In this document: positions 1 through 64,000 of the stretch, piece after piece | Numbering within the stretch: position 1 is the stretch's first letter | How the letters are laid out: every line of letters begins with the position of its first letter | IMG/VR virus record: IMGVR_UViG_2684623061_000002 | Coordinates: 1 to 64,000 of that record | DNA length: 64,000 nucleotides | Reading direction: 5' to 3' (one strand) | DNA from: a virus | Taxonomy: Duplodnaviria; Caudoviricetes | Made by a program: the position numbers and the translations under genes | The notes under the pieces: generated by a model | The model's input: the letters and a program-made list of their open reading frames with translations, nothing else | Databases searched by the model: none | What the model was told of the DNA's origin: nothing

Positions 1-699
1 ATGAAAAAAGCCGTCGTACTGGTCTCCGGAGGCATGGACTCCGCCGTCGTCATCGCCATCGCGCGCGAGCAGGGCTATGCCGTGCACGCGCTCAGCGTGC
101 GCTACGGCCAACGCCACACCTCCGAACTCGACGCCGCCGCCCGCCTCGCCGACTCGCTGGGCGCGGTCGCCCACAAGACCGTCAGCGTCGATCTGCGCAG
201 CATCGGCGGCTCGGCCCTGACCGACGAGGCCATCTCGGTGCCGCTAGACAACGACGGCCACGCCATCGGCACGGCCGCGGCCAAGGACGACATCCCGGTC
301 ACCTACGTGCCCGCGCGCAACACCATCATGCTGTCGATCGCCCTGGGCTGGGCCGAAGTGCTGGGCGCCAACGACATCTTCTGCGGCGTCAACGCCGTCG
401 ACTACTCCGGCTACCCCGACTGCCGCCCCGAGTTCGTCGAGGCCTTCGAGCGCCTGGCCAACCTGGCGACCAAGGCCGGCGTCGAGGGCGCCGGCCTGCG
501 CGTGCAGGCACCGCTGCAGTTCATGAGCAAGGCCGACATCGTCCGCGAGGGCGTGCGCCTGGGCGTGGACTTCGCCGAGACCGTCTCGTGCTACCAGGCC
601 GACGCCGACGGCCGCGCCTGCGGCCACTGCGACGCCTGCCGCCTGCGCGCCGAAGGCTTCAGCGCCGCCGGCGTGGCCGACCCGACCCGCTACGTCTGA
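1..699 (+). CDS. queC: 7-cyano-7-deazaguanine synthase QueC
   Basis: SGGMDS PP-loop, TYVPARN, GYPDCR and CGHCDAC motifs; host-like codon usage. Confidence 0.97.
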
Positions 700-807
700 A
701 CGGCTGAGGGTCTGAACGGCTTCGGCCAGGGGGGGCCTGACTGCGCCCCGCAGGTTTTGTTAGAATCACCGGCCCCGGCGCAGCGCCGGGACCGCAGCAA
801 CCGCTTC

Positions 808-883
808 GGGTCGTTAGCTCAGTCGGTAGAGCAGAAGACTTTTAATCTTTTGGTCGAAGGTTCGAATCCTTCACGACCCACCA
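808..883 (+). tRNA. tRNA-Lys (anticodon TTT), prophage integration target
   Basis: GGGTCGTTAGCTCAGTCGGTAGAGC...GGTTCGAATCC...CGACCCACCA, 76 nt, anticodon at 841-843, encoded CCA. Confidence 0.98.
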
Positions 884-884
884 A
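836..884 (+). repeat. att core, left end of prophage 1
   Basis: AGACTTTTAATCTTTTGGTCGAAGGTTCGAATCCTTCACGACCCACCAA is identical to 41237-41285. Confidence 0.96.
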
Positions 885-891
885 ATAAAAC

Positions 892-924
892 AGGCACTTA
901 GGGCGAACCCTAAGTGCCTTTTTT
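892..924 (+). terminator. Rho-independent terminator after the tRNA (phage-derived)
   Basis: AGGCACTTAGGG-CGAA-CCCTAAGTGCCT followed by a T tract. Confidence 0.88.
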
Positions 925-2085
925 CTTGTCCCGGGAAAATTCCCGGGAAAATTCGCGCTCGGCGGCAGGTTCCACGATAGGTACTTCGTGGTCGTAACGC
1001 TGCCGCATCTGCGGCGACTTGTGTCCACCTGACGCCTTGTCCGTTGAATCGGTGATGCCCCGATGCTTGAGGCCGTGAAGGGTGAAGCGCTGGTCATCGG
1101 TGATGACCTTGGCTTCCACCGCGGCATCCATCAACCGTTGCCATGCGCTGTCCAGGCTGGATTTCTGTAGCGGGGTTCCCGACTGATTGACGATCAGGAA
1201 CCGTTGCGAGGCCCGCATTGGTATAGGTCGCTTCTTGCGCAGAAACGCTGCCGCCCGCAAAGCCGCGAGCTCATCCCATGCAGCCCGCGTTGCCTTGTTC
1301 CATTTGGTGACGTTATCGAGACTACCTTTGCGGCGGTTACTCAAGATTCCTTCGGGGTAAGCATCGGCGTCCGTCAGCGTATTGACTTCAATTCCGCGTA
1401 GACGGCACGCATATGCCAGTTCCATCGCGGGAGCAAGGTAGGGCGACAAGCTGCCCTCGGTGTGAGCCGTCAATGCCCCTCGCTCCCGCGCGAATTTGAG
1501 TACCGCTTTAAACACGGGGTGAGGTGGCATTTTGTACTCGCCGCGTTCCTCAGCTAACGAAACACCTTTGCCGGGATTAGTTTTGCAGTGTCCCCGCTGC
1601 ACACCCCAAGAGAAAGCGCGGCGGGCAAAGCGGAGCATGTGATTAGCTTTGGTCGGCGTAGTTTTCGCAACTGCGTCCACCATGAGTTGAAAGACAGGCA
1701 CACTAAGTTTGTCAACAAATAGATTGCCGAGCGGTGCGCCGTTGAGAAGTGTTTTGTATTCGCTTACCTGTTTCGCATTGCGTTCGTAGTTGCTCTTAGA
1801 TTTGGTGCCTAGCTTTTTGAACTTGTCGGAGTCGAGGTACTGTTCGAATACGAATGCAACGGTTCCCCTAATCGCGGTGCCATTCGCAGCTTCCATCAAC
1901 GCATGAAGTTCAGAAAGTCGTGCAGTGGCCGTAGCGATGGTGATCTTTCTAGAGTTTCCGCCTTCCGGGCATGGCTCGCGGCGATACCAGCGGCCATGCT
2001 CGAAATAGATTCCCATCGGTAGCGCGTTCTGGTCGATATGCTTAGGTATGTTCGGGTTGAACTTCCGTTTTCTGCCTCGCGTCAT
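910..2085 (-). CDS. Tyrosine recombinase / phage integrase
   Basis: Catalytic-type R (CRLR), H-x-x-K-H (HGLKHRG), GH and Y (RYDH); adjacent to att. Confidence 0.93.
   Translation of the reverse strand: MTRGRKRKFNPNIPKHIDQNALPMGIYFEHGRWYRREPCPEGGNSRKITIATATARLSELHALMEAANGTAIRGTVAFVFEQYLDSDKFKKLGTKSKSNYERNAKQVSEYKTLLNGAPLGNLFVDKLSVPVFQLMVDAVAKTTPTKANHMLRFARRAFSWGVQRGHCKTNPGKGVSLAEERGEYKMPPHPVFKAVLKFARERGALTAHTEGSLSPYLAPAMELAYACRLRGIEVNTLTDADAYPEGILSNRRKGSLDNVTKWNKATRAAWDELAALRAAAFLRKKRPIPMRASQRFLIVNQSGTPLQKSSLDSAWQRLMDAAVEAKVITDDQRFTLHGLKHRGITDSTDKASGGHKSPQMRQRYDHEVPIVEPAAEREFSREFSRDKKKGT
929..954. repeat. Putative integrase arm-type sites (TCCCGGGAAAAT x2)
   Basis: Tandem 12-mer next to att; CCGGGAAAATT recurs at 41134-41144 near the other att. 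Confidence 0.6.
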
Positions 2086-2306
2086 CGCAACACCTGATGT
2101 GGTTCGTACATCTCGTCATCGTTCGCCGCGCTAAGACCCAGCGCGGCATTCAGGGCTTCAACAGTGGTCCAAATGCCGCCGTTACCGTCATAGCGAAATC
2201 TAATTCCGTTTTTCTCAGCCCAGCGAACCACGGTCGCTAGCTTGGGCCTGCCGCCCCTCTTGCACAGTTCCTGCAAATCTTCGTATTCCAAAACCGGCCC
2301 GATCAT
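2082..2306 (-). CDS. Excisionase-like protein (DUF4224-like)
   Basis: 74 aa, ATGA-coupled to integrase, W..KNGI.F motif. Confidence 0.7.
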   Translation of the reverse strand: MIGPVLEYEDLQELCKRGGRPKLATVVRWAEKNGIRFRYDGNGGIWTTVEALNAALGLSAANDDEMYEPHQVLR

Positions 2307-2548
2307 CGCTCCCCCGGATTGTGCAGTCGTAGCGATTGCTTACGGCCCTTCGCGGCTGGTGCGGCCCTGTGCTTGCGCACCCAGACGCAAAAGGCACGTA
2401 GGCCGCACCAGCGCGGTTTCGGGCGGCCTGTTGAGTAACACACTCGGCCGCTATGCACCAATAGCACGCGCCGTGATGGCGTTCGTGTCTTTGCGCGGCG
2501 CGGCGTTGCCCAAACCTGATTCTTTTCGATGCGATAACGAAGGCTCAT
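2303..2548 (-). CDS. Phage hypothetical protein (MSLRYRIEK...)
   Basis: ATGA overlaps on both sides; start re-called inside ORF 2303..2971. Confidence 0.6.
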   Translation of the reverse strand: MSLRYRIEKNQVWATPRRAKTRTPSRRVLLVHSGRVCYSTGRPKPRWCGLRAFCVWVRKHRAAPAAKGRKQSLRLHNPGER

Positions 2549-2766
2549 GCGCGGCACTTCGCGCAAGTGAATCGATTGACCAGCAATCCCGACTGGCAGA
2601 CGACGCGCACGCGCCCGCCAGCGATAGGACGTGCAACATTGCAGCGATGACAGCGGCGCGCATAGACGGTAAACGGGGGGCGACAAGCGACGACGGGCCA
2701 AGGCGCGGCCGGCGCGCTCTCCAAAGGAGCGCGCCGGCCGCCGAAGCGATTGATTGTTCGACCCAT
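2545..2766 (-). CDS. Phage hypothetical Zn-ribbon protein (MGRTINRF...)
   Basis: CHRC and CAKC pairs; part of the coupled early operon. Confidence 0.55.
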   Translation of the reverse strand: MGRTINRFGGRRAPLESAPAAPWPVVACRPPFTVYARRCHRCNVARPIAGGRVRVVCQSGLLVNRFTCAKCRA

Positions 2767-2768
2767 CG

Positions 2769-3062
2769 TTAGCCCCCTCGCGCAAGCGACAGCGGGAATT
2801 GCACGACGCCTGCCATGTCGTACTGAGGCACCTGTGCTGCGGGCTCGATGCGGCGCAGGCGCGGCCGGCGTGTTGTGTTGATTCGCCGCCACTGCTGCAA
2901 CGCATCGCCCACGCACGCATGCTTAGCCGTCTGCCGACACTCGCATTCCAGCAAATGACCGCCGCCCGCACTCGCGGCGCGCTGGTCGTGCATATGGCGG
3001 GCTGTGTGTCCGCTGATGCACGTAGGCAACGTGACTTGGTGCGAAATCTGCCGTTGGGTCAT
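2769..3062 (-). CDS. Phage hypothetical protein (MTQRQISH...)
   Basis: ATGA overlap with the upstream gene. Confidence 0.6.
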   Translation of the reverse strand: MTQRQISHQVTLPTCISGHTARHMHDQRAASAGGGHLLECECRQTAKHACVGDALQQWRRINTTRRPRLRRIEPAAQVPQYDMAGVVQFPLSLARGG

Positions 3063-3244
3063 GCGACCCCCAACGTGCGGCGCACCGCCTGCGGCCCTTG
3101 CGAGCGACGTAACCCGGTGGCTGTAACCCCGCACGCCAGCAGGGCGCGGCGGAACTCGCGGCGTTGCGCATACTGCCGCGCGGCACTGCCGAAGCGTCCG
3201 GCCAACGCAAGCCGAACAATGAAACGTTGGATTGGCTTAGTCAT
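3059..3244 (-). CDS. Phage hypothetical protein
   Basis: Overlaps neighbours in the early operon. Confidence 0.5.
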   Translation of the reverse strand: MTKPIQRFIVRLALAGRFGSAARQYAQRREFRRALLACGVTATGLRRSQGPQAVRRTLGVA

Positions 3245-3869
3245 GCGCGCCAGCCTTGGCCGACGCGCGGGCAGAAGTTAGTACGGCGATTGCCGTCGCC
3301 ACGTCCTCGGGAAGCGGAATGTAATTGAGGTACTCGCAAAGTTCCTCGCCAAGGACGGTTTCGGAATCGTCCCAACGCGGATCGCGGCATCGCCAAGTGC
3401 CGGTGCCGATGCGCGCCCAGGTCCGTGCGACTGCGGCACCCTGGCCGGCGACCCGCGCCGTTTGCCGGATCGAGTCATGGCCTATGACCAATACGATTTC
3501 GATATTGACCGGATCAGGCTGCGGCAGTTTTTCGCGGAAATCTGCCGCCAGCTTTGCGCACGAACTAGCGCGGCGGTCCGAAAGCTTGGCGAGGTCTTCG
3601 GCGCCTTGAGCCAGAAGAACGCGATCAGCACTCGGGGCGAGGGGATTGCCTCGATGAACTTCCGCCATCGCCCGATTCTCGGCGGCTTCCGCGCGGTGAC
3701 GCGCCTCGGCGGCGTCGAAATAGGCGATGGAACGGCGCAGGTTGCCGACCAATCGCGATTCGTCGCGGGCGAGCGTGCTAGCCTTTCCAGTGGTCCCGGT
3801 GCCGCGATCCGCGTGGGGTGCTGCCGCTGCCGGCTTCGTGTCGGTGCTGTGGTGCATGGTTCTCTCCAT
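3237..3869 (-). CDS. Phage hypothetical protein
   Basis: 210-aa ORF directly downstream of the replication gene. Confidence 0.6.
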   Translation of the reverse strand: MERTMHHSTDTKPAAAAPHADRGTGTTGKASTLARDESRLVGNLRRSIAYFDAAEARHRAEAAENRAMAEVHRGNPLAPSADRVLLAQGAEDLAKLSDRRASSCAKLAADFREKLPQPDPVNIEIVLVIGHDSIRQTARVAGQGAAVARTWARIGTGTWRCRDPRWDDSETVLGEELCEYLNYIPLPEDVATAIAVLTSARASAKAGAHD

Positions 3870-3924
3870 TTACTGCGTGGTGATGGCCTTGGGGAGAGCT
3901 GTAACTCTCCCGCCGGGGCCGCTC

Positions 3925-6573
3925 TTATGCTTCGCGCCGGAAGACCCAGCACTTTTTTGTTGCGTTGTTGATTCGCGAATTGACGGCGGTGTTATCCACG
4001 AACTTGCGCACCTGTGAGGTCCGCAATAGCCGTTTCAGTTCGGTCATGTCGCAGGGGAGCCGGCTACCGGCTTTGGATAGCCGGGCCTCAAGTTCCACTA
4101 GGCTGATAGCGATCAGTTTCTCGTCGCGGTGATGATTGAGCGTCGAGCCTTCGCTATCCCCATGTACGTAATCGAACAGTTCCCAGAACGTTTGCACGTG
4201 CGGGTGATCCGCGTTGATCGCCACTTGGCGTTCCAACGCCATGCCAATGAGCGCGCTATGCGTTTCGCTGTATTGCGCGTCCGTCATCGGAACGACCAAA
4301 CGCAGCGCGTCCACGAACGCCATGATTTGCGCGTGATTCTTGGCGAGTCGGCCGTTCTTCATATCGGCCAGGGCCATCAACTGATTCGAATAGTCGTTAG
4401 TGTTCTCGGTGATGATCTTCATCACATCGCGTTCGCGCTGCGCCGCCATTAGCGCAAACCCGGACACCGAAGCAACATCGATGGCCGATAGCTGTTCCGC
4501 GATGGCCTTGTTGGCGGCGCTGTGCAGCGTCTTATCGAACGTCATATGCACGATACGTTCCATGACCGCATTGCTCGCGCTAACCGCTGCATTCTGTTCG
4601 ATCAGGATCGAACCGCGAAACGGCGGGTCGTAAGTATCAGTTCCCGAGTTTTTCAAGCCGATGGCGCGGCCGACATGGCCGTTATACAGCGGCTTTATTT
4701 CGTCCCAATCGAATCGCTTTTGCTTGTTGTCATCTTCCTTGCCGCGATCCGACTCGATCAATACGACGGGAAGATTCGCGCTTTGCGTGAAGGTCCGCAT
4801 GCGGCCGGCCAGGGTCGATTTGGTCGGGTCGGTGCCTTCGTGCCCGGTGCGTCCGACCAGCTTCCACAGGAAATCGATCAGCGTTGATTTACCCGTGCCG
4901 GGTTCGCCCGACATTTCTAGGAACGGCAAGCTCTGCTGTTTCGCTCGGATTTGTTCGGCGAACAAGGTTCCGAACCAGAACGCGAGCGACACCATGCCTT
5001 TGACGCCGTAACAGGCCCAAATCATGCTCAACCAATCGCTGCGGTAGTCCTCGCGCTTGAGGTTAAGAGCAAGTCCCATGCTCTCGTTGAGACTCTTAAT
5101 CGACAGCTTGCCAATGTCGAAATAGTCCTCGTCGTTGCGCTTGTAGATCACGCCATCTTTCACGGCTACATCGCCGAACACGTAGCAGCCGTGTTCGCGG
5201 GTGTAGCCGATAAAATTGATGGTCTCGACTTCCTTGATGTTGAACAGCATTTCTTTCATTACACGATCTAGTTGGGGGGTGGTGCCACTGAATTGCGCGC
5301 CACGGGCTACCCCGTAGGCGCGCTTTTTGAACTCGCTCGCCGTTGCGATCTGACCAGCGGTGAACGTGTCTTTGACGGGTTGCCCGCCATGAGGGAAAGA
5401 AATTCGGAAGTAGTACCAACTTTCGTCGGTCATTCGGTTTGACTGGAAGTACAGCGCGGTCGGGTTGAAGTTCGCAAACTCCGATACGGAAAACGAGCGC
5501 TTCAATGCTTCGTCCCGTAGTTCCTCGTCGGACAGGTCGGAGTCCCCTTCGGCGAGCTTTTCTTTGGCCTCTTTATAAGCGGCGTCATTGAACGAAGCCC
5601 AATACATGCTGTTGCCGTGTTCGAAATGAAACGATGCGCGTTCGGTGCGCTTGTAGATGAGTCGGGCTTTCTGCGTCGGCGTTTCAGCGCACAACAACGC
5701 GCCTTCGTACAAGTACGATTCGCGATCTTTCGCGGTGAGTGTTCCGCGTTGGTGGGCGTCGTTCCAATCGACCTTGTCGCGCCCCTGTCTCGGGATGATG
5801 GCTGCGGTCGCGGCCCAACCCTCGGTGCGCGCACGCCGTACCCATCGAAGGGCGTAGCCGCGCCCGGCCTTGTCGTCGTCAAGCGCAAACACCAACTGCG
5901 GCAGATTGGCGTCGGATGCCTCGCATTCGGCGCGCAGTCGCTTGAGAGCGATTTCGGGATAGTTGTTGCACGACATAAGCGCACGCGCCGCGATGCCGTT
6001 TAGCTCCAGGGCGTAAGCGTCAAAGATGCCTTCGGACAACCACAGTTGTTTAGGCGCCTTCGCGCTGTCGGGCAGTTGCCACCATTCGCCGGCCCGGTCC
6101 TTGCCGGGCGCGAACTTGGCCTTTTGCTTGCCGAATCGCTCAGGGCGATCTATGAAGCGCTCCCACCAACTGCCATTAGGAAGCGCAAAGCGGACCGTCG
6201 CGGTTCCGATCCTCAGTTCCTGGTCGTAGTGCCGTTCCTGCGTGTAGAGGCCGCGCAGGCGGGTCAGCGCGAAGCCCCGCGACTCTCTCAGATAGGCATC
6301 GGCGGCGGCGTGCGGCTCCGCGTCGGTCGTCTTGATGCGGTCGGAGTAGCTTTCGAACAAGTCGCGATAGATGTCGCGGATGTAGATGACGGCGCCGCAG
6401 TTGTTTTCTCGGCCGCATTTCAGCGCGACTGGCTCCGATGCGTTGGTGTATAGCTCACGTTCGCCGCATTCGGGGCACTTGCCCTTTTGATACCAACCCT
6501 GGTCACTCTTGCGCTTGAACTGGTAATCCCGTTCAAGGCGCTTGACGATTTCGTGTTGCAGTTCTTTGCGCAT
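3925..6573 (-). CDS. Zn-finger/TOPRIM primase-helicase replication protein
   Basis: CPECG...CGRENNC, TOPRIM EGIFDA and LDDD, Walker A GEPGTGKS. Confidence 0.9.
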   Translation of the reverse strand: MRKELQHEIVKRLERDYQFKRKSDQGWYQKGKCPECGERELYTNASEPVALKCGRENNCGAVIYIRDIYRDLFESYSDRIKTTDAEPHAAADAYLRESRGFALTRLRGLYTQERHYDQELRIGTATVRFALPNGSWWERFIDRPERFGKQKAKFAPGKDRAGEWWQLPDSAKAPKQLWLSEGIFDAYALELNGIAARALMSCNNYPEIALKRLRAECEASDANLPQLVFALDDDKAGRGYALRWVRRARTEGWAATAAIIPRQGRDKVDWNDAHQRGTLTAKDRESYLYEGALLCAETPTQKARLIYKRTERASFHFEHGNSMYWASFNDAAYKEAKEKLAEGDSDLSDEELRDEALKRSFSVSEFANFNPTALYFQSNRMTDESWYYFRISFPHGGQPVKDTFTAGQIATASEFKKRAYGVARGAQFSGTTPQLDRVMKEMLFNIKEVETINFIGYTREHGCYVFGDVAVKDGVIYKRNDEDYFDIGKLSIKSLNESMGLALNLKREDYRSDWLSMIWACYGVKGMVSLAFWFGTLFAEQIRAKQQSLPFLEMSGEPGTGKSTLIDFLWKLVGRTGHEGTDPTKSTLAGRMRTFTQSANLPVVLIESDRGKEDDNKQKRFDWDEIKPLYNGHVGRAIGLKNSGTDTYDPPFRGSILIEQNAAVSASNAVMERIVHMTFDKTLHSAANKAIAEQLSAIDVASVSGFALMAAQRERDVMKIITENTNDYSNQLMALADMKNGRLAKNHAQIMAFVDALRLVVPMTDAQYSETHSALIGMALERQVAINADHPHVQTFWELFDYVHGDSEGSTLNHHRDEKLIAISLVELEARLSKAGSRLPCDMTELKRLLRTSQVRKFVDNTAVNSRINNATKKCWVFRREA

Positions 6574-6679
6574 GGGTTACTTCGGGCAATAGGAAGCCGT
6601 GCCCGGCCAAATGGCCGTGCGGGATGGCAGTAGGTGGCGAGGCGTCGCGAGCGACGCAGACAGCTAGCGGGCGCTAGGC

Positions 6680-6955
6680 TCAGTCATTGGCTGCATCCAT
6701 GAGCGCAAGTTCCATTTGGTGAACGATGGTGCGGATCAAGACATTGCGGGCAAAGGGCAATTGCACGTCGGGATTCGGACATGCCGAGGGTGATGTAGTG
6801 CGGACAGCGATCAAGTCGGCAACCCAGCTATGACCGCACATGTCGTTCGTGCATCGAAACGTGACCTCGCGATAGGTGGCCGTCATTTCCCGACTTGAAC
6901 GCACGTTCGCGACGTGGCGGCAGTGGCCGCATTGCATGGTGAGTTGGCGACTCAT
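6680..6955 (-). CDS. Ogr/Delta-like zinc-finger late transcription activator
   Basis: CGHC...RSS.....REVTFRCTNDMCGHSW; start re-called at MSRQLTM. Confidence 0.88.
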   Translation of the reverse strand: MSRQLTMQCGHCRHVANVRSSREMTATYREVTFRCTNDMCGHSWVADLIAVRTTSPSACPNPDVQLPFARNVLIRTIVHQMELALMDAAND

Positions 6956-6957
6956 GC

Positions 6958-7173
6958 TTACCGCTTCCCTGCGACCGCGCTCCGCTTTAGACCCAGGGCA
7001 ACAGCCGCACGATGCGATTCGCCTCGGTGTCCTTTGGTCGTGCCATACAGCGCGTGGTAAACCGCCGCCGTGGTTAGGTCGTTGTCGCGGGCGAACTGCG
7101 CCATGCTGATTCCCTGGCGATGCAGCGCCGCCTTGGCCTGTTCCGGGGTCCGAATCCGTGATCGATTTGACAT
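6958..7173 (-). CDS. Cox/Ner-like DNA-binding protein (BcepMu gp16-like)
   Basis: RTPEQAK..L...GIS..QFA...RGESHRAAVALGLK; divergent from the repressor. Confidence 0.8.
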   Translation of the reverse strand: MSNRSRIRTPEQAKAALHRQGISMAQFARDNDLTTAAVYHALYGTTKGHRGESHRAAVALGLKRSAVAGKR

Positions 7174-7211
7174 TGCGAAAGATGCCGATAGGTTCTTGTA
7201 GATGAGGCTCC

Positions 7212-7240
7212 ATCTTGAGGAAAAATATTCCTCATGTCAA
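7212..7240 (-). promoter_or_regulatory. Early promoter with a palindromic operator in the spacer
   Basis: Minus strand TTGACA-17 nt-CAAGAT; TGAGGAA-N5-TTCCTCA at 7216-7234. Confidence 0.65.
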
Positions 7241-7246
7241 CGAACT

Positions 7247-7681
7247 ATGGTGAATATTTTGGACATTGGAACTAGGCTCAAGGAAGAACGTGAACGGCTC
7301 AGCCTGTCGCAGATCGATCTAGCAGCGGCTACAGGCGTGGAAAGAAAAACGCAGGCGAACTATGAGGCCGGACGAAGCGAACCCACGGCGGGCTATCTAG
7401 CGCGTGCGGCTCACCTCGGCTTCGATATCAGTTATGTGGTTCTCGGCGTTCCTGCGGCGTCTTTGGCGACAGAGGAACAGGAATTGCTTCGTCGGTTTCG
7501 GGGCGCCACCGATGACCTGCGGGCGGGCGCACTAGCCGTGTTAGGCGTGTCGGGATCGGCTCGAACTGGCGTTCATATCGCGGGTGATGTCACGCATGTG
7601 AGTCATGGTCCCATGACCGGGGCGAATACCTACAACGTCGGCGGCAAGAGCGGGCGCAAAAAAAGGGGGCCGACCGACTGA
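7247..7681 (+). CDS. XRE-family immunity repressor
   Basis: IGTRLKEERERLSLSQ...TQANYEAGRSEP HTH; start re-called. Confidence 0.88.
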   Translation: MVNILDIGTRLKEERERLSLSQIDLAAATGVERKTQANYEAGRSEPTAGYLARAAHLGFDISYVVLGVPAASLATEEQELLRRFRGATDDLRAGALAVLGVSGSARTGVHIAGDVTHVSHGPMTGANTYNVGGKSGRKKRGPTD

Positions 7682-8267
7682 CGCCGGAGGTCAACATCGG
7701 ATCGCTTACGGTCAATGATGTACGCGAACAGTCAGTCACGATTTATTGGGGTTTGCCGAGTCTGCGCGGTAACGCGAATTGGTCGATACGTAATGACCTG
7801 TTGGGCGCTCCCGAATGGTCGCAGTGGGGCCTACGCGCACAGAACGACGAACAGCGAAGTGATGCGAGGACGCGCGATCAACCCGCATGCCACCACCGGG
7901 TCAACCTTCTGAAATGTCGGGGCGGAAAAGCCCGGCAGGCTCGCGCAGATCGCGGCGCCCTGCGCGAAACACGGGGTAGAGATTGCCGCAACGATGCGTC
8001 GGGACTCTGCACAATGTGGTGTAGGAAAAATCCTACTCCGAAAATTCGAGCGAACAGACACGGCAAAGCCGCCCCGGTTCAACACACGGGGCGTACGCGT
8101 AAGAGAAAGAGGACGCCGGCGCTTGAGGTCCATGCGGTCGATGCGTCGCGATCCTTCGCAACACGAAATGGCCTAGGCGTCCACGCGTAGTTTCGTGGGA
8201 AGCGCGGCGGCGCGCAATCGGAGTTGTCCCCTCTGCGCGTGTAGGAATTTCCCTCGGACTGAACAAT

Positions 8268-9260
8268 TCAGTCCGAGACCGCCTCAAGTTCAAGCGCGGT
8301 CGAAAGTCCACTGTCGCCGGTCATCGTGTGCGTGGTCTTGGCGATCAGCCAGGGCGTGCCGTCCATTTCCGGTTTGAAGCCGCGCACGCGCACGCGCTGT
8401 TCCGGGTATAGCTCCGGGCGGCCGATTGCCAGCGTGTACGACAACGTAGCGGCGCCGCGCTGCACGCGCGCCCATTCCGCATCGGCTTGTTCGCGGGCCT
8501 CGGCTTCGCTGGCGTAGGTCTCGCGCAGTCGCTTGGCGTCGCCACTTTCGCCGACCAGGACCGATTTGCGATTCGCTCCCGCGTGATCCGTCCAATATGC
8601 GCGCACGCCGCTGTACTTATCGCGGTCGGCGTAAGCGAAGCGGTGACTGTCGCCGTCCGCGCGGGCAATGGTGGCTTGCGGCAACGCCGTGCCGGTCGGC
8701 GTGGCCCCGCTGCCAATCGGCGCGAATAGCAAGCTGCCGCCCTTGATGGTCGCCACGGCGTCATATCGCTGGCCCAGGCGTGCCAACAGGGCGAGGTCGC
8801 TTTCGCTTTGGTCCAGATGCGCCAGCCTCACCGCCGCCAGCGTCGGCGCAATGCGCGGCTGCAAGCGATGCTCGCCGGCCAACTGGCGCAACACGGCGCC
8901 CAGCGTGACGCCATGCCATGACCGTTCCTGCCGGGTTCGCAGCGGGCGCGTCATATCGGCGCTGCGTGCGCGGATCGTAATCACGTCGGGCGAGCCCGAA
9001 TGTTCCACCTCATCGACGGTGAATGTGCCTTTGTCGATCAGACCGCGACCGCGCCAGCCGAGCGCAATCGACAGCAGCACGCCACGACGCGGCAATGCCA
9101 TTGCGCGGTCATGGTCCTGAATCCGTAGGTCGAGCTGGTCGGCCTCGCCGCCGCGTGCCTCGGAGAGCGACAGGTCGAGCAAGCGGGGCCGTACCCGGTC
9201 GGTCAAGTCTTTACCGTCGAGCGTTACCCGCCAATCGGGGATCGCGTGCGCGGGGCTCAT
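8268..9260 (-). CDS. Late control / baseplate hub protein (P2 gpD-like)
   Basis: ADQLDL, DKGTFTVDEVEHSGSPD, QSESDL motifs. Confidence 0.92.
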   Translation of the reverse strand: MSPAHAIPDWRVTLDGKDLTDRVRPRLLDLSLSEARGGEADQLDLRIQDHDRAMALPRRGVLLSIALGWRGRGLIDKGTFTVDEVEHSGSPDVITIRARSADMTRPLRTRQERSWHGVTLGAVLRQLAGEHRLQPRIAPTLAAVRLAHLDQSESDLALLARLGQRYDAVATIKGGSLLFAPIGSGATPTGTALPQATIARADGDSHRFAYADRDKYSGVRAYWTDHAGANRKSVLVGESGDAKRLRETYASEAEAREQADAEWARVQRGAATLSYTLAIGRPELYPEQRVRVRGFKPEMDGTPWLIAKTTHTMTGDSGLSTALELEAVSD

Positions 9261-9664
9261 GCGCGGCCCCGCTGGTCGCGGTCGCTGTCGTCGTCGGCGC
9301 GGACCAACGTCATATCGAATTCGATGCGGCGAGCGGCGCCATCGGCAAACAGAAGCGTGCGCGTTTCGTTCAGATCGCCGATTACGAAACCGCCGTAGAC
9401 GATGCCGGTCCCTTCGACCAGGGCGAACACCTCGCCCGTGTTAGCCATGCCGCGCAGCACGTCGAGTGATATCGGCGTGCCGGTCAGATCGGGCGCGATC
9501 AGCCCGGATAGACGGATGGTGTCGTCGCCCGGCCCGACGTACTGCCGCGCCGCGCGAGCGCCCACGCGATCCGAGCCCGGATGACGCCATGACGAACTGC
9601 GCTGAAACTGGTCATAGGCCAAGGTAGGGAGCGCGAACACGAATGTGCCCAATGCCATCATCAT
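9257..9664 (-). CDS. Tail protein (P2 gpU-like)
   Basis: MMMALG.FVF...TLAY, RIEF motifs. Confidence 0.92.
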   Translation of the reverse strand: MMMALGTFVFALPTLAYDQFQRSSSWRHPGSDRVGARAARQYVGPGDDTIRLSGLIAPDLTGTPISLDVLRGMANTGEVFALVEGTGIVYGGFVIGDLNETRTLLFADGAARRIEFDMTLVRADDDSDRDQRGRA

Positions 9665-9666
9665 GA

Positions 9667-12636
9667 TTAACTGCCGTAGTCGGTGAAGTTGGAACGTTGG
9701 CGGGCGGACTTCTCGCGCTCGATCTTTGCGAGTTCGACACGGACGGCCGCTGCAATGTCTTCGGCGCGGCTTCCGCTGTCGGCGTGAATGTTGATGACGA
9801 TGGGCGCGGGCGGTGCGGCCGGCTGCGGCGCGGTACGCGGCGCCAGCGGCGGGCGTTGATCGATCGCCACGGCCGGCGCCGACGCGGCGCCTAGCGCGAG
9901 CGCCGCGCCTGCGCTGCGCATTCCGATGGTCAGGCGCGACAACGCATCGAGCGGCGCCGACTGGCTGCGATCCAGGCCGACCGCGAGCCCGGTCATGGTG
10001 TGATCGCCGAAGCGTGCGAACACGCGCGACGGGCTGCGTATGTCGAGCCGCTTAGCGAACCAGCCGGCGACGCTGGACGCCACGCCGGTCACCGTCGATT
10101 TGAGCGCGTCGAGTTTCCCCAGCACGCCGTTAATCAGCCCTTGCACCATGTCGCGGCCGAAGCCCAGGAAACGCGCCGGCCAACCCATGAGCGCGGAATT
10201 GATGGACTCCCATAGCGAGGCCAGGGCACCACGCAGGCGCGGGCCGTCGCCCGTGAAGATGCCGGCGACCGCGTTCCATCCGCCGCGCACGATGCCGAAC
10301 ACCGAATCGATGAGCGTCGAGAAATAGGCTTTGATTGCACCCCAATTCGAAACGATCATCGCCAACGGCGAATAGGCGACCACGGTTTTAAGCACGCCCG
10401 CGAGCATCGTCACCAGGGCGACGACGGCACGAATCTGGCCGGCGACCACGCCGCCCAGGACTTGCCCGAATGAACGGCCGTTCTCGGTCGCCCCCGCCAG
10501 TTGCGCGGCCGTGGCTTCGAACGGGGAAAACAGATCCCGCACCACGCCCCACACGGCCGACAGCGCGGCCGTGATGCCATCCCACAGCGGGCGCAGCGGC
10601 GCCAGCGCATCAACCAATACCGCGCCCAGCGGCGCCAGTTCGGCCAGGGCAGGGCGAACCGCGGCGGTGAAGCCTTCCCATAGGCCGATGAAAAACGCCT
10701 TGATCGGCGCCCAGAACTTCCAGATCAGGAACGCGGCCGCCGCCACGACTGCGATAACGGCCAGGATGGGCGCGGACAGGCCGCCCAGGATCGGCAGCAA
10801 GGCACGCGCCGCATTGGCGAGCATCGGCAACACGCGCGCGCCCAGGCCGCCCAGCGTGGTTTGCGCCTGAGTCAGAGCCGGGCCTAATGCAGTGAAGCCG
10901 TAGCGGATGACCGCCAGCGGCGCCAGGATGCCGGCCAGCACCAGGGCGAGCCCCGCCAGGGCGGCGAGCAACGCAGCACCCGCCGCAGCGGCTTTGACCA
11001 GGCCCCCGGCCAACGCCGGGTTTTCCTTGATCCAGACGCGGGCACTTTGGGTCAAGGTCTTGAAGCGGTCGCCCAACTCGCGCAGATCGGGCGCCAGCAA
11101 GGCGCCGGCATCCGAGCCCAGGTTACGGCCGGCATCCTTGGCATTGGCCCAGATCGCCGACACGTTGCTGGCACGGGCCTGCGCCTCGCGCAGCGCCGAG
11201 CCTTTCTGCTCGGCCGCCGTGGTCAATGCGATTTGCCTGCGGTATTCGTCAAGGTTGTTTGCGAGCTTCGATGCGTCGTCGCCGAATTCCTTGCCGAACA
11301 ACTGCGTCGTGACGGTCAGTTGATCTTCGGCCGGTAGCTTCTTGACGGCATCTAGAACGGCCTGAATCGTTCCCTGTGAGTCGGTCACCATGCCTTGCTG
11401 CAAACGCGTCGCGTCTAGCCCCAGCGCCCGCAACCCTGCTTGGAAGCGCTTTCCCTGCATGGTGGCAATCGAAAGCTCGCGCACCATCGCGTTCGCTGCA
11501 CTGGCGGCTACTTCGGGCGCGCTGCCAAGCGACAGGAACGTACTACCTAGCGCGGCGGCCTGCCGAAAATTCAGCTTATCGGCGACGCCGCCCAGGCGCT
11601 GCAACACGTCGATGATGTCGCGGCCGTTCGACTGCGCATTGTCGTCCAGGTAATTAAGCGCGTCGCCGAGTTCGTTGATGTTGTCGAACGGCACCTTGTA
11701 GAGATTGGCGACCTTACCCATGCTCTCGCCGATTTCATCGGTCGGCATGGTGAAGGCGTCGGCCATGATCGCGACTGACTCGGTGAACTTGATCAGGTTG
11801 GCTTTGCCCTGAACGCCCATGCGCGCAGATGCTTCCGTGATCGCGGCAAGGTCTTCAGCCGTGCCGGGCAAGCGCTCGGACATGGCTTGCAGTTCCCGCC
11901 CCATCTCGTAATAGAGCGGCGTCAACTTGCCGTGTTCGTCGCGCGCACCCTTGACCTGCCGGGCGACGCCGGTCATCGCGTCTTCGAACGACGCATAGGA
12001 TTTGATCGCGAACGCCAGCGGCGCGGCTACGGTGCCAGCCGCAGCGCCCAGGCCCGCGCCCGCAGCGGCGAGCGCGCCGGCCTGCTGCTGCGTCTTCGCC
12101 ATGCGTTGCTGCGCCGCCTGCGCCTGCCGCGATTGTTGAGCGAGCTTCCCAAGTTGCTGCCGCTGCTGCGCGATGCGCTGATTGGTCTGCGCCATGTCCG
12201 CAGCCAATCGGCGTTCATGGTCGCCGAGTCGTTTGGTTTCGATGCCCGCAGCGGCGAGACCTTCCCTTGCGCCCTTGAGGGCACGCAGTTTGTTGATGTG
12301 CGCGAGCCGGAGCTTTTCGGTTTGCCGCTCGGCCCGCGCATAGTTCTGCGTTAGCGTCTTGGTCGCGACACCGCATCGTTCCGTCTGCGCGCGAACATCG
12401 GCTAGACGCTGCTGCTGTGCCTTGAGGGCTTGGCCGCTCGCGTCGGCTTCGTTCTTGAGCCGACGAAAGCCGTCAATCTGCTGCTGTGTGCGGTCGAGTT
12501 CCTTGAGGCGGCCTTGCGTCTCGCGCAGGGCGCGGGCGGTGGCTTCGCTGGTGGCGGCGATCCGCTTCATGGGCGCGCTCGCACGGTCGAGCGTGTCGAG
12601 TCGCACTTTCAAAGCCAGATCGCCGCCGTTGCTCAT
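9667..12636 (-). CDS. Tail tape measure protein
   Basis: 989 aa, coiled-coil and Ala-rich, C-terminal IRSPSRVF. Confidence 0.95.
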   Translation of the reverse strand: MSNGGDLALKVRLDTLDRASAPMKRIAATSEATARALRETQGRLKELDRTQQQIDGFRRLKNEADASGQALKAQQQRLADVRAQTERCGVATKTLTQNYARAERQTEKLRLAHINKLRALKGAREGLAAAGIETKRLGDHERRLAADMAQTNQRIAQQRQQLGKLAQQSRQAQAAQQRMAKTQQQAGALAAAGAGLGAAAGTVAAPLAFAIKSYASFEDAMTGVARQVKGARDEHGKLTPLYYEMGRELQAMSERLPGTAEDLAAITEASARMGVQGKANLIKFTESVAIMADAFTMPTDEIGESMGKVANLYKVPFDNINELGDALNYLDDNAQSNGRDIIDVLQRLGGVADKLNFRQAAALGSTFLSLGSAPEVAASAANAMVRELSIATMQGKRFQAGLRALGLDATRLQQGMVTDSQGTIQAVLDAVKKLPAEDQLTVTTQLFGKEFGDDASKLANNLDEYRRQIALTTAAEQKGSALREAQARASNVSAIWANAKDAGRNLGSDAGALLAPDLRELGDRFKTLTQSARVWIKENPALAGGLVKAAAAGAALLAALAGLALVLAGILAPLAVIRYGFTALGPALTQAQTTLGGLGARVLPMLANAARALLPILGGLSAPILAVIAVVAAAAFLIWKFWAPIKAFFIGLWEGFTAAVRPALAELAPLGAVLVDALAPLRPLWDGITAALSAVWGVVRDLFSPFEATAAQLAGATENGRSFGQVLGGVVAGQIRAVVALVTMLAGVLKTVVAYSPLAMIVSNWGAIKAYFSTLIDSVFGIVRGGWNAVAGIFTGDGPRLRGALASLWESINSALMGWPARFLGFGRDMVQGLINGVLGKLDALKSTVTGVASSVAGWFAKRLDIRSPSRVFARFGDHTMTGLAVGLDRSQSAPLDALSRLTIGMRSAGAALALGAASAPAVAIDQRPPLAPRTAPQPAAPPAPIVINIHADSGSRAEDIAAAVRVELAKIEREKSARQRSNFTDYGS

Positions 12637-12749
12637 TCGTCCGCACCACTCCGCACGCGGGCGCGCTCGCGCCAGCGGGCTAACTCAGAAAGGGAGAAAT
12701 CCGCCATATCAGCGGGGGTCCAACCGAAGATGGCGGCAATGTCCGCCAT
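12633..12749 (-). CDS. gpE'-like tail assembly extension (below the ORF-track cutoff)
   Basis: MADIAAIFGWTPADM...ELARWRERAR; lies in the -1 frame of gpE after T TTT TTC at 12797-12803. Confidence 0.85.
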   Translation of the reverse strand: MADIAAIFGWTPADMADFSLSELARWRERARVRSGADE

Positions 12750-12757
12750 CGCGTCTT

Positions 12758-13093
12758 CTACGCAGGCAGGGAGCCCGACCGCTGCGCTTTCGTCACGAAA
12801 AAATCGCCAATCGCCAAGCCGAATTGCGCAGTGTCGGCCGGGTCGAGCTTCGCGACTTCGAAGCTGTTCAACATCGGTTGCGTGATGCGCGGCAGTACCT
12901 TATGCACCGCGTCCACTTCCATACGCATGAGGTCGAGCATGGACAGGCCGCGCAGTTCGCCCGACACGGGGCGGCGCACGGTGATGGTCGTGATGGTGGT
13001 GTCGCCGCGCTTGAACGGCTTTTCGAGCGTGATATCTACGCTGGCGACGGGATCGGCTTGCGCGGCCTCGATTTCGGCCTGAGTGGTTTTCAT
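12758..13093 (-). CDS. Tail assembly chaperone (P2 gpE-like)
   Basis: RRP.SGELRGL, VLPRIT.P, LDPAD motifs. Confidence 0.9.
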   Translation of the reverse strand: MKTTQAEIEAAQADPVASVDITLEKPFKRGDTTITTITVRRPVSGELRGLSMLDLMRMEVDAVHKVLPRITQPMLNSFEVAKLDPADTAQFGLAIGDFFVTKAQRSGSLPA

Positions 13094-13143
13094 GGGGATT
13101 CCTTGGGTAGAGAGACAACGCCCGGCATTGCGCCGGGCGCGTG

Positions 13144-13656
13144 TTAGTAGCCGATAGCGGCGCGCTGCTGCGCGAGGCGGTCCACGCCGCCGACGATCTC
13201 AATCATGTTCATGAAATCGAGTTCGATATCGGTCACGCCGTTGACGATGATTTTGTAATAGCTGCACGTGGTCTTGAACGTGGTTTCGGTGTCGTCGCCG
13301 GCCTTGACGGTGCCGAAGCCGATTTCCTTGTGTCGGCCGCGCAACACGAATTCGATGGCGAGAATTTCCGACGTGTCGTCGCGCTGGTAGGCGCCGGCAA
13401 TGCGAAGCTGCACCGCGTCGTGACGCGTCGCGCCGTACTGGCGCAAGGCATCGCGAACGAAGCCGCCGCACTTCCATTCGAGTTCGATCGGACCATCGGG
13501 GCCGAAGTCGATTTCAACCTCGCCGCTCATACCGCCGCCGCGATACGGTTCCATTTTTCGATTGAGCGGCGGCGGCGTCAGTTCATTGACCAAGCCAAGG
13601 TAGCTTTGACCGTCGATGAAGGCGTTGAAGTTTTTGAGTTTGGCGGGCAGTGCCAT
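13144..13656 (-). CDS. Major tail tube protein (FII-like)
   Basis: MALPAKLKNFN.F.DG.SY.G, YRGGGM motifs. Confidence 0.95.
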   Translation of the reverse strand: MALPAKLKNFNAFIDGQSYLGLVNELTPPPLNRKMEPYRGGGMSGEVEIDFGPDGPIELEWKCGGFVRDALRQYGATRHDAVQLRIAGAYQRDDTSEILAIEFVLRGRHKEIGFGTVKAGDDTETTFKTTCSYYKIIVNGVTDIELDFMNMIEIVGGVDRLAQQRAAIGY

Positions 13657-13678
13657 TAGGGCTCCAGGGCGAAGGGGG

Positions 13679-14845
13679 TCAAGCGCTCAAGCGACTGGCG
13701 AAGTCGTTGATGTATTCGTCGGTGATCGTCGCGACCAACGTCAGGTCTTCCATCGGCGGCACGGGCGTATAGTCGTAGGCGATGCGCAAGCGACCGGCCG
13801 CGACCGATTCCTTCGGATTCGCATCGGGGTCGTACCAGCACTTACCGCCGAGCAGATAGCCGGTGTTCTTCCACTGGCGGAATTGCGCGTTCATCGCTTC
13901 GATCAGGTCTTTGATTCGCTGCGGAGTGAGCGGCGCGTCGATGTACGTAAAGCAGTGTTCGGCGAACGTGTCGGCGATGACTTGACTGGTCCGCACGGCC
14001 GATTCGAATGCGAAACGCGGATCGTCGCTGCACGTGCGCGAGCCCCAGAAGCGCGGTCCCTTGTTGTTGATGAGCGTGGTCACGTCGCTGGCGTTTAGGT
14101 AGCCCGCATCCGTGTCCGGGTCTTGCAAGTCCCAATGCACGTCACGCGACAGACCCGTGACGCCATTCACCGCGACGTTCGACAGGGTTTTGTGCCATCC
14201 CTGTTCTTGGTCGATGCGAGCGCGCAGGCCGAGCGCGCGGGCGGTGGCATACGCGGGCTTGGCGGTGCTGGTGGTGGTGTCCCAGGCCACGAAGTCGGGC
14301 CAAATGACCATCAATTCACGTTGCGCAAAGGTCTTGCGGTACAGCGCGGCGTCTTCCTTGTTCGCGCTGGTCCCCGCGCTCACGTAAGCCATCGCCCGCA
14401 GCTTCTTGGCGACGACGCCCAGGGCGACCGCGACCGGCTGGGTATCCACACCGGGGGCGCCGAGAATGCGCGGGCGCACGCCGAGCTGCGCATGTGCGGC
14501 GAGCAGCGCGGACAAGCCGGTATAGCTGCCGGTCTCGGTGCCGCCGATGACGTTGCTGGTCGTGGTCGCATCGTCGGCGCCGGTCGGCACGCGCACGGCG
14601 ACGACCATCGGACTGCACTGGTCGGCGATGGCTTGCAGCGTCGGGCGCAAGGTGCCGTTGACACCGGCTTTGCCGATGGCGCGGCGAACGTCGGTAATTA
14701 GCACCGGGCGGTTGAGCGGAAACGCGGCGGCGTCTGCATCGTTCGATGTGCAGACCACGCCAATGACGGACGTGGATACGGTGCGGATGGTGCGCGGGCC
14801 ATCCGTGCTTTCAATAACGCGAACGCCGTGGTGATAGTCGGCCAA
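13679..14845 (-). CDS. Tail sheath protein (FI-like)
   Basis: YHHGVRV, PRILGAPG, RFWGSRT, YDYTPVPP motifs. Confidence 0.96.
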   Translation of the reverse strand: MADYHHGVRVIESTDGPRTIRTVSTSVIGVVCTSNDADAAAFPLNRPVLITDVRRAIGKAGVNGTLRPTLQAIADQCSPMVVAVRVPTGADDATTTSNVIGGTETGSYTGLSALLAAHAQLGVRPRILGAPGVDTQPVAVALGVVAKKLRAMAYVSAGTSANKEDAALYRKTFAQRELMVIWPDFVAWDTTTSTAKPAYATARALGLRARIDQEQGWHKTLSNVAVNGVTGLSRDVHWDLQDPDTDAGYLNASDVTTLINNKGPRFWGSRTCSDDPRFAFESAVRTSQVIADTFAEHCFTYIDAPLTPQRIKDLIEAMNAQFRQWKNTGYLLGGKCWYDPDANPKESVAAGRLRIAYDYTPVPPMEDLTLVATITDEYINDFASRLSA

Positions 14846-14866
14846 AAGGAAAACTCCGGGGTGGGA

Positions 14867-15223
14867 TTACAGGCGAATGGACAGCGGGATAGAGAGGTGC
14901 GCCGGCACGCGGCGGCCGGTGGCGTCGATGCGCTGCCCTTGCAGTTCCAATCGGGCCGAGCCCGGCGCGTCTCCCGGCGATAGGCTCACGCGGGCCAATC
15001 GAAAACGCGGCTCAAACCGTTGCAATGCCGTCGCGGTCGCGCCGAACAGGCGCACGCGGGTGGCTTCGTTCATCGGCTGGTCGATCAGTTCGAACAGGAG
15101 CGACCCGTAATCGCGGCGCATGACGCGCGAACCGATGGGCGTCGTGAGAATGTCGGTGATGGACTGGCGCAAATGCGCCTCGCCGTCGATCCGCTTGCCG
15201 GTGTGACGGTCGGTGCCGATCAT
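14867..15223 (-). CDS. Baseplate wedge protein (gpW/gp25-like)
   Basis: HLRQSI.DILTTPIGSRVMRRDYGS. Confidence 0.95.
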   Translation of the reverse strand: MIGTDRHTGKRIDGEAHLRQSITDILTTPIGSRVMRRDYGSLLFELIDQPMNEATRVRLFGATATALQRFEPRFRLARVSLSPGDAPGSARLELQGQRIDATGRRVPAHLSIPLSIRL

Positions 15224-15792
15224 GCGGGCGGCCCCGATAGCGCGGTGCCGGTCATCACAGCCTTGTGCGGATGCGTCTTCAAACTCACACCTCCGCCGAT
15301 GACGTCCTCGGATGCCTCGGCCTTACCCTTGATCGACGCATTGCCGTTGATCGTGGTCGCGCCGTTGATCGTGACCGGGCCGTTAAGCGTGATGCCGCCA
15401 TCGGCCGAGAGCGTGGCGGTGCCGCCGCTTGGCAAAGTCGCGTGCAACGCGTGTGCGGCTTCGTCGTAACTGATAACAGCGCCGTCGCCGTAGCGGTTCA
15501 CATGACGGTGTTCGCCGTCATCGGGCGCGGGATTGGCTGTGCTGTAGAGCGCGCCGAGAATGAAGGCGCGTGTAGTTTCGCCTTGCGGACAAACGAGGAT
15601 GACTTGTTCACCCACGCTGCGCGGGGACCAACTGGAGCGTTTACCCGCGCGGCCTGCGCACCAGGGCAGAAAGTCGGTCGTCAGATCGCCAGACGACACG
15701 CGGGCGGTCTTGGTCCCGTAATCGACTTCGGCAATGGTGCCGATGCGGATCATGTTCGCGATCTTGCGCAGAATGTCGGCGTTGTTTTGCAT
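15220..15792 (-). CDS. Baseplate spike protein (gpV-like)
   Basis: NMIRIGTIAEVD, SVGEQV, C-terminal HxH. Confidence 0.95.
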   Translation of the reverse strand: MQNNADILRKIANMIRIGTIAEVDYGTKTARVSSGDLTTDFLPWCAGRAGKRSSWSPRSVGEQVILVCPQGETTRAFILGALYSTANPAPDDGEHRHVNRYGDGAVISYDEAAHALHATLPSGGTATLSADGGITLNGPVTINGATTINGNASIKGKAEASEDVIGGGVSLKTHPHKAVMTGTALSGPPA

Positions 15793-15832
15793 GGACCCAG
15801 GATCGGCGCGGCGCCAATCGCGCGCACGACAA

Positions 15833-15863
15833 CGCGCACGTGTAACGCGGTTACACGTGCGCG
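15833..15863. promoter_or_regulatory. Putative Ogr-type late promoter element
   Basis: 14-bp perfect inverted repeat containing GTGTA-N7-TACAC; related motifs at 19854-19870 and 28867-28889. Confidence 0.6.
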
Positions 15864-15912
15864 GTTCGGGTTTGCTTGTTTACTGCGATAGCGGGATGAG
15901 CGGCGCGATCGG

Positions 15913-16536
15913 TCAGCCGTCCGAAGCGACGGTGCAATAGAATTCCATCGTTCTATCCAGCCAGATACGGCCGTCCTGTCGGCGACGAATCTGCGCGCGC
16001 ACGGTGCGGGTGGCGGTGGCCTGTCGGCCGCGCGACGCGCTTACCGTCAATGCGATCCAACGGTTTTCGGTCATGGCGAGCCACGCGTTCAGCGTTCCCT
16101 GCAAAAAGCCTTCGCTGTTGGCGGCGACCTGAGTAAATAGAATGTCGTACTCGCCGGCTTGCGCGCGCGTCCAGACGCCGCCGCCTTGGCCGCCGTTGGT
16201 CTCCGACTTCCACGCGGTGGTGCCGTTCGCGTTAAACGAAAATGTCGCGGTCGCCTTCGCGGACGACGCACCCACGTCGGACGCGTGGAGTCGCCCGCCG
16301 AAACCGCCATCGCTTACATACGACGCCGTGCCCTTGGCCGCCCACTTGTTCGATACGTCCAGGCCACCCGAACGACGATTCACGTCGGCGCGTTTCGCGC
16401 CGTACTGAATATGCGCGTACCGCAGCGGCGAGCCGTCTGCGCGTTTCAAAAAGCCCGCAACCGGCCCATCGCCGATAATGTCTTGGTCAAACAAGTCATC
16501 GAAGTCCACGCCGCCGCTACGGTGTCCGCTCGCCAT
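15913..16536 (-). CDS. Tail-associated hypothetical protein
   Basis: 207 aa, TAATG-coupled to the tail fiber gene. Confidence 0.65.
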   Translation of the reverse strand: MASGHRSGGVDFDDLFDQDIIGDGPVAGFLKRADGSPLRYAHIQYGAKRADVNRRSGGLDVSNKWAAKGTASYVSDGGFGGRLHASDVGASSAKATATFSFNANGTTAWKSETNGGQGGGVWTRAQAGEYDILFTQVAANSEGFLQGTLNAWLAMTENRWIALTVSASRGRQATATRTVRAQIRRRQDGRIWLDRTMEFYCTVASDG

Positions 16537-18341
16537 TACGCGGCCTCGCGCGAGGCGCGCATTTCGGACACGAACGAACGGAACTCATCGGCGAGCGCGT
16601 CCAGATCGGCGCGAACTTGTGCGACCTGGGCGCGGTCGCGTCGGGCATTCTCGGCCAACTGCTGTTCGCCCACGATCAGCGGCGGAATCAGTTGCGAATA
16701 CTGCACGGTCCCGTAGCTGTCGCCGTCGATGATGATGCCGTCGTCGTTGACCGCTTCGGGTATGACGCCGCGCAACTGTTCAGCCAGGACGAACAAGCGC
16801 AACCGGCCGTCGCCGTTGTAGAAGTCACGGTAGCGGCCCACGCGCGTCACGATGCGTTCGATATCCGCCAGCCCGTAGGGTAGCGGTTGCAGATCGCATT
16901 TCAGACGAACCGACGAACCGTCATCAAATCCGCCGTTGGCAATGATGGCTCCGTTCGACGTGATTGAAACGATATCGCCGCCCCCGTTGAAGAACGCGAT
17001 GCGATCCGCGTGCGCGTACATGGCCCAATCGCGGCCCGAATCGCGGTCGCGAACGTAGTACGCCGCGCCGCCGCCGATCAGTCGCATCGAGCCCACGCTA
17101 TCGCCGTTGATGTTGGCTTTGCCGTTTGGGTCGAAGTTACCGCCGTGCCAGAGCAGATGCCGGCTGCCGCTATTCGTCCACAACGACACGGTAGCGCCGC
17201 CCTCATAGGTCAACGCAATGGCATCGGCGCCGCTGCGGTGAAAGCCAATACGCGGGAAACTTGCATCGTGCGTGCGCAGTTCGATATTGCCCGTGTTGTA
17301 CGCGCTCCCGTCCGGTGCCGGGTTGTTCCGCATGAATCGCCATTGGCCGGTCATGTCGCCGCCGCCCGTGCTGGCCTTTCCAGCCAATACGGATTCCAGG
17401 CCGGTCACTCGCGGCATCGGCAGCGCCGGAATACGGTCGAGCGCCAGCACGCCCGACGTGATGTCGGCCGCCGCGTGAACGTGCGGGTCCGGCGTCATTG
17501 TCTTGGGCCGGTTCTGCACTTCCTCCCAGAACGGCCAGCGCATCGCCGTATCGGGCACGTTCGACAGATCGCCCCACAGATGCTTATGCGTGGAAGGATT
17601 GAAGTCGGGCGGCAGGTTGTTGAGGTTACGGAAATCGCGATAGAACGCGCCGTGTTCGCCGTCGAGCTTGTCGGAGTCCAGATTGTTGCCGGCGCCCTCG
17701 TTGCGCACCGCGGCGTTCCCCAGGCCCAGCGCGCCGCGCAGTAAGAGTGCGCTTGCGGTGTTCAAAAGCGATTTGATGAAGGTGGACGGGGCGCCTTCGC
17801 CGAGTCGCGCATCCATGATCGCCTTACCCCCGGCCGGGGTCAGGGCGCGCGTGTGGTCGGTGCCGGCGATGGCCTCGGCGCGGTCGGCGATCTCCAAGAC
17901 GCCTTGCACGGTCTCAGTCGCGGGCGGGTTCAACCAATAGGTGTCACCAAACACCAACGTCGTCGCGTCGATCTTCTGAAATCGCACATCGGCGGTCAGC
18001 AGCATGGACGCCGCCGCGCTCTTGTCTAGGATCACGTCGGGTTGGCTGTAGACCGCAAACAGCGTGCCGTCGCTCAGGTAAAGGCCGAACGCGCGATAGG
18101 CGTATTGGCTCGGGCCGTCGTCGCGGATGGACAGGTGCAACGTGTCCTTGGCGACTGCCACGCCGCCGAAGCTGGTCAGGCGCAAGAACTCGCCGGGGAG
18201 CGCGGTCAAGTCCTCGTTAGCGGTGAAGGTCGCGGCACTCAATCCGATATGGGTCACGGTGACCGCGTTGGTGCCGGTGTTTGGTCTATTGACGAGCGCG
18301 CGATAGCCGGCGCTGGTCACGGTGATGAGTAGTCCGCTCAC
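16536..18341 (-). CDS. Tail fiber protein with C-terminal intramolecular chaperone (peptidase S74-like)
   Basis: GTG start overlaps the gpI stop; gpH-like N-terminus, HxH motifs, SSVRLK...AEQL...IPEAV...VQYSQL. Confidence 0.88.
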   Translation of the reverse strand: MSGLLITVTSAGYRALVNRPNTGTNAVTVTHIGLSAATFTANEDLTALPGEFLRLTSFGGVAVAKDTLHLSIRDDGPSQYAYRAFGLYLSDGTLFAVYSQPDVILDKSAAASMLLTADVRFQKIDATTLVFGDTYWLNPPATETVQGVLEIADRAEAIAGTDHTRALTPAGGKAIMDARLGEGAPSTFIKSLLNTASALLLRGALGLGNAAVRNEGAGNNLDSDKLDGEHGAFYRDFRNLNNLPPDFNPSTHKHLWGDLSNVPDTAMRWPFWEEVQNRPKTMTPDPHVHAAADITSGVLALDRIPALPMPRVTGLESVLAGKASTGGGDMTGQWRFMRNNPAPDGSAYNTGNIELRTHDASFPRIGFHRSGADAIALTYEGGATVSLWTNSGSRHLLWHGGNFDPNGKANINGDSVGSMRLIGGGAAYYVRDRDSGRDWAMYAHADRIAFFNGGGDIVSITSNGAIIANGGFDDGSSVRLKCDLQPLPYGLADIERIVTRVGRYRDFYNGDGRLRLFVLAEQLRGVIPEAVNDDGIIIDGDSYGTVQYSQLIPPLIVGEQQLAENARRDRAQVAQVRADLDALADEFRSFVSEMRASREAA

Positions 18342-18904
18342 GGGGTTTGTACTTCCTTGGGCTCGATGGCTTGAAACTGCAAGCGGCGATGAATCGCGAC
18401 ACGGGCCGCAGCGGCGATGCCGACGCCGCCCACGGCGTAGGCGCCTTGCGTAAAGGTGAAGTGCGAGCGCACCGGCTTTGTGCGCGAGATTTCGGCGATC
18501 ACGTCGGCCACAAACTCTTTCGTGGCAACCTGTCCGTGTTCGCCCGAAACGGTTAGCTGTACGTCGAAGGTGTGCGGCGGGCCTTTGGGTTCGGTCTGCC
18601 ACCATTCGCGCAGGACGACAGCGCCGCCGAATGCGGCGACCACGTCGCGCACGCTCTGCGCGGTGCCCTTACGTCGCTGAATATCCGTCGCGGCGCGCAC
18701 GCGGGCGCGCTTCACCGGCTCAGACCAATAGGGTTTCCACGAATCGATAGAGCGGTCCCACGCCAGCCAGGGCAGGAACGCGAGCGGGCACCGGTCCGGG
18801 TCGCGTATCTCGCGCAGCAGAATCGGAACATCGGCCGCCGCCGCGTTAGTGGTTTCCAAGGCGCGTTGCAGCGCCGTCGCGTTCGGCGGGAGTAGGCTAT
18901 TCAT
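18338..18904 (-). CDS. Tail protein I (P2 gpI-like)
   Basis: SLLPPNAT.L, CP..FLPWLAW, RRKGT, EWWQ. Confidence 0.94.
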   Translation of the reverse strand: MNSLLPPNATALQRALETTNAAAADVPILLREIRDPDRCPLAFLPWLAWDRSIDSWKPYWSEPVKRARVRAATDIQRRKGTAQSVRDVVAAFGGAVVLREWWQTEPKGPPHTFDVQLTVSGEHGQVATKEFVADVIAEISRTKPVRSHFTFTQGAYAVGGVGIAAAARVAIHRRLQFQAIEPKEVQTP

Positions 18905-19787
18905 CCACGCCGCCGACCGCGATATCGACGGCGGTGCAGTGCGTGGCCTGCGTCCGATCGATGACGATATCCAGAGCGGGCGAATGCAGTTCGACGCGCT
19001 GCACGCCCTCGGAGTGAAGGACGGAGAACAGGCCCGAACGCGGAACGTCGCGGCCGAGTCGGTGCGATTCCTCGATATAGCGCCGCAGACGCTTAATCGA
19101 TTCGTCAATGACCAGCGAGGAATCGGGACCGGCGTAGGTGTAGACCGTCGCGCGCACTTCGAACGGCACGATACGCGCCGACTGCACTTTGACGTAATCG
19201 GTCAACGGTCGGATGCGGTCATCGGTCAACACGCGTTCAACCGCATTCACCAGGGCGGGCGATGCCGTGCCGTCGCCGCGACGCGCCAGGACCGTCACCA
19301 GCACCTCACCCGGCGCCGGGCTGGTCGCGCTGGCGTCCAATACGTCCGGGTCCGCGCTGAGCGTGTGGAAGATGTAAGCGCCTTCCGGTCCTGCAACCGA
19401 AAAGCCTTCCGGCGCCAACTGAATGCGACGGCGAAAGTCGGAATCGCTTTCGAAGGTGGGCGGGATGCCGCGCGACGGGTCGCCGGGATCGAGCATGTAT
19501 CGCGTGATGTTATCGCGAGCCCCGATGTGATCCAGATCGGTGCCGGTCGCATACGCGAGCATTCCCGCTTTCGCGGCGTCGTTGACGCGCTGGCGGAACA
19601 TCAATTCGAGATAGGCGTTCTCCTGCAAATGGATCATCGACGGATCGGATTCGGTGGTCGCGTCAAACTCCGGGTACAGTTCGCGGAACTTCGCGATGCG
19701 CCTCGCCAAAATGGTTTCGTAATCCTGCGTTTCCACCAGCGCGGGCGGCGGCAGGCGCGACAGATCGACGGCGGTAAAGGTGGACAT
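18897..19787 (-). CDS. Baseplate protein J (gpJ-like)
   Basis: VDLSRLP.P, FSVAGPEGAY.FH, RPLTD. Confidence 0.95.
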   Translation of the reverse strand: MSTFTAVDLSRLPPPALVETQDYETILARRIAKFRELYPEFDATTESDPSMIHLQENAYLELMFRQRVNDAAKAGMLAYATGTDLDHIGARDNITRYMLDPGDPSRGIPPTFESDSDFRRRIQLAPEGFSVAGPEGAYIFHTLSADPDVLDASATSPAPGEVLVTVLARRGDGTASPALVNAVERVLTDDRIRPLTDYVKVQSARIVPFEVRATVYTYAGPDSSLVIDESIKRLRRYIEESHRLGRDVPRSGLFSVLHSEGVQRVELHSPALDIVIDRTQATHCTAVDIAVGGVDE

Positions 19788-19931
19788 AGCGGACCCGGTG
19801 GGAACTCGGGTCAGGTTCGCGCGCGCACGTCGATGCCCCTACGAAGCGCCTTTGTGTATGCGGGATTCACGGTCTCATCGGGTGCGACGGACCGGCGTAG
19901 ACTGCGGGCGTCGAGCCTAGAGGGCGACACC

Positions 19932-20396
19932 ATGCGCAGCACGCCGAGCAATCCTTACCGAGATTCCGATTTGATCGAGCTGGCCGAGCAATGCATGAGG
20001 CGTGCGCGCGAGCTAAACGACCGCGTGCAGCGAACGCCTGAGCAGCGCGCCGTGCTGGCGTCCGATACCGCCTACCTATTGACCGCCGCCGGCTCCGCGC
20101 TGGACTCAAGCGAGTACATGCCGGGGAATCCTGAGTACGCGACGAAGGGCGGGGAGAGAATTTCAGTAAACGAATTCATGCAATGGCATCTGCGCCACGT
20201 CCACAACTCGCGCTATCGGACCTTCCTGCGGGCGCTAGATATGGCCGCCGGCAAGAACCGTGAGGCATGGCGCATTGATGTGCTTATCGACGACAAAAAG
20301 CCCGACGCGCTGGCCGTGGAAAGTGATGAAGGGCTGCGCGCTGTGCTTGCTGAACTAGCCAAGCTTCCGCGCTGGGGATACCGCCGCCGCGGTTGA
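19932..20396 (+). CDS. Moron, hypothetical protein (MRSTPSNPY...)
   Basis: Opposite strand to the tail operon; AGAGGG upstream; 3' part of track ORF 18849..20396. Confidence 0.6.
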   Translation: MRSTPSNPYRDSDLIELAEQCMRRARELNDRVQRTPEQRAVLASDTAYLLTAAGSALDSSEYMPGNPEYATKGGERISVNEFMQWHLRHVHNSRYRTFLRALDMAAGKNREAWRIDVLIDDKKPDALAVESDEGLRAVLAELAKLPRWGYRRRG

Positions 20397-20529
20397 TTTC
20401 GAACGAAATGACCATTTCGTGGAGCGAAAAGCAGTTTCCGTTCAACAGGATTGGTGTTTCGAGACATTTTCGGAATTTCTATTGCCTGTTTAATAGAAGC
20501 TGGGTTAACTGAGTCACCGCCAAGAACTC

Positions 20530-21195
20530 ATGAGGTGCGATTTGGCTACGAAGTTGACTGGAAGCAATAATGATCCTCGCAGGCACGAGTTGCTGCGCAA
20601 ATACCGATTGAAGACCGTGCAGCACACCCGCTTGCTCGATGGGACAACGTACCCGTGTTGTGGTTGCCCAAAGTCGGTTGGGACTATTTTCTACATGTTC
20701 GAAGCCACGAACCGCACGACTGGGGCGCAAACATTTCTGTACGCCGGGGAGCGTTGCGGAAAGACACTAATGAAATTTTCGGCTTCCACCAATGATCCGA
20801 TTCAGGACCTGCCGTATTTCAATCCGCTAACCGGGATGTCTAGGGCATCTACTGGTAGCGGCACAGGTGGCGGTGGATCGATAGCGGCGTGGCCACCACT
20901 AAACCGCGAGCTGTTTTATGCAATCAATCTGACCTTCTTGGCGATGAAATTAAAGCCGGGCTCGACGCTATCGAAGGTGCTCGAAACAATCACCACTAAC
21001 CCGTCGCGGGTACTGCCTACGACGGCGCCAGCGCTAAACACGATCATAAAGAACAATTTGGACAGCGCGCACGGCAGCTTGACCGACTACGTGAACGACT
21101 TGCGGGTTCGCAATCCAACGATGAAAACGTACCCGTTCACGCTCATTCGTGACGCATTGAAGAACTTGAGTACCCCGCCGATCGACTACCTTTGA
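20530..21195 (+). CDS. Moron, hypothetical protein with a possible Zn-binding N-terminus
   Basis: 221 aa, lower GC, CCGC...N..TG...G.RCG. Confidence 0.72.
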   Translation: MRCDLATKLTGSNNDPRRHELLRKYRLKTVQHTRLLDGTTYPCCGCPKSVGTIFYMFEATNRTTGAQTFLYAGERCGKTLMKFSASTNDPIQDLPYFNPLTGMSRASTGSGTGGGGSIAAWPPLNRELFYAINLTFLAMKLKPGSTLSKVLETITTNPSRVLPTTAPALNTIIKNNLDSAHGSLTDYVNDLRVRNPTMKTYPFTLIRDALKNLSTPPIDYL

Positions 21196-21250
21196 GGTTC
21201 TAACATCCGCACGATGCGGGCAGTCCGTGAACCCGCGTCCCCCTGTCGGC

Positions 21251-21607
21251 CTATTGGGTCAGGACACGGAACAGGTCGCGCGAATGCCAGCGCTGGCGTT
21301 TGACGCGCACCTGGACCAACGCGCGGAATCGATCAGAACTTGGCGCAGCACTTGGCCGGAAGCGATGGCGCGCTTGGTTGCAGTGATAGCAGGCTGCGAC
21401 GACGTTTGCTCCATGCTTGCCGCCGTCTTGTCGCGCTATCAGGTGCTCGGCCGTAGCCTGAAGTCGGGATGCTTGCCGCAGCGACAGACCGCGCGCTATG
21501 GCGAAGCCGGCGCGATCGGTTAGCCACATAGGGAAGTCGCAGTAGTAACAGAGGCCGCTCTGACGATGAAATGCGGCATTTCGGGCGGAGCTATAGCGGT
21601 GTGCCAT
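21251..21607 (-). CDS. Small HNH endonuclease
   Basis: CYYC, ATAEHL...DGG, NVVAACYHCN; start re-called after AAGGA. Confidence 0.88.
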   Translation of the reverse strand: MAHRYSSARNAAFHRQSGLCYYCDFPMWLTDRAGFAIARGLSLRQASRLQATAEHLIARQDGGKHGANVVAACYHCNQARHRFRPSAAPSSDRFRALVQVRVKRQRWHSRDLFRVLTQ

Positions 21608-21834
21608 GAGGTGTCCTTGAGAGAGCGAAGGGATTTTTCCCGACGCCTCTGTAGAGGACGCACAGGCACCTGAGGCCAAATAGCCATGCAGGCACAACAC
21701 CGGGGCTTTAGCCGAGCCGGTATTTCATTTATCGCGCTGTTCCGGGGCGGTGTCAAGGCAGCGGCCATTGCCGGCACCTGGAGATTCGATCAAGGCGAAT
21801 TGATCAAAATTTCATCGCGGCGGTATCAGCCTGA

Positions 21835-22392
21835 TCACACTTGGCCTTCTAGATGGCCTTGAAGAAAGGCTGCGAGATCAATGTACGAACGTGCTGATTC
21901 TTGAGTCGGTTCAAAATTTCCATGAGCAACTTCGTTGCGAAGACGTCGAAGCTCGTGAAACATAGTGACTTGACTTGGATTGAGAATTGATAGCTGCGCT
22001 AACGGCTCTGCGAGACGCGGTGCTTGGAGATAAGATGATTTTGCATCGCGCTTCCCAACCAATACAGCGCGGGCCGCAGCTTCTAAGCGAACCCACGATT
22101 CTAAAATCGCAGAGCGCGGGTGTAGTTCCGCGACCTCAAAAAGAAAGCTTTTAGATGCCGTATCTCTTGATTGGATCGGTGCAGCCTCGCCGGGCGCCGG
22201 TCGCGAGTCCTTAATTTCTTTGAGCTGTTTAACCTCGCGCTCAAATTCCGCTTCTAGCGGTCCGGCCTTTAGCTTTTTAAGTGAAGGCGCAAGTTTCGCT
22301 ATTTCATCTCTAAGGAGAGCTACAAGTGCTACCGCAGCCACCGGCCACGCCAACGATTCAATAGCTTTCGACCCAAATGTGATCCAGTCCAT
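21835..22392 (-). CDS. Membrane-anchored HEPN (DUF4145-like) protein
   Basis: N-terminal TM (LAWPVAAVALVALL), C-terminal RxxxxH (RNEVAH), low GC. Confidence 0.75.
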   Translation of the reverse strand: MDWITFGSKAIESLAWPVAAVALVALLRDEIAKLAPSLKKLKAGPLEAEFEREVKQLKEIKDSRPAPGEAAPIQSRDTASKSFLFEVAELHPRSAILESWVRLEAAARAVLVGKRDAKSSYLQAPRLAEPLAQLSILNPSQVTMFHELRRLRNEVAHGNFEPTQESARSYIDLAAFLQGHLEGQV

Positions 22393-22519
22393 TTCTCTCG
22401 ACGCTCCTAGAGGTTGTCGAATCGTAAGCAATAGCCGGTCGTCCTACACCGCTTACGTAAAATAGGATGGAATCCGGCCAGACAATTGCGATCAGCCAGG
22501 AGCAAATCCCTGGGTCTGA

Positions 22520-22984
22520 TCAACTGGGACGCAGTGTTGGTGTCAGGTGGGCGAGTAGAGCGCTTTGTAAACGCTCCCGGTCGGCTGGGCTAAACCCAAG
22601 TAGCTGCCTGCGGGCGTAGCGCAGGAGAGCGCCGCTGTGCTTCGCTCTGTCCAAGCTGCCCTCTTGGTGAACGCGGGCGATGCGCGCCACACGCCCGGCG
22701 TATCCGACGCGCACCCCATCCGCATTACTGGTCGCTCGCAGATGGCGGGTCATTCGGATGCGTCGGAACATGGCGCCGCGCCGAATGCGGCCGGTGCGGT
22801 CATCGCGCTGCGGCTTGCGCGGTGCGTAGGCGCTGCCGTCCGGGTTGCGCTGTTGTGCAATGCGCCGCTGTTGCGACCGCCGCAGATCGACGGCCAGCGC
22901 TTGCAGCAACCTGCGGCGCGCAGTTGGGGCGAGCGCCGCAATCAGCGGCGCCGCCCACGTTTCCAATTGCTCAAGGTCGTTCAC
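22520..22984 (-). CDS. Virion morphogenesis protein (gpS-like)
   Basis: RI..QRNPDGS.YAPRK, ARVHQ.G, R.LLG; GTG start overlaps the gpR stop. Confidence 0.92.
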   Translation of the reverse strand: MNDLEQLETWAAPLIAALAPTARRRLLQALAVDLRRSQQRRIAQQRNPDGSAYAPRKPQRDDRTGRIRRGAMFRRIRMTRHLRATSNADGVRVGYAGRVARIARVHQEGSLDRAKHSGALLRYARRQLLGFSPADRERLQSALLAHLTPTLRPS

Positions 22985-23418
22985 GGCACCATGCCGAAGT
23001 TTGTCCACGACTGGGCGTCGAACCTCGGTTCGGGCCAGGGTGTAATGCTGTTCTCACCGTTCGGTAGCGTTTCAACGCCGATACGCTCGGTCAGCGGTAT
23101 CCGAATTTCCACGTCGGCCCGTTCGTGGTCGATCACGTCGACCTCAAACGCGATATCGCCGCGCCGGTCAGGATTGGCGAGCAATTCGTTTTGATGCAAC
23201 GCGGCCCAACGCAGCACCGCTAGAAAAAGCCGGTTGGCGTCGCCGACGAAATCCACCAGCACCAGCGACAGCCGATAACGCAGTTCGAATGATTCGCTCG
23301 TTTGCGCGGTGCTGATTAGGCTTCCTTCCTCCACGAACACCAGCAGGCTTTCGGGGTTGCGTTGCAGTTCGGGAATCGCCTTCGCGAGATGGGCGCGCAA
23401 ACTGGCCGGCTTGTTCAT
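22981..23418 (-). CDS. Tail completion protein (gpR-like)
   Basis: MNKP.SLR..L....P.L..NPE.L.VF. Confidence 0.92.
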   Translation of the reverse strand: MNKPASLRAHLAKAIPELQRNPESLLVFVEEGSLISTAQTSESFELRYRLSLVLVDFVGDANRLFLAVLRWAALHQNELLANPDRRGDIAFEVDVIDHERADVEIRIPLTERIGVETLPNGENSITPWPEPRFDAQSWTNFGMVP

Positions 23419-23903
23419 TGATTGCGAAGGCGCAGCAGTTCGCGCACGTAGTCCTGCAAACCGATCACTTGTTCGGCGTTGGCGTGACAGGTGGCGTAGT
23501 TGTCGGCGACGGCGCCGGCAACATCAGAGAGCGCAACGCCAGCGGCGGGCGCATCAGGATTTCCGGTGCTTGGACCGGTGGGTTCGTTCGCTGCGGCGGC
23601 GTCATGCAGGCGCACAAACCCAACAGGCACAGTGCAAGCAGCGTCGGCGGTCGGAGTGACATAGATGGGGATTTCCTTGGTGATGATTTGGGCGTTGGCG
23701 CGCACGACTTGCACGCGGTCCACGTAACGCACCACAACGCGCTCAGACGCCAACGCCAAATCGCGGGCGGCCTCGGCCTCGCGTTGGGCGTCCTCGGCGA
23801 TGCTGGCGCGTTCCTCGGCGTTGTGGCGGCGTCCGTTCTCGATCAGGACGAAACCGCCGACCAGGGCGACCAGCACCAGCAGCAGCGCAAGCGCACGGCT
23901 CAT
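23415..23903 (-). CDS. i-spanin (LysB/Rz-like)
   Basis: N-terminal TM, coiled coil, YVDRVQ, GFVRLHDAAA. Confidence 0.85.
   Translation of the reverse strand: MSRALALLLVLVALVGGFVLIENGRRHNAEERASIAEDAQREAEAARDLALASERVVVRYVDRVQVVRANAQIITKEIPIYVTPTADAACTVPVGFVRLHDAAAANEPTGPSTGNPDAPAAGVALSDVAGAVADNYATCHANAEQVIGLQDYVRELLRLRNQ
23465..23662 (-). CDS. Embedded o-spanin lipoprotein (Rz1-like)
   Basis: Signal plus lipobox LLALCLLGLCAC, Pro-rich, nested in another frame of the i-spanin. Confidence 0.7.
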   Translation of the reverse strand: MSLRPPTLLALCLLGLCACMTPPQRTNPPVQAPEILMRPPLALRSLMLPAPSPTTTPPVTPTPNK

Positions 23904-24538
23904 GCGGCCAGCCCGAACGCGGCCAGGGCGCGTTTGGTGCGCGCCGCGCGATCTACCCAGCCGTTCGGAAGGCGACGGGTATCGGTGCGCCCCAGGTTGA
24001 GTTTGCGACTCACGCCGAGCGTGTCGTTTTCGTCGGCCAGGGTGTTGAGGCCACGGCCGCGCCAGTAGGCTGCCGCAATGTCGGCGCCGACTTCCACGCC
24101 GGTTGCAAGGTCGGGCTGCGCTTCCAACGGCAGGCCCAGCAATTCGCCGATCCAGCGGTAATTCGCGCGCCCGGTCAGATGCACGGGGCTCCGGCCCCGG
24201 AAACGATAGCCGTCGCCGCTGGACTCGTTGCCGTTGCCGTTGCTCGACGCATAGACGCGGTTGCCGATGCGCTCGGGCTGGCCGGCGTACTGCGCGGCGG
24301 TGGCCGGGTTGAAATGGTTTTCGAACACTTCCAACAGGCGAGAGGCCGAGTAATCGAGATTTTCCTCTAAGCGAGACAGGCCGGCACTTTCGTGGCCGAG
24401 TTGGGCGAGGAAGTGCGCGGCACGGCGCGGCGTGGTGATGCCTTGCCGGTGCATGGCGCGCAGCAGCGGCGACAGCCACCGGACGGCACGGGCGGGCGGG
24501 CATTGAACGGCGGCGGCGAGCTGGGTTTCAGTGAACAT
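23900..24538 (-). CDS. Endolysin, glycoside hydrolase family 19
   Basis: AHFLAQLGHES, EENL.YS, GDGYRFRGR, LTGRANY. Confidence 0.93.
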   Translation of the reverse strand: MFTETQLAAAVQCPPARAVRWLSPLLRAMHRQGITTPRRAAHFLAQLGHESAGLSRLEENLDYSASRLLEVFENHFNPATAAQYAGQPERIGNRVYASSNGNGNESSGDGYRFRGRSPVHLTGRANYRWIGELLGLPLEAQPDLATGVEVGADIAAAYWRGRGLNTLADENDTLGVSRKLNLGRTDTRRLPNGWVDRAARTKRALAAFGLAA

Positions 24539-24941
24539 GACGGCGGGGGCTCCGAATCGACAGACGGGACGCGCGGGGGTGGCCGTGGGCGATGTAACGC
24601 CACCACGGGCACGGCGCTTGCAGCGCCAGGAAGACGCATAGGGCGCAGCGCAAGACGCGCTCAGAGGGGAATGCAAGCTCCAGCAGCGCGGGCCACATAA
24701 CCGCGGTGCCCGCGCCGGCCACGACCGCGACCAGGGCGAACAGCCGCAGCACGAACCGCAGGACCGCGCCCAGGTCGGCACGATCGATCGAGCGCCAACC
24801 GCCCGCGCCATACGCGGCGAGGTTTTGCGCCAGGATCAACCGCAGTTCGTCGCGCAGATCGGCGCCGGTCGGGGTGTCTTTAATCATCGCCAGCGCAGTG
24901 AGCAGGGCGACCAGGGCGCACAGCCATTCGAACAGGATCAT
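24528..24941 (-). CDS. Membrane protein, putative holin/antiholin
   Basis: Hydrophobic helices, directly upstream of the endolysin. Confidence 0.65.
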   Translation of the reverse strand: MILFEWLCALVALLTALAMIKDTPTGADLRDELRLILAQNLAAYGAGGWRSIDRADLGAVLRFVLRLFALVAVVAGAGTAVMWPALLELAFPSERVLRCALCVFLALQAPCPWWRYIAHGHPRASRLSIRSPRRHVH

Positions 24942-25336
24942 TGCGGCTTGCCCCCGATGTCGCGCTTTAGCCGTTCGGCCAGCGCTTCGCCGATGACGGG
25001 AATCAGCGATTGCGCGAAGAACGCGACCAACAGCGCCATCGCAGGCGCGACCGGTTGCAGGAAGCCCAGGCCGGGAAAGCTGGGCACGACGATGGCGATG
25101 CAGGCCGACACGGCCGTATAGGCGAGTGCCAGGCCGTACAGCCGTTTGCGACTGCCGCCGGGCTTGTTGACCAGCAGGCCGCAGGCCACGCCGGTAAACG
25201 CCATGCACAGCACCGCTGCCGGCACGCCGACGTGCGCAAGCGGCGAAGTCCAGGCGATGACGCCCAGCGATGAGGACGCGGCGGCCGTGCCGGTCAGTGC
25301 GGGAATGGACAACAGGGGTTCGGTCGGTGGCGTCAT
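24938..25336 (-). CDS. Putative holin
   Basis: 3-4 TM helices, first gene of the lysis cassette. Confidence 0.68.
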   Translation of the reverse strand: MTPPTEPLLSIPALTGTAAASSSLGVIAWTSPLAHVGVPAAVLCMAFTGVACGLLVNKPGGSRKRLYGLALAYTAVSACIAIVVPSFPGLGFLQPVAPAMALLVAFFAQSLIPVIGEALAERLKRDIGGKPQ

Positions 25337-25344
25337 GCGGTCGA

Positions 25345-25554
25345 TCAGTCCCAAAGCTGGATGAGGGTTTGGTGGGCCGGCGCGGTGGCGACGGGGGGCA
25401 ACAGATCTACGGCCGTGCCGTGCGGCAGGATCGGACCCAGGTCGGCGAGCCCCGGATTTGCGATGAGCGCGGCCTCTACAACGCCCGCCGTGCGTCCCAG
25501 GACGCGCCAGCACAGCGCATCCAGGGTTTCGCCTTGGGCGGCGTAGGCGCGCAT
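25345..25554 (-). CDS. Tail protein X (gpX-like)
   Basis: A.QGETLDALCWR..G.TAGVVE..L.ANPGLA...QLWD. Confidence 0.93.
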   Translation of the reverse strand: MRAYAAQGETLDALCWRVLGRTAGVVEAALIANPGLADLGPILPHGTAVDLLPPVATAPAHQTLIQLWD

Positions 25555-26027
25555 CAGATGAGTTCCACGACCGAGCGTGTCGCGCCCGTGATATCGCTCA
25601 CGGCCCAGGACGCATTGCGGCGCCATGTTCCGGCGTTGTCTTGCGCGTCCTCGGCGCGGCGCTCGCCGCTGCCGGTGCTGTCGAAATCGGGGTAGCGCTC
25701 CATCACGTCCGCTTTGAGCAGGCAGGCGACGGCGCGGCGGTACAGCACCAGCAACCGGGACTCGCCATCGAAGCGCGAGGACGGCACGGCCGCGAGCGAG
25801 CGATAGCCGGCGCCTTCGTTCCCCGCGCGAAACTCGCGCAGGCGCGCATTGATCGACAAGGCGGCATAGCGCGCCAGCTCCCGTAGACGGTCGCCGGTCA
25901 CGGTGCCATCAATGCGGCCGGTCTCGCGCAGGTTCGCCAAGGACAGGTCAGGGAACCAACCATCGTTCGATAGGGTGTCGCGCTCGGGCGACGTGGTGTC
26001 CGGTGCGGCGGCGATAAAAGCGCTCAT
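25554..26027 (-). CDS. Head completion protein (gpL-like)
   Basis: NDGWFPDL, RIDGTVT, LYRRAV, VELI terminus. Confidence 0.93.
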   Translation of the reverse strand: MSAFIAAAPDTTSPERDTLSNDGWFPDLSLANLRETGRIDGTVTGDRLRELARYAALSINARLREFRAGNEGAGYRSLAAVPSSRFDGESRLLVLYRRAVACLLKADVMERYPDFDSTGSGERRAEDAQDNAGTWRRNASWAVSDITGATRSVVELI

Positions 26028-26156
26028 GCGGTGTCCAGATAAAAACGGCGGTGGGGGGCGAGCGATTGGGGAGAGAGGTCCGCACGCTCGCCCCGCCGCC
26101 GTGCGCGCGGGTGGGCGACTCGGTAGAGCCAGGGAAGGGCCGAGACGGCGGGCGGA

Positions 26157-26891
26157 TTACGTGGGTGCGGTTTCCGGCCCGCCGTCGTCGGCTTGGCGCA
26201 AAGCGGGGGCGCTTTTGTTCAAAGCGCGATCGAGACGTTCGAGTTCCTTTTTGACGCCTGCGCGGTCGTGCAACTGCAAGGCGCGGCGCAGATGGTCGCG
26301 GGCAATTTCCGCCCAGCCACGCGGGGCGCCGGAATACGGCGCCTCGCCGGCCTTCGCCATGTACGCGACGCCGAGCGCCTTTTGCAGCTTGGCGCGCACT
26401 TCGTCGGGCATGTCCTTATCGCGGGTCAGTTCCTCGGCCTGCGATAGCACGCCGAGCGAGAACGGCTCGCCGCTGGCCTGCGCGATGAATGCAGCCTCGG
26501 CGATTTGCTCGGCGATCAAGGTCGCGGGCGTGCGCTGGTACGCGTCGGGCATCGCCAGATCGAAGCGCAACGCATAGTCGGCGATGCGTAGCGCGTCGCC
26601 ATAGTTGCCGGCGTCGATGTGCCACACCATGACGAACATCAACACCGCGTCTTGGCCGCCGCGCCCGCTACTCAGTACGCCGTCGACCCAAGGGGCATAC
26701 TCAGGCAGCAGCTTGCGTTTTACTTCGATTTTTCGCTCAACCGACTGCACCAGCTTTAGGCGGCGGCGATCCTCGGCGAGCTTCATCAACATGAGTTCGT
26801 AGGCATTGGCGTTGATGGGCTCGCCGGGGTCCGCCGCCGCCGAAGCCTCGGCGGCGGAGACGCGTTCGAAGTGATGGCGTGCGAGGGTCAT
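26157..26891 (-). CDS. Terminase small/endonuclease subunit (gpM-like)
   Basis: YE.ML..L..D.RRLK..QS, LP.Y.PWV.G.L, GVKKELERL. Confidence 0.93.
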   Translation of the reverse strand: MTLARHHFERVSAAEASAAADPGEPINANAYELMLMKLAEDRRRLKLVQSVERKIEVKRKLLPEYAPWVDGVLSSGRGGQDAVLMFVMVWHIDAGNYGDALRIADYALRFDLAMPDAYQRTPATLIAEQIAEAAFIAQASGEPFSLGVLSQAEELTRDKDMPDEVRAKLQKALGVAYMAKAGEAPYSGAPRGWAEIARDHLRRALQLHDRAGVKKELERLDRALNKSAPALRQADDGGPETAPT

Positions 26892-26894
26892 CGC

Positions 26895-27908
26895 TTACTT
26901 GACCGGCGCGACTTGAATGTTTTCGATCAAGCAACCGGCCGAGTAGTCCTCGACCACATACGCATCGTTGGACGATTCGTAGTTCTCGATACGGTCACGC
27001 TTAGCGTTGTCGATGATGGTTCGGCGGCGCGAGCCTTCCTGCCAGTAGATCGACAGATTGTCCAAGCGGGTGATGAAGATCGAGTTCGCCGGGAAGTAGG
27101 GCACTCGCACCGCGCCGTGGTCGCCGATGCGCTTCTGACTCACGATCATGTCAGCCGCGAGCTTTTCGGTCGGCACGTTCTGGTTGAGCAGCGGAAAATA
27201 CTTGTCGGCCAGCAAGCGACGGCCGCAGATGGCGACCAGACCGGCATCTTCCTGCCACCACGGCGCGATCAGGTTGTTCACAGCATCGAACACCAGCGCG
27301 TCCAGATTGCCGTAGTCGGCATTCTCGCCTCCGACTAGGATCGCGCCGCCGGCCTTGCCCTTGTTCAGCACGCGGGCCGATGCGTTCTCGCGGTACTTCT
27401 GCAACCAACCCTTGTTCACGTCCTGCAACAGTGGATTCTTGACCCGATCCGAGTTCGCGGCGCGGTCCACGCCGTTGAAGCCGATGATGATGCGATCCAA
27501 GGCCTGCCGTTGGAGCAAGCTATTGCGCACACGAGCCTGAAAGTCCTTGAACTTCGCCCAGGTGTCGAGCTTGGAATACTTGATGTGGGTATCGCTGTTG
27601 GTCTTGGTGCATTCGTACCCGGTGGCATCGATGCTGGTCGGGTCGGCGGTCTCACGATCCTTCTCGTCGGTGTTGGTCGTGCTCGCGACCGGCTCGCCGA
27701 TGCCGAGTCCAAGCTTTTCGCCCTTGATCTCATCGACCGGCTGAATATTCACGGCCTGCAGGAATGCCGAACTTTCCTGCATTCGGGTTTCCATCGTCTG
27801 TTGAACGCTCGGCGCGACGGCGAACTGAGTTGTGGCGCTCTCCGCGTCGTTAATGGTCGCCACCTGGGCGGTGTACTCGTTGAACTTCTTACGGGTGTCT
27901 TTACGCAT
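26895..27908 (-). CDS. Major capsid protein, P2 family (gpN-like)
   Basis: QALDRI.IGFNG, NPLLQDVNKGWLQ, LDNLSIYWQ, NYESSN.AYVVEDY. Confidence 0.97.
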   Translation of the reverse strand: MRKDTRKKFNEYTAQVATINDAESATTQFAVAPSVQQTMETRMQESSAFLQAVNIQPVDEIKGEKLGLGIGEPVASTTNTDEKDRETADPTSIDATGYECTKTNSDTHIKYSKLDTWAKFKDFQARVRNSLLQRQALDRIIIGFNGVDRAANSDRVKNPLLQDVNKGWLQKYRENASARVLNKGKAGGAILVGGENADYGNLDALVFDAVNNLIAPWWQEDAGLVAICGRRLLADKYFPLLNQNVPTEKLAADMIVSQKRIGDHGAVRVPYFPANSIFITRLDNLSIYWQEGSRRRTIIDNAKRDRIENYESSNDAYVVEDYSAGCLIENIQVAPVK

Positions 27909-27952
27909 GGGGGTCGGCTCGAAGTGAAAGGGGCGTCGCGCGGCGGGATCGA

Positions 27953-28792
27953 TCAGCAGTCGGTGAAGGCGTCGGCCTCGCTGCCGGTCGCGGTCGGTCG
28001 GTTCGGTTCGCCGTTGGGCGTCACGTCGAGCAGTTCGCGGAACTCTTTGATGGCGCGGTCGGTGTCCGTGCGGTAGCGGTCGAATTCCTGCCGCAGCTCT
28101 CGCGCGTCGCGGTCGCGCTCGCCGATAGCGCTCGATGCCTCGGCGGCGACCTGTGCGATTTGCTCAACCGCGCTATGCACGTCGGCGAACCGCGCATCGT
28201 CGGTACGGCTCTTGACGCCGAGCAGCGAACAGACCCGTTTGAACAACGAATCGGCCGGCGCGGGCGCTTCCTCGGCGTCTTCATTGAACGCGAATTCGAC
28301 GGGCTCGGCGACGGTAAACACAGAGTTGACGCTGAACTTGCGCGAGGCGTAGGGGTGGCCGGCCGGGTTGTTGGCGGCGAACGTCAACAGTTCGGTGCCA
28401 AGACTTGCGGGGCTGTCGGTCACGGCTAGTCCTGTGAGGTAGGCGCGGCCGGTGCTGGCGAAATCCGGCTCGATCTCGATGGACGTGAACAGCTTCTGTT
28501 GCTTCTTGTTGAGCGCAACCAACGCGGACGTGGGTTGAATCTGTGCGAACAAGGCCAGCTTGCGCTCGCCGCCGATCTCCACCATGTCGGTTCTGAGCGC
28601 GAGTACGTCGCCATATGCACCGAACGCAGACTCGGGGCTAGCGGCACGGATGTGTTCCATCCAAACGCGTGCAGCGTAGGTCTCGCGGTTGTAGGTGGCC
28701 GCCGCGTCGAGTAGCCACGAACGTTCGATGACGCGACGGTCGCACGTGTTGCCTTCGACGGCGACGCGATAGAACTTGACTTGCTTTGCCAC
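27953..28792 (-). CDS. Capsid scaffolding protein (gpO-like)
   Basis: RVAVEG.T.D.R.I, AYL.GLAVTDSPASLGTE, TDC terminus. Confidence 0.95.
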   Translation of the reverse strand: MAKQVKFYRVAVEGNTCDRRVIERSWLLDAAATYNRETYAARVWMEHIRAASPESAFGAYGDVLALRTDMVEIGGERKLALFAQIQPTSALVALNKKQQKLFTSIEIEPDFASTGRAYLTGLAVTDSPASLGTELLTFAANNPAGHPYASRKFSVNSVFTVAEPVEFAFNEDAEEAPAPADSLFKRVCSLLGVKSRTDDARFADVHSAVEQIAQVAAEASSAIGERDRDARELRQEFDRYRTDTDRAIKEFRELLDVTPNGEPNRPTATGSEADAFTDC

Positions 28793-28934
28793 CAGTTAAC
28801 CCCGGACGAATGTTGTTTCGATGGGGTAATGGTCGGCGCCGGGCACCGTCGCAGCAACGCAACGCACGCGTGTAAAGCGCATACACGCGGCGTAACGGTG
28901 CAGGCTTCGCGCGCGTGCGAACTAGCCTGCGTGC

Positions 28935-30695
28935 ATGCTTTCTTTCGCGCCTGCACCCAACATCGATCACCGCCGAAGCGCCCGCGCCCTGTACTGGCAG
29001 GGGTGGCGCGTCACGGACATTGCAAAGTTCTATGCGCTCGCTAGAACCACGGTCGAAAGCTGGAAACAGCGCGACAAGTGGGATGACGCCTCGCCGATTG
29101 AGCGCTTGGAATCGTCCATTGAGGCGCGAGTGGTGCAGCTCGTCCACAAAGAGCCGAAGACCGGTAGCGACTACAAAGAAATAGACCTGTTGTGTCGGCA
29201 GATCGAGCGAACGGCGCGGGTTCGACGCTACAGCGAGCCCGGCGGACACGAAGGCGATTTGAATCCGAATATCGCCAAGCGTAATGCCAAGCCGAAGCGC
29301 AAGCCGGTGCGCAACGCGTTCAGTGAGGAACAGCAGGCAAAGCTTATTGCATCGTTTGACGATCAGCTATTCGGCTATCAACGGTATTGGCGCAAGAACG
29401 CCTTCGGCGAGCGAATCCGCAACATTCTCAAGTCGCGGCAGATCGGCGCCACGTTCTACTTTGCGCGTGAGGCATTGGTCGATGCGCTGGAAACCGGGCG
29501 CAATCAAATCTTCCTGTCGGCCAGCAAGGCGCAGGCGCATGTCTTTAAACAATACATTGCGCAGTTCGCGCAGACCGTCGATGTAGACCTCACCGGCGAT
29601 CCGATCATTCTGCCGAACGGCGCGACGCTGTATTTCCTCGGCACCAACGTGCGGACGGCGCAGAGCTATCACGGCAACCTGTACTTTGACGAGTACTTTT
29701 GGACGCATCAGTTCGAAGAACTGCGCAAGGTCGCGGCCGGCATGGCGCTGCATAAGCACTGGCGGCAAACGTATTTCTCTACGCCGTCCAGCGTCACGCA
29801 TCAAGCCTATGCGTTCTGGACGGGTGCCGCGTTCAACAAGGGACGAAGGAAAGAGGATCGGGTCAAGGTTGACGTGTCGCACGAAGCGCTGCGCGACGGT
29901 CGCATGTGCGCGGACGGCCAGTGGCGCCAGATCGTCACCATTGAGGACGCGCTACGCCAGGGTTGCAACCTGTTCGACCTCGATCAATTGCGCTTGGAGT
30001 ACAGCCCGGACGAATGGGCGAACTTGCTTATGTGCGAGTTCGTGGACGACACGCTGTCGGTGTTCCCGCTCGCGGAGATGCAGCGCTGCTTTGTCGATTC
30101 TTGGAGCGTATGGGACGACTTCAAACCGTTTGCGCTGCGACCGCTCGGCCATCGTGAGGTGTGGGTCGGCTATGACCCGGCCTTGACCGGCGACAGCGCC
30201 GGGCTGGTCGTGGTCGCGCCACCGCTGGTGCCGGGCGGGAAGTTCCGCCTGTTGGAAAAGCACCAATGGCGCGGAATGGACTTCAAGACCCAAGCCGAGC
30301 GCATCCGCAAAATTACGCAGCAATACAACGTGACCTATATCGGCGTGGACGCAACCGGAGTGGGTGCCGGCGTGTTCCCGCTGGTGCGTGACTTCTTCCC
30401 TAGCGTTCGGAACATCACGTACTCGGTCGAGACTAAAACCCGAATGGTGTTGAAAGCCAAAGACGTTATTTCCAGCGGACGTTTGGAGTTCGACGCCGCG
30501 TGGACGGATATCGCGCAGGCGTTTATGTCGATCCACAAGGCTCTCACCGCGACCGGCCGGCAGGCCACTTATGAAGCCAGCCGCAGCGACGACATAGGTC
30601 ACGCCGATTTGGCGTGGGCCGTGATGCACGCGCTGGACAACGAACCCTTAGAGGGCATGACCGCCCGCCATCGATCCATTGTGGAGATAATTTAA
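28935..30695 (+). CDS. Terminase ATPase subunit (gpP-like)
   Basis: LYWQG, ILKSRQIGAT, DEYFW, HADLAWA. Confidence 0.97.
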   Translation: MLSFAPAPNIDHRRSARALYWQGWRVTDIAKFYALARTTVESWKQRDKWDDASPIERLESSIEARVVQLVHKEPKTGSDYKEIDLLCRQIERTARVRRYSEPGGHEGDLNPNIAKRNAKPKRKPVRNAFSEEQQAKLIASFDDQLFGYQRYWRKNAFGERIRNILKSRQIGATFYFAREALVDALETGRNQIFLSASKAQAHVFKQYIAQFAQTVDVDLTGDPIILPNGATLYFLGTNVRTAQSYHGNLYFDEYFWTHQFEELRKVAAGMALHKHWRQTYFSTPSSVTHQAYAFWTGAAFNKGRRKEDRVKVDVSHEALRDGRMCADGQWRQIVTIEDALRQGCNLFDLDQLRLEYSPDEWANLLMCEFVDDTLSVFPLAEMQRCFVDSWSVWDDFKPFALRPLGHREVWVGYDPALTGDSAGLVVVAPPLVPGGKFRLLEKHQWRGMDFKTQAERIRKITQQYNVTYIGVDATGVGAGVFPLVRDFFPSVRNITYSVETKTRMVLKAKDVISSGRLEFDAAWTDIAQAFMSIHKALTATGRQATYEASRSDDIGHADLAWAVMHALDNEPLEGMTARHRSIVEII

Positions 30696-31714
30696 TGAGT
30701 GCTGTTGTGCCTGCGGAAGCGGAAGCCACTACGAAGGCCAAGGCGCAAGCCTTCAGCTTCGGCGAGCCGATACCCGTGCTGGACAAGCGCGGTTTGCTGG
30801 AGCACCTGGAATGCGTGCGTAATGGCAAGTGGTACGAACCGCCAGTGTCGCTGGACGGGCTCGCGCGAGCGTTTCGGTCGAGTCCGCATCACGCGTCCGC
30901 CATGTATACGAAGTGCAATATTTTGGTGTCCACCTTCGTGCCGCATCGCTTGCTCAGTGGCGATCAATTCGAAAAACTGGCGCTTGACACGATTGCGCTC
31001 GGCAATGGCTATCTAGAGCGGCGGGACGCGCGGAGCCGCAAGCCCTTGGCGCTGAAACATGCGCTTGCGAAGTTCGTTCGGCGGGGCGTTGACGATGGTC
31101 GATACTTCTTCGTGCGCGGCTGGGAAGATGAACACGAATTCGCGACCGACAGCGTCTTTCACGTGATGGAACCGGACATCAATCAAGAGATATACGGCGT
31201 GCCGCAGTACGTGAGTGCGTTGCAATCGGCGCTGTTGAACGAGTCCGCGACGTTGTTCCGACGCAAGTATTATCTCAACGGCAGTCATGCCGGTTTCATT
31301 ATGTACGTCAACGATGCGGCGCAGGATCAGGCCGACATTGATGCGATGCGCAATGCGCTACGCGATGCCAAGGGCGTCGGCAACTTTCGCAATCTGTTCC
31401 TGTACTCGCCGAATGGCAAGAAAGACGGCGTGCAGGTCATCCCGATTAGCGAAGTCGCGGCGAAGGATGAATTTCTAGGCATCAAGGGGGCGACGCGCGA
31501 TGACGTACTCGCCGCGCATCGCGTGCCGCCGCAGTTGCTGGGCATCGTGCCGAACAATACAGGCGGCTTCGGCGACGTCGAGAAAGCCGCCCGCGTGTTT
31601 GCGCGAAATGAACTGCTGCCGCTGCAAACTCGATTCCAAAGAATTAATGATTGGATTGGGGATGAGGTCATTAAGTTTTTGCCTTATGACCTTGATATGG
31701 CTAGTGGCAAATAG
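30695..31714 (+). CDS. Portal protein (gpQ/PBSX family)
   Basis: WYEPPVS, QEIYG.P.Y, FRRKYY.NGSHAG, AHRVPPQL; TAATG-coupled. Confidence 0.96.
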   Translation: MSAVVPAEAEATTKAKAQAFSFGEPIPVLDKRGLLEHLECVRNGKWYEPPVSLDGLARAFRSSPHHASAMYTKCNILVSTFVPHRLLSGDQFEKLALDTIALGNGYLERRDARSRKPLALKHALAKFVRRGVDDGRYFFVRGWEDEHEFATDSVFHVMEPDINQEIYGVPQYVSALQSALLNESATLFRRKYYLNGSHAGFIMYVNDAAQDQADIDAMRNALRDAKGVGNFRNLFLYSPNGKKDGVQVIPISEVAAKDEFLGIKGATRDDVLAAHRVPPQLLGIVPNNTGGFGDVEKAARVFARNELLPLQTRFQRINDWIGDEVIKFLPYDLDMASGK

Positions 31715-31741
31715 TCGATGCCAACCGCCACTTGATGAGGA

Positions 31742-32488
31742 CTATTCGCCAGTCGGCTTCCTCGTCTGTTTTCGCGTCTTCTTCAATGGGGGCGGCTCCG
31801 CAACGGGAGTAGGAACTGGGCCCGGGAGCGGGAGCGGGAGCGGGAGCGATGACGGCAACTGCGCCTTTCCTTCCCGGACAAATCCCGCGAGAATTTTCAA
31901 TCGGCGGTAGTGGCTCGCGAGTAGCTTAGATGCAACCTCAGTGCTCTTTGTCCTTTCAGCAAGCAACTCGAATCCTTCGAATTTAATGGCTTTCGCTAGC
32001 TCTTTCGAAAGCTTTGTCAGTTCCTGAACCTCTTGCAGCGTAAGCTTCAGTTCCAGTACTCGCTTCTCTCGTCTACGAAGCGAGACGGCTGCGAAAATTT
32101 TTGTTATTTGGTCATAAGCCTTCGCTGCTGTGACTGTCATGCCTATCAAGCTCATGACTGCACCACCAATCTTTAGTGCGGGCGCTATGTGTAACAAGAG
32201 ATCCATGTAGCCAGGCGAGGCGTACCGGATCTCTGCAACCAATGGTCGATGACGAACATTCACTTGGTTTTCTAGGACGGTGTAGATATTTACATACGAG
32301 TAACCGCCTTTCCACGGGTACTCCTGGAGCGCGTAGTTGATTCGCTCCGCGTCATACGCTGGCAAGTCGGAGTCAAAGCAGTAAACGAATGCATACACCT
32401 GTATGAACGCGTGAGGGAAGTCGTACAGGTCTCTTAACTTCCACCTTTCATCCATCCCTACTCTGTATCTCGCCGGTTCTGACTGCAT
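31742..32488 (-). CDS. Moron, hypothetical protein
   Basis: 248 aa, low GC, convergent with portal; I.YASPG motif followed by a hydrophobic helix. Confidence 0.75.
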   Translation of the reverse strand: MQSEPARYRVGMDERWKLRDLYDFPHAFIQVYAFVYCFDSDLPAYDAERINYALQEYPWKGGYSYVNIYTVLENQVNVRHRPLVAEIRYASPGYMDLLLHIAPALKIGGAVMSLIGMTVTAAKAYDQITKIFAAVSLRRREKRVLELKLTLQEVQELTKLSKELAKAIKFEGFELLAERTKSTEVASKLLASHYRRLKILAGFVREGKAQLPSSLPLPLPLPGPVPTPVAEPPPLKKTRKQTRKPTGE

Positions 32489-32583
32489 AGCTTCCTCCCG
32501 AAGCGTAGTTCTCGTTAGCGCCTTGATGCCAGATTGGCTAACTTTGGGGAAAGCTGCTCACCCCTAGTTAACCTAACGAACGG

Positions 32584-35500
32584 TTACAACTGTGGTCGCA
32601 TTGCGTCGGTTTGCTTTTGGTTTTGCTGTTGCTCTGTCAACGCTCGCTCTTGGGTCTGTTGCTGTTCGTAATGCTGGCTTAGCGTCTGCGCCTCGCGCAA
32701 CGAGTCTTGCATCGGCGGCGCCGGCCCTTTCGCATCGACGCCAGCACGATATCCTGGCGTAACGCTGCCGACCCATAGCGTGCCATCCGCGACGCCAACT
32801 TGTCCCAGCCGGTCAACGTCCGGTATGCCGTTGCGCTTTGCTTCCACCATCGCGAGCGCGACGGTTTCATCCGATACGTTCGGCGCGCCACCGCGAATCC
32901 TGGCGAACATTGCTTGATCTTTCAGGCTTAGCTGCGACAGATCGAATGGCTCGGGGGGACGATCCGGCGCCGACCGTGCAGGCTCGTGCGTGCGATCCTC
33001 CTCATGTCTAGCGGTTGCGCGTGAGGATGCTGCGTGTCCGGGCGCATAGGCGAATGGTTCGGTGACCGGTGGCGGCTCGTGGGTTTGCGCCGTTACGGCC
33101 GATTCGTTCGAGGCTGTTTCCCGCGACGGCGAGCGGGATTGCGTTTCGGGTGGCGAGCGGTCGGGGAACCGCGCGTCCTGCGTGTCATCGCTGGCCGCTG
33201 TAGGTGGGCGGTGTTCGTGTACGGGCCGCGTAGGCGCTTCGTAGGGCGGGGGAGTGGCGACGGCGGCGGGTGCCGCGGTTGCCAGGGGCTCGGCACGAGG
33301 CGCGGTGCGGAGAGGCTCCTGTAATGGCTCGGGCGCGTCCGCGCCGCCGACCTTGGATGATTCGATACGCGCGTGTTGTGCCGCCGACAACGCTTGCTGC
33401 GTCGCCGGGTCGGTCATGCCAGTATCGGCTATCCCTTGATCGCGCTGGAACTGGCGCACGGCCTGTTCGGTCTTGGCGTCGTACTGTCCCGTTTGCGGCA
33501 AGGGCTCGCCTTCGGGACCGCGATAGCCGACTCGGTCCAGACGGTACTGCAAAAATTTAACTTCCTGACCTTCGCTGCCCGGACGCAATACATCGTCCGG
33601 GGCCGACGCGGCGGCGCTGGGCGGGTTGACTGCCGCATCCGGCGCGGGGCGGGCCGGTTCCGACCGTGTGACCGGCGAAACCACGTTAGCGGGTGCCGCT
33701 TGATGTTGTGCTGGCGCTGGCGTTTCCGCTTGTGGGGTCGGCTCCGGTTTGGCCGGTTCTGGTTCGGGTGCGAGTTCGACGGTAGGCGCAGCGGCGACCA
33801 CCGCAGGGGCGGGGCTGAATGACCGCTCACGTTCTGGACTGCTGTCCGTCAGCGTGACCGAAGGCGCTTCCGTGTGTGCGGATGGCCTATCGATCGGTAT
33901 CGAATCCGCGCGAGGTGCAGCGGGCGAAGTGGCCTGCGCGGCCGCTTGTTGCGCGACTTGCTGCACTCGGTCATGCGACAAACCTTCCCGATTGGCTTCG
34001 CGTAACGCTTGCTCCTGGGCCTCGCGTTGTTGCGGCGATAGCGCAGCTATCCGCAGTTCTGGGGTGTCCGGGATCAACGCAGGTGGCGCCCGGAGGTCCA
34101 CCATAGCCAACGCAATTTCGTCTCTACTCGTCACCGCCGCCACATGCACGACGCCCGCGCTATCAGCGCGCAGATGCGTGATGGGACTGTTTACGTCGTA
34201 TTTTTTCTCTGCGTTGGGTTCCAAGGACAGCGACGAAGTGGCGCGGTCTATGCCGTGTACGTCGCGCGTCCGCTCGACGGCTTCCAGCGCTGCGGCTAAA
34301 TGCTCCGGGTCCGGTTTGACACCGAACGCGTGATAGGTCGAAACTAAATTGTCCCGGTCTTGTTCCTCGCGCGTCGGCGGTTGCCATTGCGGTATCGCTG
34401 CCGTCTGCTGCTTGTGCTGCGCCAACTGCGGCTCCAAGGCGGCGCGTGTTCTGTCCAATTCCAGGCGCAAATTGCCCTGCGCAATGTCGCCGGATTCACC
34501 TTCACGGTGCCATTGCCCCCTGTCATTGTGGCGGTATTGATTGCCATCCGAAGCGGTGAGCGTGTCGGCGTTCAGTACTGCGCTGACGGCGGGTAGCTTC
34601 GCACCGAACGAAGCCCAGCCGGCTGAGGTATAGGCCAAGTCATAGCGCGCAGCAATCGGAGCTGGGCCGTTGGCGATGTTGTCCCGGATCACTTGCTCCG
34701 ATACCGCGTTAAGCTCCTCTGCGCGCTCCGGTGTCGCAGTTTCGGAACGCGTCATGGGCACGCCGCGCTGTTCAAAGCCGATGACTACGTCTCGATTCCA
34801 TTCGCCGGTACGCGGGTTGTGCTCCCAGTCGGCGCGTTGCAGGCTCGGCGTATCGCTTCGCACGGCCCGGAGTGTGTACGGATCGCGCGGTGGTTCTAGG
34901 TTTCTCGGCGCTAGTGCTAGTGCAGTTGCGGCGTTGCTCGCCCGATAGCTCAGTTCGCGGGCCTTCTCAGGTAGTGCGGAAAACTCCTGTTCAACGGGTT
35001 TATCTGCGCCGTCGTCGCGAAGGTCGGCCTGTTGATCGCGGACCCATTGCCGGCCATTGAAGCTCCAATCTACGTCGTCGCGGTCGGTTTGATTAAAGAC
35101 CCTGTGGTCATCCCACATTTTTGCGGCCTTCTCGCCCACGTAGCTTCCGGATATTGCGCCGACCGCGATAAAGCCAATCACGCCCGGTCCCGTCCAACTG
35201 CCAGCGGCGAGGCCCGAAGCGGCGCCACCGACCCAGCCGCCGACACCGACGCCTGCGTAATGCGCCATTTGCGACTGAGCTGCAAGTGGGTTGTCTTGCG
35301 CAAGTGACCTTGCGGTTCGCTCGCCGGCCTCGGCGGCGTCAACGACGCCAGCGACTAAACCGGCGCCGACGACGGCCTTAATCGCCGCGCCGCGTCCGAT
35401 GGCTCGCGTGGCCGAGCGCTCCGTGGTGGCTAAGTCAGCCTCGATGTGAAGCGCAAACGTCGCGCGAAGTTCCGTGACGCTGGACTCCGAAACCGTCAAG

Positions 35501-36150
35501 CGCCCCGCGCCATGAGCTTGATTGATCGCATCGCGCAGCGTGAGGTGGCCATCGATGCCTTCGCCTTTCGTAGGCTTGAGGCTAGGCTGATTTACCGCTC
35601 GTACTGTTGCGAGAACATTCTTCTCAGACTGAACAACCGCAGCCCACTCCGACTCAGGCATAGGCAGTTTGTTGACCTGACTAATTTGTGTGGCATGGGA
35701 CCGGGCGTATCCCTCGACATCGTCGAAAAAATCTTGTGTTTTCAGCCTGGACTGCGCGGAAGTCATTCCGGCCGGAGTGTTCGTATAGACGTCGCCATTT
35801 ATCAATGCGACCTTGAGTGTGTCCTGCAGATGATGCACACGCTCAACCACGCGCTCGGCAGCGGCGCGATCCCCGTTGAGCGCGGCCTTTCCATCCTTGG
35901 TTGCGGAGATCTCGTTTAGCTGAAATAGAACCCCGTCCGAGTACGCCTTGAAGTGGCCTCCCGTGTGAGGACTCACTCCCAACGTGCCGGCGAGCACTTT
36001 GTCATCGGGTAGATAAATCGTGTTGCGGGGACTATCGAGATCGTGCAGCCCCATTGCCTTAAGCTTTTGTAAGAGCGGGCTTCGGTCGAAAGCCTTGTTC
36101 TGCTCGATACAGTGATGCCACTCGAAGACGTGGCGCTCTGGCGAATTCAT
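32584..36150 (-). CDS. AHH/HNH-type nuclease toxin with peptidoglycan-binding domain and XVIPCD-like C-terminus (X-T4SS effector)
   Basis: HHCIE...LDSPRNTIYLP...PHTGGH..Y; LRPGSEGQEVKFLQ.RL...TEQAVRQFQ; DQAMF..IR...AKRNGI..VD.L followed by a Q-rich tail. Confidence 0.82.
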   Translation of the reverse strand: MNSPERHVFEWHHCIEQNKAFDRSPLLQKLKAMGLHDLDSPRNTIYLPDDKVLAGTLGVSPHTGGHFKAYSDGVLFQLNEISATKDGKAALNGDRAAAERVVERVHHLQDTLKVALINGDVYTNTPAGMTSAQSRLKTQDFFDDVEGYARSHATQISQVNKLPMPESEWAAVVQSEKNVLATVRAVNQPSLKPTKGEGIDGHLTLRDAINQAHGAGRLTVSESSVTELRATFALHIEADLATTERSATRAIGRGAAIKAVVGAGLVAGVVDAAEAGERTARSLAQDNPLAAQSQMAHYAGVGVGGWVGGAASGLAAGSWTGPGVIGFIAVGAISGSYVGEKAAKMWDDHRVFNQTDRDDVDWSFNGRQWVRDQQADLRDDGADKPVEQEFSALPEKARELSYRASNAATALALAPRNLEPPRDPYTLRAVRSDTPSLQRADWEHNPRTGEWNRDVVIGFEQRGVPMTRSETATPERAEELNAVSEQVIRDNIANGPAPIAARYDLAYTSAGWASFGAKLPAVSAVLNADTLTASDGNQYRHNDRGQWHREGESGDIAQGNLRLELDRTRAALEPQLAQHKQQTAAIPQWQPPTREEQDRDNLVSTYHAFGVKPDPEHLAAALEAVERTRDVHGIDRATSSLSLEPNAEKKYDVNSPITHLRADSAGVVHVAAVTSRDEIALAMVDLRAPPALIPDTPELRIAALSPQQREAQEQALREANREGLSHDRVQQVAQQAAAQATSPAAPRADSIPIDRPSAHTEAPSVTLTDSSPERERSFSPAPAVVAAAPTVELAPEPEPAKPEPTPQAETPAPAQHQAAPANVVSPVTRSEPARPAPDAAVNPPSAAASAPDDVLRPGSEGQEVKFLQYRLDRVGYRGPEGEPLPQTGQYDAKTEQAVRQFQRDQGIADTGMTDPATQQALSAAQHARIESSKVGGADAPEPLQEPLRTAPRAEPLATAAPAAVATPPPYEAPTRPVHEHRPPTAASDDTQDARFPDRSPPETQSRSPSRETASNESAVTAQTHEPPPVTEPFAYAPGHAASSRATARHEEDRTHEPARSAPDRPPEPFDLSQLSLKDQAMFARIRGGAPNVSDETVALAMVEAKRNGIPDVDRLGQVGVADGTLWVGSVTPGYRAGVDAKGPAPPMQDSLREAQTLSQHYEQQQTQERALTEQQQNQKQTDAMRPQL

Positions 36151-36201
36151 GCGGCGTATCCCTGCCTAAATGCGATACCTGGGGTTTGCGATAAGGACCA
36201 A

Positions 36202-36858
36202 TCAATCCTTGGTCATGTCGATAAAGCGGATGCCAGTAAATCCATGTCCGCCAAGCGCGTTTCGCGTCACCCAGTCGCAGAATACGAAGTCCCCCGAATA
36301 CGGTGTTCTGAAGACGTGAGCGGCGCCCAGTACGTCACTCTTGAACACCAGATTGACGTTCCCTCCCAGACGGTAATACTTGCCGTTGTCGTACTCGTCA
36401 CTCACAACGACTCGGAGCCTTGAGCGCTCTTCGTCCACGGCGTCCAGTTCGCGAACGACATCGCACAAGAAGCGTTGAGGCCCAGGTGTTCCGTCAGGTA
36501 GCGTGAAGTCGCATGCAACGAATGCAAAGCCTTGGGGATCGACCGTCTCTAGCGCGTTCTTCAACGGCTCCGAGACAAGCCAATACCCACTCAGGCTGGC
36601 CTCAAGATCGCGGGGCATGTCGCCTGCGTCCGGGTCATAAACAAGATGAGGCTTTTCTGGCATCGCCGGGAACCCACCGCTCTCCGGCCGAATAATTAAG
36701 CGGGGCGGGCTCAGCAACTTGTCTTCATTAGCGATCACGACGCCGTGTCCTGGACCCTCGCCACGTATGTCCGTGTCGATGATGAAGAACTTCCCCTGCT
36801 TGGGAACACGCTGCGTATCGGTTTGCATAGCGGCTGCGCTCATCATTACGGTTTCCAT
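36202..36858 (-). CDS. Immunity protein (DUF1629/Imm11-like)
   Basis: GYWLVSE.LK....VDP..FAF..CD motif; immediately upstream of the toxin; exact start uncertain. Confidence 0.8.
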   Translation of the reverse strand: METVMMSAAAMQTDTQRVPKQGKFFIIDTDIRGEGPGHGVVIANEDKLLSPPRLIIRPESGGFPAMPEKPHLVYDPDAGDMPRDLEASLSGYWLVSEPLKNALETVDPQGFAFVACDFTLPDGTPGPQRFLCDVVRELDAVDEERSRLRVVVSDEYDNGKYYRLGGNVNLVFKSDVLGAAHVFRTPYSGDFVFCDWVTRNALGGHGFTGIRFIDMTKD

Positions 36859-37012
36859 CCTGGATTGCAGCGAGTATCGCCTATGCGTTGCGCCGCTGGC
36901 ATAGGATTTTTCCTACGCGAGGGTAAGGGCCACCCTCACGGAACTGTTGATGTGCCAAAGGAGCACAGACCTGCGCCTTGTGGCATAGGCGGCAGCCAGC
37001 GGCGCTGGCGCG

Positions 37013-37033
37013 CGGTCGAGACCCCGCCACGCC
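37013..37033 (-). other. Putative cohesive end site (cos)
   Basis: Minus strand GGCGTGGCGGGGTCTCGACCG; GGCG(T/A)GGCGGGG is the P2/186-family cos signature; lies distal to the portal gene. Confidence 0.75.
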
Positions 37034-37235
37034 TTCCCGCTACTTGTGTGCCTTTCGACTCAAATCACTGAGCCGGGCGCGCGCCCCGCCCGGAATGGCG
37101 ATAGATGTGCTCGGCGATGGCATTTTTTCGACGCGATTAGACGCACGCAAGGCGGTTTTTTGGCGCTGCGGCGAGCGCTCTCGATCGGTCGGTGAAATGA
37201 GCGGAAATCGCGGCTCTTTCCAGGCCAGGGGAGGG

Positions 37236-37536
37236 GCCATCGGAAAACGGTAACCTCATCGGGAAGGCCCGTTTTTTACTCGTAAGCCTATGATATTACA
37301 ACGATTATCAGGTTACCGCTGGGAGGTAATTTTCGGTAACTCGTCCGGTAACCGATGCGTAAGTAATTGATTTTAAAGAAGGTGCTAAGGCCGGGAGATT
37401 ACCTATACCTAGAGGTAATTAATTACCTTCTAGTTACTCTAATGGTTACCGCCGCCCTTCGCTGTAAGTCATTGTTGATATTAGGAAAAGCAGTTGCACG
37501 GAGCCCACGTTACCGATGTTACCGATTTCCGATGGC
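37236..37536. repeat. AT-rich iteron array bounded by 19-bp inverted repeats (candidate replication origin)
   Basis: About 12 GGTAA(C/T) / (G/A)TTACC copies, central palindrome AGGTAATTAATTACCT, IHF consensus at 37360-37372. Confidence 0.65.
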
Positions 37537-37620
37537 GCCCCAAATATTCTGGACTCATATAGCTCCGGCCAAAGTCTGCACAATCTCAGGCTGTAAGACG
37601 CTGGCCGCTACGATAGCTTC

Positions 37621-37920
37621 ATGCCTTCTTGTCTTGTTCGATACCGGGTCGTGATCGCGCCGCGTGGCCCCCGTGGCGCTGATCCTGCGCACGGCGTCGC
37701 CGGCACCGCCCAGGTTGATGAGGAATGGGAGCCCGACGAATGGGGCGATCCCGGTCGTTGCATCCGGCGTCGAACCCTCGTAGAGCTGCGCGGCTGTGAT
37801 GGTGGGTGCTATCTCGACCGCGCGCAGGGCCGCTCCGGCTTCTGGCGTATTACGTGCGCGAAAGTCGCCGGTCCGATCCGCTGGGCCGACGTGGCAGGCA
37901 TCGACATGGACCCGTGTTAG
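37621..37920 (+). CDS. Hypothetical protein
   Basis: 99-aa ORF between the iteron region and the retron promoter. Confidence 0.45.
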   Translation: MPSCLVRYRVVIAPRGPRGADPAHGVAGTAQVDEEWEPDEWGDPGRCIRRRTLVELRGCDGGCYLDRAQGRSGFWRITCAKVAGPIRWADVAGIDMDPC

Positions 37921-38011
37921 TTGAGCCTGGCAGGCCACTTATGGGAAGGCGAAGGGGGAGTGAGCAATCGCAAGTGGTCACTTTGGCCATGTCGCTGTGG
38001 GCGAACAAATG

Positions 38012-38040
38012 TTGACTCTGAGCGAACATGCGCGTAACGT
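38012..38040 (+). promoter_or_regulatory. Sigma70 promoter of the retron operon
   Basis: TTGACT-17 nt-TAACGT. Confidence 0.75.
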
Positions 38041-38044
38041 CCGT

Positions 38045-38354
38045 CACAGGTTCGTTAGGTGCTAGGAATCTCGGGTTTCACATCGGGCATTAGCCTGTGG
38101 GGGCGTCACGCTCCTGACCAATGCGGCGTGTCGGTAACAGGTCGAATTTCGATCATGGTCCGAGGGGTCGATACTAAGACCGTTCCCGAGAGGGGAACGG
38201 GGTTGATGATTAGAGGGACACGAAACTTATCTACCTAGTGGTCATAAACATCTTGTTGGAAATCCGAGAGGGCTTCGCAATTCTGCGGAGTCTTTTCAAC
38301 AAGGAGTTTTCTGTTTATGACAATCGATTCAAGCGAGCCTGATAAGTCTCTGTC
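38045..38354 (+). ncRNA. Putative retron ncRNA (msr/msd and translational repressor hairpin)
   Basis: Hairpins at 38099-38114, 38140-38154, 38180-38200 and a long stem 38217-38354 upstream of HTH-RT; boundaries approximate. Confidence 0.7.
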
Positions 38355-38487
38355 GGTCAAAAAGAACCGTCGCAACTGGGCAACATTCTTTGTGACGGTC
38401 GTTCTCACGGTGTCAAGAGTGGTAAGCGTTGCGCGATTCATCGATGACGCGATCCATACAATCCGCGAGTGGCTGACTAACCTTTAA
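38317..38487 (+). CDS. Small 56-aa protein, putative retron toxin (not in the ORF track)
   Basis: AAGGAG RBS at 38301-38306; MTIDSSEPDKSLSVKKNRRNWATFFVTVVLTVSRVVSVARFIDDAIHTIREWLTNL. Confidence 0.75.
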   Translation: MTIDSSEPDKSLSVKKNRRNWATFFVTVVLTVSRVVSVARFIDDAIHTIREWLTNL

Positions 38488-38512
38488 TTCATCTTTATTT
38501 TTGGAGTGCACA

Positions 38513-38827
38513 ATGGATAAATCCCAAATTTCTGAAGCGCTGCGATTGCTACGCTCATATCATGATCTGAGCCAAATTGATTTGGCGGCTCAGTTGAATA
38601 TTTCACGCTCCTATCTATCCGAGTTGGAAAGCGGTAAGCGACAGCCGAGCTTGGAACTGCTGAAGAATTATTCGCAGCATTTTAATGTGCCACTATCGGC
38701 AATTCTTTTGTTTTCTGAGTCGGTTGAATCTGGGGCCGTTGCGGAGCAGGCGCGTAAGGTTTCAACGAATGCTGCGCTTAAGTTGTTGAGTTGGGTTGAC
38801 AGTCATCGACGCGGCAAGGCTGCATGA
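38513..38827 (+). CDS. XRE-family HTH protein, retron-associated
   Basis: LSQIDLAAQLNISRSYLSELESGKRQPS; GGAG RBS; ATGA overlap with RT. Confidence 0.92.
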   Translation: MDKSQISEALRLLRSYHDLSQIDLAAQLNISRSYLSELESGKRQPSLELLKNYSQHFNVPLSAILLFSESVESGAVAEQARKVSTNAALKLLSWVDSHRRGKAA

Positions 38828-39759
38828 GCAAAGTTCTTCGCAAGTCCTATCCTGCTGCGCAATCGCCCTTATTTAGGTTGCGATCGAAGGCAAGGCTTGC
38901 GGAGTTGCTTGACGAAACTCCCAGACGGGTTCGAGAACTGATCACAGATAAGAACTACTGTGAATGGTTCACGAAGGCAAAGTACCCTGATTCCACGCAT
39001 CCGGCGTTAGTGCACAAACCAAGGGCGATTCAACAGCCTTTGGGGGCGTTGGATATGGCCCAGCGGCGATTGAATTCATTATTGTCGCGCATCGAATTGC
39101 CGGACTATCTGCACTCTGCGAGAAAGGGTAGGTCTTACCGGACCAACGCCGCTGCTCATTCCTCAGCTGGCCGGGCTATAAAAGTAGACATTCGCCAGTT
39201 CTACAGAAGCATCAACGATAGCTACATCCATGCATTCTTCAGGGATGTAATGGAATGCAGTCCAGACGTGACGCATATTCTTACAGAGCTAGCATCATTC
39301 GAGCGATATCTACCTACCGGAAGTTCATTGAGTCCGATAGTTTCATTTTTCGCCTACTGGCCCATGTTCGACAAGTTAAACAGCGTGGCGTCTTCAGTAG
39401 GTGCACAAATGACCGTGTACGTCGACGATGTAGTCATATCCGGTCCCGGCGTGTCCGGTTCTTTGATCCCGATTTGCAAGCGCATAATGAAAGATCACGG
39501 GCTGCGTGGTCATAAAGTTGCCTATTACCATTCAGGTAAGACTCGCGTGGTCACTGGCGTAGCTGTAAGTCCCAGAGGTCTTTCGATTCCCAATAAGCGA
39601 CTGATGAAGATTCGCGCTTTGCGCCAAGAAATGGATGCGGCAGTGGATCCTGCGACTAAAGCGCTTTACAAGCAGGCGGTGCTTGGACAGCTTAGGGAGG
39701 GCAGCCCGCTTGATCCGTCTTTTAGGACTTATAGTCAGGCGATCGAACGGATGGCGTAG
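38824..39759 (+). CDS. Retron-type reverse transcriptase
   Basis: NAAAH (region X), KVDIRQFY, LPTGSSLSP, YVDD, VTG (region Y). Confidence 0.95.
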   Translation: MSKVLRKSYPAAQSPLFRLRSKARLAELLDETPRRVRELITDKNYCEWFTKAKYPDSTHPALVHKPRAIQQPLGALDMAQRRLNSLLSRIELPDYLHSARKGRSYRTNAAAHSSAGRAIKVDIRQFYRSINDSYIHAFFRDVMECSPDVTHILTELASFERYLPTGSSLSPIVSFFAYWPMFDKLNSVASSVGAQMTVYVDDVVISGPGVSGSLIPICKRIMKDHGLRGHKVAYYHSGKTRVVTGVAVSPRGLSIPNKRLMKIRALRQEMDAAVDPATKALYKQAVLGQLREGSPLDPSFRTYSQAIERMA

Positions 39760-39908
39760 AGGGCTCGCCGGACACGTCAGTCCCCAGGTGCCCCAACACC
39801 AGCCGCCCCAGCCGCTCCCTTTGCTGGCGAAGGCGGAGGCCCGATCCCAGACTTAAATAGCGAAATCCGCAACGGTCAGCGCCCGATTACGGTCGAACGA
39901 GAAACAAT

Positions 39909-40199
39909 ATGGCTAAAGACACTCGCAAAACATCGAACACTAAAGGCGGCTCGAAATCGAAGTCCGCCGCCGGGACTGCAATTAAGAGCGATAAATCGGG
40001 AGCCTGGATAATTTCGAGCCGGAGTTCTAAGTCCGCGGCTGGGTCAGCATTGACGCAATCTGTTGGATCGCGGCGTGCGAGTAATGGCGAGTTCGTTCGG
40101 TTAGTACTGTCGTTGCCCGGCAAGAGCGGTTTGTCACGCGATAAGGTTGCGAAAGCCATAGACTCAGTTCAATCGAAGAAATCGAATAAAAAGGGCTGA
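39909..40199 (+). CDS. Small basic Ser/Lys-rich protein
   Basis: 96 aa, contains KSAAGTAI and KSAAGSALTQ; stop is 6 nt before the next gene. Confidence 0.7.
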   Translation: MAKDTRKTSNTKGGSKSKSAAGTAIKSDKSGAWIISSRSSKSAAGSALTQSVGSRRASNGEFVRLVLSLPGKSGLSRDKVAKAIDSVQSKKSNKKG

Positions 40200-40205
40200 T
40201 GCCAA

Positions 40206-40826
40206 ATGAAGACAGACTATGCGGCAAGTGTCTTTATTAATTGCCCATTTGACGCCGAGTACCGCGCGCTTCTTTTCGCTAAAGTTTTTGCCGTGTTTGA
40301 TTGCGGCTACTTGCCGCGTTGTTCTCAAGAAATTGAGGATGGCGGCGAGGTTCGGATTGAGAAGATAAGAAATATTATTCGTGAATGCAAATTCGGCGTA
40401 CATGATATTTCGAGAATTCAGGTGAATGGTGATCCGCCACTGCCTCGCTTCAATATGCCTTTTGAGTTAGGTCTCTTTGTCGGCGCCCGAATTTATGGTG
40501 GTGGAGACCAGAAGAAGAAAGTATGTTTAATTTTAGATGCTGATAAGTACCGTTATCAAAGGTCTCTGTCCGATATTGCCGGGCATGATATCCAAGAGCA
40601 TGGGAATGACCCGGAAATTGTTATTAAGAAAATAAGGAACTGGTTGCAGAATGCCACGCAGAGAAAGACCATTCCAGGCGGTCATATTATCGTCCAAAGG
40701 TACCGCCAGTTCATGGCTGAGCTTCCGGGTATCTGCGATACCCTAAATCTACAACAAGACACTTTGCTATTTAATGAGTTCGCTTTAATCGTAGAGACGT
40801 GGCTTAAGAAGAAGGACCCTGATTGA
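40206..40826 (+). CDS. TIR/nucleoside-deoxyribosyltransferase-like protein
   Basis: VFINCPFD, I..C..GVHD.S, NMPFELG, SDIAG.D; low GC. Confidence 0.72.
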   Translation: MKTDYAASVFINCPFDAEYRALLFAKVFAVFDCGYLPRCSQEIEDGGEVRIEKIRNIIRECKFGVHDISRIQVNGDPPLPRFNMPFELGLFVGARIYGGGDQKKKVCLILDADKYRYQRSLSDIAGHDIQEHGNDPEIVIKKIRNWLQNATQRKTIPGGHIIVQRYRQFMAELPGICDTLNLQQDTLLFNEFALIVETWLKKKDPD

Positions 40827-40877
40827 TGGTGGCTAGTGCACTCTTTCGTTGCACCAACTAAATAAAAGGTGACGATC

Positions 40878-41123
40878 ATGGCAAATAAGACCACAGGCTC
40901 CAAAGCAGCGACCTCTGCTTCGAACGTGCTGAAATCCAGCAGTACGGGTAAGGCATCCAAAGCGGCAGCTGGTAGCGCCCTCACTCAAAAAGGTAACGCG
41001 CGAGAGACGACGTCCAAAAAGGTGGCGACTCAGGCGTCTAACGTATTGCGCGACGGCCGTACTTCTCCCGAGTCGAAGAGCGCCGCCGGCAGTGCGCTAT
41101 CGCAAGCCAAGCGAAAGAAATAG
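40878..41123 (+). CDS. Small basic protein built from two 33-aa repeats
   Basis: TTGSKAATSASNVL...SKAAAGSALTQ and TTSKKVATQASNVL...SKSAAGSALSQ; AAAGGTG RBS. Confidence 0.8.
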   Translation: MANKTTGSKAATSASNVLKSSSTGKASKAAAGSALTQKGNARETTSKKVATQASNVLRDGRTSPESKSAAGSALSQAKRKK

Positions 41124-41163
41124 CTTGCTTTTGCCGGGAAAATTGGGGGGCGTGCAGACACTC

Positions 41164-41219
41164 AATCAACCACTTAACTAGATGTGTTCGGTAAAAATAC
41201 CCGATCTAAGTAGTTGATT
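41164..41219. promoter_or_regulatory. Two inverted IHF consensus sites in the att arm
   Basis: AATCAACCACTTA (41164-41176) and reverse AATCAACTACTTA (41207-41219) match WATCAANNNNTTR. Confidence 0.7.
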
Positions 41220-41236
41220 TGACAGCTAAGTTCATC

Positions 41237-41285
41237 AGACTTTTAATCTTTTGGTCGAAGGTTCGAATCCTTCACGACCCACCAA
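41237..41285 (+). repeat. att core: right end of prophage 1 and left end of prophage 2
   Basis: Exact copy of the tRNA-Lys 3' half (836-884). Confidence 0.96.
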
Positions 41286-41292
41286 TTTTCCA

Positions 41293-41316
41293 GGGGCTTC
41301 AGCGAAGCCCCCGTTT
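41293..41316 (+). terminator. Hairpin/terminator after the second att copy
   Basis: GGGGCTTC-AGC-GAAGCCCC with a short T run. Confidence 0.6.
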
Positions 41317-41342
41317 CCGCAATTACGGAAACTTTCCGCAAC

Positions 41343-42377
41343 TCATTTCGTCGGGGTGACCTTGTCGCCCCTGCGGTTGCGGATGTACTGCTCCGTCATC
41401 GTCACGGACGCGTGCCCCAATTGCTTCTGAGCCTGCCGGATGTCGCCGGCGGATTCCGCCTTGTCGGTTGCCGCCTTCGCGCGCAGGTCGCGCACCTGGA
41501 AGGCTGCCTTCGGCACCCCGGCCAGCCTTCGCGCCTTGTCGAAGCGATAGCGAAGCGCGCCAGGGGCGAGCGGGCGGCCGTCCTCGTCGACTATCAGCCG
41601 CGTGTGGTAGACCTCGCATGCGCGCTTCCTGGCCCTGATCCGCTCGATCACCTGCGCCAGCTCCCCTTCGACCGAAATCCGGCGCCGCTCCCTCGTCTTG
41701 CCCTGCTTGAGGTGCAAGAACCCGTCGCGTATGTCGGTGTCGTCGTACTTCCGCGTATCCGCCGGCCGCTGCCCGCAGAGATAGGCCAGGTCGAGTGCAT
41801 CGCGTAGCGGCTGGTCTGCCTGCGCGTAGACTGCGGCGAACACGTCGTCCTCGACGTACACGTCCCGGCCGCGCTCCTCGCTGCCCTGGATGCCCTTGCA
41901 TGGATTCTCCGCGTCCGTATAGCCCCACTGCCGCGCCTTGTTCCACATGTGCGAGAGCAGCGCCTTCTCGCGGTTCGCGCGCACCTTGGCCTTGGTGCCG
42001 TGCACCGTGCGCCAGTCCAGATACTGAGCGACATGCATCGGCCGCATGCTCGCAAGCGGCGCCGGCGGAGAGCCAAAGAACTCGCGCAGCTTGGCCAGTT
42101 CGCTGAGGTTTGACGTCTGCGTGCTCTCTGCCTTCGTCGGGATCACTTCGCGGGTGTAGCGATCGGCCAGGTGCGTGAACGTGATGATGTCGGGTACGGA
42201 GTGCTGTGCGGATTCCAGTTCAGCCCAACGTCGGACGGCCTCCGCATACACCCTTCCGAGCGAAAGCTCGCCCGGCTTCTTGGGGCGCTGGTCGTAGAAG
42301 TAATATGTGACCTTGCCGCGGACACGCGCAAGCATGCGCGGCGGCAGGTTGTGGAACCTGGATCGCTTCCGCCCCAT
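41343..42377 (-). CDS. Tyrosine recombinase / phage integrase
   Basis: GQRPAD, RDLRAKAATD, LGHASVTMTEQY. Confidence 0.95.
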   Translation of the reverse strand: MGRKRSRFHNLPPRMLARVRGKVTYYFYDQRPKKPGELSLGRVYAEAVRRWAELESAQHSVPDIITFTHLADRYTREVIPTKAESTQTSNLSELAKLREFFGSPPAPLASMRPMHVAQYLDWRTVHGTKAKVRANREKALLSHMWNKARQWGYTDAENPCKGIQGSEERGRDVYVEDDVFAAVYAQADQPLRDALDLAYLCGQRPADTRKYDDTDIRDGFLHLKQGKTRERRRISVEGELAQVIERIRARKRACEVYHTRLIVDEDGRPLAPGALRYRFDKARRLAGVPKAAFQVRDLRAKAATDKAESAGDIRQAQKQLGHASVTMTEQYIRNRRGDKVTPTK

Positions 42378-42379
42378 CG

Positions 42380-42604
42380 TCAGCTCGCCTTAGAAAGAAC
42401 TCGCGGGGTCCAGGCCTTCGGGTCTTGTGCCGCCGGAGTGCCGTCGACTGCGGAGACCGGCACGACAGGCCAGCCAGCCGCATTGATCGAATGGCGGATG
42501 CCGTTCTGCAACAGGTTGCGGATCTGGCCGGCCTTGGTGTGCGCGCCGGTCAGCTCGGCAACCTCACCGTGCGAGCCAGGCGTCAGTAACAGTCGTTCTC
42601 CCAT
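42380..42604 (-). CDS. Excisionase-like protein (DUF4224-like)
   Basis: VAELTG....AGQ...L..NGI.H.IN..GWPVV; directly upstream of the integrase. Confidence 0.78.
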   Translation of the reverse strand: MGERLLLTPGSHGEVAELTGAHTKAGQIRNLLQNGIRHSINAAGWPVVPVSAVDGTPAAQDPKAWTPRVLSKAS

Positions 42605-43215
42605 CACCCCTCCCCGCGCCGAGCGCTGGTGTCCAACCGCTTGAACTCGACCGCCCACACCCAGGGGTTCGCGTCCCAGTCGCCGCCGGTGCTGGCCCAC
42701 AGCCGTCGGAAGCGCTCGCGCGCGTAGCCGGCAACGCTGGTGTTGGTGCGATCTACGCCCTCGGCCCCAGCGTCGGCGTCGCTGATGCCCTGCAGCCGCT
42801 CGACGCGCACGCCGGTGACTTCCAGCACGATGCGGCAGGCCCAGCGCGGCATGTGGATGGCAGGCCGGCGGCGGTCAGATAGGTGCCACCATCGGGCTTT
42901 GTCCGGCTCGCCGTCAGCCACATACCACAGTGGCTTGTTCCCGAATTTCGTCGGTGGCAGTTCGTCGTATCCGCGCGATGCGATGAAGGTCTCTCGCACC
43001 CACAGCCGGTCGCCGGGCTGTCCGTAGGGGCAGGCGGCGACCGCATCAGGATCGGCAATGTGCCATTGCTTTGCCGCGCCGCGCTGAACGCGTCCGGCCA
43101 TGTTGAGTTTCACCAGGCGCCGCGTCTGCGTCTTGGTGCCGTTGAGGATCGCGCGCACCATCGGCGCGCTGAAGAGGATCGGGCGCTCGCGAGCACTGGT
43201 GTTCGTGGTCTTCAT
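42604..43215 (-). CDS. Phage ASCH/PUA-like hypothetical protein
   Basis: ERPILFSAPMVRAIL.G.KTQTRR, GDRLWVRE, ANPWVW.VEF. Confidence 0.85.
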   Translation of the reverse strand: MKTTNTSARERPILFSAPMVRAILNGTKTQTRRLVKLNMAGRVQRGAAKQWHIADPDAVAACPYGQPGDRLWVRETFIASRGYDELPPTKFGNKPLWYVADGEPDKARWWHLSDRRRPAIHMPRWACRIVLEVTGVRVERLQGISDADAGAEGVDRTNTSVAGYARERFRRLWASTGGDWDANPWVWAVEFKRLDTSARRGEG

Positions 43216-44192
43216 GCTGCGGCCCTCAGGTCTCGTTTGGCCTCGAGGTAGGGGCGGATGAAGACGCTCGCCGGCCTCGGGTCGATCGCGTTTCCGAGGG
43301 CGCGCAGCTTAGCCACTCGGGCGGGTATCCCATTACCCAGCCAGCGAACTCGGGGTGGAGGGAGCGCCCGCCATTTTCCGTCGGGGCATTCGACGTAATG
43401 GCGGCCGTCGATACCTGCGACGGCAGCGGCGAACCCCCGGCTCCGAAACTCATGCTCGGTCCACCCTTCGCCCCATCCGAGGCCCGCAAGGTCGACCACA
43501 GGGCGAGCACCACCTCGTTCAAAGGCCTGGCGTTGCGCGACAAGGTTGCTTCGCTCGCCGCCGCCGACTTCCAATCCCTCGCTGTCGCTGTCGCTGTCGC
43601 TGTCGGCCAGAGGCCGAGCAGGATTGATCGGATCGCCACCTGCCCCGCAGAGTTGCCCCCCTCGTTGTTGCCATTGCGCGCCGGCGCGTTGCTGGTCATC
43701 GTCGGCCACAATCCAATAGCGATCCCGGAAATGGTCCGCGTCTGCGCTCGCGGCTTCGACTGGTCGCGCTGCCACGGCGTAACCCATGGCTTCCAGGTCA
43801 CCGAACAGGAGACCGAGCCACTGAGTAGCGCTCGCAACTTGCTCTCCAAAGAGCACGCTAGGGCGGCGCTGCTGGATGAGGTGCTGCCATGCCGGCCAGA
43901 GATGCCGCTCGTCTTCAAACCCAGCGCCTTTACCTGCGACGCTGAAAGGCTGGCAAGGGCAGCTACCAGTCCAGACGGGCTGATCGTCCGGCCATCCGGC
44001 AAGACGAAGGGCGTAAGACCATCCCCCGATGCCGGCAAAGAAATGACACTGGGTGAACTCGGTGAGTTCGTCGGGTCGGACATCCTCGATGCTCCTTTCG
44101 TCGACCACGCCAGGCGCGATCAGGCCGGCTTCAATGAGGTTGCGCAGCCACTGCGCAGCGTAGGGGTCGAACTCGTTGTAGTAGGCCGTCAT
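43212..44192 (-). CDS. DNA (cytosine-5) methyltransferase, large subunit
   Basis: FFAGIGG (I), GSCPCQPFS (IV), GEQV (VI), RDR (VIII), GNAI (X); start re-called at MTAYYNE. Confidence 0.92.
   Translation of the reverse strand: MTAYYNEFDPYAAQWLRNLIEAGLIAPGVVDERSIEDVRPDELTEFTQCHFFAGIGGWSYALRLAGWPDDQPVWTGSCPCQPFSVAGKGAGFEDERHLWPAWQHLIQQRRPSVLFGEQVASATQWLGLLFGDLEAMGYAVAARPVEAASADADHFRDRYWIVADDDQQRAGAQWQQRGGQLCGAGGDPINPARPLADSDSDSDSEGLEVGGGERSNLVAQRQAFERGGARPVVDLAGLGWGEGWTEHEFRSRGFAAAVAGIDGRHYVECPDGKWRALPPPRVRWLGNGIPARVAKLRALGNAIDPRPASVFIRPYLEAKRDLRAAA
43226..44083 (-). CDS. Nested alternative-frame methyltransferase subunit carrying a motif IX-like segment
   Basis: 285-codon open frame inside the MTase ending LHPEFAGWVMGYPPEW; true start unknown. 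Confidence 0.65.
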   Translation of the reverse strand: MSDPTNSPSSPSVISLPASGDGLTPFVLPDGRTISPSGLVAALASLSASQVKALGLKTSGISGRHGSTSSSSAALACSLESKLRALLSGSVSCSVTWKPWVTPWQRDQSKPRAQTRTISGIAIGLWPTMTSNAPARNGNNEGGNSAGQVAIRSILLGLWPTATATATARDWKSAAASEATLSRNARPLNEVVLALWSTLRASDGAKGGPSMSFGAGGSPLPSQVSTAAITSNAPTENGGRSLHPEFAGWVMGYPPEWLSCAPSETRSTRGRRASSSAPTSRPNET

Positions 44193-44413
44193 GCTTTGCT
44201 CCACGGCCATTTGAAGTTGAAGATGTCTTGGAGGAAGACCCAGGGTTTGAGCAGGCCGGCGTTCACGATGAACTCTGGGCCGGCGTTGCAGCCCTCCAGG
44301 ATCTCGACTCCATGCGAGCGCCAGTAGTCCAGGTTCGCCGGATCGTCCAGCACCTCGAACCAGAACGAGGACGTTGCCGTCTTGACGTGCAGGTGCAGCC
44401 ACTTCTTAGTCAT
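44189..44413 (-). CDS. Phage hypothetical protein
   Basis: ATGA-coupled to the MTase. Confidence 0.6.
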   Translation of the reverse strand: MTKKWLHLHVKTATSSFWFEVLDDPANLDYWRSHGVEILEGCNAGPEFIVNAGLLKPWVFLQDIFNFKWPWSKA

Positions 44414-44876
44414 GCCCATCCCTCTCGGCGGCGCGGGCGGCGTAGTTCGAAACGATGGATTCCACGGCCACGCGCAAGAACGCATCGGGACACGCCAGGC
44501 GGTCAAGGTCAGTTCTCACCTTCTCGGCCAGAGCCCATGCGTCATCTCGCGCTATCGCCGCATCCTCGTCGTCCTGCGAGGGCGGGGCGGAGTAGAGCTT
44601 CGTGCCGACAGGAGGGCGCCCATGCGACGGTGGATTGGCCCACACAATTTCAACGCCAACCGCGTTGGACACGACGACGGCTACCTCCTGCGCGCCCTCC
44701 GGCGCTGCGGCGTCGATCTCGAAAGCGCGGCGCAACACCTCGGCCTCAACCCCGCGCCGCCAGTTGTAGACGGAGCTTCCACGCTGGCGATCTTCGTCGC
44801 CGCGAGGCATTGCAACCGTAGCTTCGGCGTACTCAAGGAACGCGTGCGCAATCGCGCGATCCGAGGGCCGGCTCAT
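44406..44876 (-). CDS. Phage hypothetical protein
   Basis: Overlap-coupled in the left early operon. Confidence 0.6.
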   Translation of the reverse strand: MSRPSDRAIAHAFLEYAEATVAMPRGDEDRQRGSSVYNWRRGVEAEVLRRAFEIDAAAPEGAQEVAVVVSNAVGVEIVWANPPSHGRPPVGTKLYSAPPSQDDEDAAIARDDAWALAEKVRTDLDRLACPDAFLRVAVESIVSNYAARAAERDGHD

Positions 44877-45340
44877 GACTCTCTCCAGGTCGTTCCGTTG
44901 CGAATGTATTGAATGGTCCTTCGGCTAACCCCGAAGCGCCTCAGTAGAATTCTGGTTGGCTCGGAAGAAGCGCGTATTGACGCAACATCGGCCTCATCGA
45001 GTCTTGCTCGACCATTAGAGCTACCGCTAAGCGAAGCCTGCCGGCCTTTGTTAGTCATGTCGGACATGTTCTCGTCATGGCTCCCAAGGAACAAATGCGA
45101 TGGGTTTACACACAGCCGCGTATCGCATTTGTGACACACCAGTTGCCCAGGCGGGATCTCTCCGTTATGCGTCGAATAAAAGAGCCGATGAGCCATAACA
45201 GATCGGCCATTACGAATGCATTGGCCGTACCCCTTCGTGCAAACGCGACCCAGCCAGAGCCAGCACCCAGCCTCCGGAACTGGCGTGTAGTTGCTCAGGG
45301 CGCGCTCAGTGAAGCTTTCTCGGCACAGGCGGTCAGTCAT
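44873..45340 (-). CDS. HNH homing-type endonuclease
   Basis: CWLW.G, AHR, VCHKCD...CVNPSHL..G...EN..D. Confidence 0.93.
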   Translation of the reverse strand: MTDRLCRESFTERALSNYTPVPEAGCWLWLGRVCTKGYGQCIRNGRSVMAHRLFYSTHNGEIPPGQLVCHKCDTRLCVNPSHLFLGSHDENMSDMTNKGRQASLSGSSNGRARLDEADVASIRASSEPTRILLRRFGVSRRTIQYIRNGTTWRES

Positions 45341-45479
45341 GGAATGTCTCCGCGATCAAGGCCGTTGCGGCTAGCGCCAGGAGCGCAAAGAATCCGCCCG
45401 CAAAGGGGCTTGCGAATATGGCTACCACTGCCGCTATCGCCCACGGGAAGGCCAGTGCGCACGCAGTCGTGATCTTCAT
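45333..45479 (-). CDS. Small membrane protein (48 aa, not in the ORF track)
   Basis: MKITTACALAFPWAIAAVVAIF...; fills the gap with coupled start and stop. Confidence 0.5.
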   Translation of the reverse strand: MKITTACALAFPWAIAAVVAIFASPFAGGFFALLALAATALIAETFHD

Positions 45480-46387
45480 CACTCCCCCTGCTTCAGCGCG
45501 GCGGTGAGGGCGGCATCGACCAGTTCAGCCATGCGGCTATCGTCGTTGGTGATGATGTGGAAGTCGTCCGGACCCATCGTGTTGTATGACCACGCGCTCC
45601 ACACTCGCGTGCAGTCCATCGCATCACCGAGAGCATCAGCCAATGCATCCAAAACGCGCTGGCGCTGGCCCTCATCGACCACCACCGAAGGCGCAGCGGC
45701 CACGTCCCAAGTGTCGGCCTTGCCGCGCGTTTCGACCCGCTCGACACCTACGGTCGGAACATCGGCCGGACGCCAGATACAGCCGCACGCGTGGCACAGG
45801 TGCGAGCGATGCGGCGGGTTCGTCCAGTCGGCCACCTCGGCGAAGCCATCGCCGGACGGAATGTCGCGGGTCTCGGGCGCGTCGATGTGCTGCTTCCCGC
45901 AGATCGGGCACAGCAAGATCATCGGGATCGGTTCCGCCACCGGCTCAGCGGGCGCGGCGGCGAGCATGGCCTCGCGGCACTTGTTCCAGCCCGCGTTGAA
46001 CGCATCGTCATCGCCGTTGCCGTCGTCGGGCAGGCGCTTATCCGGCACCAGCAACACCCCGGCCGGCGCGGTGGGCTGCGCCTCGCCGGCTGCGGTGAGG
46101 AGGGCGACAACCTCAGCGGCAACCGACTCCGTCTTTTCGCGCAAGCCGTGCCCAATACGATCAGCAAGCAACTTCGCGACTTGGTCTCGCAATCCGATCT
46201 CGGTGGTGTTCATGTCGTTCTCCTCCGCGCGGTCGGCCTTCTTCAAATCGGCGATCAGCGGGATCAGGTTGTAGAAGCGGTTCGCGATGGCCTTGTCACC
46301 TTGCCTACCTCGCACCGCGTAGAAGTCGCCGTCGAACAGGGCCTGCGACAGGAGGGCTCGGTAGGCGGTGGCGCGTTCTGGAGTCAT
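45479..46387 (-). CDS. Phage hypothetical mosaic protein
   Basis: CPICG.QHID and H.SHLC..CG..W motifs; start re-called at MTPERA. Confidence 0.65.
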   Translation of the reverse strand: MTPERATAYRALLSQALFDGDFYAVRGRQGDKAIANRFYNLIPLIADLKKADRAEENDMNTTEIGLRDQVAKLLADRIGHGLREKTESVAAEVVALLTAAGEAQPTAPAGVLLVPDKRLPDDGNGDDDAFNAGWNKCREAMLAAAPAEPVAEPIPMILLCPICGKQHIDAPETRDIPSGDGFAEVADWTNPPHRSHLCHACGCIWRPADVPTVGVERVETRGKADTWDVAAAPSVVVDEGQRQRVLDALADALGDAMDCTRVWSAWSYNTMGPDDFHIITNDDSRMAELVDAALTAALKQGE

Positions 46388-46439
46388 AGAAGTGATGCCG
46401 GCACGGTGGGGGAGGTCAGGGCCGCGCCGGCATCTGGGG

Positions 46440-46751
46440 TCAGACGGTGAGGCGTTCGAGGATCGAGCCGATGTGCGAGTTGATGTCGCGCTGGGAGCCG
46501 ATGCGGTCGTCGAGTTCGCCGCACAGAGCAGAGGGGGCGAGGCGACCCGCAGCTTCCTTCGCCGCATTGGTGGGCGGATGGCTACCGAGGATGGAGTCGA
46601 GCCTGCTCTCCAGTTCCGACAGCAACCTGTTGGTCGCGGCCTGGTCTTCGCGCAACTCCAGGATGCGCGACATCGTTTGCGACGCCGGCTGTGCCTGCGG
46701 CGTTGCGCTCGCACCGACGCTGTTGACGGGGTTGGTGCTGTAATTGCTCAT
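46440..46751 (-). CDS. Phage hypothetical coiled-coil protein
   Basis: GGAG RBS, start MSNYST. Confidence 0.6.
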   Translation of the reverse strand: MSNYSTNPVNSVGASATPQAQPASQTMSRILELREDQAATNRLLSELESRLDSILGSHPPTNAAKEAAGRLAPSALCGELDDRIGSQRDINSHIGSILERLTV

Positions 46752-46847
46752 GTGGTTCTCCAAGGAATACAACGGGGAAGATCGACACCCGACGCGCCGC
46801 ACGGGTCACGGATTCCGGCAGCGGCGCCGGGTGTCGAGGGGGAGGGG

Positions 46848-47141
46848 TTACCAGGGGATGTCGTCTTCGGCGAAGTCGTCCTTCTTGGACGGCGGCGCTT
46901 CGCGACGCTGCGGTCGCGCCTGGCGTTCGGTGCGCTGCTCGCCATCGCGCTTCGGCTCGAAGCAGTACAGGCGACCATCAAACCAACTGCCGGTCGGAGT
47001 CGCGTGCAGCTCGATCGACAGGCCGCCGTCATCCCACTCGGTCAGGCGACCGACGTTGATCCAGTGCTTCTTCTCTTCGCCGTTGCCGGTGGTATACGGG
47101 CGTCCCGCACAAACATCGAGACGGCGCTTGGGGCTGGCCAT
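46848..47141 (-). CDS. Putative single-stranded DNA-binding protein
   Basis: Acidic tail DDFAEDDIPW; follows the exonuclease. Confidence 0.65.
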   Translation of the reverse strand: MASPKRRLDVCAGRPYTTGNGEEKKHWINVGRLTEWDDGGLSIELHATPTGSWFDGRLYCFEPKRDGEQRTERQARPQRREAPPSKKDDFAEDDIPW

Positions 47142-47821
47142 TAGGCGGCTTCCTTGTTGTTGAGTTGGTCGACGATGGCGCGGACTTCTGCGTCCAACGA
47201 AATGCAGGCGTCGGCGAGCTTCGCGATGTAGGGCTCGTCGCGTTCGACGCGCTGGATATACAGCCGCAAGTGCGGCGGGAAGTCGGGGTGGAAGGACACG
47301 AAGTCCCACCAGTTGCGGCCGGTGACCCACAGGCCGCCCTGGATCTGCTCGATGTGCTCGGAGGGCAGACCGCTGGCGAGGGTGGTCAGATGCACCTCGG
47401 ACGACTCGGGGCACTTGATTTCGCCGCCGCCGAATCCGCCCCGAGTGACGGCGGAGCCAACAGTGAAATCAGGTGACGCGCCGATAAAGTCATAGAACGG
47501 GTGGACGATGAAGCCACAGCGCTCGACGATCACGCCCGTCTCTGCCTCGTACGCTGCCTGTGCGGCCGGCTCCACGTCCTGGCCCCACTGCAACGCCCAC
47601 GCCTTGACCTGCTTCCGCGGCTTGCCAGTGATGCGCTCGGCGGCGAGCTGGTGGATGTAGTCGGTCCGAGCCTTGAGCGGTACAGAGACCTTCGGCTGAC
47701 CCTTCCGCGGTCCCGACTTCCAGACGCCCTCGCCGACGGTGAAGGCCATCACGTCCGACATGCGGGACGCCGTTATGCGGCCACAACGGGCGTCAAACCA
47801 TGCCTCGCTGCGCTGTTCCAT
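47141..47821 (-). CDS. Lambda-exonuclease/YqaJ family protein
   Basis: EQRS..WF.AR.G.ITAS, GASPD, EIKCP, QIQG. Confidence 0.92.
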   Translation of the reverse strand: MEQRSEAWFDARCGRITASRMSDVMAFTVGEGVWKSGPRKGQPKVSVPLKARTDYIHQLAAERITGKPRKQVKAWALQWGQDVEPAAQAAYEAETGVIVERCGFIVHPFYDFIGASPDFTVGSAVTRGGFGGGEIKCPESSEVHLTTLASGLPSEHIEQIQGGLWVTGRNWWDFVSFHPDFPPHLRLYIQRVERDEPYIAKLADACISLDAEVRAIVDQLNNKEAA

Positions 47822-48684
47822 TACTCGGACTCCTGCGCCATGTCGGCTTCGTCCTGCGCGCGCGCGTCGGCACCGTCGGCCAGATTCTTGAAGGCCGTCA
47901 TCTGGTCCGTGACGAGGACGCGCTTCTCGCGGGGCCATTCCTTCCACATGGCATTGAATGCGGCGGCGCCCTTGCGTGCGGTCTCTTCAGCTTCCCTGAG
48001 AGCGGCGGCGCGCTCCGGGCTGTCATCCGGCACGATCTGTTGCACGGCCGCCGCAGCAGCGGCGCTGGCTCGCGGCATCGACTGTCCGATCAGCTCCGCG
48101 ACGACCTCGTCCGGCAAGTCCTCGATGTCCTGGGTGAAGATGTCCGACGCCGCGGTCGCCGTGATCACGGCATCGACCTGCGCGCGCTTCTTGGCCATCT
48201 TCAGGATGGTGTTGCCCACGTCGGCCGGGTTGGTTCGGACCTGCTTCACGTCGCCGTTGTTGCGCGTGAACTTGATCCGGCGGCGGTTCTCGGGGGTGGC
48301 GTCGAATTCCTTCTGATTGACGGCCGCGCGCCACGCGTACTTGTCTTCCTGGCTGCTGCACTCGCCAAGGCCTTCGCCGACGAAATCGCCGTTGGCCGTG
48401 ACCAGGGACACGAAGACACGGTAGTGAATCTCGCCGCCTTGGCTCATATCTTCGACGCGCGGCTTTGCGCCGAGCCGGAAGGTCGCCATCAGCTTTTCGG
48501 CGCCGGCCTTCCACAGGCTCTTGCCGTTGGTGCCCGGAATCTTGCCGTAATGGGTGCCTTCGATCATGACCTCGCGCATCACGTCCTGCACGAGATTGAC
48601 CTGCGCGCGCACGTCTGCGGCAGTAAGCGAGCGCGAGCCGTAGTTCTCGACGGCCGGCTGGAATTGGACAACTTGGTTGCTCAT
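47821..48684 (-). CDS. Putative single-strand annealing recombinase
   Basis: SLWKAGAEKL, NTILKMAKKRA.VDA, FTQDIED; coupled to the exonuclease. Confidence 0.65.
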   Translation of the reverse strand: MSNQVVQFQPAVENYGSRSLTAADVRAQVNLVQDVMREVMIEGTHYGKIPGTNGKSLWKAGAEKLMATFRLGAKPRVEDMSQGGEIHYRVFVSLVTANGDFVGEGLGECSSQEDKYAWRAAVNQKEFDATPENRRRIKFTRNNGDVKQVRTNPADVGNTILKMAKKRAQVDAVITATAASDIFTQDIEDLPDEVVAELIGQSMPRASAAAAAAVQQIVPDDSPERAAALREAEETARKGAAAFNAMWKEWPREKRVLVTDQMTAFKNLADGADARAQDEADMAQESE

Positions 48685-48696
48685 AGCATTCTCTCG

Positions 48697-49170
48697 TTAC
48701 GCCGCTTTGCGGCTGTCGATGTACTCGTCGAACGTGTCCCTGGCCTTCTCGGACCAAACCACGCCGCGCTCGTTGCCTTCTGCGCGAACGAAGGTCAGGA
48801 AGTCGGCCATCTTTCGCTTGCCGTACTTGCTCGTGCTGGCGCCGACCATTACGGAGCCGCCGCTCAGCCCTTGGGCCGTCTCGGTCTGCTGTTCGAATGC
48901 CGCAGTCAGCACGGCCTTCCACGACTCCTTGCTCATCAGGTCGATGACCCAATGGCCGGCGACGGTGTGCGGCCAAGGAACCTGCTTCGCGAAGTCGGTC
49001 AGCGCCGGCCACATCGCCGCGTTCTGGTCGAGCGTCCGCGTCAGTTCGCTGAGCCGTACCTCCACCTCGCCGCGCTCAGCCCAGAGGCGCAGGGCCGCGA
49101 TCGCGCGCTCAGCCACCTCGCGCCAGCGCGGGTTGGTGTGGCGGACGATGAAGGTCTCGCGCTCACTCAT
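48697..49170 (-). CDS. ninB: NinB-family recombination protein
   Basis: RTLDQNA.MW..L.D.A.QV.W, WK...TAA, G.STSK, GV.WS. Confidence 0.85.
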   Translation of the reverse strand: MSERETFIVRHTNPRWREVAERAIAALRLWAERGEVEVRLSELTRTLDQNAAMWPALTDFAKQVPWPHTVAGHWVIDLMSKESWKAVLTAAFEQQTETAQGLSGGSVMVGASTSKYGKRKMADFLTFVRAEGNERGVVWSEKARDTFDEYIDSRKAA

Positions 49171-49381
49171 GGCGGCAAGCACTCAGCACGAACGCGAGGA
49201 CGGTGATCAGGCCGGCGAACCCAGCAAGGCCCGAGAGGACGTACGGGTGCGGGAACCACAGCGCGAAGGCGAGGCCGGCCATCAGCGCGTGCGCCAGGAA
49301 ATAGGCCAGCCAGTCGCGCCACGTCATCGGCAGCGACAGCTCGCGGCCCTCGCGGGGGTTTGGTTCGATCTGGGCGGTCAT
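49163..49381 (-). CDS. Small membrane protein
   Basis: Two hydrophobic helices. Confidence 0.6.
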   Translation of the reverse strand: MTAQIEPNPREGRELSLPMTWRDWLAYFLAHALMAGLAFALWFPHPYVLSGLAGFAGLITVLAFVLSACRHE

Positions 49382-49386
49382 GACGG

Positions 49387-50166
49387 TCAGGCCGCGGCTT
49401 TGTCGAGAGCAGCAAACAGGGCGTCGCGCTCAGCGATCCACGCCGCCGACCATGCCGCCGACCATGCCGATGCCGACCACGCCGCCGACCACGCCGCCGA
49501 CTCCGCCGCCGACCTCGCCGCCGACTCCGCCGCCGACCTCGCCGACCACGCCGCCGACCACGCCGCCGACCTCGCCGCCGACTCCGCCGCCGACCTCGCC
49601 GACCTCGCCGACCACGCCGCCGACTCCGCCGCCGACTCCGCCGCCGACAGCTCGCACGAGTTGCCACCGGCAGCGGCCTCGTGGGCGCGTCGGCCAACTT
49701 CCAGCGCGGCAATGACGCCCTGAATGGCTTCGGTCACGCCATGGGTGTGCTTGGCTTCCAGCGCCTTGCGCTGCTCGATGAGCATTCGGTCGATACGGGC
49801 GACGGCCAGCCAATGCTGCACCGGCTCCAAGTTGACGCCGACGGGGATTCGCTTAGCGAGTTCGACATGGAAGCTGACGCGCTCGGCCTGCGGCAGGCCC
49901 TCGAACATGGAGTCCTGCAGCTGGATCAGCCATTCGGGAAGCCCGCGCGCTTCGGCGACGATCGCATGCCAGTCGCCGTACCTTTCCGGATCGATGTCGT
50001 GCGCGAAGCAGCCGACGGAACAGCCGCGGAATTCGGCGCCTTTGCCGGTCCCGTAGGTGCCGGACGCCAGCATGTCCGCTGCGGCGTGGTGTTCGGCCTG
50101 GGCGACATGCTCGGCCTTGAGGGCGGCGTCGCCGTGGAAGGAGAGGGCGGTTTCGATGGTGGTCAT
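49387..50166 (-). CDS. Phage hypothetical protein with SAA(W/E/R) repeats
   Basis: GCSVGC N-terminal domain; repeat tract at 49439-49650. Confidence 0.8.
   Translation of the reverse strand: MTTIETALSFHGDAALKAEHVAQAEHHAAADMLASGTYGTGKGAEFRGCSVGCFAHDIDPERYGDWHAIVAEARGLPEWLIQLQDSMFEGLPQAERVSFHVELAKRIPVGVNLEPVQHWLAVARIDRMLIEQRKALEAKHTHGVTEAIQGVIAALEVGRRAHEAAAGGNSCELSAAESAAESAAWSARSARSAAESAARSAAWSAAWSARSAAESAARSAAESAAWSAAWSASAWSAAWSAAWIAERDALFAALDKAAA
49439..49650. repeat. Tandem 9/12-nt coding repeats (CGCCGCCGAC core)
   Basis: Directly visible; encodes SAAESAAESAAWSARSAR... Confidence 0.9.
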
Positions 50167-50187
50167 GTTCGATTCCTTCGGGTTGGG

Positions 50188-50403
50188 TCAGGCGCGAGGA
50201 ACGCGCGGTTCTTTGGCAAAGGCGGTAAGGACGCAGCGCGGGCGCTGCTCCGCGTACTGGCGCAGGTCTTTGCGCGCGGCGGCGATGTCGAGGTGAGGGC
50301 CCAGTTCGGCGATCCGCGCGTCGCTCAGCGCGTCGACGACCGCCAGGGCCTCGCGGATCAGGAAGCGGGACTCGCGCGCGCGGGCTTCGTGGGTGCGGCT
50401 CAT
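50188..50403 (-). CDS. Phage hypothetical protein
   Basis: ATGA-coupled. Confidence 0.55.
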   Translation of the reverse strand: MSRTHEARARESRFLIREALAVVDALSDARIAELGPHLDIAAARKDLRQYAEQRPRCVLTAFAKEPRVPRA

Positions 50404-50753
50404 GGCGCGGCACCGAAGCGGGCGACAGCGTCCCGGCGGCGGGTGATCGCTTCGCGCAGCCGCTGCTGTGCGGCGCGATCTTCATGGTCCGAGCCGTAGC
50501 CGATGTTGGCGAGGCACAGAGCTTCGTCGTACTCCCGATCCGCCTCGACGAGCTCGGCCACGGCGGAATCGCGCTGGGCAAGCGCAGCTTCGGCGTCCTC
50601 GACCCGACGCTTTGTCGCGGCGAGTAGTCCCAAGAGGGCGCCGGCCAGGCTGTTGGCGTCGTCACGATCGATGTAGCCGCCGTCTTCGTGCGGGGACATG
50701 CTCCCGGGATAAGCCGACCGGTACGCGATCACATCCACAGTGGGCTCAGACAT
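50400..50753 (-). CDS. Phage hypothetical protein
   Basis: GAGGA RBS, overlap-coupled. Confidence 0.6.
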   Translation of the reverse strand: MSEPTVDVIAYRSAYPGSMSPHEDGGYIDRDDANSLAGALLGLLAATKRRVEDAEAALAQRDSAVAELVEADREYDEALCLANIGYGSDHEDRAAQQRLREAITRRRDAVARFGAAP

Positions 50754-51123
50754 GGTGGGGTTCCTCGGTGGTGACGCGAGCGATGGCGGCATTTGCGGTG
50801 TCGACAGCCTCCGTCAGCGCTTCCGAAAGCTCCTGCAGATCCATCGAATCAGGGCCACCGACGCGCAGCGCGCGAGAGAGTCCGCCGATGTGGTCAAGCG
50901 CAGCGAATAAATCCGGCGCTGCGGCGATCAGGCGAGCATTTGCCCAGCCACGCGCGAGCGGCCTGGTCCCGGTCTTCCGGCCGTCCGGATCGCAAACGTC
51001 CCGTTCGACGTGCGCAATGCCGCAGACGAAGTAGTTGCCGCCGTCGCCTACGATCTCGACGCCGTGCAGGCCGTAGCCCTTTCCCGTCGACCAGGGCCCC
51101 GGAGTGAAGGCGGGGGCGCTCAT
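50746..51123 (-). CDS. Phage hypothetical protein
   Basis: TPGPW...ANARLIAAAPDL motif common in phage early genes. Confidence 0.78.
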   Translation of the reverse strand: MSAPAFTPGPWSTGKGYGLHGVEIVGDGGNYFVCGIAHVERDVCDPDGRKTGTRPLARGWANARLIAAAPDLFAALDHIGGLSRALRVGGPDSMDLQELSEALTEAVDTANAAIARVTTEEPHHV

Positions 51124-51317
51124 GCCGAAACCGCCTGCGCGACGAGCTGCGCGCGTGCGGCCTGCGCGGCCGCGATCAGCTGGTCGAACTGCTCGACGGT
51201 CAGCGTCAGCGACACCGTCTCGTGCGCGGTGCGCACCCACACCGTGCCGTCGTCGTCGTCCATCAGGCGCGACTCGACGCAGCGGTCCTCGCCCAGGATG
51301 TGAAGGGAAATGCTCAT
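51120..51317 (-). CDS. Phage hypothetical protein
   Basis: ATGA-coupled on both sides. Confidence 0.6.
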   Translation of the reverse strand: MSISLHILGEDRCVESRLMDDDDGTVWVRTAHETVSLTLTVEQFDQLIAAAQAARAQLVAQAVSA

Positions 51318-51550
51318 GCAGCGCGCTCCAGCGCCGATCGCGGCGCGATGTCAGTAGGAAGAGGGGAGGGGCGCATCGCACGCGCCCGCAGCCGGCGGTA
51401 CTCGCCCTGCGCGTGACGGCCCAGGAAGCAGCGGTACTCGTTCGAGGGATCCCGGCGCAGGCTCAGCGCGTCCGCTCGCTGGCGGCGCAGCTGGTCGAGG
51501 AGGTCCAGGCTCGGGAGCGGCGCTGCGACCTGGTTGCTGCTCTGCGACAT
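51314..51550 (-). CDS. Phage hypothetical protein, first gene after PL
   Basis: Downstream of the PL-like promoter. Confidence 0.55.
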   Translation of the reverse strand: MSQSSNQVAAPLPSLDLLDQLRRQRADALSLRRDPSNEYRCFLGRHAQGEYRRLRARAMRPSPLPTDIAPRSALERAA

Positions 51551-51589
51551 GTCCGTCTGCCCCAATGGCTGTGGTTGGCCGATTGGGTT

Positions 51590-51631
51590 AGATTACCAAA
51601 CGGTAATGGTGTGTCAATACCAAAAGGTAAT
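51590..51631 (-). promoter_or_regulatory. PL-like promoter with two operators
   Basis: TTGACA-16 nt-TAATCT on the minus strand; ATTACCAAACGGTAAT (51592-51607), AATACCAAAAGGTAAT (51616-51631). Confidence 0.82.
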
Positions 51632-51679
51632 ATTTCTTCGACAATTTTATGAACAGGGGAATCGCCGCCCCCACATAGC

Positions 51680-51701
51680 AAAAACCCCGCCGGAGCGGGG
51701 T
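51680..51701 (-). terminator. Terminator of the cI operon
   Basis: ACCCCGC-TCCG-GCGGGGT plus T tract on the minus strand. Confidence 0.8.
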
Positions 51702-51724
51702 CTTGGGTCAACGTGAGAGGAGGG

Positions 51725-52393
51725 TCAGTTCACTTCTTTGCAGCTCTGGCCTTGGCACTGGATCACCAGCGATCGCCCAGTAGAAGGGCAGCTAGCTCGG
51801 TACACGTTGCCGCTCACGACGGACACGCCGCCGGCGCTGCAGCCACGCTCAGCCGCATATCGGAGTGCTGCGTCATACGCGCTCCCAGTCGGCGGGGGCG
51901 ATGCAGAGGCGGGGGCCGGCGCGCCAGCAGAGGGGGATGGCGCCGCAGCCTCTTGAGAGAGCGGGGAAGTGACAGCGGTCCCTTGGTCGTACACATAGAT
52001 CGCCATTCCAGAGCCGGCCTTGCGATAGTTCGCGGCGCTGGAGCCGATGCCGAATGCTGTATTGCCGTTTGACCAGGCGTTCGCCACACCAACGCTGCCA
52101 GCGTATTGGTCGCCGACGCCCTGGATCAGGACGCCATTTGCACCGTACTTCGCGGCCTCGATCTTCAGGCGATCGATCGCCTTGTTGGTCTTCTGCTGGG
52201 CCGTGATCGCCCAAGAAGCATCGCTGTTCGACTCCAGAATTGCGACCTTCTCGAATCGCTCGGGTGGGTCGACATAGAGCCGGACGAGGGCCGGGTCTAT
52301 CGGCGGTCGAGCGGTGCCGATCAGGACGCTCGACGAAACGCAGCCCGTAGCCGCGATGGTGAGTACTGCTGCAAGCAGGTGTCTATGAAACAT
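51725..52393 (-). CDS. Lipoprotein in the repressor operon
   Basis: MFHRHLLAAVLTIAATGC signal/lipobox; LK.EAAK.GANGVL; start re-called. Confidence 0.8.
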   Translation of the reverse strand: MFHRHLLAAVLTIAATGCVSSSVLIGTARPPIDPALVRLYVDPPERFEKVAILESNSDASWAITAQQKTNKAIDRLKIEAAKYGANGVLIQGVGDQYAGSVGVANAWSNGNTAFGIGSSAANYRKAGSGMAIYVYDQGTAVTSPLSQEAAAPSPSAGAPAPASASPPPTGSAYDAALRYAAERGCSAGGVSVVSGNVYRASCPSTGRSLVIQCQGQSCKEVN

Positions 52394-52616
52394 TGGCCCC
52401 CTCCATTCCCTTGATGGTGCCGGCTCCTTGTGGGCCAGCGGATTTGCTGGGCGCTTGTGCCTTGCGGCGCGCCTTGAAATCAATAACGTTGCCGCCGGGC
52501 CCAAGCGGCAACTCTGATTGAACTGGGGGAGGCTTACAAAGCCCTCGAACAGTCTCAATCTCTGCCGAGAGCCTTTCTGCGAGTGCCCACAGCTTCCCGT
52601 CCGACCATTTGCTCAT
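52383..52616 (-). CDS. Hypothetical protein in the repressor operon
   Basis: Overlaps the cI end and the lipoprotein start; NVIDF motif. Confidence 0.5.
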   Translation of the reverse strand: MSKWSDGKLWALAERLSAEIETVRGLCKPPPVQSELPLGPGGNVIDFKARRKAQAPSKSAGPQGAGTIKGMEGANVS

Positions 52617-53073
52617 TTTGCCCTCTGGCACGAAGCCACTCGCTCATGCGTGTAGACGCATCCTCCAGATCGAAATCTGAAGGGCTCAGCGATACGACGT
52701 CGTAGGCCATGAGAAGCATGTCGGTGTTCTCGTCCGAAATAACGAACTGAACACCCTGAATGTGTGACACAAAAGACAGTAGGCGCATCGCACGACGGAG
52801 CGTTGCAGGGTCCGGTCGCCCCAGTTGCGACGACTCGTGAGATTCGTCATCGGCCTCCGATGACAGATAGCCAGCGGGCATGCCCGCGGCCTTTTCCAGC
52901 GCCGCTGCGCGCTTCTCGCCGAACGATTTGTTCTTGAGCAGCAGCGAGATCTCGCCCTGGTTCAAATTGTGCGCTCGCACAAAATCGGCCTGTTTACCGC
53001 CGTGATGCTGGTCGATCCACGCCTGAAGACGCGCTCGGCGAGTGGCTACTTTGGGGTTATCGACCGGGCTCAT
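52555..53073 (-). CDS. CI-like repressor
   Basis: RRARL..WI.....G.QA.F......NQGEIS.LL..KSFGEKRA..LE...GMP.GYL; divergent from cro. Confidence 0.85.
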   Translation of the reverse strand: MSPVDNPKVATRRARLQAWIDQHHGGKQADFVRAHNLNQGEISLLLKNKSFGEKRAAALEKAAGMPAGYLSSEADDESHESSQLGRPDPATLRRAMRLLSFVSHIQGVQFVISDENTDMLLMAYDVVSLSPSDFDLEDASTRMSEWLRARGQNEQMVGREAVGTRRKALGRD

Positions 53074-53086
53074 CGGCGGAGCATCG

Positions 53087-53143
53087 GTTACCGATGGGTA
53101 ATTTACCAAACGGTATTGACTTCGTATTACCATATGGTAATGT
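53087..53143 (+). promoter_or_regulatory. PR-like promoter with three operators
   Basis: GTTACCGATGGGTAAT, TTTACCAAACGGTATT, ATTACCATATGGTAAT; TTGACT-16 nt-TAATGT. Confidence 0.85.
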
Positions 53144-53150
53144 CCAGCGC

Positions 53151-53378
53151 ATGGACACCCTTCGCGCGTACCTCTCGAATCTGAGCCCGGCAGAGCAGGC
53201 GGACTACGCCAAGCGCGCCGGCACTTCCATCGGCTACCTCCGCAAGGCCCTCAGCATCGGCCAGCGTTTCGACGGCGCGCTCGCGCGTCGACTCGACGAG
53301 GAAAGCGCCGGCCAGGTGCAGCGCCACGACCTGCGCCCCGACATCTTCGGCGACGCCCCCGCGGGCGAGGCGGCGTGA
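53151..53378 (+). CDS. Cro/YdaS-like protein
   Basis: YA.RAGTSIGYLRK, S.GQV...DLRPDIF. Confidence 0.85.
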   Translation: MDTLRAYLSNLSPAEQADYAKRAGTSIGYLRKALSIGQRFDGALARRLDEESAGQVQRHDLRPDIFGDAPAGEAA

Positions 53379-53431
53379 CATGGACGCCTTCCGCCAGTTC
53401 ATGACGACCATCAATGAGCAGGGGGCGCGGC

Positions 53432-53767
53432 TTAGCGCTTCCCGAGAGCTTCTGCAATCTCTGATTCGATCAGTGCCTGAAGTTCCTTCACAACCGCCGG
53501 CTGCACAGTTGCAGTCGACCCCGAAGCCGACCAGAACTCGGAAACCCGGTGGTCCCACTCGCGCTTCAGCGCAGCGGGATCCGGGTGGCTCGCTATGAGC
53601 GCGCGGACGGCCGCCGTGAGCATCGCCACAAGCATCGGCGACAGCGGCGATGTCTTGATCAGCTCGTCGGTGACTTTTAGCAGCGTCGGTAACGCCATCA
53701 CTGGCTTCTCGTACGAAGCGAGTCGGGCTTCGATCTGGCGCAGGCGCGCTTCCAACTGTTCGTCCAT
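53432..53767 (-). CDS. Hypothetical protein antisense to the early right operon
   Basis: GGAGA RBS, 111 aa, protein-like composition. Confidence 0.6.
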   Translation of the reverse strand: MDEQLEARLRQIEARLASYEKPVMALPTLLKVTDELIKTSPLSPMLVAMLTAAVRALIASHPDPAALKREWDHRVSEFWSASGSTATVQPAVVKELQALIESEIAEALGKR

Positions 53768-54099
53768 GACGGTCTCCGGTGTAGGTGAGGGTGGGTCGCC
53801 CCTCCAAGCCTACGCCGGGGACTGTCGCCTTCGCACTGGCGTCCACTCAGCGCCCCTCGCGCACGCGCGCCCAGGGGAACACCACGACCCGCGCGACCTG
53901 GCCCTCGGGCGCAGGAGCGGGGCAGGGCAGGCGACGGATGGACACGCCGTCCTCTCGTCGGGTCACGGCGAACGCATTGCCGCATACGCGCTTCAGCTCG
54001 GTCACGGGCTGCATTTTTCCAGCTGATTTCACGGCGGCTCGGTCCTTCGGGTTCGGGCCTTTATTTCGACCGAAACGCATTGGCAACGGTAGACAACAG

Positions 54100-54456
54100 A
54101 TGGCAACGGACGGCAACCAAAATTCTCTCCCCCTCGCATTCGGCGTGCACCACGCCCCGAAGGACGCGCCCGCAAAGGTGCTGCGTCTGATCGACAGCGA
54201 GGCGCAGGCGCTGCGCGTATCGATCGCGGCAGGCCACTTCAAGCTCGACTACATCGCTGCCTGCATCGGCAAGTCGCGCGCGTACGTCTCGCGCATGCAG
54301 ACCGGCGAACGCCCGATCCCCCGAAAGCTGGTCGCGCCTCTCTGCGCCGCGACCGGCACCTACCTCCTGCGCCAGTACATCGAGCTGCAGGCCGCACTTG
54401 ATCGCCGCGACGTGTGCCAAGTCTCGTACGTCGCCGGCCTGTTGAGGGCTTCGTGA
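54100..54456 (+). CDS. CII-like HTH regulator
   Basis: IAACIGKSRAYVSRMQTGERP; lies after cro; start re-called. Confidence 0.72.
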   Translation: MATDGNQNSLPLAFGVHHAPKDAPAKVLRLIDSEAQALRVSIAAGHFKLDYIAACIGKSRAYVSRMQTGERPIPRKLVAPLCAATGTYLLRQYIELQAALDRRDVCQVSYVAGLLRAS

Positions 54457-54737
54457 TGGCTAATTTCTTTGTGGGGCAGCTGGTTCGTCTTGTGGTACAG
54501 CAGGACATCGAGGACTACGCAGAAGCGCGCACGATTGGGTCGATTGGGCAGATCGTTGGCCCTGGCCGAACGTTCGAGACGTACGAGGACAGCTACGACT
54601 GGCTGGTGCATTTCCCGGTCTATAGCGATGGCGCCCTGTGCGCGTACTCGTGGCAGCTCGAACCCGCCCGGTACGACGGCATGCAGCCGGTCGATTGGTC
54701 GGAGTGTCTGTGGCAGCCGGAAGGGGTTGCGGCATGA
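54456..54737 (+). CDS. Phage hypothetical protein
   Basis: TGATG-coupled. Confidence 0.65.
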   Translation: MANFFVGQLVRLVVQQDIEDYAEARTIGSIGQIVGPGRTFETYEDSYDWLVHFPVYSDGALCAYSWQLEPARYDGMQPVDWSECLWQPEGVAA

Positions 54738-54913
54738 ACACCCAGAACCTACCGCCGCTGGAATTCGTCCTTACGCCGTCCGAGACCTCTAAGGCTCGCT
54801 ACGGCACGGTGTACCTCGAAGACCGGCGTCGCCGGCTCAACGAGCGCGACACGCGCCGCAGTAACAACGAGGTGGCGAACCTGCTGGAGCGGGCGCTGGA
54901 GGAAGGGGCATGA
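54734..54913 (+). CDS. Phage hypothetical protein
   Basis: ATGA-coupled. Confidence 0.55.
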   Translation: MNTQNLPPLEFVLTPSETSKARYGTVYLEDRRRRLNERDTRRSNNEVANLLERALEEGA

Positions 54914-55173
54914 CCGGCAACCCGAAAATGGTCGGGAATCCGACCCCCTCCAATGTCCAGCCTGGGGCTCCCCAACTGGAGCTTCTCGCCATGAGAGATG
55001 AAACCGTTCGAGCTCTGGACGACAGTGGTCTGGACCACGTCGTTCGCTACCTCGTCGCCCACGTACCGGGGCTGCAGCACACCCTGGCGGTGGCAATGCG
55101 GGAGCGGCGCCGGCGGCTGCGTGTGGCTCGCCACTTGGCTGAAAAGGCCGCTCAGGAGGCGACATGCGCCTGA
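54910..55173 (+). CDS. Phage hypothetical protein
   Basis: ATGA-coupled. Confidence 0.55.
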   Translation: MTGNPKMVGNPTPSNVQPGAPQLELLAMRDETVRALDDSGLDHVVRYLVAHVPGLQHTLAVAMRERRRRLRVARHLAEKAAQEATCA

Positions 55174-55370
55174 TCAGCTCCCTGCGGCAGCGGCGTGAGG
55201 ACTGGAAGCAGGAGACACGCATTGCTGTCCTCGCTAACGAGGTGAAGCGGCGGATGGCAAGTGGCCAAATAGTCTTGGCTCGCCTGAGCCAGAACGAGTT
55301 GCGCGACGAGATCGCCAGGCGCTCCCCCGAGCAGATCGCTCGCATGGAACGGAAGCGGGGGCTGCGCTGA
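55164..55370 (+). CDS. Phage hypothetical protein
   Basis: AGGAGG RBS; TGATG-coupled to the initiator. Confidence 0.62.
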   Translation: MRLISSLRQRREDWKQETRIAVLANEVKRRMASGQIVLARLSQNELRDEIARRSPEQIARMERKRGLR

Positions 55371-56221
55371 TGCGCGACTACGCCAAGATCGCGCCGACGT
55401 TCTGGACCGGGGAGACCGGCAAGGCCCTGCGTCGTAGGGGACCGGAAGCGGTCATCGTGGCGCTGTACCTCATGTCCGCGCCTGGCTCGAACATGCTCGG
55501 CCTCTACTACCAGCCGATCCTCTACATGGCCCACGAAACTGGGCTGGGCTTGGAAGGGGCATCGAAGGGGCTCCGCGACTGCATCGATGAAGGTTTCTGC
55601 CTCTACGATGAGGCTTCGGAGATGGTCTTCGTGGTCGAAATGGCCGCGTTTCAGATCGCTGAGGAGTTGAAGTCCACCGATAAGCGCTGCGTGGGGATCC
55701 AGAAGGACTACGACGCGCTGCCGAAGTGCCCATTTCTCGGCGCGTTCTTCGACCGATATGCTAGCGCGTTCCATCTCACCGACAGCCGTGGTGAGCAAGG
55801 GGCTTCGATGCCCCTACGAAGCCAGGAACAGGAACAGGAACAGGAACAGGAACAGGAAGAAGAGCATGTGGACACGCCTAACGGCGCGCCACCCGCAAAA
55901 CGGTCTGAACCGATTCCGTTCCAGCTGATCGTCGACGCCTACAACTCGACCATGACCGGCCTGCCCAAGGTCCGGGAGATGACCGCCAAGCGTCGAACCC
56001 TGATCCGCTCCGCGTGGATGGAGTCGCAGAACCGGCGCTCGATGGAGTTCTGGCACGCGTACTTCGCCGAGTGCCAGGACGACAACTGGCTCAACGGCGC
56101 CGGCCCGTATACCGCGCCGCACGAGAACTGGCGCCCGACGTTCGACTACCTGCTGAGCGCCAAGTGCGTGACCAAGGTCTTCGAGCGTTCCATGGACCTG
56201 ATCGAGCGGGGTGAAGGATGA
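55370..56221 (+). CDS. Phage replication initiator (O-like)
   Basis: MRDYAKI.P.FW.G.TG, QEQEQE linker from (CAGGAA)6 at 55823-55858, W...FDYL; directly upstream of DnaB. Confidence 0.8.
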   Translation: MRDYAKIAPTFWTGETGKALRRRGPEAVIVALYLMSAPGSNMLGLYYQPILYMAHETGLGLEGASKGLRDCIDEGFCLYDEASEMVFVVEMAAFQIAEELKSTDKRCVGIQKDYDALPKCPFLGAFFDRYASAFHLTDSRGEQGASMPLRSQEQEQEQEQEQEEEHVDTPNGAPPAKRSEPIPFQLIVDAYNSTMTGLPKVREMTAKRRTLIRSAWMESQNRRSMEFWHAYFAECQDDNWLNGAGPYTAPHENWRPTFDYLLSAKCVTKVFERSMDLIERGEG

Positions 56222-57663
56222 GCGCCGTGATGCGAGACGAGCGCGACGTCGCCCAGCTGCGTGTGCCGCCGCAGGCCGTCGACGCCGAGCAGAACGTGCT
56301 GGGCGGGTTGATGGTCGATCCCGCGGCCTACGACCTGGTCGCGGACGTCCTGGTCGAGGAGGACTTCTACCGCCGCGACCACCAGCTAATCTACCGGGCG
56401 ATCCGCGAGCTGGCCGAGAAGAGCCGGCCGTTCGATGCGGTGACGCTGGGCGAGTGGTTCGACTCGCAGGGCCTCGCCGACCAGGTTGCAAAGGGCGCCT
56501 ACCTGATCGAGCTGGCGAGCACGACGTGGTCGGCTGCCAACGTGGCGGCCTACGCCGAGATCGTCCGCGACAAGGCGGTGCTGCGGCAGCTGATCGACGT
56601 GGGCACCCGGATCGCAAACGACGGCTTCCAGCCCGAGGGCCGCAACACCGAGGAGCTGCTGGCCGACGCACAGACGCGGGTCAACGACCTGACCTCGGCG
56701 AAGGAGGGCGCAGCAGACGGCCTGACGCCGGTGAGCGCGGGCCTGGCCGAGCTGTTCTCGGACCTGCAGGGCTACTACGCCGGCACGCTCGCCCCAGGTA
56801 TCCCCCTGCCGTGGAAGTCACTGCGGGACGTCATCCCGGGCATGGCCGACGGCGACCTGATCATCGTGGCTGGCCGACCGGGCATGGGCAAGTCGGTCTT
56901 CGGCACCGAGGTCGCCATGCATGTGGCCGAGACCGAGGGTGTCGCCGCGTTGTTCTCGCTGGAAATGTCCAAGAAGCAGCTGAACATGCGGCTGCTGTCG
57001 GCCCTGTCTGGTATCTCGGCCACCCGCATGAAGACGCCGGGCGAGATCGCGGACGAGGAGTGGCCGGTCATCACGCAGGCCATGGCGCGGCTCAAGGGAA
57101 TGCCCCTGCATATCGACGATACCCCCGGCCTGACGATCCACCGGCTGCGCGCCAGAGTCCGCCGCCTGCGGTCCAGGCTCAAGGCCAAGGGCCAGAGGTT
57201 GCGCCTGGTCGTCGTGGACTACCTGCAGCTCATGGCCGGCACGTCCAAGCGCTCGGACAACCGAACCGAGGAGGTCTCGGAGATCTCCCGCGGTCTGAAG
57301 CTACTGGCCAAGGAGTCCGGCTGCCCCGTGGTCGCGCTGTCGCAGCTGAACCGCTCAGTGGAGAGCCGGCAGAACAAGCGCCCCGCCATGTCCGACCTGC
57401 GCGAGTCCGGTGCGATCGAGCAGGACGCCGACGTGATCGTCTTCCTGTACCGGGAGGACTACTACAACCCCGCAACGATCTCTCCGGGCGTCATCGAAGC
57501 CATCGTCGCCAAGCAGCGCAGTGGTCCGACCGAGACCGCCTACCTCCGACACGACCTCCCATGCTCCCGGTTCCACAACCGAGAGGGCGGGCGGCCCGAG
57601 TACGACGCCAAAGCCACCAGCTCCGCCAGAGCAGACCGCTGGGGGAAGCAGAGCCGTGACTAA
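56218..57663 (+). CDS. dnaB: Replicative DNA helicase, DnaB family (phage-encoded)
   Basis: AGRPGMGKS, FSLEM, VDYLQLM, ALSQLNR, SDLRESGAIEQDAD. Confidence 0.96.
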   Translation: MSAVMRDERDVAQLRVPPQAVDAEQNVLGGLMVDPAAYDLVADVLVEEDFYRRDHQLIYRAIRELAEKSRPFDAVTLGEWFDSQGLADQVAKGAYLIELASTTWSAANVAAYAEIVRDKAVLRQLIDVGTRIANDGFQPEGRNTEELLADAQTRVNDLTSAKEGAADGLTPVSAGLAELFSDLQGYYAGTLAPGIPLPWKSLRDVIPGMADGDLIIVAGRPGMGKSVFGTEVAMHVAETEGVAALFSLEMSKKQLNMRLLSALSGISATRMKTPGEIADEEWPVITQAMARLKGMPLHIDDTPGLTIHRLRARVRRLRSRLKAKGQRLRLVVVDYLQLMAGTSKRSDNRTEEVSEISRGLKLLAKESGCPVVALSQLNRSVESRQNKRPAMSDLRESGAIEQDADVIVFLYREDYYNPATISPGVIEAIVAKQRSGPTETAYLRHDLPCSRFHNREGGRPEYDAKATSSARADRWGKQSRD

Positions 57664-57714
57664 CACCCATCCGCCGGCATCGCGCGCGCGCGCGTTTGGC
57701 ACCAGGAGCAAGCG

Positions 57715-58047
57715 ATGAACCTGACCGCAAACCTGGGGCTGAGCAAGCTCCATCATCGGGACGATTTCGTCCCGATCGAGCCCTACTCGCATGTGGCTGC
57801 GCTGCCAAGCAAGAAAAGCGGGAAGGTCGCAGCCAAACACGACCTCGCCGGCCAGCCAACGATGGTGGTCTACGCACGGTTCCTGGCCTGGGCGGTTGAG
57901 CAGGCTCGCTTCCCGATGTCGGAGCAGGTCGTCGACCGTTTTCATTGCAGCAATGCGACTGCGCACCGATGGCTGAACTTCCTCGCCGAGGCCTATGGCG
58001 TAGATCGCCCGAAGTTGCGTCAGTGCGCCAAGGGGCCGCAGCGATGA
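57715..58047 (+). CDS. Phage hypothetical HTH-like protein
   Basis: AGGAG RBS; RF.CS.ATA.RW. Confidence 0.62.
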   Translation: MNLTANLGLSKLHHRDDFVPIEPYSHVAALPSKKSGKVAAKHDLAGQPTMVVYARFLAWAVEQARFPMSEQVVDRFHCSNATAHRWLNFLAEAYGVDRPKLRQCAKGPQR

Positions 58048-58232
58048 GCGCGCCCAAGTTCACGCCGGAGGTCGCGGATGTAGTCCTGGAGCAAATGAGC
58101 CAAGACATGCGCTCCTATGGCGCTGGCTTCATGCGGGTCACCAGCCACGACGGCCACGTCGATATTTGCGCCATACCAGCGAGCGATGTGTTTCTCGGCA
58201 TTGATTCGGCAAAGACGCTGGGTGAGGCGTGA
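58044..58232 (+). CDS. Phage hypothetical protein
   Basis: ATGA/GTGA-coupled. Confidence 0.5.
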   Translation: MSAPKFTPEVADVVLEQMSQDMRSYGAGFMRVTSHDGHVDICAIPASDVFLGIDSAKTLGEA

Positions 58233-58537
58233 GCCAGCGCCGCCCCAAAGCCAGGCTCGACGGCAACCACACCGTGATTGCGCGGCACTTCGAGGCGCTG
58301 GGATGCAGCGTGGTCGAGCTGCCGCATGCGGGCGTGGCGGGCTTCCCGGACCTGGTCGTCGGCTGCATCGGAAGAAACCGGCTGGTCGAGATCAAGAATC
58401 CCGACACCGCCTACGGCCGCGCCGGCCTAAACAAAAATCAGCAAGAGTTCAACCGCGACTGGCGCGGCGAGCCCATGTTCGCTGTGTGCAGCGAGGACGA
58501 GGCGACCGCGCTGGTGCTGAACTGGAGGCGGGCGTGA
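58229..58537 (+). CDS. VRR-NUC / PD-(D/E)xK nuclease
   Basis: D.NH..I, GFPDLVVG, LVEIK. Confidence 0.82.
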   Translation: MSQRRPKARLDGNHTVIARHFEALGCSVVELPHAGVAGFPDLVVGCIGRNRLVEIKNPDTAYGRAGLNKNQQEFNRDWRGEPMFAVCSEDEATALVLNWRRA

Positions 58538-58890
58538 AGCGCGGCCGCAGCACCGGCAAGCCGACGGCGGCGCAGGTCGCTCGCTTCGAGCTGATCCGCG
58601 AGCACGGATGCGTGGCGTGCCACCAGGACGGGCTGCACCGCCTCCCGGAGATCCACCACCTCACCATCGGCGGCAAGCACGGCCAGAAGCGGCGAGGACA
58701 CGACTTCACCATCGGGCTCTGTTCCTGGCACCACCGCGGGGATCCCGGCTTCAGCGACCGCGATCTGTGCGAACTCGCCTACGGCCCCAGCTACGCGCTC
58801 CAGCCCAAGCTATTCCGCGAAACCTTCGGTCAGGACGACTACCTGCTGGCGTATCAGAACCGGCTCATTGGGCTGTCGGAGGCTGCATGA
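58534..58890 (+). CDS. Ref-like HNH recombination nuclease
   Basis: GCVAC, EIHH, R.GH..TIGLC.WHH. Confidence 0.8.
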   Translation: MKRGRSTGKPTAAQVARFELIREHGCVACHQDGLHRLPEIHHLTIGGKHGQKRRGHDFTIGLCSWHHRGDPGFSDRDLCELAYGPSYALQPKLFRETFGQDDYLLAYQNRLIGLSEAA

Positions 58891-59132
58891 ACTCGCTGCC
58901 CTCATGGGTCCGGCCGCCGGTAGTAGATGCCTACGACCTGACGCCATGCATGTTCCTCGTGAAGCTGATTCGAGGCGCGATGGAGCGCGGCGAGACGGTC
59001 GACAAGGTGTCGCTGCCTACACAATTCCTCGACTACATGCAGCGCGAGGCGCTTACGTTCTCGACCCCATCCGTGATCGTGCCGCCGGTGCGATTCATGG
59101 GCGTTGATCTTGTGTTTGAGGATGAGCCATGA
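58887..59132 (+). CDS. Phage hypothetical protein
   Basis: GGAGG RBS, ATGA-coupled. Confidence 0.55.
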   Translation: MNSLPSWVRPPVVDAYDLTPCMFLVKLIRGAMERGETVDKVSLPTQFLDYMQREALTFSTPSVIVPPVRFMGVDLVFEDEP

Positions 59133-59560
59133 CCACGACCGACCTATTCGGCGCCTACGTGCGCAGCCGGCTCGACCACTGGGGGCAGGAGTTCGCCCTG
59201 CACCGGGATTGTGAGTACCTCGGCCATCAGTCCGTGAACCTGCTGCAGGTGCTGATCGACCACAAGGGCGAAATGCCGGCCCGGCCGACGGGCTTCAAGC
59301 CGCTGGAGGTCTCGAACGAGGCCATGCAGATCGAGGACATTGTCGCCGACGTGGCGCGCGGGCACGCCGCCATGGCGATCTGCCTGCGGGGCTACTACTG
59401 CGCGATGGGACGGCGCCGGGTCGAGCGCTGGGAGACGGCGAACCTGCTGCTCGCACACGCTGGCCTGCCGATGGTCCGGGCAACCGCCTACATGGACCTG
59501 GCCCAGCGCGGCGAGGACCGGGTTTACGGAGTTCTCGCCGGCATGGCCCGAGCCGCTTGA
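59129..59560 (+). CDS. Putative late antiterminator (Q-like)
   Basis: Last gene before the late control region; RL..WG, IE.IV, LR.YY. Confidence 0.62.
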   Translation: MTTTDLFGAYVRSRLDHWGQEFALHRDCEYLGHQSVNLLQVLIDHKGEMPARPTGFKPLEVSNEAMQIEDIVADVARGHAAMAICLRGYYCAMGRRRVERWETANLLLAHAGLPMVRATAYMDLAQRGEDRVYGVLAGMARAA

Positions 59561-59758
59561 CGCGGTCGGACTTGCGGGAGCAATATTCGGGCACTGTGGC
59601 GAAACTGCCACTACCGAACGGCTCGCCTAACCAGCGGGCCGTTTTCGTTTCAATTTGGCGAATGCCCGGGCTGACGGGCGGCAACTACAGTAGTGCGCGC
59701 TTTGCTGGGCTTGCTACAACCCTGTGCCGGAGATCAGCGCCGGCCGCCAATTCAACCC

Positions 59759-59790
59759 AAGCCCTGCGAGCGATCGCGGGGCTTTTTCTT
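59759..59790 (+). terminator. tR'-like terminator before the lysis genes
   Basis: AAGCCCTGCGA-GCGA-TCGCGGGGCTT plus T tract. Confidence 0.78.
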
Positions 59791-59801
59791 TGGACCCAGC
59801 C

Positions 59802-60221
59802 ATGCCCTTCCAGCTCTCCGCCAAAAGCCGCGAGCGGCTGAAAGGCGTGCATCCCGACCTGCGCCGCGTCGTCGAGCGCGCGATCGAGCTGACCACGGTC
59901 GACTTCGTCGTGACGCAAGGCAATCGCACCCAGGACGAGCAGGACGAGCTTTACGCCCAGGGCCGCACGAAGCCGGGCAAGAAGGTGACCTGGACCCGGA
60001 ACAGCCGGCACATCGGCGGCTTCGCCGTCGACGTAGCGCCCTGGGTGTGCGGCGGCATCGAGTGGGACGACGATGGTCGCATCGGCGTGTGGCCGCGCAT
60101 CGCTGAGGCGTTCAAGGCCGCGGCCGCCGAGTTGGGCGTGCCGATCAAGTGGGGCGGCGACTGGCTGAAGACCAAGGACCGACCCCACTTCGAACTGCCG
60201 GCCGACAGGTATCCGGCATGA
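59802..60221 (+). CDS. Endolysin, M15 family peptidase
   Basis: L.GVHPDL, G.RT..EQ..LYAQGRT, SRH..G.AVD, WGGDW...KD.PHFEL. Confidence 0.93.
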   Translation: MPFQLSAKSRERLKGVHPDLRRVVERAIELTTVDFVVTQGNRTQDEQDELYAQGRTKPGKKVTWTRNSRHIGGFAVDVAPWVCGGIEWDDDGRIGVWPRIAEAFKAAAAELGVPIKWGGDWLKTKDRPHFELPADRYPA

Positions 60222-60478
60222 ACGAGTCCCTGGACATCATCGTTCGCCTGCTGGCGATTGTCGTACCGGTGCTGATGGCGGTTATCTGCGGGCTGATCGG
60301 CTGGGTGTGGCTGCTCTGGCAAGACCACAACAAGCACAAGCTGTATTGCGCCGAGAGCATGCTCAAAACCGGCGCGCTGCAGGAAGTGAAAGACGAGATC
60401 CACGGACTGCGAAACATCGTCTACCAGATCGCACTGAAGATGGACGTGCCGGTCTTCACGGAGCCCTATCGCCGATGA
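60218..60478 (+). CDS. Putative holin / membrane protein
   Basis: N-terminal TM; ATGA-coupled to the endolysin. Confidence 0.65.
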   Translation: MNESLDIIVRLLAIVVPVLMAVICGLIGWVWLLWQDHNKHKLYCAESMLKTGALQEVKDEIHGLRNIVYQIALKMDVPVFTEPYRR

Positions 60479-60819
60479 GCGACGAGCTGGAGTTAGCCCG
60501 GGAGTTCCGCGCGGGCATGGAGCGGCTAGACGCGGCACTTAGCCGGCTCGGCCGAGGAAATGGCAGCAACGCGATGATCAACGTCAACGCCGGCGGTATC
60601 GGTGTCGGAATCGCGGTTGCCTGCTGCGTGGCCATGCTCGCGGCTGGCTTCGTGGGTGCCCTTTGGATGGTCAGCGACCGCGCCGAAAAGGCGGCGGAGC
60701 TGACTGAGATCCGCGACCAACTGCGCGAGCGCCGCGACGGCGAGAACGCCATCCGAGCCTACATCAATACGGGCATTTTGAAGCCCAAGAGCGACAAGGA
60801 GCAGACCAATGCCCGGTGA
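60475..60819 (+). CDS. Lysis-cassette membrane protein
   Basis: One TM (GIGVGIAVACCVAML). Confidence 0.62.
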   Translation: MSDELELAREFRAGMERLDAALSRLGRGNGSNAMINVNAGGIGVGIAVACCVAMLAAGFVGALWMVSDRAEKAAELTEIRDQLRERRDGENAIRAYINTGILKPKSDKEQTNAR

Positions 60820-61084
60820 AGAGGAAATCATCATCATTGGCGGCGGCCCGAAGAAGCCGCCGCAGCCGTTGACCAGCCTCAAGCCGCAGGGCGTCGAGAG
60901 CCTTCGCGTGATGGCGAAGAAGTACACGACCTGGGTCTGGGGCTTCGTCGCGGCGTTGCCGCAGCTCTACACCACCATGCTCGCGCTCGGCCCGATCCCG
61001 GCCAGCATGGAGCGGATCCTCTGGGGCACCGCGGCCTTCGGGCTGTTCTGCTCGTGGGTCAAGCAGCGCGTCGACGGGGAGTGA
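60809..61084 (+). CDS. Putative holin
   Basis: Two TM helices, VKQ near the C-terminus. Confidence 0.62.
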   Translation: MPGEEEIIIIGGGPKKPPQPLTSLKPQGVESLRVMAKKYTTWVWGFVAALPQLYTTMLALGPIPASMERILWGTAAFGLFCSWVKQRVDGE

Positions 61085-61085
61085 C

Positions 61086-61562
61086 ATGAGCATCCTGGCG
61101 CGCGTCCTGCTCGGTCTGGTGATCGCCCTGGCCGTCCTCGGCCTGTGGCAGCGCGGCTCGCTGGCAAAGGCCCAGCGCGCGCGCGACGCCGCCGTCGCCG
61201 AGAGGGATTCCGCCGTCACCGAGCGCGACAACGCCAACAAGATCATCACCGATGAGCGCCGGCGGGCCGACACGGCCAACGCCATTGCGGCCAAGTACGA
61301 GCAGGAGAAGCAAGATGCTGAATCGAATGGTGCGGCTGTCGTTGCTGGCCTGCGCGCTGGCACTCTGCGGCTGCAAGACCGCTGGGCCGGTTGTGAAGCC
61401 CGTCTGTCCGCGGCCAGCAGGCGCGCCGGCGAGCCTGATGCAGAAGCCGAAGACCGAACTGCGAGTGCGGGCCGAATTGTTCGCGCCGCCGCCGACTGCG
61501 ACGCCCAAGTCCGAGGCCTCCAAGCACTTGTTGCCGCTGATCGAGCCGAGGTAACGCCGTAA
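61086..61562 (+). CDS. i-spanin (Rz-like)
   Basis: N-terminal TM, coiled coil, LR.G..RL, D.Q..GLQ. Confidence 0.85.
   Translation: MSILARVLLGLVIALAVLGLWQRGSLAKAQRARDAAVAERDSAVTERDNANKIITDERRRADTANAIAAKYEQEKQDAESNGAAVVAGLRAGTLRLQDRWAGCEARLSAASRRAGEPDAEAEDRTASAGRIVRAAADCDAQVRGLQALVAADRAEVTP
61315..61554 (+). CDS. Embedded o-spanin lipoprotein (Rz1-like)
   Basis: LLACALALCGC lipobox, Pro-rich, nested in +1 frame. Confidence 0.78.
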   Translation: MLNRMVRLSLLACALALCGCKTAGPVVKPVCPRPAGAPASLMQKPKTELRVRAELFAPPPTATPKSEASKHLLPLIEPR

Positions 61563-62362
61563 TGGCCTGGCGTCCCATCGCCGTTTCCGGCATACCGTTC
61601 GTGTTCAACGACACCTTCGGCACGGTGTCGATGGCTGGAAGCACGGTGACGGCGCCCATGAACAGTGGGCCGGCCTGGTACATCATGATCGGCGACGAAA
61701 CCGTCGATTACCCGATCCGGATCACCGTCCAGAGCTACAGCAGCGAACAGCAGTTCATCGAAGACCCCAGCAACTTCAGCTTTGAGGTGGTCGGCGGCGG
61801 CATCACGACCGTAATCAACGAGAACACGGGGAACACGACCGAGTTCAGCCCGAATCCGGTCACCGGGACTGGCCATTACGTCGATTACATCCCCGGCAAC
61901 GGCGTCGAGACCGTGCGCACCGAGGCTTACTCGATGCTGGTTGAACTGGACGTAGTTGCATCAGGGGGGTGCCAAGAGCATGGCCGCACGACCCGCGCCT
62001 TCGTCTCTGGGTATACGCTCGACCGGGTTCATGTGGTCCGTGCAGCCAGGACGCAGCGGCGATGTCTGGTGGCCGATTTCAACGGCGCCATCGACAAGTC
62101 GCGGCAGATCGCCAAGGCGACATGGCGCTGCAATTCGCCGTGGATCACGATCCTCGACACCCCGACGATCAGCGCCAGCGGCCGCGCAGCGCAGGTCAAT
62201 GCGACGCTGGGCAACTGCGGGGCGGGGCACGTGAAGTGCTCGGTCGAGCTGGACAACGGCGAGATCTACACCCAGGTGTTCGAAGTCCGTGTCGTGGATG
62301 CGCCGTATTTCGCCGAGCCCTACCAGTCGCCCGGTCCATACGAGCTGACGGTGACTGCATGA
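61562..62362 (+). CDS. Hypothetical beta-rich, possibly virion-associated protein
   Basis: 266 aa, coupled between spanin and small terminase. Confidence 0.7.
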   Translation: MAWRPIAVSGIPFVFNDTFGTVSMAGSTVTAPMNSGPAWYIMIGDETVDYPIRITVQSYSSEQQFIEDPSNFSFEVVGGGITTVINENTGNTTEFSPNPVTGTGHYVDYIPGNGVETVRTEAYSMLVELDVVASGGCQEHGRTTRAFVSGYTLDRVHVVRAARTQRRCLVADFNGAIDKSRQIAKATWRCNSPWITILDTPTISASGRAAQVNATLGNCGAGHVKCSVELDNGEIYTQVFEVRVVDAPYFAEPYQSPGPYELTVTA

Positions 62363-62775
62363 AGCCGCTCTACTCCGACGACCTGGCCGCGGCGATCTGC
62401 GAGCGGCTGGCGAGTGGCGAGACGCTGACGTCGATTTGCCGTGCTGAAGGCATGCCGGCGCCACGCACCGTACGCGAGTGGAGCCGAGACAATTCCGAGT
62501 TCGGTAAGGCCTATCGGCAAGCGATGGAGTCGGGCTGTCATGCGCTGCTCGATGAAACGCTGGACATCGCGGACAACAAGAATGAGCCGGCGGACAGTCG
62601 CAAGCTGCGCATCTGGGCGCGCCACGAGCTGGCCGCCCGCAAGCGTCCCGACCTGTTCGGCAAGATGGTGAAGATGGAGCACACCGGCGCCGATGGCGGC
62701 CCGATGAAGCACGAATCAACCGTCACGCTCGACCCGGGCGAGGCATACAGGCGACTGCTCAACCCCGATGCTTGA
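62359..62775 (+). CDS. Terminase small subunit
   Basis: ICERLA.GE.L.SIC....MP...TV..W, LDIAD. Confidence 0.88.
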   Translation: MKPLYSDDLAAAICERLASGETLTSICRAEGMPAPRTVREWSRDNSEFGKAYRQAMESGCHALLDETLDIADNKNEPADSRKLRIWARHELAARKRPDLFGKMVKMEHTGADGGPMKHESTVTLDPGEAYRRLLNPDA

Positions 62776-64000
62776 CTGGAAAGCGCCCGACTATGCGCCG
62801 GTTTACGCCGAGCGCAGTCGGCGCCTGTCCGATCTTCGGGCCGATCCGGACTTGCTCGCTGCGGTGAAGGTGCACTACGCATCCAGCCCTGCGGACTTCG
62901 TCAACGACTGGGGGATGACCTTCGATCCCCGAAACGCTGAGGTCGGACGGGAAACCATCGTCCCGTTCGTGCTGTTCGACAAGCAGCGCGAGTTCATCGA
63001 TTACCTGTATCGCAAGTGGCGCGCACGCGAAGATGGCCTGGCCGAGAAGTCGCGCGACATGGGCGTGTCCTGGCTGTGCGTTGGGTTCGGCGTCTGGATG
63101 TTCCTGTTCCACGCCGGCACCGTCGTCGGCTTCGGTAGCCGCAAAGAGGAGTACGTCGACCGTCTCGGTGACCCGAAATCCCTGTTCTGGAAGGTGCGCA
63201 ACTTCATCGACCTGCTGCCGATCGAGTTCCGGCCGGCGGGCTGGGATGCGAAGACGTGCGCGCCATTCATGCGAATCCAGAACCCCGAGAACGGGGCAAC
63301 GATCGTGGGGGAGGCCGGCGACAACATCGGTCGCGGTAACCGCACCTCGATCTACTTCAAGGACGAGTCAGCGTTCTACGAGCGCCCCGAGAACATCGAT
63401 GCGGCGCTGTCGCAGACCTCCAACTGCAAGATCGACGTGTCGACGCCCAACGGCGCCGGCAACCCGTTCTACCGGAAGCGCAAGGCCGGCCGCATCGAGG
63501 TCTTCACGTTCCGATGGCAGGACGATCCCCGCAAGGGGCCGGAATGGTACGAGAAGCAGCGCCGCGACCTGGACCCGGTAGTCCTGGCCCAGGAAGTGGA
63601 TATCGATTACGAGGCCGCGGTAACGGACTCCTTCGTCCCGGGCAACCTGGTCGATGCAGCGCAGCGGAACGGGCCCGCCGATGTCGAGGCCTTGGGCCCG
63701 GTGAAATGGGGCCTTGACGTTGCGCGCTTCGGCGACGACAAGAGCTGCTTGACCAAACGGCAGGGCCGCGTCACGTACCCGCAGCAGGTTTGGCAGGGCA
63801 TCGACACGATGGCCCTCGCGAACGAGGTCTGGGAACAGGCCAAGCGAGAGAAGCCAGCGCAGATCGCAGTCGACGTGATCGGCGTCGGCGCTGGCGTCCA
63901 CGACCGGCTTAAGGAGCTGGCCCGCGACTCCGGAATCCAAATCGTAGCGGTGAACGTTTCGCGCCGAGTCGAGGACGGAACCAACTACAACCTTCGGGCC
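62768..64000 (+). CDS. Terminase large subunit (partial, runs off the window)
   Basis: Translated by hand: MLDWKAPDY..., EKSRDMGVSW, GRGNR.S.YF.DESAF, STPNG, GLDVARFGDD. Confidence 0.92.
   Translation, partial: MLDWKAPDYAPVYAERSRRLSDLRADPDLLAAVKVHYASSPADFVNDWGMTFDPRNAEVGRETIVPFVLFDKQREFIDYLYRKWRAREDGLAEKSRDMGVSWLCVGFGVWMFLFHAGTVVGFGSRKEEYVDRLGDPKSLFWKVRNFIDLLPIEFRPAGWDAKTCAPFMRIQNPENGATIVGEAGDNIGRGNRTSIYFKDESAFYERPENIDAALSQTSNCKIDVSTPNGAGNPFYRKRKAGRIEVFTFRWQDDPRKGPEWYEKQRRDLDPVVLAQEVDIDYEAAVTDSFVPGNLVDAAQRNGPADVEALGPVKWGLDVARFGDDKSCLTKRQGRVTYPQQVWQGIDTMALANEVWEQAKREKPAQIAVDVIGVGAGVHDRLKELARDSGIQIVAVNVSRRVEDGTNYNLRA

Follow-up and report, generated by a model that had tools for sequence, protein, structure and literature searches.

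A divergent locus, probably a type VI retron, with a small-protein gene folded into its structured RNA in the cargo zone of a P2-like prophage

The 64,000-nt stretch of viral DNA analyzed here (the window; positions 1 to 64,000 of IMG/VR record IMGVR_UViG_2684623061_000002) carries on its + strand, at 38012–39759, a conserved promoter, a structured leader of ~270 nt, a 56-aa open reading frame (ORF), an XRE-type HTH gene and a reverse transcriptase (RT) gene, in that order. We read this locus as probably a type VI retron borne as cargo by a P2/phiCTX-like prophage, and propose that it works in the manner of Retron-Vpa2. The identity of the parts, their conservation, the RNA structure and the prophage context were established in silico. 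The locus is a divergent member of its kind; the RNA-embedded toxin architecture itself has already been published for Retron-Vpa2 (2025) and Retron-Sen3 (2026). An earlier note on this DNA had called the system likely uncharacterized. That is so for this member but not for the kind, RNA-locked small toxins of type VI retrons having been in preprints since October 2025.

The coding part of the locus comprises the following ORFs:

38317–38487, +: SP, the small protein, 56 aa (ORF list, conservation, profile search)
38513–38827, +: HTH protein, 104 aa counted from the ATG at 38513 (Pfam HTH_3, 6.6e-14; PADLOC HTH_VI, 2e-32)
38824–39759, +: retron RT, 311 aa (ORF list, PADLOC, Pfam RVT_1, PDB matches, tree)

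PADLOC matched the RT to its type VI profile (RT_VI; 1.4e-75, 252 bits, 267 of 279 profile positions covered), with RT_III-A as the next-best type at 112 bits (4.8e-33). All 10 PDB sequence matches were retron RTs. The retron signatures that the earlier note had reported were all found, namely NAxxH (N108, A109, H112), YVDD (Y199, D201, D202) and VTG (T244, G245), and these residues occupy invariant columns of a 27-sequence RT alignment. On the question of whether the RT falls outside retrons, the stronger profile matches and all PDB matches pointed to retron RTs, type VI being the best. We also weighed non-retron RT families (Abi, DRT) and rejected them: their top match, to Drt3a, had 23 bits (4.2e-05), short of the cut-off of 200, and every stronger match was a retron RT. 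The nearest RT relative is 60% identical.

The end of the HTH gene and the beginning of the RT gene share 4 nt. The HTH ORF opens earlier, with a TTG at 38501 (ORF 38501–38827); the most likely start is the ATG at 38513, which is preceded by GGAG at 38503–06. The Pfam and PADLOC matches of this protein agree with its previous description as an XRE HTH gene, and its predicted fold consists of a five-helix XRE core followed by a long C-terminal helix (residues 75–103) in which L92 and W94 are invariant. SP begins with a polar N-terminal stretch, followed by a basic patch, a hydrophobic core (about residues 21–42) and an amphipathic C-terminal helix. Its maximal 19-residue Kyte–Doolittle hydropathy is 1.89, the hydrophobic moment of the C-terminal helix is 0.81 near residue 40, and the structure model is a single helix over residues 11–55 (pLDDT 70). 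Searches with SP gave no Pfam, PADLOC or NCBIfam match.

Single-protein queries against genome contigs and viral contigs returned no related loci; related loci were recovered from contig collections with an alignment as the query. Among 57 such loci, an upstream HTH gene accompanies the RT in 46, and most have, directly upstream of the HTH gene, a small ORF that encodes a basic patch and a hydrophobic helix. The criteria for type VI are the classes of Mestre et al. 2020, as summarized in the available text of the Retron-Sen3 preprint (bioRxiv 10.64898/2026.04.27.721009). For the window locus, the PADLOC RT and HTH profiles, the gene order, the conserved small ORF and the structured RNA agree on a type VI retron, as the earlier note had claimed.

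The surroundings of the locus are those of an integrated phage, with these landmarks:

835–41285, no strand given: P2/phiCTX-like prophage (PHROGs matches, att repeats)
808–883: tRNA-Lys gene, with the integrase at the same prophage end
about 41236–41285: ~50-bp repeat of the 3′ half of tRNA-Lys, at the opposite prophage end
30614–31714: portal gene

PHROGs matches covered primase, tape measure, sheath, fibre, capsid, terminase and portal, and part of the terminase–portal region has ~75% DNA identity to P2-like phages of Ralstonia, Burkholderia and Pseudomonas. This gene set, the integrase and the att duplication at tRNA-Lys bear out the proposal of a P2-like prophage. The retron, flanked by the two att copies, lies in the cargo zone, with the portal gene on one side and the distal att repeat on the other, and GC content at 38–41 kb is 47–53%, versus about 64% around it. 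In P2-like phages the cos-proximal zone between gpA and the portal gene gpQ is a hotspot for defence systems, retrons included, according to the available text of Rousset et al. 2022 (PMC9122126).

Upstream of the leader we located the following elements:

38012–38040, +: promoter, with –35 TTGACT (38012–17), a 17-nt spacer and –10 TAACGT (38035–40) (sequence and recurrence in relatives)
37995–38007 and 38016–38028, no strand given: two 13-nt direct repeats (repeat search)

TAACGT matches the –10 consensus at 3 of 6 positions, and a generic promoter scan of 37400–41300 called no site on the + strand. An identical –35 with a TAnnnT-like element ~17 nt downstream (16–17 by reading of the alignment) was present at the matching place in the window and in 15/15 homologous loci, these being the loci with an RNA-model match and scanned upstream DNA. 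This recurrence indicates that the sigma70 promoter suggested earlier is real, though weak by consensus. The transcript is predicted to start near 38047. One 13-nt repeat lies just upstream of the –35 and the other in the spacer. Both RT clades have conserved the spacer copy; the upstream copy, judged by eye, is part of a palindrome in some relatives. These repeats are a candidate operator for the HTH protein.

The transcript is predicted to fold into a hybrid RNA that runs through the SP gene, with predicted limits at about 38047 and about 38495. Its elements, all on the + strand, are:

38047–38240, +: first arm, msr–msd-like (RNAalifold consensus; same layout in single-sequence folds of nine loci)
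38180–38200, +: hairpin Pc, 38180–87 paired with 38193–200 (helix 1; 93% of cells paired, 6/8 pairs changed on both sides)
38208–38216, +: IR1, 5′ strand of a long-range helix (RNAalifold, covariation)
38481–38489, +: IR2, 3′ strand of that helix (RNAalifold, covariation)
38241–38321, +: riboregulator (covariance model R1)
38241–49 paired with 38313–21, +: anti-start helix covering the AUG at 38317–19 (model R1)
38252–58 paired with 38297–303, +: anti-RBS helix overlapping the Shine–Dalgarno (SD) sequence at 38301–06 (model R1)
38270–79 paired with 38284–93, +: inner hairpin of the riboregulator (model R1)
38352–38358 paired with 38471–38477, +: helix within the SP coding sequence (96.8% of cells paired, 2/7 pairs changed on both sides)

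The 481-nt fold of 38040–38520 scored z = –3.5 against shuffles, which, together with the covarying helices, substantiates the hairpin-rich leader of about 270 nt described in the earlier note. RNAalifold predicted 39 pairs and showed compensatory changes in 16. In the first arm, RNAalifold found such changes in the small hairpins at 38084–97 and 38099–38115; a variable long hairpin occupies about 38116–38175, and the msd would span about 38116–38203. A helix closing this arm (38061–66 with 38234–39) is tentative, a duplex test being significant in only 1/15 loci.

Model R1 matched 11 loci outside the set from which it was built. Over 20 R1 matches, 86.4% of 507 cells were paired, versus 38.6–47.8% when the partners were slid, in an alignment that was fitted to the model's own structure and so leans towards the model. 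Changes on both sides occurred in 27/32 R1 pairs, a level that none of 500 shuffles reached. Paired cells amounted to 96% for riboregulator helix 2 and 85% for helix 3. In a plain MAFFT alignment of the long-range helices, 97.2% of cells were paired, versus 20–54% when slid. For IR1–IR2, 97.5% of cells were paired across nine loci, and 3/9 pairs had changed on both sides. IR2 spans the last SP codon, the stop codon (38485–87) and 2 nt further; in one relative (L001) both strands have changed in step, so that IR1 and IR2 still match, and the IR2 change replaces the terminal Leu with Arg. The window SP AUG has a predicted unpaired probability of 0.01, and the value is at most 0.10 in 14 of 16 loci. 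Prediction and covariation support a hybrid RNA extending through the SP gene, with a sequestered start and a long-range inverted repeat. Rfam gave no match at the locus and only sub-threshold matches elsewhere in 36000–42500. A search of viral contigs for the pattern of IR1 plus the SP 3′ end yielded 33 stretches, none of them matched by R1; we attribute these to chance.

Two short repeats connect the first arm with the riboregulator:

38186–38194, +: direct repeat 1, in and beside the Pc loop (repeat positions)
38264–38272, +: direct repeat 2, in the riboregulator (repeat positions)

The two 9-nt copies are identical, and in 9/9 close loci one and the same repeat of 7–9 nt was found in both the Pc loop and the riboregulator. 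A sister clade carries the same G-to-A change in both copies. Since this clade is nested among others on the RT tree, the repeat changed once, in concert. Such a change fits the docking of msDNA proposed below; that it is a single evolutionary event weighs against the main model. Forcing direct repeat 2 to be single-stranded in silico left the start codon closed (0.01 before and after), and a comparison of the candidate msDNA with the riboregulator found no complementarity beyond the repeat (376/500 shuffles did as well). Clade-specific repeats of 7–9 nt in remoter clades were set aside: by our own estimate chance would give ~1.8 exact 7-mer repeats per 330 nt, and members of one clade are close kin.

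By analogy with known systems, the locus would synthesize msDNA, respond to a trigger and act in defence through a toxic SP. The single promoter (38012–40) would drive the hybrid RNA, with the HTH and RT genes downstream. Arm 1 of this RNA would provide an msr–msd-like template; arm 2, the riboregulator, would pair with the SP start codon and part of the SD; and arm 3, the SP coding sequence, would be tied to arm 1 through the helix at the last codon and stop codon. In a resting lysogen, to judge from Retron-Vpa2, the RNA fold would block SP translation and the HTH protein would restrain reverse transcription, and probably the promoter too. Upon infection by another phage, msDNA copied from arm 1 would accumulate, and the repeat 1 sequence that it carries, able to pair with direct repeat 2, could dock on the riboregulator and help free the start site. 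The small hydrophobic SP would then be made and the cell would stop (abortive infection), to the benefit of the prophage and its lysogen population. A tentative extension of this scheme, less likely than not, holds that the repeats are a co-evolving msDNA–riboregulator docking pair, that a ribosome completing SP would unzip the IR1–IR2 clamp on the template arm and so couple SP translation back to reverse transcription, and that an HTH operator inside the promoter spacer would add a third layer.

The scheme is patterned on Retron-Vpa2, a type VI retron of Vibrio parahaemolyticus (Zhang et al., bioRxiv 10.1101/2025.10.22.683967). As far as the available text of that preprint describes it, Retron-Vpa2 has the same order of structured RNA, SP, HTH and RT, with the SP coding sequence within the hybrid RNA. 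Its RBS and start codon are likewise sequestered, inverted repeats tie the 3′ end to the first arm, and short direct repeats occur in an msd loop and in the riboregulator. Its SP is also similar in size (about 55 aa) and in having a hydrophobic C-terminal part. In contrast, no likeness between the SP sequences was detectable via Pfam, PADLOC and NCBIfam profiles, and host and RT clade differ; the window member is prophage cargo. That SP is the effector was shown by experiment in Retron-Vpa2 (bioRxiv 10.1101/2025.10.22.683967) and in Retron-Sen3 (bioRxiv 10.64898/2026.04.27.721009), going by the available text of both preprints, and by analogy SP of the window may be a toxic effector too.

Retron-Sen3, described with the cl2075 lineage by Garcia-Rodriguez et al. 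(bioRxiv 10.64898/2026.04.27.721009), makes SP and ssDNA constitutively, according to the available text of that preprint. Yet it has the same gene order and an RNA-embedded SP, so architecture alone leaves the mode of control undecided. There is an appreciable, if minority, chance that the window locus is a type VI retron run in this way, with SP and ssDNA made constitutively, SP neutralized after translation by the C-terminal helix of the HTH protein and released upon infection (e.g. through loss of RecBCD activity), and the RNA fold serving as a scaffold rather than as a lock on translation. In the same text, Retron-Sen3 shares the SP–HTH–RT order, selection on RNA structure in the SP coding sequence, an IR1–IR2 helix flanking SP, and an HTH protein with an extra C-terminal helix. 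In the Sen3 models this helix, the sixth, forms the interface with SP; the window HTH protein has such a helix, with its invariant L92 and W94, and the C-terminal helix of SP is amphipathic. Against Sen3-like control, a covarying helix encloses the start codon and the paired direct repeats are kept and changed together, both features tied to the Vpa2 model. The window RT falls outside the tree clade that contains a Yersinia phage RT, a clade that may represent the Sen3/cl2075 lineage. SP, at 56 aa, resembles that of Vpa2 (55 aa) and does not have the N-terminal extension of ~25 residues described in the available text for cl2075, whereas the Sen3 SP is 79 aa with such an extension. The two retrons also differ in that Sen3 IR2 is located downstream of the stop codon rather than over the last codon and stop, and IR1–IR2 covariation is reported there as not significant, whereas 3/9 pairs are compensatory in the window family.

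A slim prospect is that this cargo-zone locus is what remains of a retron, decayed or silent and no longer working. Its –10 element is weak and its relatives are distant, the nearest RT being at 60% identity, but none of the three ORFs is disrupted, the catalytic and retron motifs occupy invariant positions of the RT alignment, and the RNA helices and both direct repeats are preserved.

Is the 56-aa frame translated? SP is absent from a collection of 5.8 billion proteins, in which the RT appears as a shortened call of 234 aa; this absence fits the statement in the earlier note that the ORF had been missed by the track. The frame recurs with a length of 55–59 aa in 7/9 close loci, and a purine-rich, RBS-like motif precedes the ATG in all nine, as judged by eye from the sequences. 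For the three closer pairs dN/dS was 0.29, 0.26 and 0.33; dS was saturated in distant pairs. A profile search of 1.84 billion proteins retrieved 12 representatives, most of about equal size; two are longer at the N-terminus (91 and 106 aa), and 11 of the 12 have a similar C-terminus. Length and build are kept even in far clades, beyond sequence alignment. The overlooked ORF with a basic patch and a hydrophobic/amphipathic helix is therefore real and conserved: its place, size and build are kept in related loci, with dN/dS of 0.26–0.33. Some features would suit a plain retron ncRNA with an untranslated frame, conserved through RNA structure alone: RNA helices fall within the frame and at its end, columns vary alike across the three codon positions (49, 44 and 50 of 55), and in 2/9 close loci (L004, L024) the frame is broken by a frameshift while the RNA elements are kept. 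Given the dN/dS values, the RBS-like motif, the conservation in unalignable clades, the 12 representatives and the effector role of SP in the available accounts of Vpa2 and Sen3, we consider this reading the least probable of all.

Other phages have comparable loci. In Burkholderia phage KS5, a P2-like phage, as in other Peduoviridae with type VI-like RTs, an HTH–RT pair (gp45/gp44) adjoins the portal gene, and an unannotated small ORF, basic then hydrophobic, lies upstream (L058, 502–756). However, the KS5 RT is only 34.8% identical to that of the window, and its leader is unmatched by model R1. Type I toxin–antitoxin loci such as hok/sok and tisB/istR also encode small hydrophobic toxins, with long-range mRNA structure locking the start site and antisense RNA and mRNA processing controlling the lock. 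In the window, the proposed key would instead be a reverse transcriptase and its DNA product, and there is no homology.

These data extend the type VI hybrid-RNA design, in which a toxin gene is folded into the template RNA of the RT, to a rare, divergent lineage in P2-like prophages of high-GC Proteobacteria. Previously, two preprints had described this design, in enterobacterial and Vibrio systems. For annotation, the locus adds another case of a defence-system effector in a small ORF skipped by gene callers. Its natural compensatory variants, in which both repeats are changed or a double change in IR1 and IR2 alters the last residue of SP, would suit tests of msDNA unlocking.

The locus is very probably a type VI retron whose effector, a small protein (SP), is embedded in the retron RNA. 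Three genes make it up, and the reverse transcriptase (RT) ATG overlaps the stop codon of the XRE-type HTH gene:

38317-38487, plus strand: SP ORF, 56 aa (ORF listing)
38501-38827, plus strand: HTH ORF (ORF listing; Pfam HTH_3, PADLOC HTH_VI)
38824-39759, plus strand: RT ORF, 311 aa (ORF listing; Pfam RVT_1, PADLOC RT_VI)

For the HTH gene, the ATG at 38513, preceded by GGAG at 38503-06, is the likelier start, and the matching residue is the start in relatives. The best PADLOC profile for the RT was RT_VI, at 1.4e-75 and 252 bits (the runner-up type scored 112 bits); the HTH protein matched HTH_VI at 2e-32. All 10 PDB sequence matches of the RT were retron RTs, NCBIfam returned retron matches below threshold only, and a Pfam search of the small protein gave no match. 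The NAxxH, YVDD and VTG residues are invariant columns in an alignment of 27 sequences. Thus, the ORF, HTH and RT assignments of the earlier note hold, as does its type VI identification. In a search of 5.8 billion proteins, the closest RT showed 60% identity and the small protein had a single match, at 70%. Among 57 related loci, fetched with an RT alignment as query, an HTH gene lies upstream of the RT in 46. A Salmonella phage S.Kent 1-2-1 record (L060, 1617-2834) is arranged differently, with a 75-aa basic/hydrophobic ORF directly before a related RT and no HTH gene between them.

By sequence comparison, the small ORF, reported earlier as a missed gene, is genuine. Most of the 57 loci have a small ORF directly upstream of the HTH gene, whose product begins with polar residues and continues with a basic patch and then a hydrophobic helix; here 'whose' refers to the small ORF. 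In the closest clade, an open frame of 55-59 aa with a common C-terminal motif is present in 7/9 loci, and a purine-rich RBS-like motif, read by eye, precedes the ATG in all nine. dN/dS was 0.29, 0.26 and 0.33 for three closer pairs, rising to as much as 0.51 in distant, saturated pairs. A profile built from eight of the proteins found 12 representatives among 1.84 billion proteins. Their lengths are mostly similar, except for two N-extended calls (91 and 106 aa), and 11 share a similar C-terminus. AlphaFold2 modeled SP as a single long helix (residues 11-55, pLDDT 70); its maximum 19-residue hydropathy is 1.89, and its C-terminal portion is amphipathic. Two observations count against a coding reading: variability is equal across the three codon positions, and different small deletions break the frame in two loci from metagenome assemblies (L004, 2472-2646; L024, 1720-1895). 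Both retain the surrounding RNA elements and still match the covariance model described below; the breaks may reflect toxin loss or assembly error.

We aligned leader plus ORF from nine loci with MAFFT and derived an RNAalifold consensus, which has 39 pairs; compensatory changes occur in 16. Its elements, all on the plus strand and followed here by two copies of a direct repeat in the window sequence, are:

38084-97 and 38099-38115: small hairpins, with a variable region after them
38180-87 pairing with 38193-200: hairpin Pc
38208-16 pairing with 38481-89: IR1 with IR2, the latter being the last SP codon plus the stop codon and the next 2 nt
38241-49 pairing with 38313-21: anti-start helix, covering the AUG
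38252-58 pairing with 38297-303: anti-RBS helix
38270-79 pairing with 38284-93: inner hairpin
38352-58 pairing with 38471-77: helix within the SP coding sequence
38186-94 (Pc loop) and 38264-72 (riboregulator): 9-nt direct repeat, two copies

Matches to a covariance model of 38171-38324 came from 20 loci, of which 11 had no part in building it. In the model alignment, which is fitted to the model and hence biased in its favor, 86.4% of cells pair, versus 38.6-47.8% with partners slid, and 27/32 pairs show changes on both sides, a count reached in 0/500 shuffles. For the two long-range helices, scored in the unfitted MAFFT alignment, 97.2% of cells pair versus 20-54% when slid. Five of their 16 pairs are compensatory, and a count of further pair types was not significant (86/500 shuffles). 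L001 has an IR1 change with a matching change in IR2, which alters the last SP amino acid. A first-arm closing helix (38061-66 with 38234-39) appears to covary by eye but failed a duplex test and is tentative. In single-sequence partition functions, the unpaired probability of the SP AUG was ≤0.10 in 14/16 loci (exceptions: L023, 0.61; L028, 0.39), and that of the HTH start codon was ≥0.30 in 12/16. Together, the pair counts and these predicted probabilities provide comparative support for the proposal that an RNA hairpin locks SP.

Two published systems suggest how SP might be controlled. In Retron-Vpa2, as described by Zhang et al. (bioRxiv 10.1101/2025.10.22.683967), a hybrid RNA combines msr-msd with a translationally repressed toxic SP, and reverse transcription is held down by HTH. 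msDNA, which SP translation requires, increases in response to phage recombination proteins; the msDNA copy of repeat 1 is proposed to pair with repeat 2, freeing the start site. The direct-repeat layout of the window matches that description. A 7-nt repeat core is kept at both sites across the close clade. A sister clade (L017, L026-L033) carries an identical G-to-A change in both copies; since it is nested, with support of 100, within the other repeat form (quick IQ-TREE, 52 RTs), we infer one concerted event. Two in silico checks lent this proposal no further support: forcing repeat 2 unpaired left the SP AUG buried, and a search for candidate msDNA–riboregulator complementarity wider than the repeat found none. 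Retron-Sen3, by the account of Garcia-Rodriguez et al. (bioRxiv 10.64898/2026.04.27.721009), has the same gene order and IR1-IR2 pairing around SP, yet makes ssDNA and SP constitutively, with HTH serving as an antitoxin that acts after translation and loss of RecBCD as the trigger. Such control may also operate here, because in the predicted HTH structure a long C-terminal helix follows the five-helix core. We prefer the Vpa2-type mode, in which msDNA would unlock SP translation, on the strength of the anti-start helix, which covaries, and the repeats, which change together; we rate this translational unlocking as somewhat better than an even bet.

The promoter proposed earlier is conserved but weak. 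Its –35 (38012-17) is good, and an identical hexamer with a TAnnnT-like element at the matching position recurs in each of the 15 related loci that match the RNA model and were scanned upstream, as in the window; but the –10 (38035-40) is poor, and a generic promoter scan did not call the 38012-38040 site. An 8-nt spacer block (38021-38028) hardly varies between two RT clades in these loci and the window. In some relatives, a palindrome of the spacer-block half-site lies just upstream of the –35; the block is likely an operator. Two 13-nt direct repeats flanking the –35 in the window are a candidate HTH operator.

Carriage by a P2-like prophage, also claimed earlier, was borne out. In the window, which comes from a virus record, PHROGs identified an integrase adjoining tRNA-Lys, then primase, tape measure, sheath, fiber, capsid, terminase and portal. 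A second copy of about 50 bp from the tRNA-Lys 3' half lies at about 41236-41285, so the element spans about 835-41285, with the retron inside, in a low-GC cargo zone past the portal gene. Its neighbors there include some unknown ORFs, an Imm11 immunity gene (4.3e-66; same region, minus strand) and, before Imm11:

32584-36858 region, minus strand: protein of 1188 aa with a weak AHH-like nuclease match (0.0003) at its N-terminus and a peptidoglycan-binding domain

The two look like a polymorphic toxin-immunity pair. Downstream of the RT are three low-GC ORFs (39909-41123, plus strand). One encodes a 206-aa protein whose family is widespread but unnamed. Its sole lead, a TIR-like one, is weak (Pfam 0.016; Atlas score 0.85), and it could be a further defense gene; the Lys/Ser-rich small ORFs flanking it (96 and 84 aa) share only a 5-residue match. 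The 41343-44402 stretch (minus strand) has a second integrase gene, starting about 60 bp past the att repeat, and then a C-5 DNA methylase gene, which points to another mobile element sitting in tandem at this tRNA-Lys site. The cos-proximal gpA-portal zone of P2-like phages is described as housing defense genes, including retrons (Rousset et al. 2022, PMC9122126). Type VI-like RTs occurred in 35 phage records by tblastn, the best in Burkholderia phage KS5 (34.8%), where the HTH-RT pair likewise adjoins the portal gene; relatives are also in eight IMG/VR contigs. In KS5 (L058, 502-756) and Yersinia phage vB_YenM_56.17 (L059, 1977-2141), both cultured P2-like phages, a small basic-then-hydrophobic ORF lies upstream of HTH-RT, unannotated in the former and labeled 'hypothetical protein' in the latter.

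Retron parts, RNA lock and prophage context thus agree with the earlier interpretation overall. The RNA-embedded SP design is already described in the Vpa2 and Sen3 preprints; what is new, judged from sequence, is a rare, divergent, prophage-borne lineage of it, some of whose natural compensatory variants could be used in mechanistic tests.

Follow-up and report, generated by a model that had tools for sequence, protein, structure and literature searches.

The structural and comparative analysis of the window, a 64,000-nt stretch of viral DNA (Caudoviricetes; positions 1 to 64,000 of IMG/VR record IMGVR_UViG_2684623061_000002), outlined a locus that is, judged by its genes, a Type VI retron with the gene order SP-HTH-RT, in whose leader a 138-nt stem-loop is real and conserved, with unusually clear covariation. 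The best explanation for this stem-loop, which we hold with moderate confidence, is that it forms the riboregulator arm of a Type VI retron hyRNA of about 450 nt and is opened via msDNA. That it is an element of this kind, a Type VI hyRNA riboregulator arm, is highly probable; repression of SP translation by this switch is likely, and for relief of that repression by msDNA at this locus the case appears evenly balanced. So read, the locus is a new example, in a divergent member, of a mechanism that is itself already known.

The Type VI class used here is that of the Mestre et al. 2020 scheme, applied via PADLOC-DB profiles. The reverse transcriptase (RT) matches the RT_VI profile over 267 of its 279 positions, with RT_III-A as the runner-up in PADLOC (4.8e-33), and carries a YVDD box whose residues Y199, D201 and D202 are invariant across 25 aligned relatives, so that by its YxDD box the enzyme is predicted to be catalytically competent. 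A Cro/C1-type HTH gene lies directly upstream, its stop codon overlapping the RT start (ATGA at 38824-38827), which is the arrangement expected of Type VI. By its length of 56 aa and its expected position, the preceding ORF is a candidate for the SP role (named clusters: cl2075, cl2760, cl3272 and cl3897). Its product is polar and basic at the N-terminus, hydrophobic over residues ~21-41 and ends in WLTNL; the stop codon occupies 38485-38487. Searches of Pfam, PADLOC and NCBIfam assigned no family to this protein, the best scores in a protein atlas (0.81-0.82) fell in the range of shuffled controls, and tblastn detected relatives, from which an SP alignment was made, in L002 and L004 only among loci L001-L061. 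Its presumed toxicity is extrapolated from Retron-Vpa2 and Retron-Sen3. The retron lies next to a prophage integrase, in an islet of low GC content.

Alignment-based searches for related loci returned 16, 5 and 39 loci, and a single-protein locus search found none. Of the 60 fetched loci (L002-L061), 46 carry an HTH relative upstream of the RT, and in all 45 of these that were examined (L056 was left out) a small ORF of 25 aa or more stops close to where the HTH gene begins; the order small ORF-HTH-RT therefore recurs. These positional analogues of SP are mostly basic, with a hydrophobic C-terminal half as judged by eye. Relatives in the clade to which the window's retron belongs, hereafter the clade, derive from Nevskia, Panacagrimonas, Methylococcaceae and Thiodictyon assemblies, with 42-60% RT identity.

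Table 1. Features of the retron locus, in positions of the window
Feature	Positions	Strand	Sequence or basis
Candidate hyRNA promoter	38012-38040	+	-35 TTGACT 38012-38017, 17-nt spacer, -10 TAACGT 38035-38040
msr-like part, three small hairpins	38065-38079, 38084-38097, 38099-38115	+	Fold of 38048-38520
Candidate msd (putative RT template)	38116-38204	+	Folds; analogy with Vpa2
msd closing stem	GACC 38116-38119 with GGUU 38201-38204	+	Fold
Long msd hairpin, variable length between loci	38124-38170	+	Fold, alignment
Short msd hairpin, loop holds direct repeat 1	38180-38200	+	Fold, compensatory changes
Direct repeat 1 (9 nt), loop of upstream hairpin	38186-38194	+	CCGAGAGGG
IR1, 5' arm; repeat encloses switch and SP coding sequence	38205-38216	+	GAUGAUUAGAGG; duplex with IR2
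Riboregulator arm (switch, 138 nt)	38217-38354	+	Folds, pair probabilities, covariation
Outer helix, reaching SP codons 9-13	38217-38231 with 38341-38354	+	Fold
AUG helix	38241-38250 with 38312-38321	+	Fold
SD helix	38252-38258 with 38297-38303	+	Fold
Direct repeat 2 (9 nt), inside switch, after anti-SD strand	38264-38272	+	CCGAGAGGG
Apical hairpin	38271-38279 with 38284-38292	+	Comparative data
SD	38301-38306	+	AAGGAG
SP AUG	38317-38319	+	
SP (56-aa small protein; presumed toxic effector)	38317-38487	+	ORF
IR2, 3' arm; overlaps last SP codons and stop	38481-38493	+	CCUUUAAUUCAUC; duplex with IR1
HTH protein (104 aa)	38513-38827	+	PADLOC HTH_VI 1.7e-32; Pfam HTH_3 6.2e-14
Retron reverse transcriptase (311 aa)	38824-39759	+	PADLOC RT_VI 1.4e-75; Pfam RVT_1 9.3e-8

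The plus strand of the switch folds into a three-tier helix with a minimum free energy (MFE) of -45.8 kcal/mol, compared with -30.4 +/- 3.46 for shuffled sequences (z -4.45), and none of 200 shuffles was equally stable. The minus strand is less stable (-37.0 kcal/mol, z -2.54). When a common test was applied to mechanically defined ORF starts in the window (ORFs of at least 150 aa), z values of -4 or below were reached at two of 109, with the switch site at -4.99. The original prediction, made on this DNA alone, had described a long stem-loop hiding both the Shine-Dalgarno (SD) and the AUG of SP. Four of its pairings are present in the sequence and in the MFE structure: GTCATAAACA with TGTTTATGAC, which are 100% complementary over 10 nt, CTTGTTG with CAACAAG, ACTTATC (38225-38231) with GATAAGT (38341-38347) and GACA (38217-38220) with TGTC (38351-38354). 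Its two inner stems, TCCG/CGGA and AGAG/TTCT, did not hold up: they are complementary, but absent from both the MFE and the centroid folds, and across nine loci their 64.4% of paired cells equals that of shuffles, with no pair changed on both sides, in a test that used an alignment fitted to the rival structure. The comparative data leave CCGAGAG unpaired.

With regard to the sequestration itself, the predicted fold leaves the AUG fully sequestered (pair probability 0.99-1.0) and the SD about two-thirds so. CAACAAGG (38297-38304) pairs with probabilities of 0.84-1.0, including four of the six SD bases (0.93-0.98); the final two, A38305 and G38306, are mostly free (0.13 and 0.06), and the 10-nt spacer between SD and AUG is unpaired as well, so that leaky translation would be possible. 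The switch overlaps 38 nt of coding sequence. A search of positions 36500-41500 against Rfam 15 gave no relevant match, its four hits all lying below gathering scores.

The clade set used for comparison comprises nine loci in about four subgroups, one being the window's own copy (L001). Folded singly, all nine yielded the same nested helices. In plain MAFFT alignments of the leaders (A2, A3), most helices fell out of register, and RNAalifold recovered only a 7-pair AUG helix; a covariance model was therefore seeded from the window sequence alone. This model recovered the element in all nine loci, always in the same position ahead of SP and with a nearly constant length of 126-141 nt. In the resulting alignment, which holds only nine sequences and which the model itself fits to the structure, 92.5% of paired cells are complementary, versus 34-44% in slid and 61.3% in shuffled controls, and 34 of the 39 helix pairs have changed on both sides, among them nine of the ten pairs of the AUG helix. 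The covariation score was 0.821 against 0.243, and was reached by none of 500 shuffles. Folding and covariation across homologous leaders, by which the original prediction was to be checked, both agree with its stem-loop. AUG pair probabilities were 0.8 or higher in eight of the nine clade loci; for the SD core, 0.5 or more was reached in eight of these nine, as well as in 23 of a further 25 Type VI loci. Against 656 kb of unrelated viral sequence, a rebuilt model (R2) returned no hits, and in other Type VI clades it gave none beyond a marginal hit (E 0.033) corresponding to five identical loci (L018-L020, L031 and L032). A DNA pattern, TTAGAGGG-N35-55-CCGAGA, was also tried on viral contigs and discarded: it matched 118 stretches, and the 80 listed were all chance matches with no R2 hits.

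The leader upstream of the switch presents the elements of a retron RNA. A TTGACT or TTGACA hexamer, a spacer of 17-18 nt and a TAnnnT-like box align in all eight loci with enough upstream sequence; the window's own -10 box is weak and a simple promoter scan returned no sites. From this promoter, transcription would start near 38046-38048. The stems of the msr-like hairpins differ between loci yet stay complementary in the alignment, as judged by eye. In the short msd hairpin, five of eight pairs have changed on both sides and 92.9% of cells are paired, versus 35-60% when slid, both in plain MAFFT alignments. The assignment of the msd to this region is made by analogy with Vpa2 and is accordingly putative. 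An a1/a2 pair and a branching G could not be assigned; the pairings between 5' and 3' ends are weak and inconsistent across loci.

Downstream of the candidate msd, the IR1-IR2 duplex has a predicted energy of -13.5 kcal/mol in the window, and an equivalent duplex occurs in all nine clade loci (-13.5 to -20.4 kcal/mol). In L002, IR1 carries an A-to-C change and IR2 a matching U-to-G change; the latter also replaces the L at the end of SP by R. Folds of 38000-38520 and of 38048-38520 both displayed the layout of a hyRNA, with three arms joined by inverted repeats and SP inside. A further hyRNA feature is a short repeat shared by the msd loop and the riboregulator. In the window, the central five bases of the first copy are unpaired (P ~1) and the second copy is partly paired in the MFE structure (P 0.54-1.0). 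CCGAGA recurs in all nine clade loci, with one copy at about -115 to -132 and the other at -42 to -53 relative to the SP AUG. At the same two places, other clades carry CCGAAAGG, ACGAGGCU, GGACGAC, GGGCGAC, GCGAGAG, GCGGCAC or GUCAGAG, and Yersinia phage vB_YenM_56.17 has UGGCGAC at both. Across clades, at least nine different repeat 7-9-mers were seen; in 10 of 33 loci scanned, no repeat of at least 7 nt was found at the expected places.

Beside the observed structure, conservation, covariation, repeats and gene families, the proposed course of events draws on Retron-Vpa2 for the single transcript, the repression, its msDNA-dependent relief and the toxicity of SP. A transcript from about 38047 would comprise the msr-like hairpins, the msd (~38120-38204), IR1, the 138-nt switch, the rest of SP and IR2. 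At rest, the switch would pair the SP start codon and most of the SD, and SP would be poorly translated. Upon phage infection, msDNA copied from the msd would accumulate, with a 5' hairpin loop bearing the complement of CCGAGAGGG. This loop could then pair with repeat 2, whose internal loop immediately follows the anti-SD strand, and help to free the SD and the AUG via an intermediate step; SP would be made and the infected cell stopped.

Retron-Vpa2, from Vibrio parahaemolyticus, is likewise of Type VI and is placed in the 'Large' lineage. According to its description (Zhang et al., bioRxiv 10.1101/2025.10.22.683967), its hyRNA of ~470 nt has three arms, with the RBS and AUG of SP within stem-loops and a 7-nt direct repeat in the msd loop and the riboregulator loop, and SP translation requires its 86-nt msDNA (63 + 23), which also suffices when supplied in trans. 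Set against this description, both systems show an SP-HTH-RT operon and a leader of ~450-470 nt in which msr-msd, RBS/AUG-pairing and SP arms are joined by inverted repeats. The candidate msd here measures ~85 nt, close to the 86 nt of the msDNA there, and a short repeat lies in the msd hairpin loop and the riboregulator of both, likened by position only. They differ in that RBS and AUG are described in two stem-loops there, whereas a single continuous three-tier helix holds them here and in eight of the nine clade loci. The anatomy, the covariation and this match to Vpa2 agree with the translational OFF switch of the original prediction, whose role in the window is a predicted one.

That prediction had also proposed two ways of opening the switch. 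Reverse transcription of one of its arms is unlikely, because the probable template, by homology of layout, is the upstream arm (~38120-38204). For opening by pairing to RT-DNA, the repeats provide a candidate site, since cDNA of repeat 1 would be complementary to repeat 2; the complementarity to this presumed trigger spans only 6-9 nt and stops short of the anti-SD strand. Co-folds of the switch with cDNA (of the msd, of the 21-nt hairpin and of the 9-mer) predicted no opening, the SD and AUG keeping their partners; the joint MFE with the 21-nt hairpin cDNA was -57.2, versus -60.7 for the strands folded separately. These co-folds constitute a weak test, with RNA parameters standing in for the DNA strand and loop-loop contacts lying outside the model.

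The most serious alternative, possible but clearly less probable than the reading preferred here, is modelled on Retron-Sen3, in which ssDNA and SP are described as constitutive and the HTH protein as the antitoxin (Garcia-Rodriguez et al., bioRxiv 10.64898/2026.04.27.721009, main text). The RNA would then act as a scaffold for an RT-HTH complex and stabilise the transcript, SP would be made constitutively and neutralised post-translationally by HTH, and the pairing of SD and AUG would tune expression level instead of serving as a defence switch. As described in that text, Sen3 and its cluster cl2075 share with the window a structured RNA that covers SP and the sequence ahead of it, with the RBS in a stem, an IR1-IR2 pairing around SP whose IR2 lies just after or over the SP stop, and covariation inside the SP coding region. 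The Sen3 RBS is predicted to be sequestered in a stem and yet SP is constitutive, and predicted sequestration is therefore no proof of repression. The same main text links an amphipathic SP tail to HTH binding (10.64898/2026.04.27.721009), and a possible amphipathic C-terminal tail (RFIDDAIHTIREWLTNL) follows the hydrophobic helix of SP here; the two free SD bases and the co-folds without opening also suit constitutive expression. On the other hand, the nearly complete pairing of the AUG, with its compensatory changes, would impose a stronger block than RBS pairing alone, and a repeat pair as in the Vpa2 model is conserved throughout the clade. The words 'direct repeat' have no occurrences in the Sen3 main text (10.64898/2026.04.27.721009). 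The window RT is also only 31.6% identical to that of the Yersinia phage retron, possibly of the Sen3 lineage, and the SP proteins of these two retrons (L180 for the phage) show no detectable similarity when compared by eye only. That phage retron has paired repeats of its own, and the repeats consequently do not discriminate between the two modes.

Improbable, in our judgement, is the proposal that the repeats are sites for a protein, RT or HTH, and that a protein bound to repeat 2 shuts the switch until titrated by msDNA. Many copies of repeat 1 resemble closed tetraloop-type loops, such as CC-GAGA-GG and CC-GAAA-GG, which may be read as GNRA tetraloops. Identical copies that change together would suit protein recognition as well as pairing, no hybridisation-driven opening was predicted, and RT, HTH and hyRNA are reported to co-purify in the Vpa2 text; the same text indicates, against it, that msDNA from another retron sufficed in trans provided that it had the 5' stem-loop, a result which still allows for a protein partner. 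Somewhat less probable again is that the stem-loop itself constitutes the msd, or part of an msr-msd, and that copying one arm opens SD and AUG. No other hairpin of the leader is as long or as stable, and a long hairpin is what a retron msd forms, but the element extends into coding sequence and keeps a near-constant length, whereas the region at 38124-38170 varies as msd stems do; moreover, the Vpa2 msDNA, as far as its description goes, maps upstream with the repeat at its 5' end, equivalent to 38180-38200 here. The least credible reading is a chance leader structure, a terminator or an attenuator without a retron-specific role. The two other ORF starts with comparable z values are in keeping with chance, and a terminator scan gave a single weak site, which lies within the SP coding sequence on the opposite strand; this reading is disfavoured by the covariation, and the recurrence of the element in all nine loci at 42-60% RT identity and the lack of a U-tract after the helix also speak against it.

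Canonical retron msr-msd ncRNAs, such as that of Ec86, lie next to the RT and combine small msr hairpins and a long, variable msd with flanking inverted repeats. The RNA described here has the same parts, but it continues into coding sequence, and its closing inverted repeat lies 3' of the msd, after SP, instead of at the msr-msd ends. Toehold-type riboregulators and the mRNA leaders of type I toxins likewise hide SD and AUG in a hairpin, and, as in these, a strand acting in trans could bind the single-stranded patch next to the anti-SD strand; the trigger here, unlike theirs, would be a DNA product of the retron's RT. Under the preferred reading, that of a riboregulator arm opened via msDNA, the hyRNA principle of locking the message for a toxin inside retron template RNA would extend to a divergent prophage-borne clade, and the placement of SD and AUG in one helix would offer a compact natural variant in which 6-9 nt of DNA-RNA pairing could open a helix of ~26 bp.

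The clade-specific repeat pairs furthermore provide a natural set of compensatory mutants against which the published hypothesis of hybridisation may be examined. A more speculative and rather improbable reading is that each pair is a lineage-specific address code, with the msr motif UCUCGG (38069-38074) as a possible third element; if so, the msDNA of each retron would open only its own toxin mRNA. Neither the clade-to-clade co-variation of the repeats nor a third motif appears in the main text of the two Type VI preprints. The motif was absent or at chance level in seven other loci tested (including L046, at 0.67), and in 13 loci of the two clades that conserve it, its frequencies in shuffles ranged from 0.05 to 0.69 per locus; it is therefore treated as a lead only. 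UCUCGG is conserved in the clade and complementary to both repeat copies, and it becomes CUUUCGG where the repeat is CCGAAAGG and CCUCGU where it is ACGAGGCU. The motif could sequester either repeat copy at rest and be released on copying of the template.

The RNA at 38217-38354 (+), which covers the start site of the 56-aa small protein (SP), a presumed toxin, forms a stem-loop that is real and well beyond chance. Its minimum free energy (MFE) of -45.8 kcal/mol compares with -30.4 +/- 3.46 kcal/mol in dinucleotide shuffles (z -4.45), none of 200 shuffles being as stable, and the complementary strand is less stable (-37.0 kcal/mol, z -2.54). Across 109 mechanically called ORF starts (at least 150 aa) within the window, z <= -4 was reached at two, and the same test gave -4.99 at the switch site. 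The original prediction held that the element sequesters both the Shine-Dalgarno (SD) sequence and the AUG. Given AUG pair probabilities of 0.99-1.0 and nearly unpaired SD residues A38305 and G38306 (0.13 and 0.06), this applies in full to the AUG and to about two-thirds of the SD, with CAACAAGG at 38297-38304 pairing at 0.84-1.0. Four of the six pairings it named are present in the MFE fold and the repeat list; the two innermost, TCCG/CGGA and AGAG/TTCT, are absent from the MFE and centroid folds and lack comparative support.

The gene layout is the SP-HTH-RT arrangement of a Type VI retron, with the start of the reverse transcriptase (RT) overlapping the HTH stop codon. The second-best PADLOC profile for the RT was RT_III-A (4.8e-33), and the SP ORF returned no family match in Pfam, PADLOC or NCBIfam. 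These three genes, all in one orientation, open a low-GC islet (38200-41400; GC 0.45-0.54 vs 0.56-0.69 in its surroundings) within a 79,869-bp record classed as provirus, of which the window covers the first 64 kb. The islet is flanked by a toxin-immunity gene pair on one side and a phage integrase on the other; the pair, of the polymorphic type, lies immediately left of the retron. Still within the islet, between retron and integrase, the ORFs at 39909-40199, 40206-40826 and 40869-41123 (+) may be further cargo. Two are small, K/S-rich and share a SAAGSALTQ-like motif, one on either side of a 206-aa ORF that matched no Pfam, PADLOC or NCBIfam family.

Features of the retron RNA, its genes and their neighbours (window positions)
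Feature	Position	Strand	Evidence
1187-aa protein	32584-36150	-	peptidoglycan-binding domain 3e-15; N-terminal AHH nuclease match, weak (3.2e-4, under the cut-off)
Imm11 immunity protein	36202-36858	-	4.3e-66
Candidate hyRNA promoter	-35 38012-38017, -10 38035-38040	+	conserved site in upstream alignment
Three small hairpins	38065-38115	+	fold of 38048-38520
Domain closing stem	38116-38119 with 38201-38204	+	fold of 38048-38520
Long hairpin of variable length, inside closed domain	38124-38170	+	fold of 38048-38520
Short hairpin, inside closed domain	38180-38200	+	fold of 38048-38520
Long-range helix (IR1-IR2)	38205-38216 with 38481-38493	+	fold of 38048-38520
SP ORF, 56 aa	38317-38487	+	ORF call
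HTH protein, 104 aa	38513-38827	+	PADLOC HTH_VI 1.7e-32; Pfam HTH_3
Reverse transcriptase, 311 aa	38824-39759	+	PADLOC RT_VI 1.4e-75; Pfam RVT_1
Phage integrase	41343-42377	-	

Among the candidates scored, 215 RT relatives were detected at E <= 0.001, the nearest non-self one being 60% identical. Alignment-based scans yielded 60 loci, 16 of them from genomes, 5 from viral sequences and 39 from metagenomes. In 46, the RT is preceded by an HTH relative, and each of the 45 surveyed for small ORFs (all but L056) has one that ends near the HTH start. The SP type of the window, with C-terminus WL(T/A)(N/D)L, is common to eight loci (L002-L006 and L023-L025). Some of these are in metagenomes, the others in assemblies under the names Nevskia, Panacagrimonas, Methylococcaceae and Thiodictyon.

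Together with the window's own copy, these loci form a clade in which all nine sequences, folded individually, take up one common design: outer, AUG and SD helices nested within each other, plus an apical hairpin. Because plain MAFFT failed to bring the leaders into register, with RNAalifold retrieving the AUG helix alone (7 pairs, 4 with compensatory changes), a covariance model was seeded with the window sequence alone and searched with filters off. It located the element at one common position in 9/9 loci, the window's copy included (E 1.4e-46 to 3e-4). In the resulting alignment, which is fitted to the structure and whose nine sequences represent about four subgroups, standard pairs occupied 92.5% of 334 cells (61.3% when shuffled, 34-44% when slid), both-sided changes occurred at 34 of 39 pairs, and the covariation score of 0.821 against 0.243 was reached by none of 500 shuffles. 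The check proposed with the original prediction, folding and covariation across homologous leaders, bears the stem-loop out. In two of the nine loci, L005 (1972-2146) and L025 (1462-1637), the SP frame is broken relative to the intact L006 while the RNA structure is kept, which could reflect assembly error or toxin inactivation.

The rebuilt model found no match across 656 kb of unrelated viral DNA and, on other Type VI clades, a marginal match in one group only. Independent folds of those clades nevertheless followed a common plan of anti-SD strand, short unpaired motif, apical hairpin and SD. The SD core was paired with probability of at least 0.5 in 23 of 25 other-clade loci, whereas AUG pairing of at least 0.8 was seen in only 9/25, compared to 8/9 in the window's clade.

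Upstream, a TTGACT-17/18 nt-TAnnnT site is conserved in the alignment of all eight loci with enough sequence. In the window, the -10 box is a weak one; a simple promoter scan found no site. Two GCGAACA boxes, 21 nt apart (38001-38007 and 38022-38028), flank the candidate -35, and similar boxes align in related loci; they might serve as an operator through which the HTH protein regulates its own expression. In the fold of 38048-38520, the IR1 arm is followed by the switch and then by what is left of the SP coding sequence, also folded. Both-sided changes at 5 of 8 pairs in a plain MAFFT alignment support the short hairpin, and the long-range helix was found in 9/9 loci; in L002, a 5'-arm change is matched in the 3' arm, altering the last SP residue. 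A U-rich run, UUUAUUUUU, that comes after IR2 (the two together at 38481-38503) and before the HTH ribosome-binding site could help end the hyRNA, the hybrid RNA of Type VI retrons; a comparable run occurs in only 3/9 loci. An a1/a2 pair and a branching G were sought in the RNA, and none could be assigned.

The 9-mer CCGAGAGGG occurs twice, in the short-hairpin loop (38186-38194) and inside the switch (38264-38272), with CCGAGA at both places in all nine clade loci. Other clades carry different repeats at the two equivalent places (per-locus chance of 7-9-mers by shuffling, 0.004-0.22); in 10 of 33 scanned loci nothing above a 6-mer was found. In addition, UCUCGG in the first small hairpin (38069-38074) is complementary to both CCGAGA copies. 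Its counterparts are CUUUCGG, at equal distance from SP, in the clade with repeat CCGAAAGG, and CCUCGU in L046, a locus with repeat ACGAGGCU.

Known here from sequence and predicted folds, this anatomy agrees point for point with that of Retron-Vpa2 as its preprint describes it (Zhang et al., bioRxiv 10.1101/2025.10.22.683967): a hybrid RNA of ~470 nt with an msr-msd arm, an arm with the SP ribosome-binding site and AUG in stem-loops, a further arm made up of the remaining SP coding sequence, inverted repeats connecting the arms, and a conserved 7-nt direct repeat with one copy in an msd loop and one in a 'riboregulator' loop. According to the same source, the Vpa2 SP is toxic, and its translation requires msDNA, which also suffices in trans; this msDNA is undetectable at rest and accumulates on triggering as 86 nt (63 + 23 nt). 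The window's candidate msd measures ~85 nt, its 3'-terminal 21-nt hairpin bearing the repeat. The locus is a new, divergent, prophage-borne Type VI retron with a probable hyRNA-type switch, whose interpretation is largely that of this October 2025 preprint, where the reverse-transcribed repeat is proposed to hybridise to the riboregulator. The way in which the two repeat copies co-vary between clades appears to go beyond the main text of both this and the Retron-Sen3 preprint (Garcia-Rodriguez et al., bioRxiv 10.64898/2026.04.27.721009), as does the conserved complementary motif in the 5' hairpin, for which statistical support is weak (shuffle test) and which is absent in six other groups.

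On this basis, the element probably holds the SP message untranslated. The original prediction held that reverse transcription of one arm, or RT-DNA pairing to it, could open the element. The former is unlikely, the candidate template by the Vpa2-like layout being upstream (38120-38204). Under the latter, msDNA copied from that template would expose the repeat complement within a hairpin loop, the loop would contact the repeat copy beside the anti-SD strand, and SD and AUG would be released; we consider the case for such relief by msDNA evenly balanced. The msDNA-switch complementarity spans only 6-9 nt and stops short of the anti-SD strand, and a nearest-neighbour co-fold predicted no opening, with RNA parameters and with loop-loop contacts beyond the model. 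A protein partner may possibly take part in opening, or RNase H may act on the short hybrid. Retron-Sen3 and its lineage are described as having a conserved ncRNA in which the ribosome-binding site is sequestered and IR1 pairs with IR2 around SP, yet with ssDNA and SP constitutive in Retron-Sen3 and HTH as the antitoxin (bioRxiv 10.64898/2026.04.27.721009). Post-translational control of this type, in place of msDNA relief, would be a less likely alternative at the window's locus.

SP-HTH-RT retrons were also observed in P2-like phages. In Burkholderia phage KS5 (L181), the small ORF that precedes the regulator carries no annotation. In Yersinia phage vB_YenM_56.17 (L180, 977-2397), the retron is located between tail and baseplate genes, and UGGCGAC occurs twice, once in the loop of an upstream hairpin and once next to the anti-SD strand.
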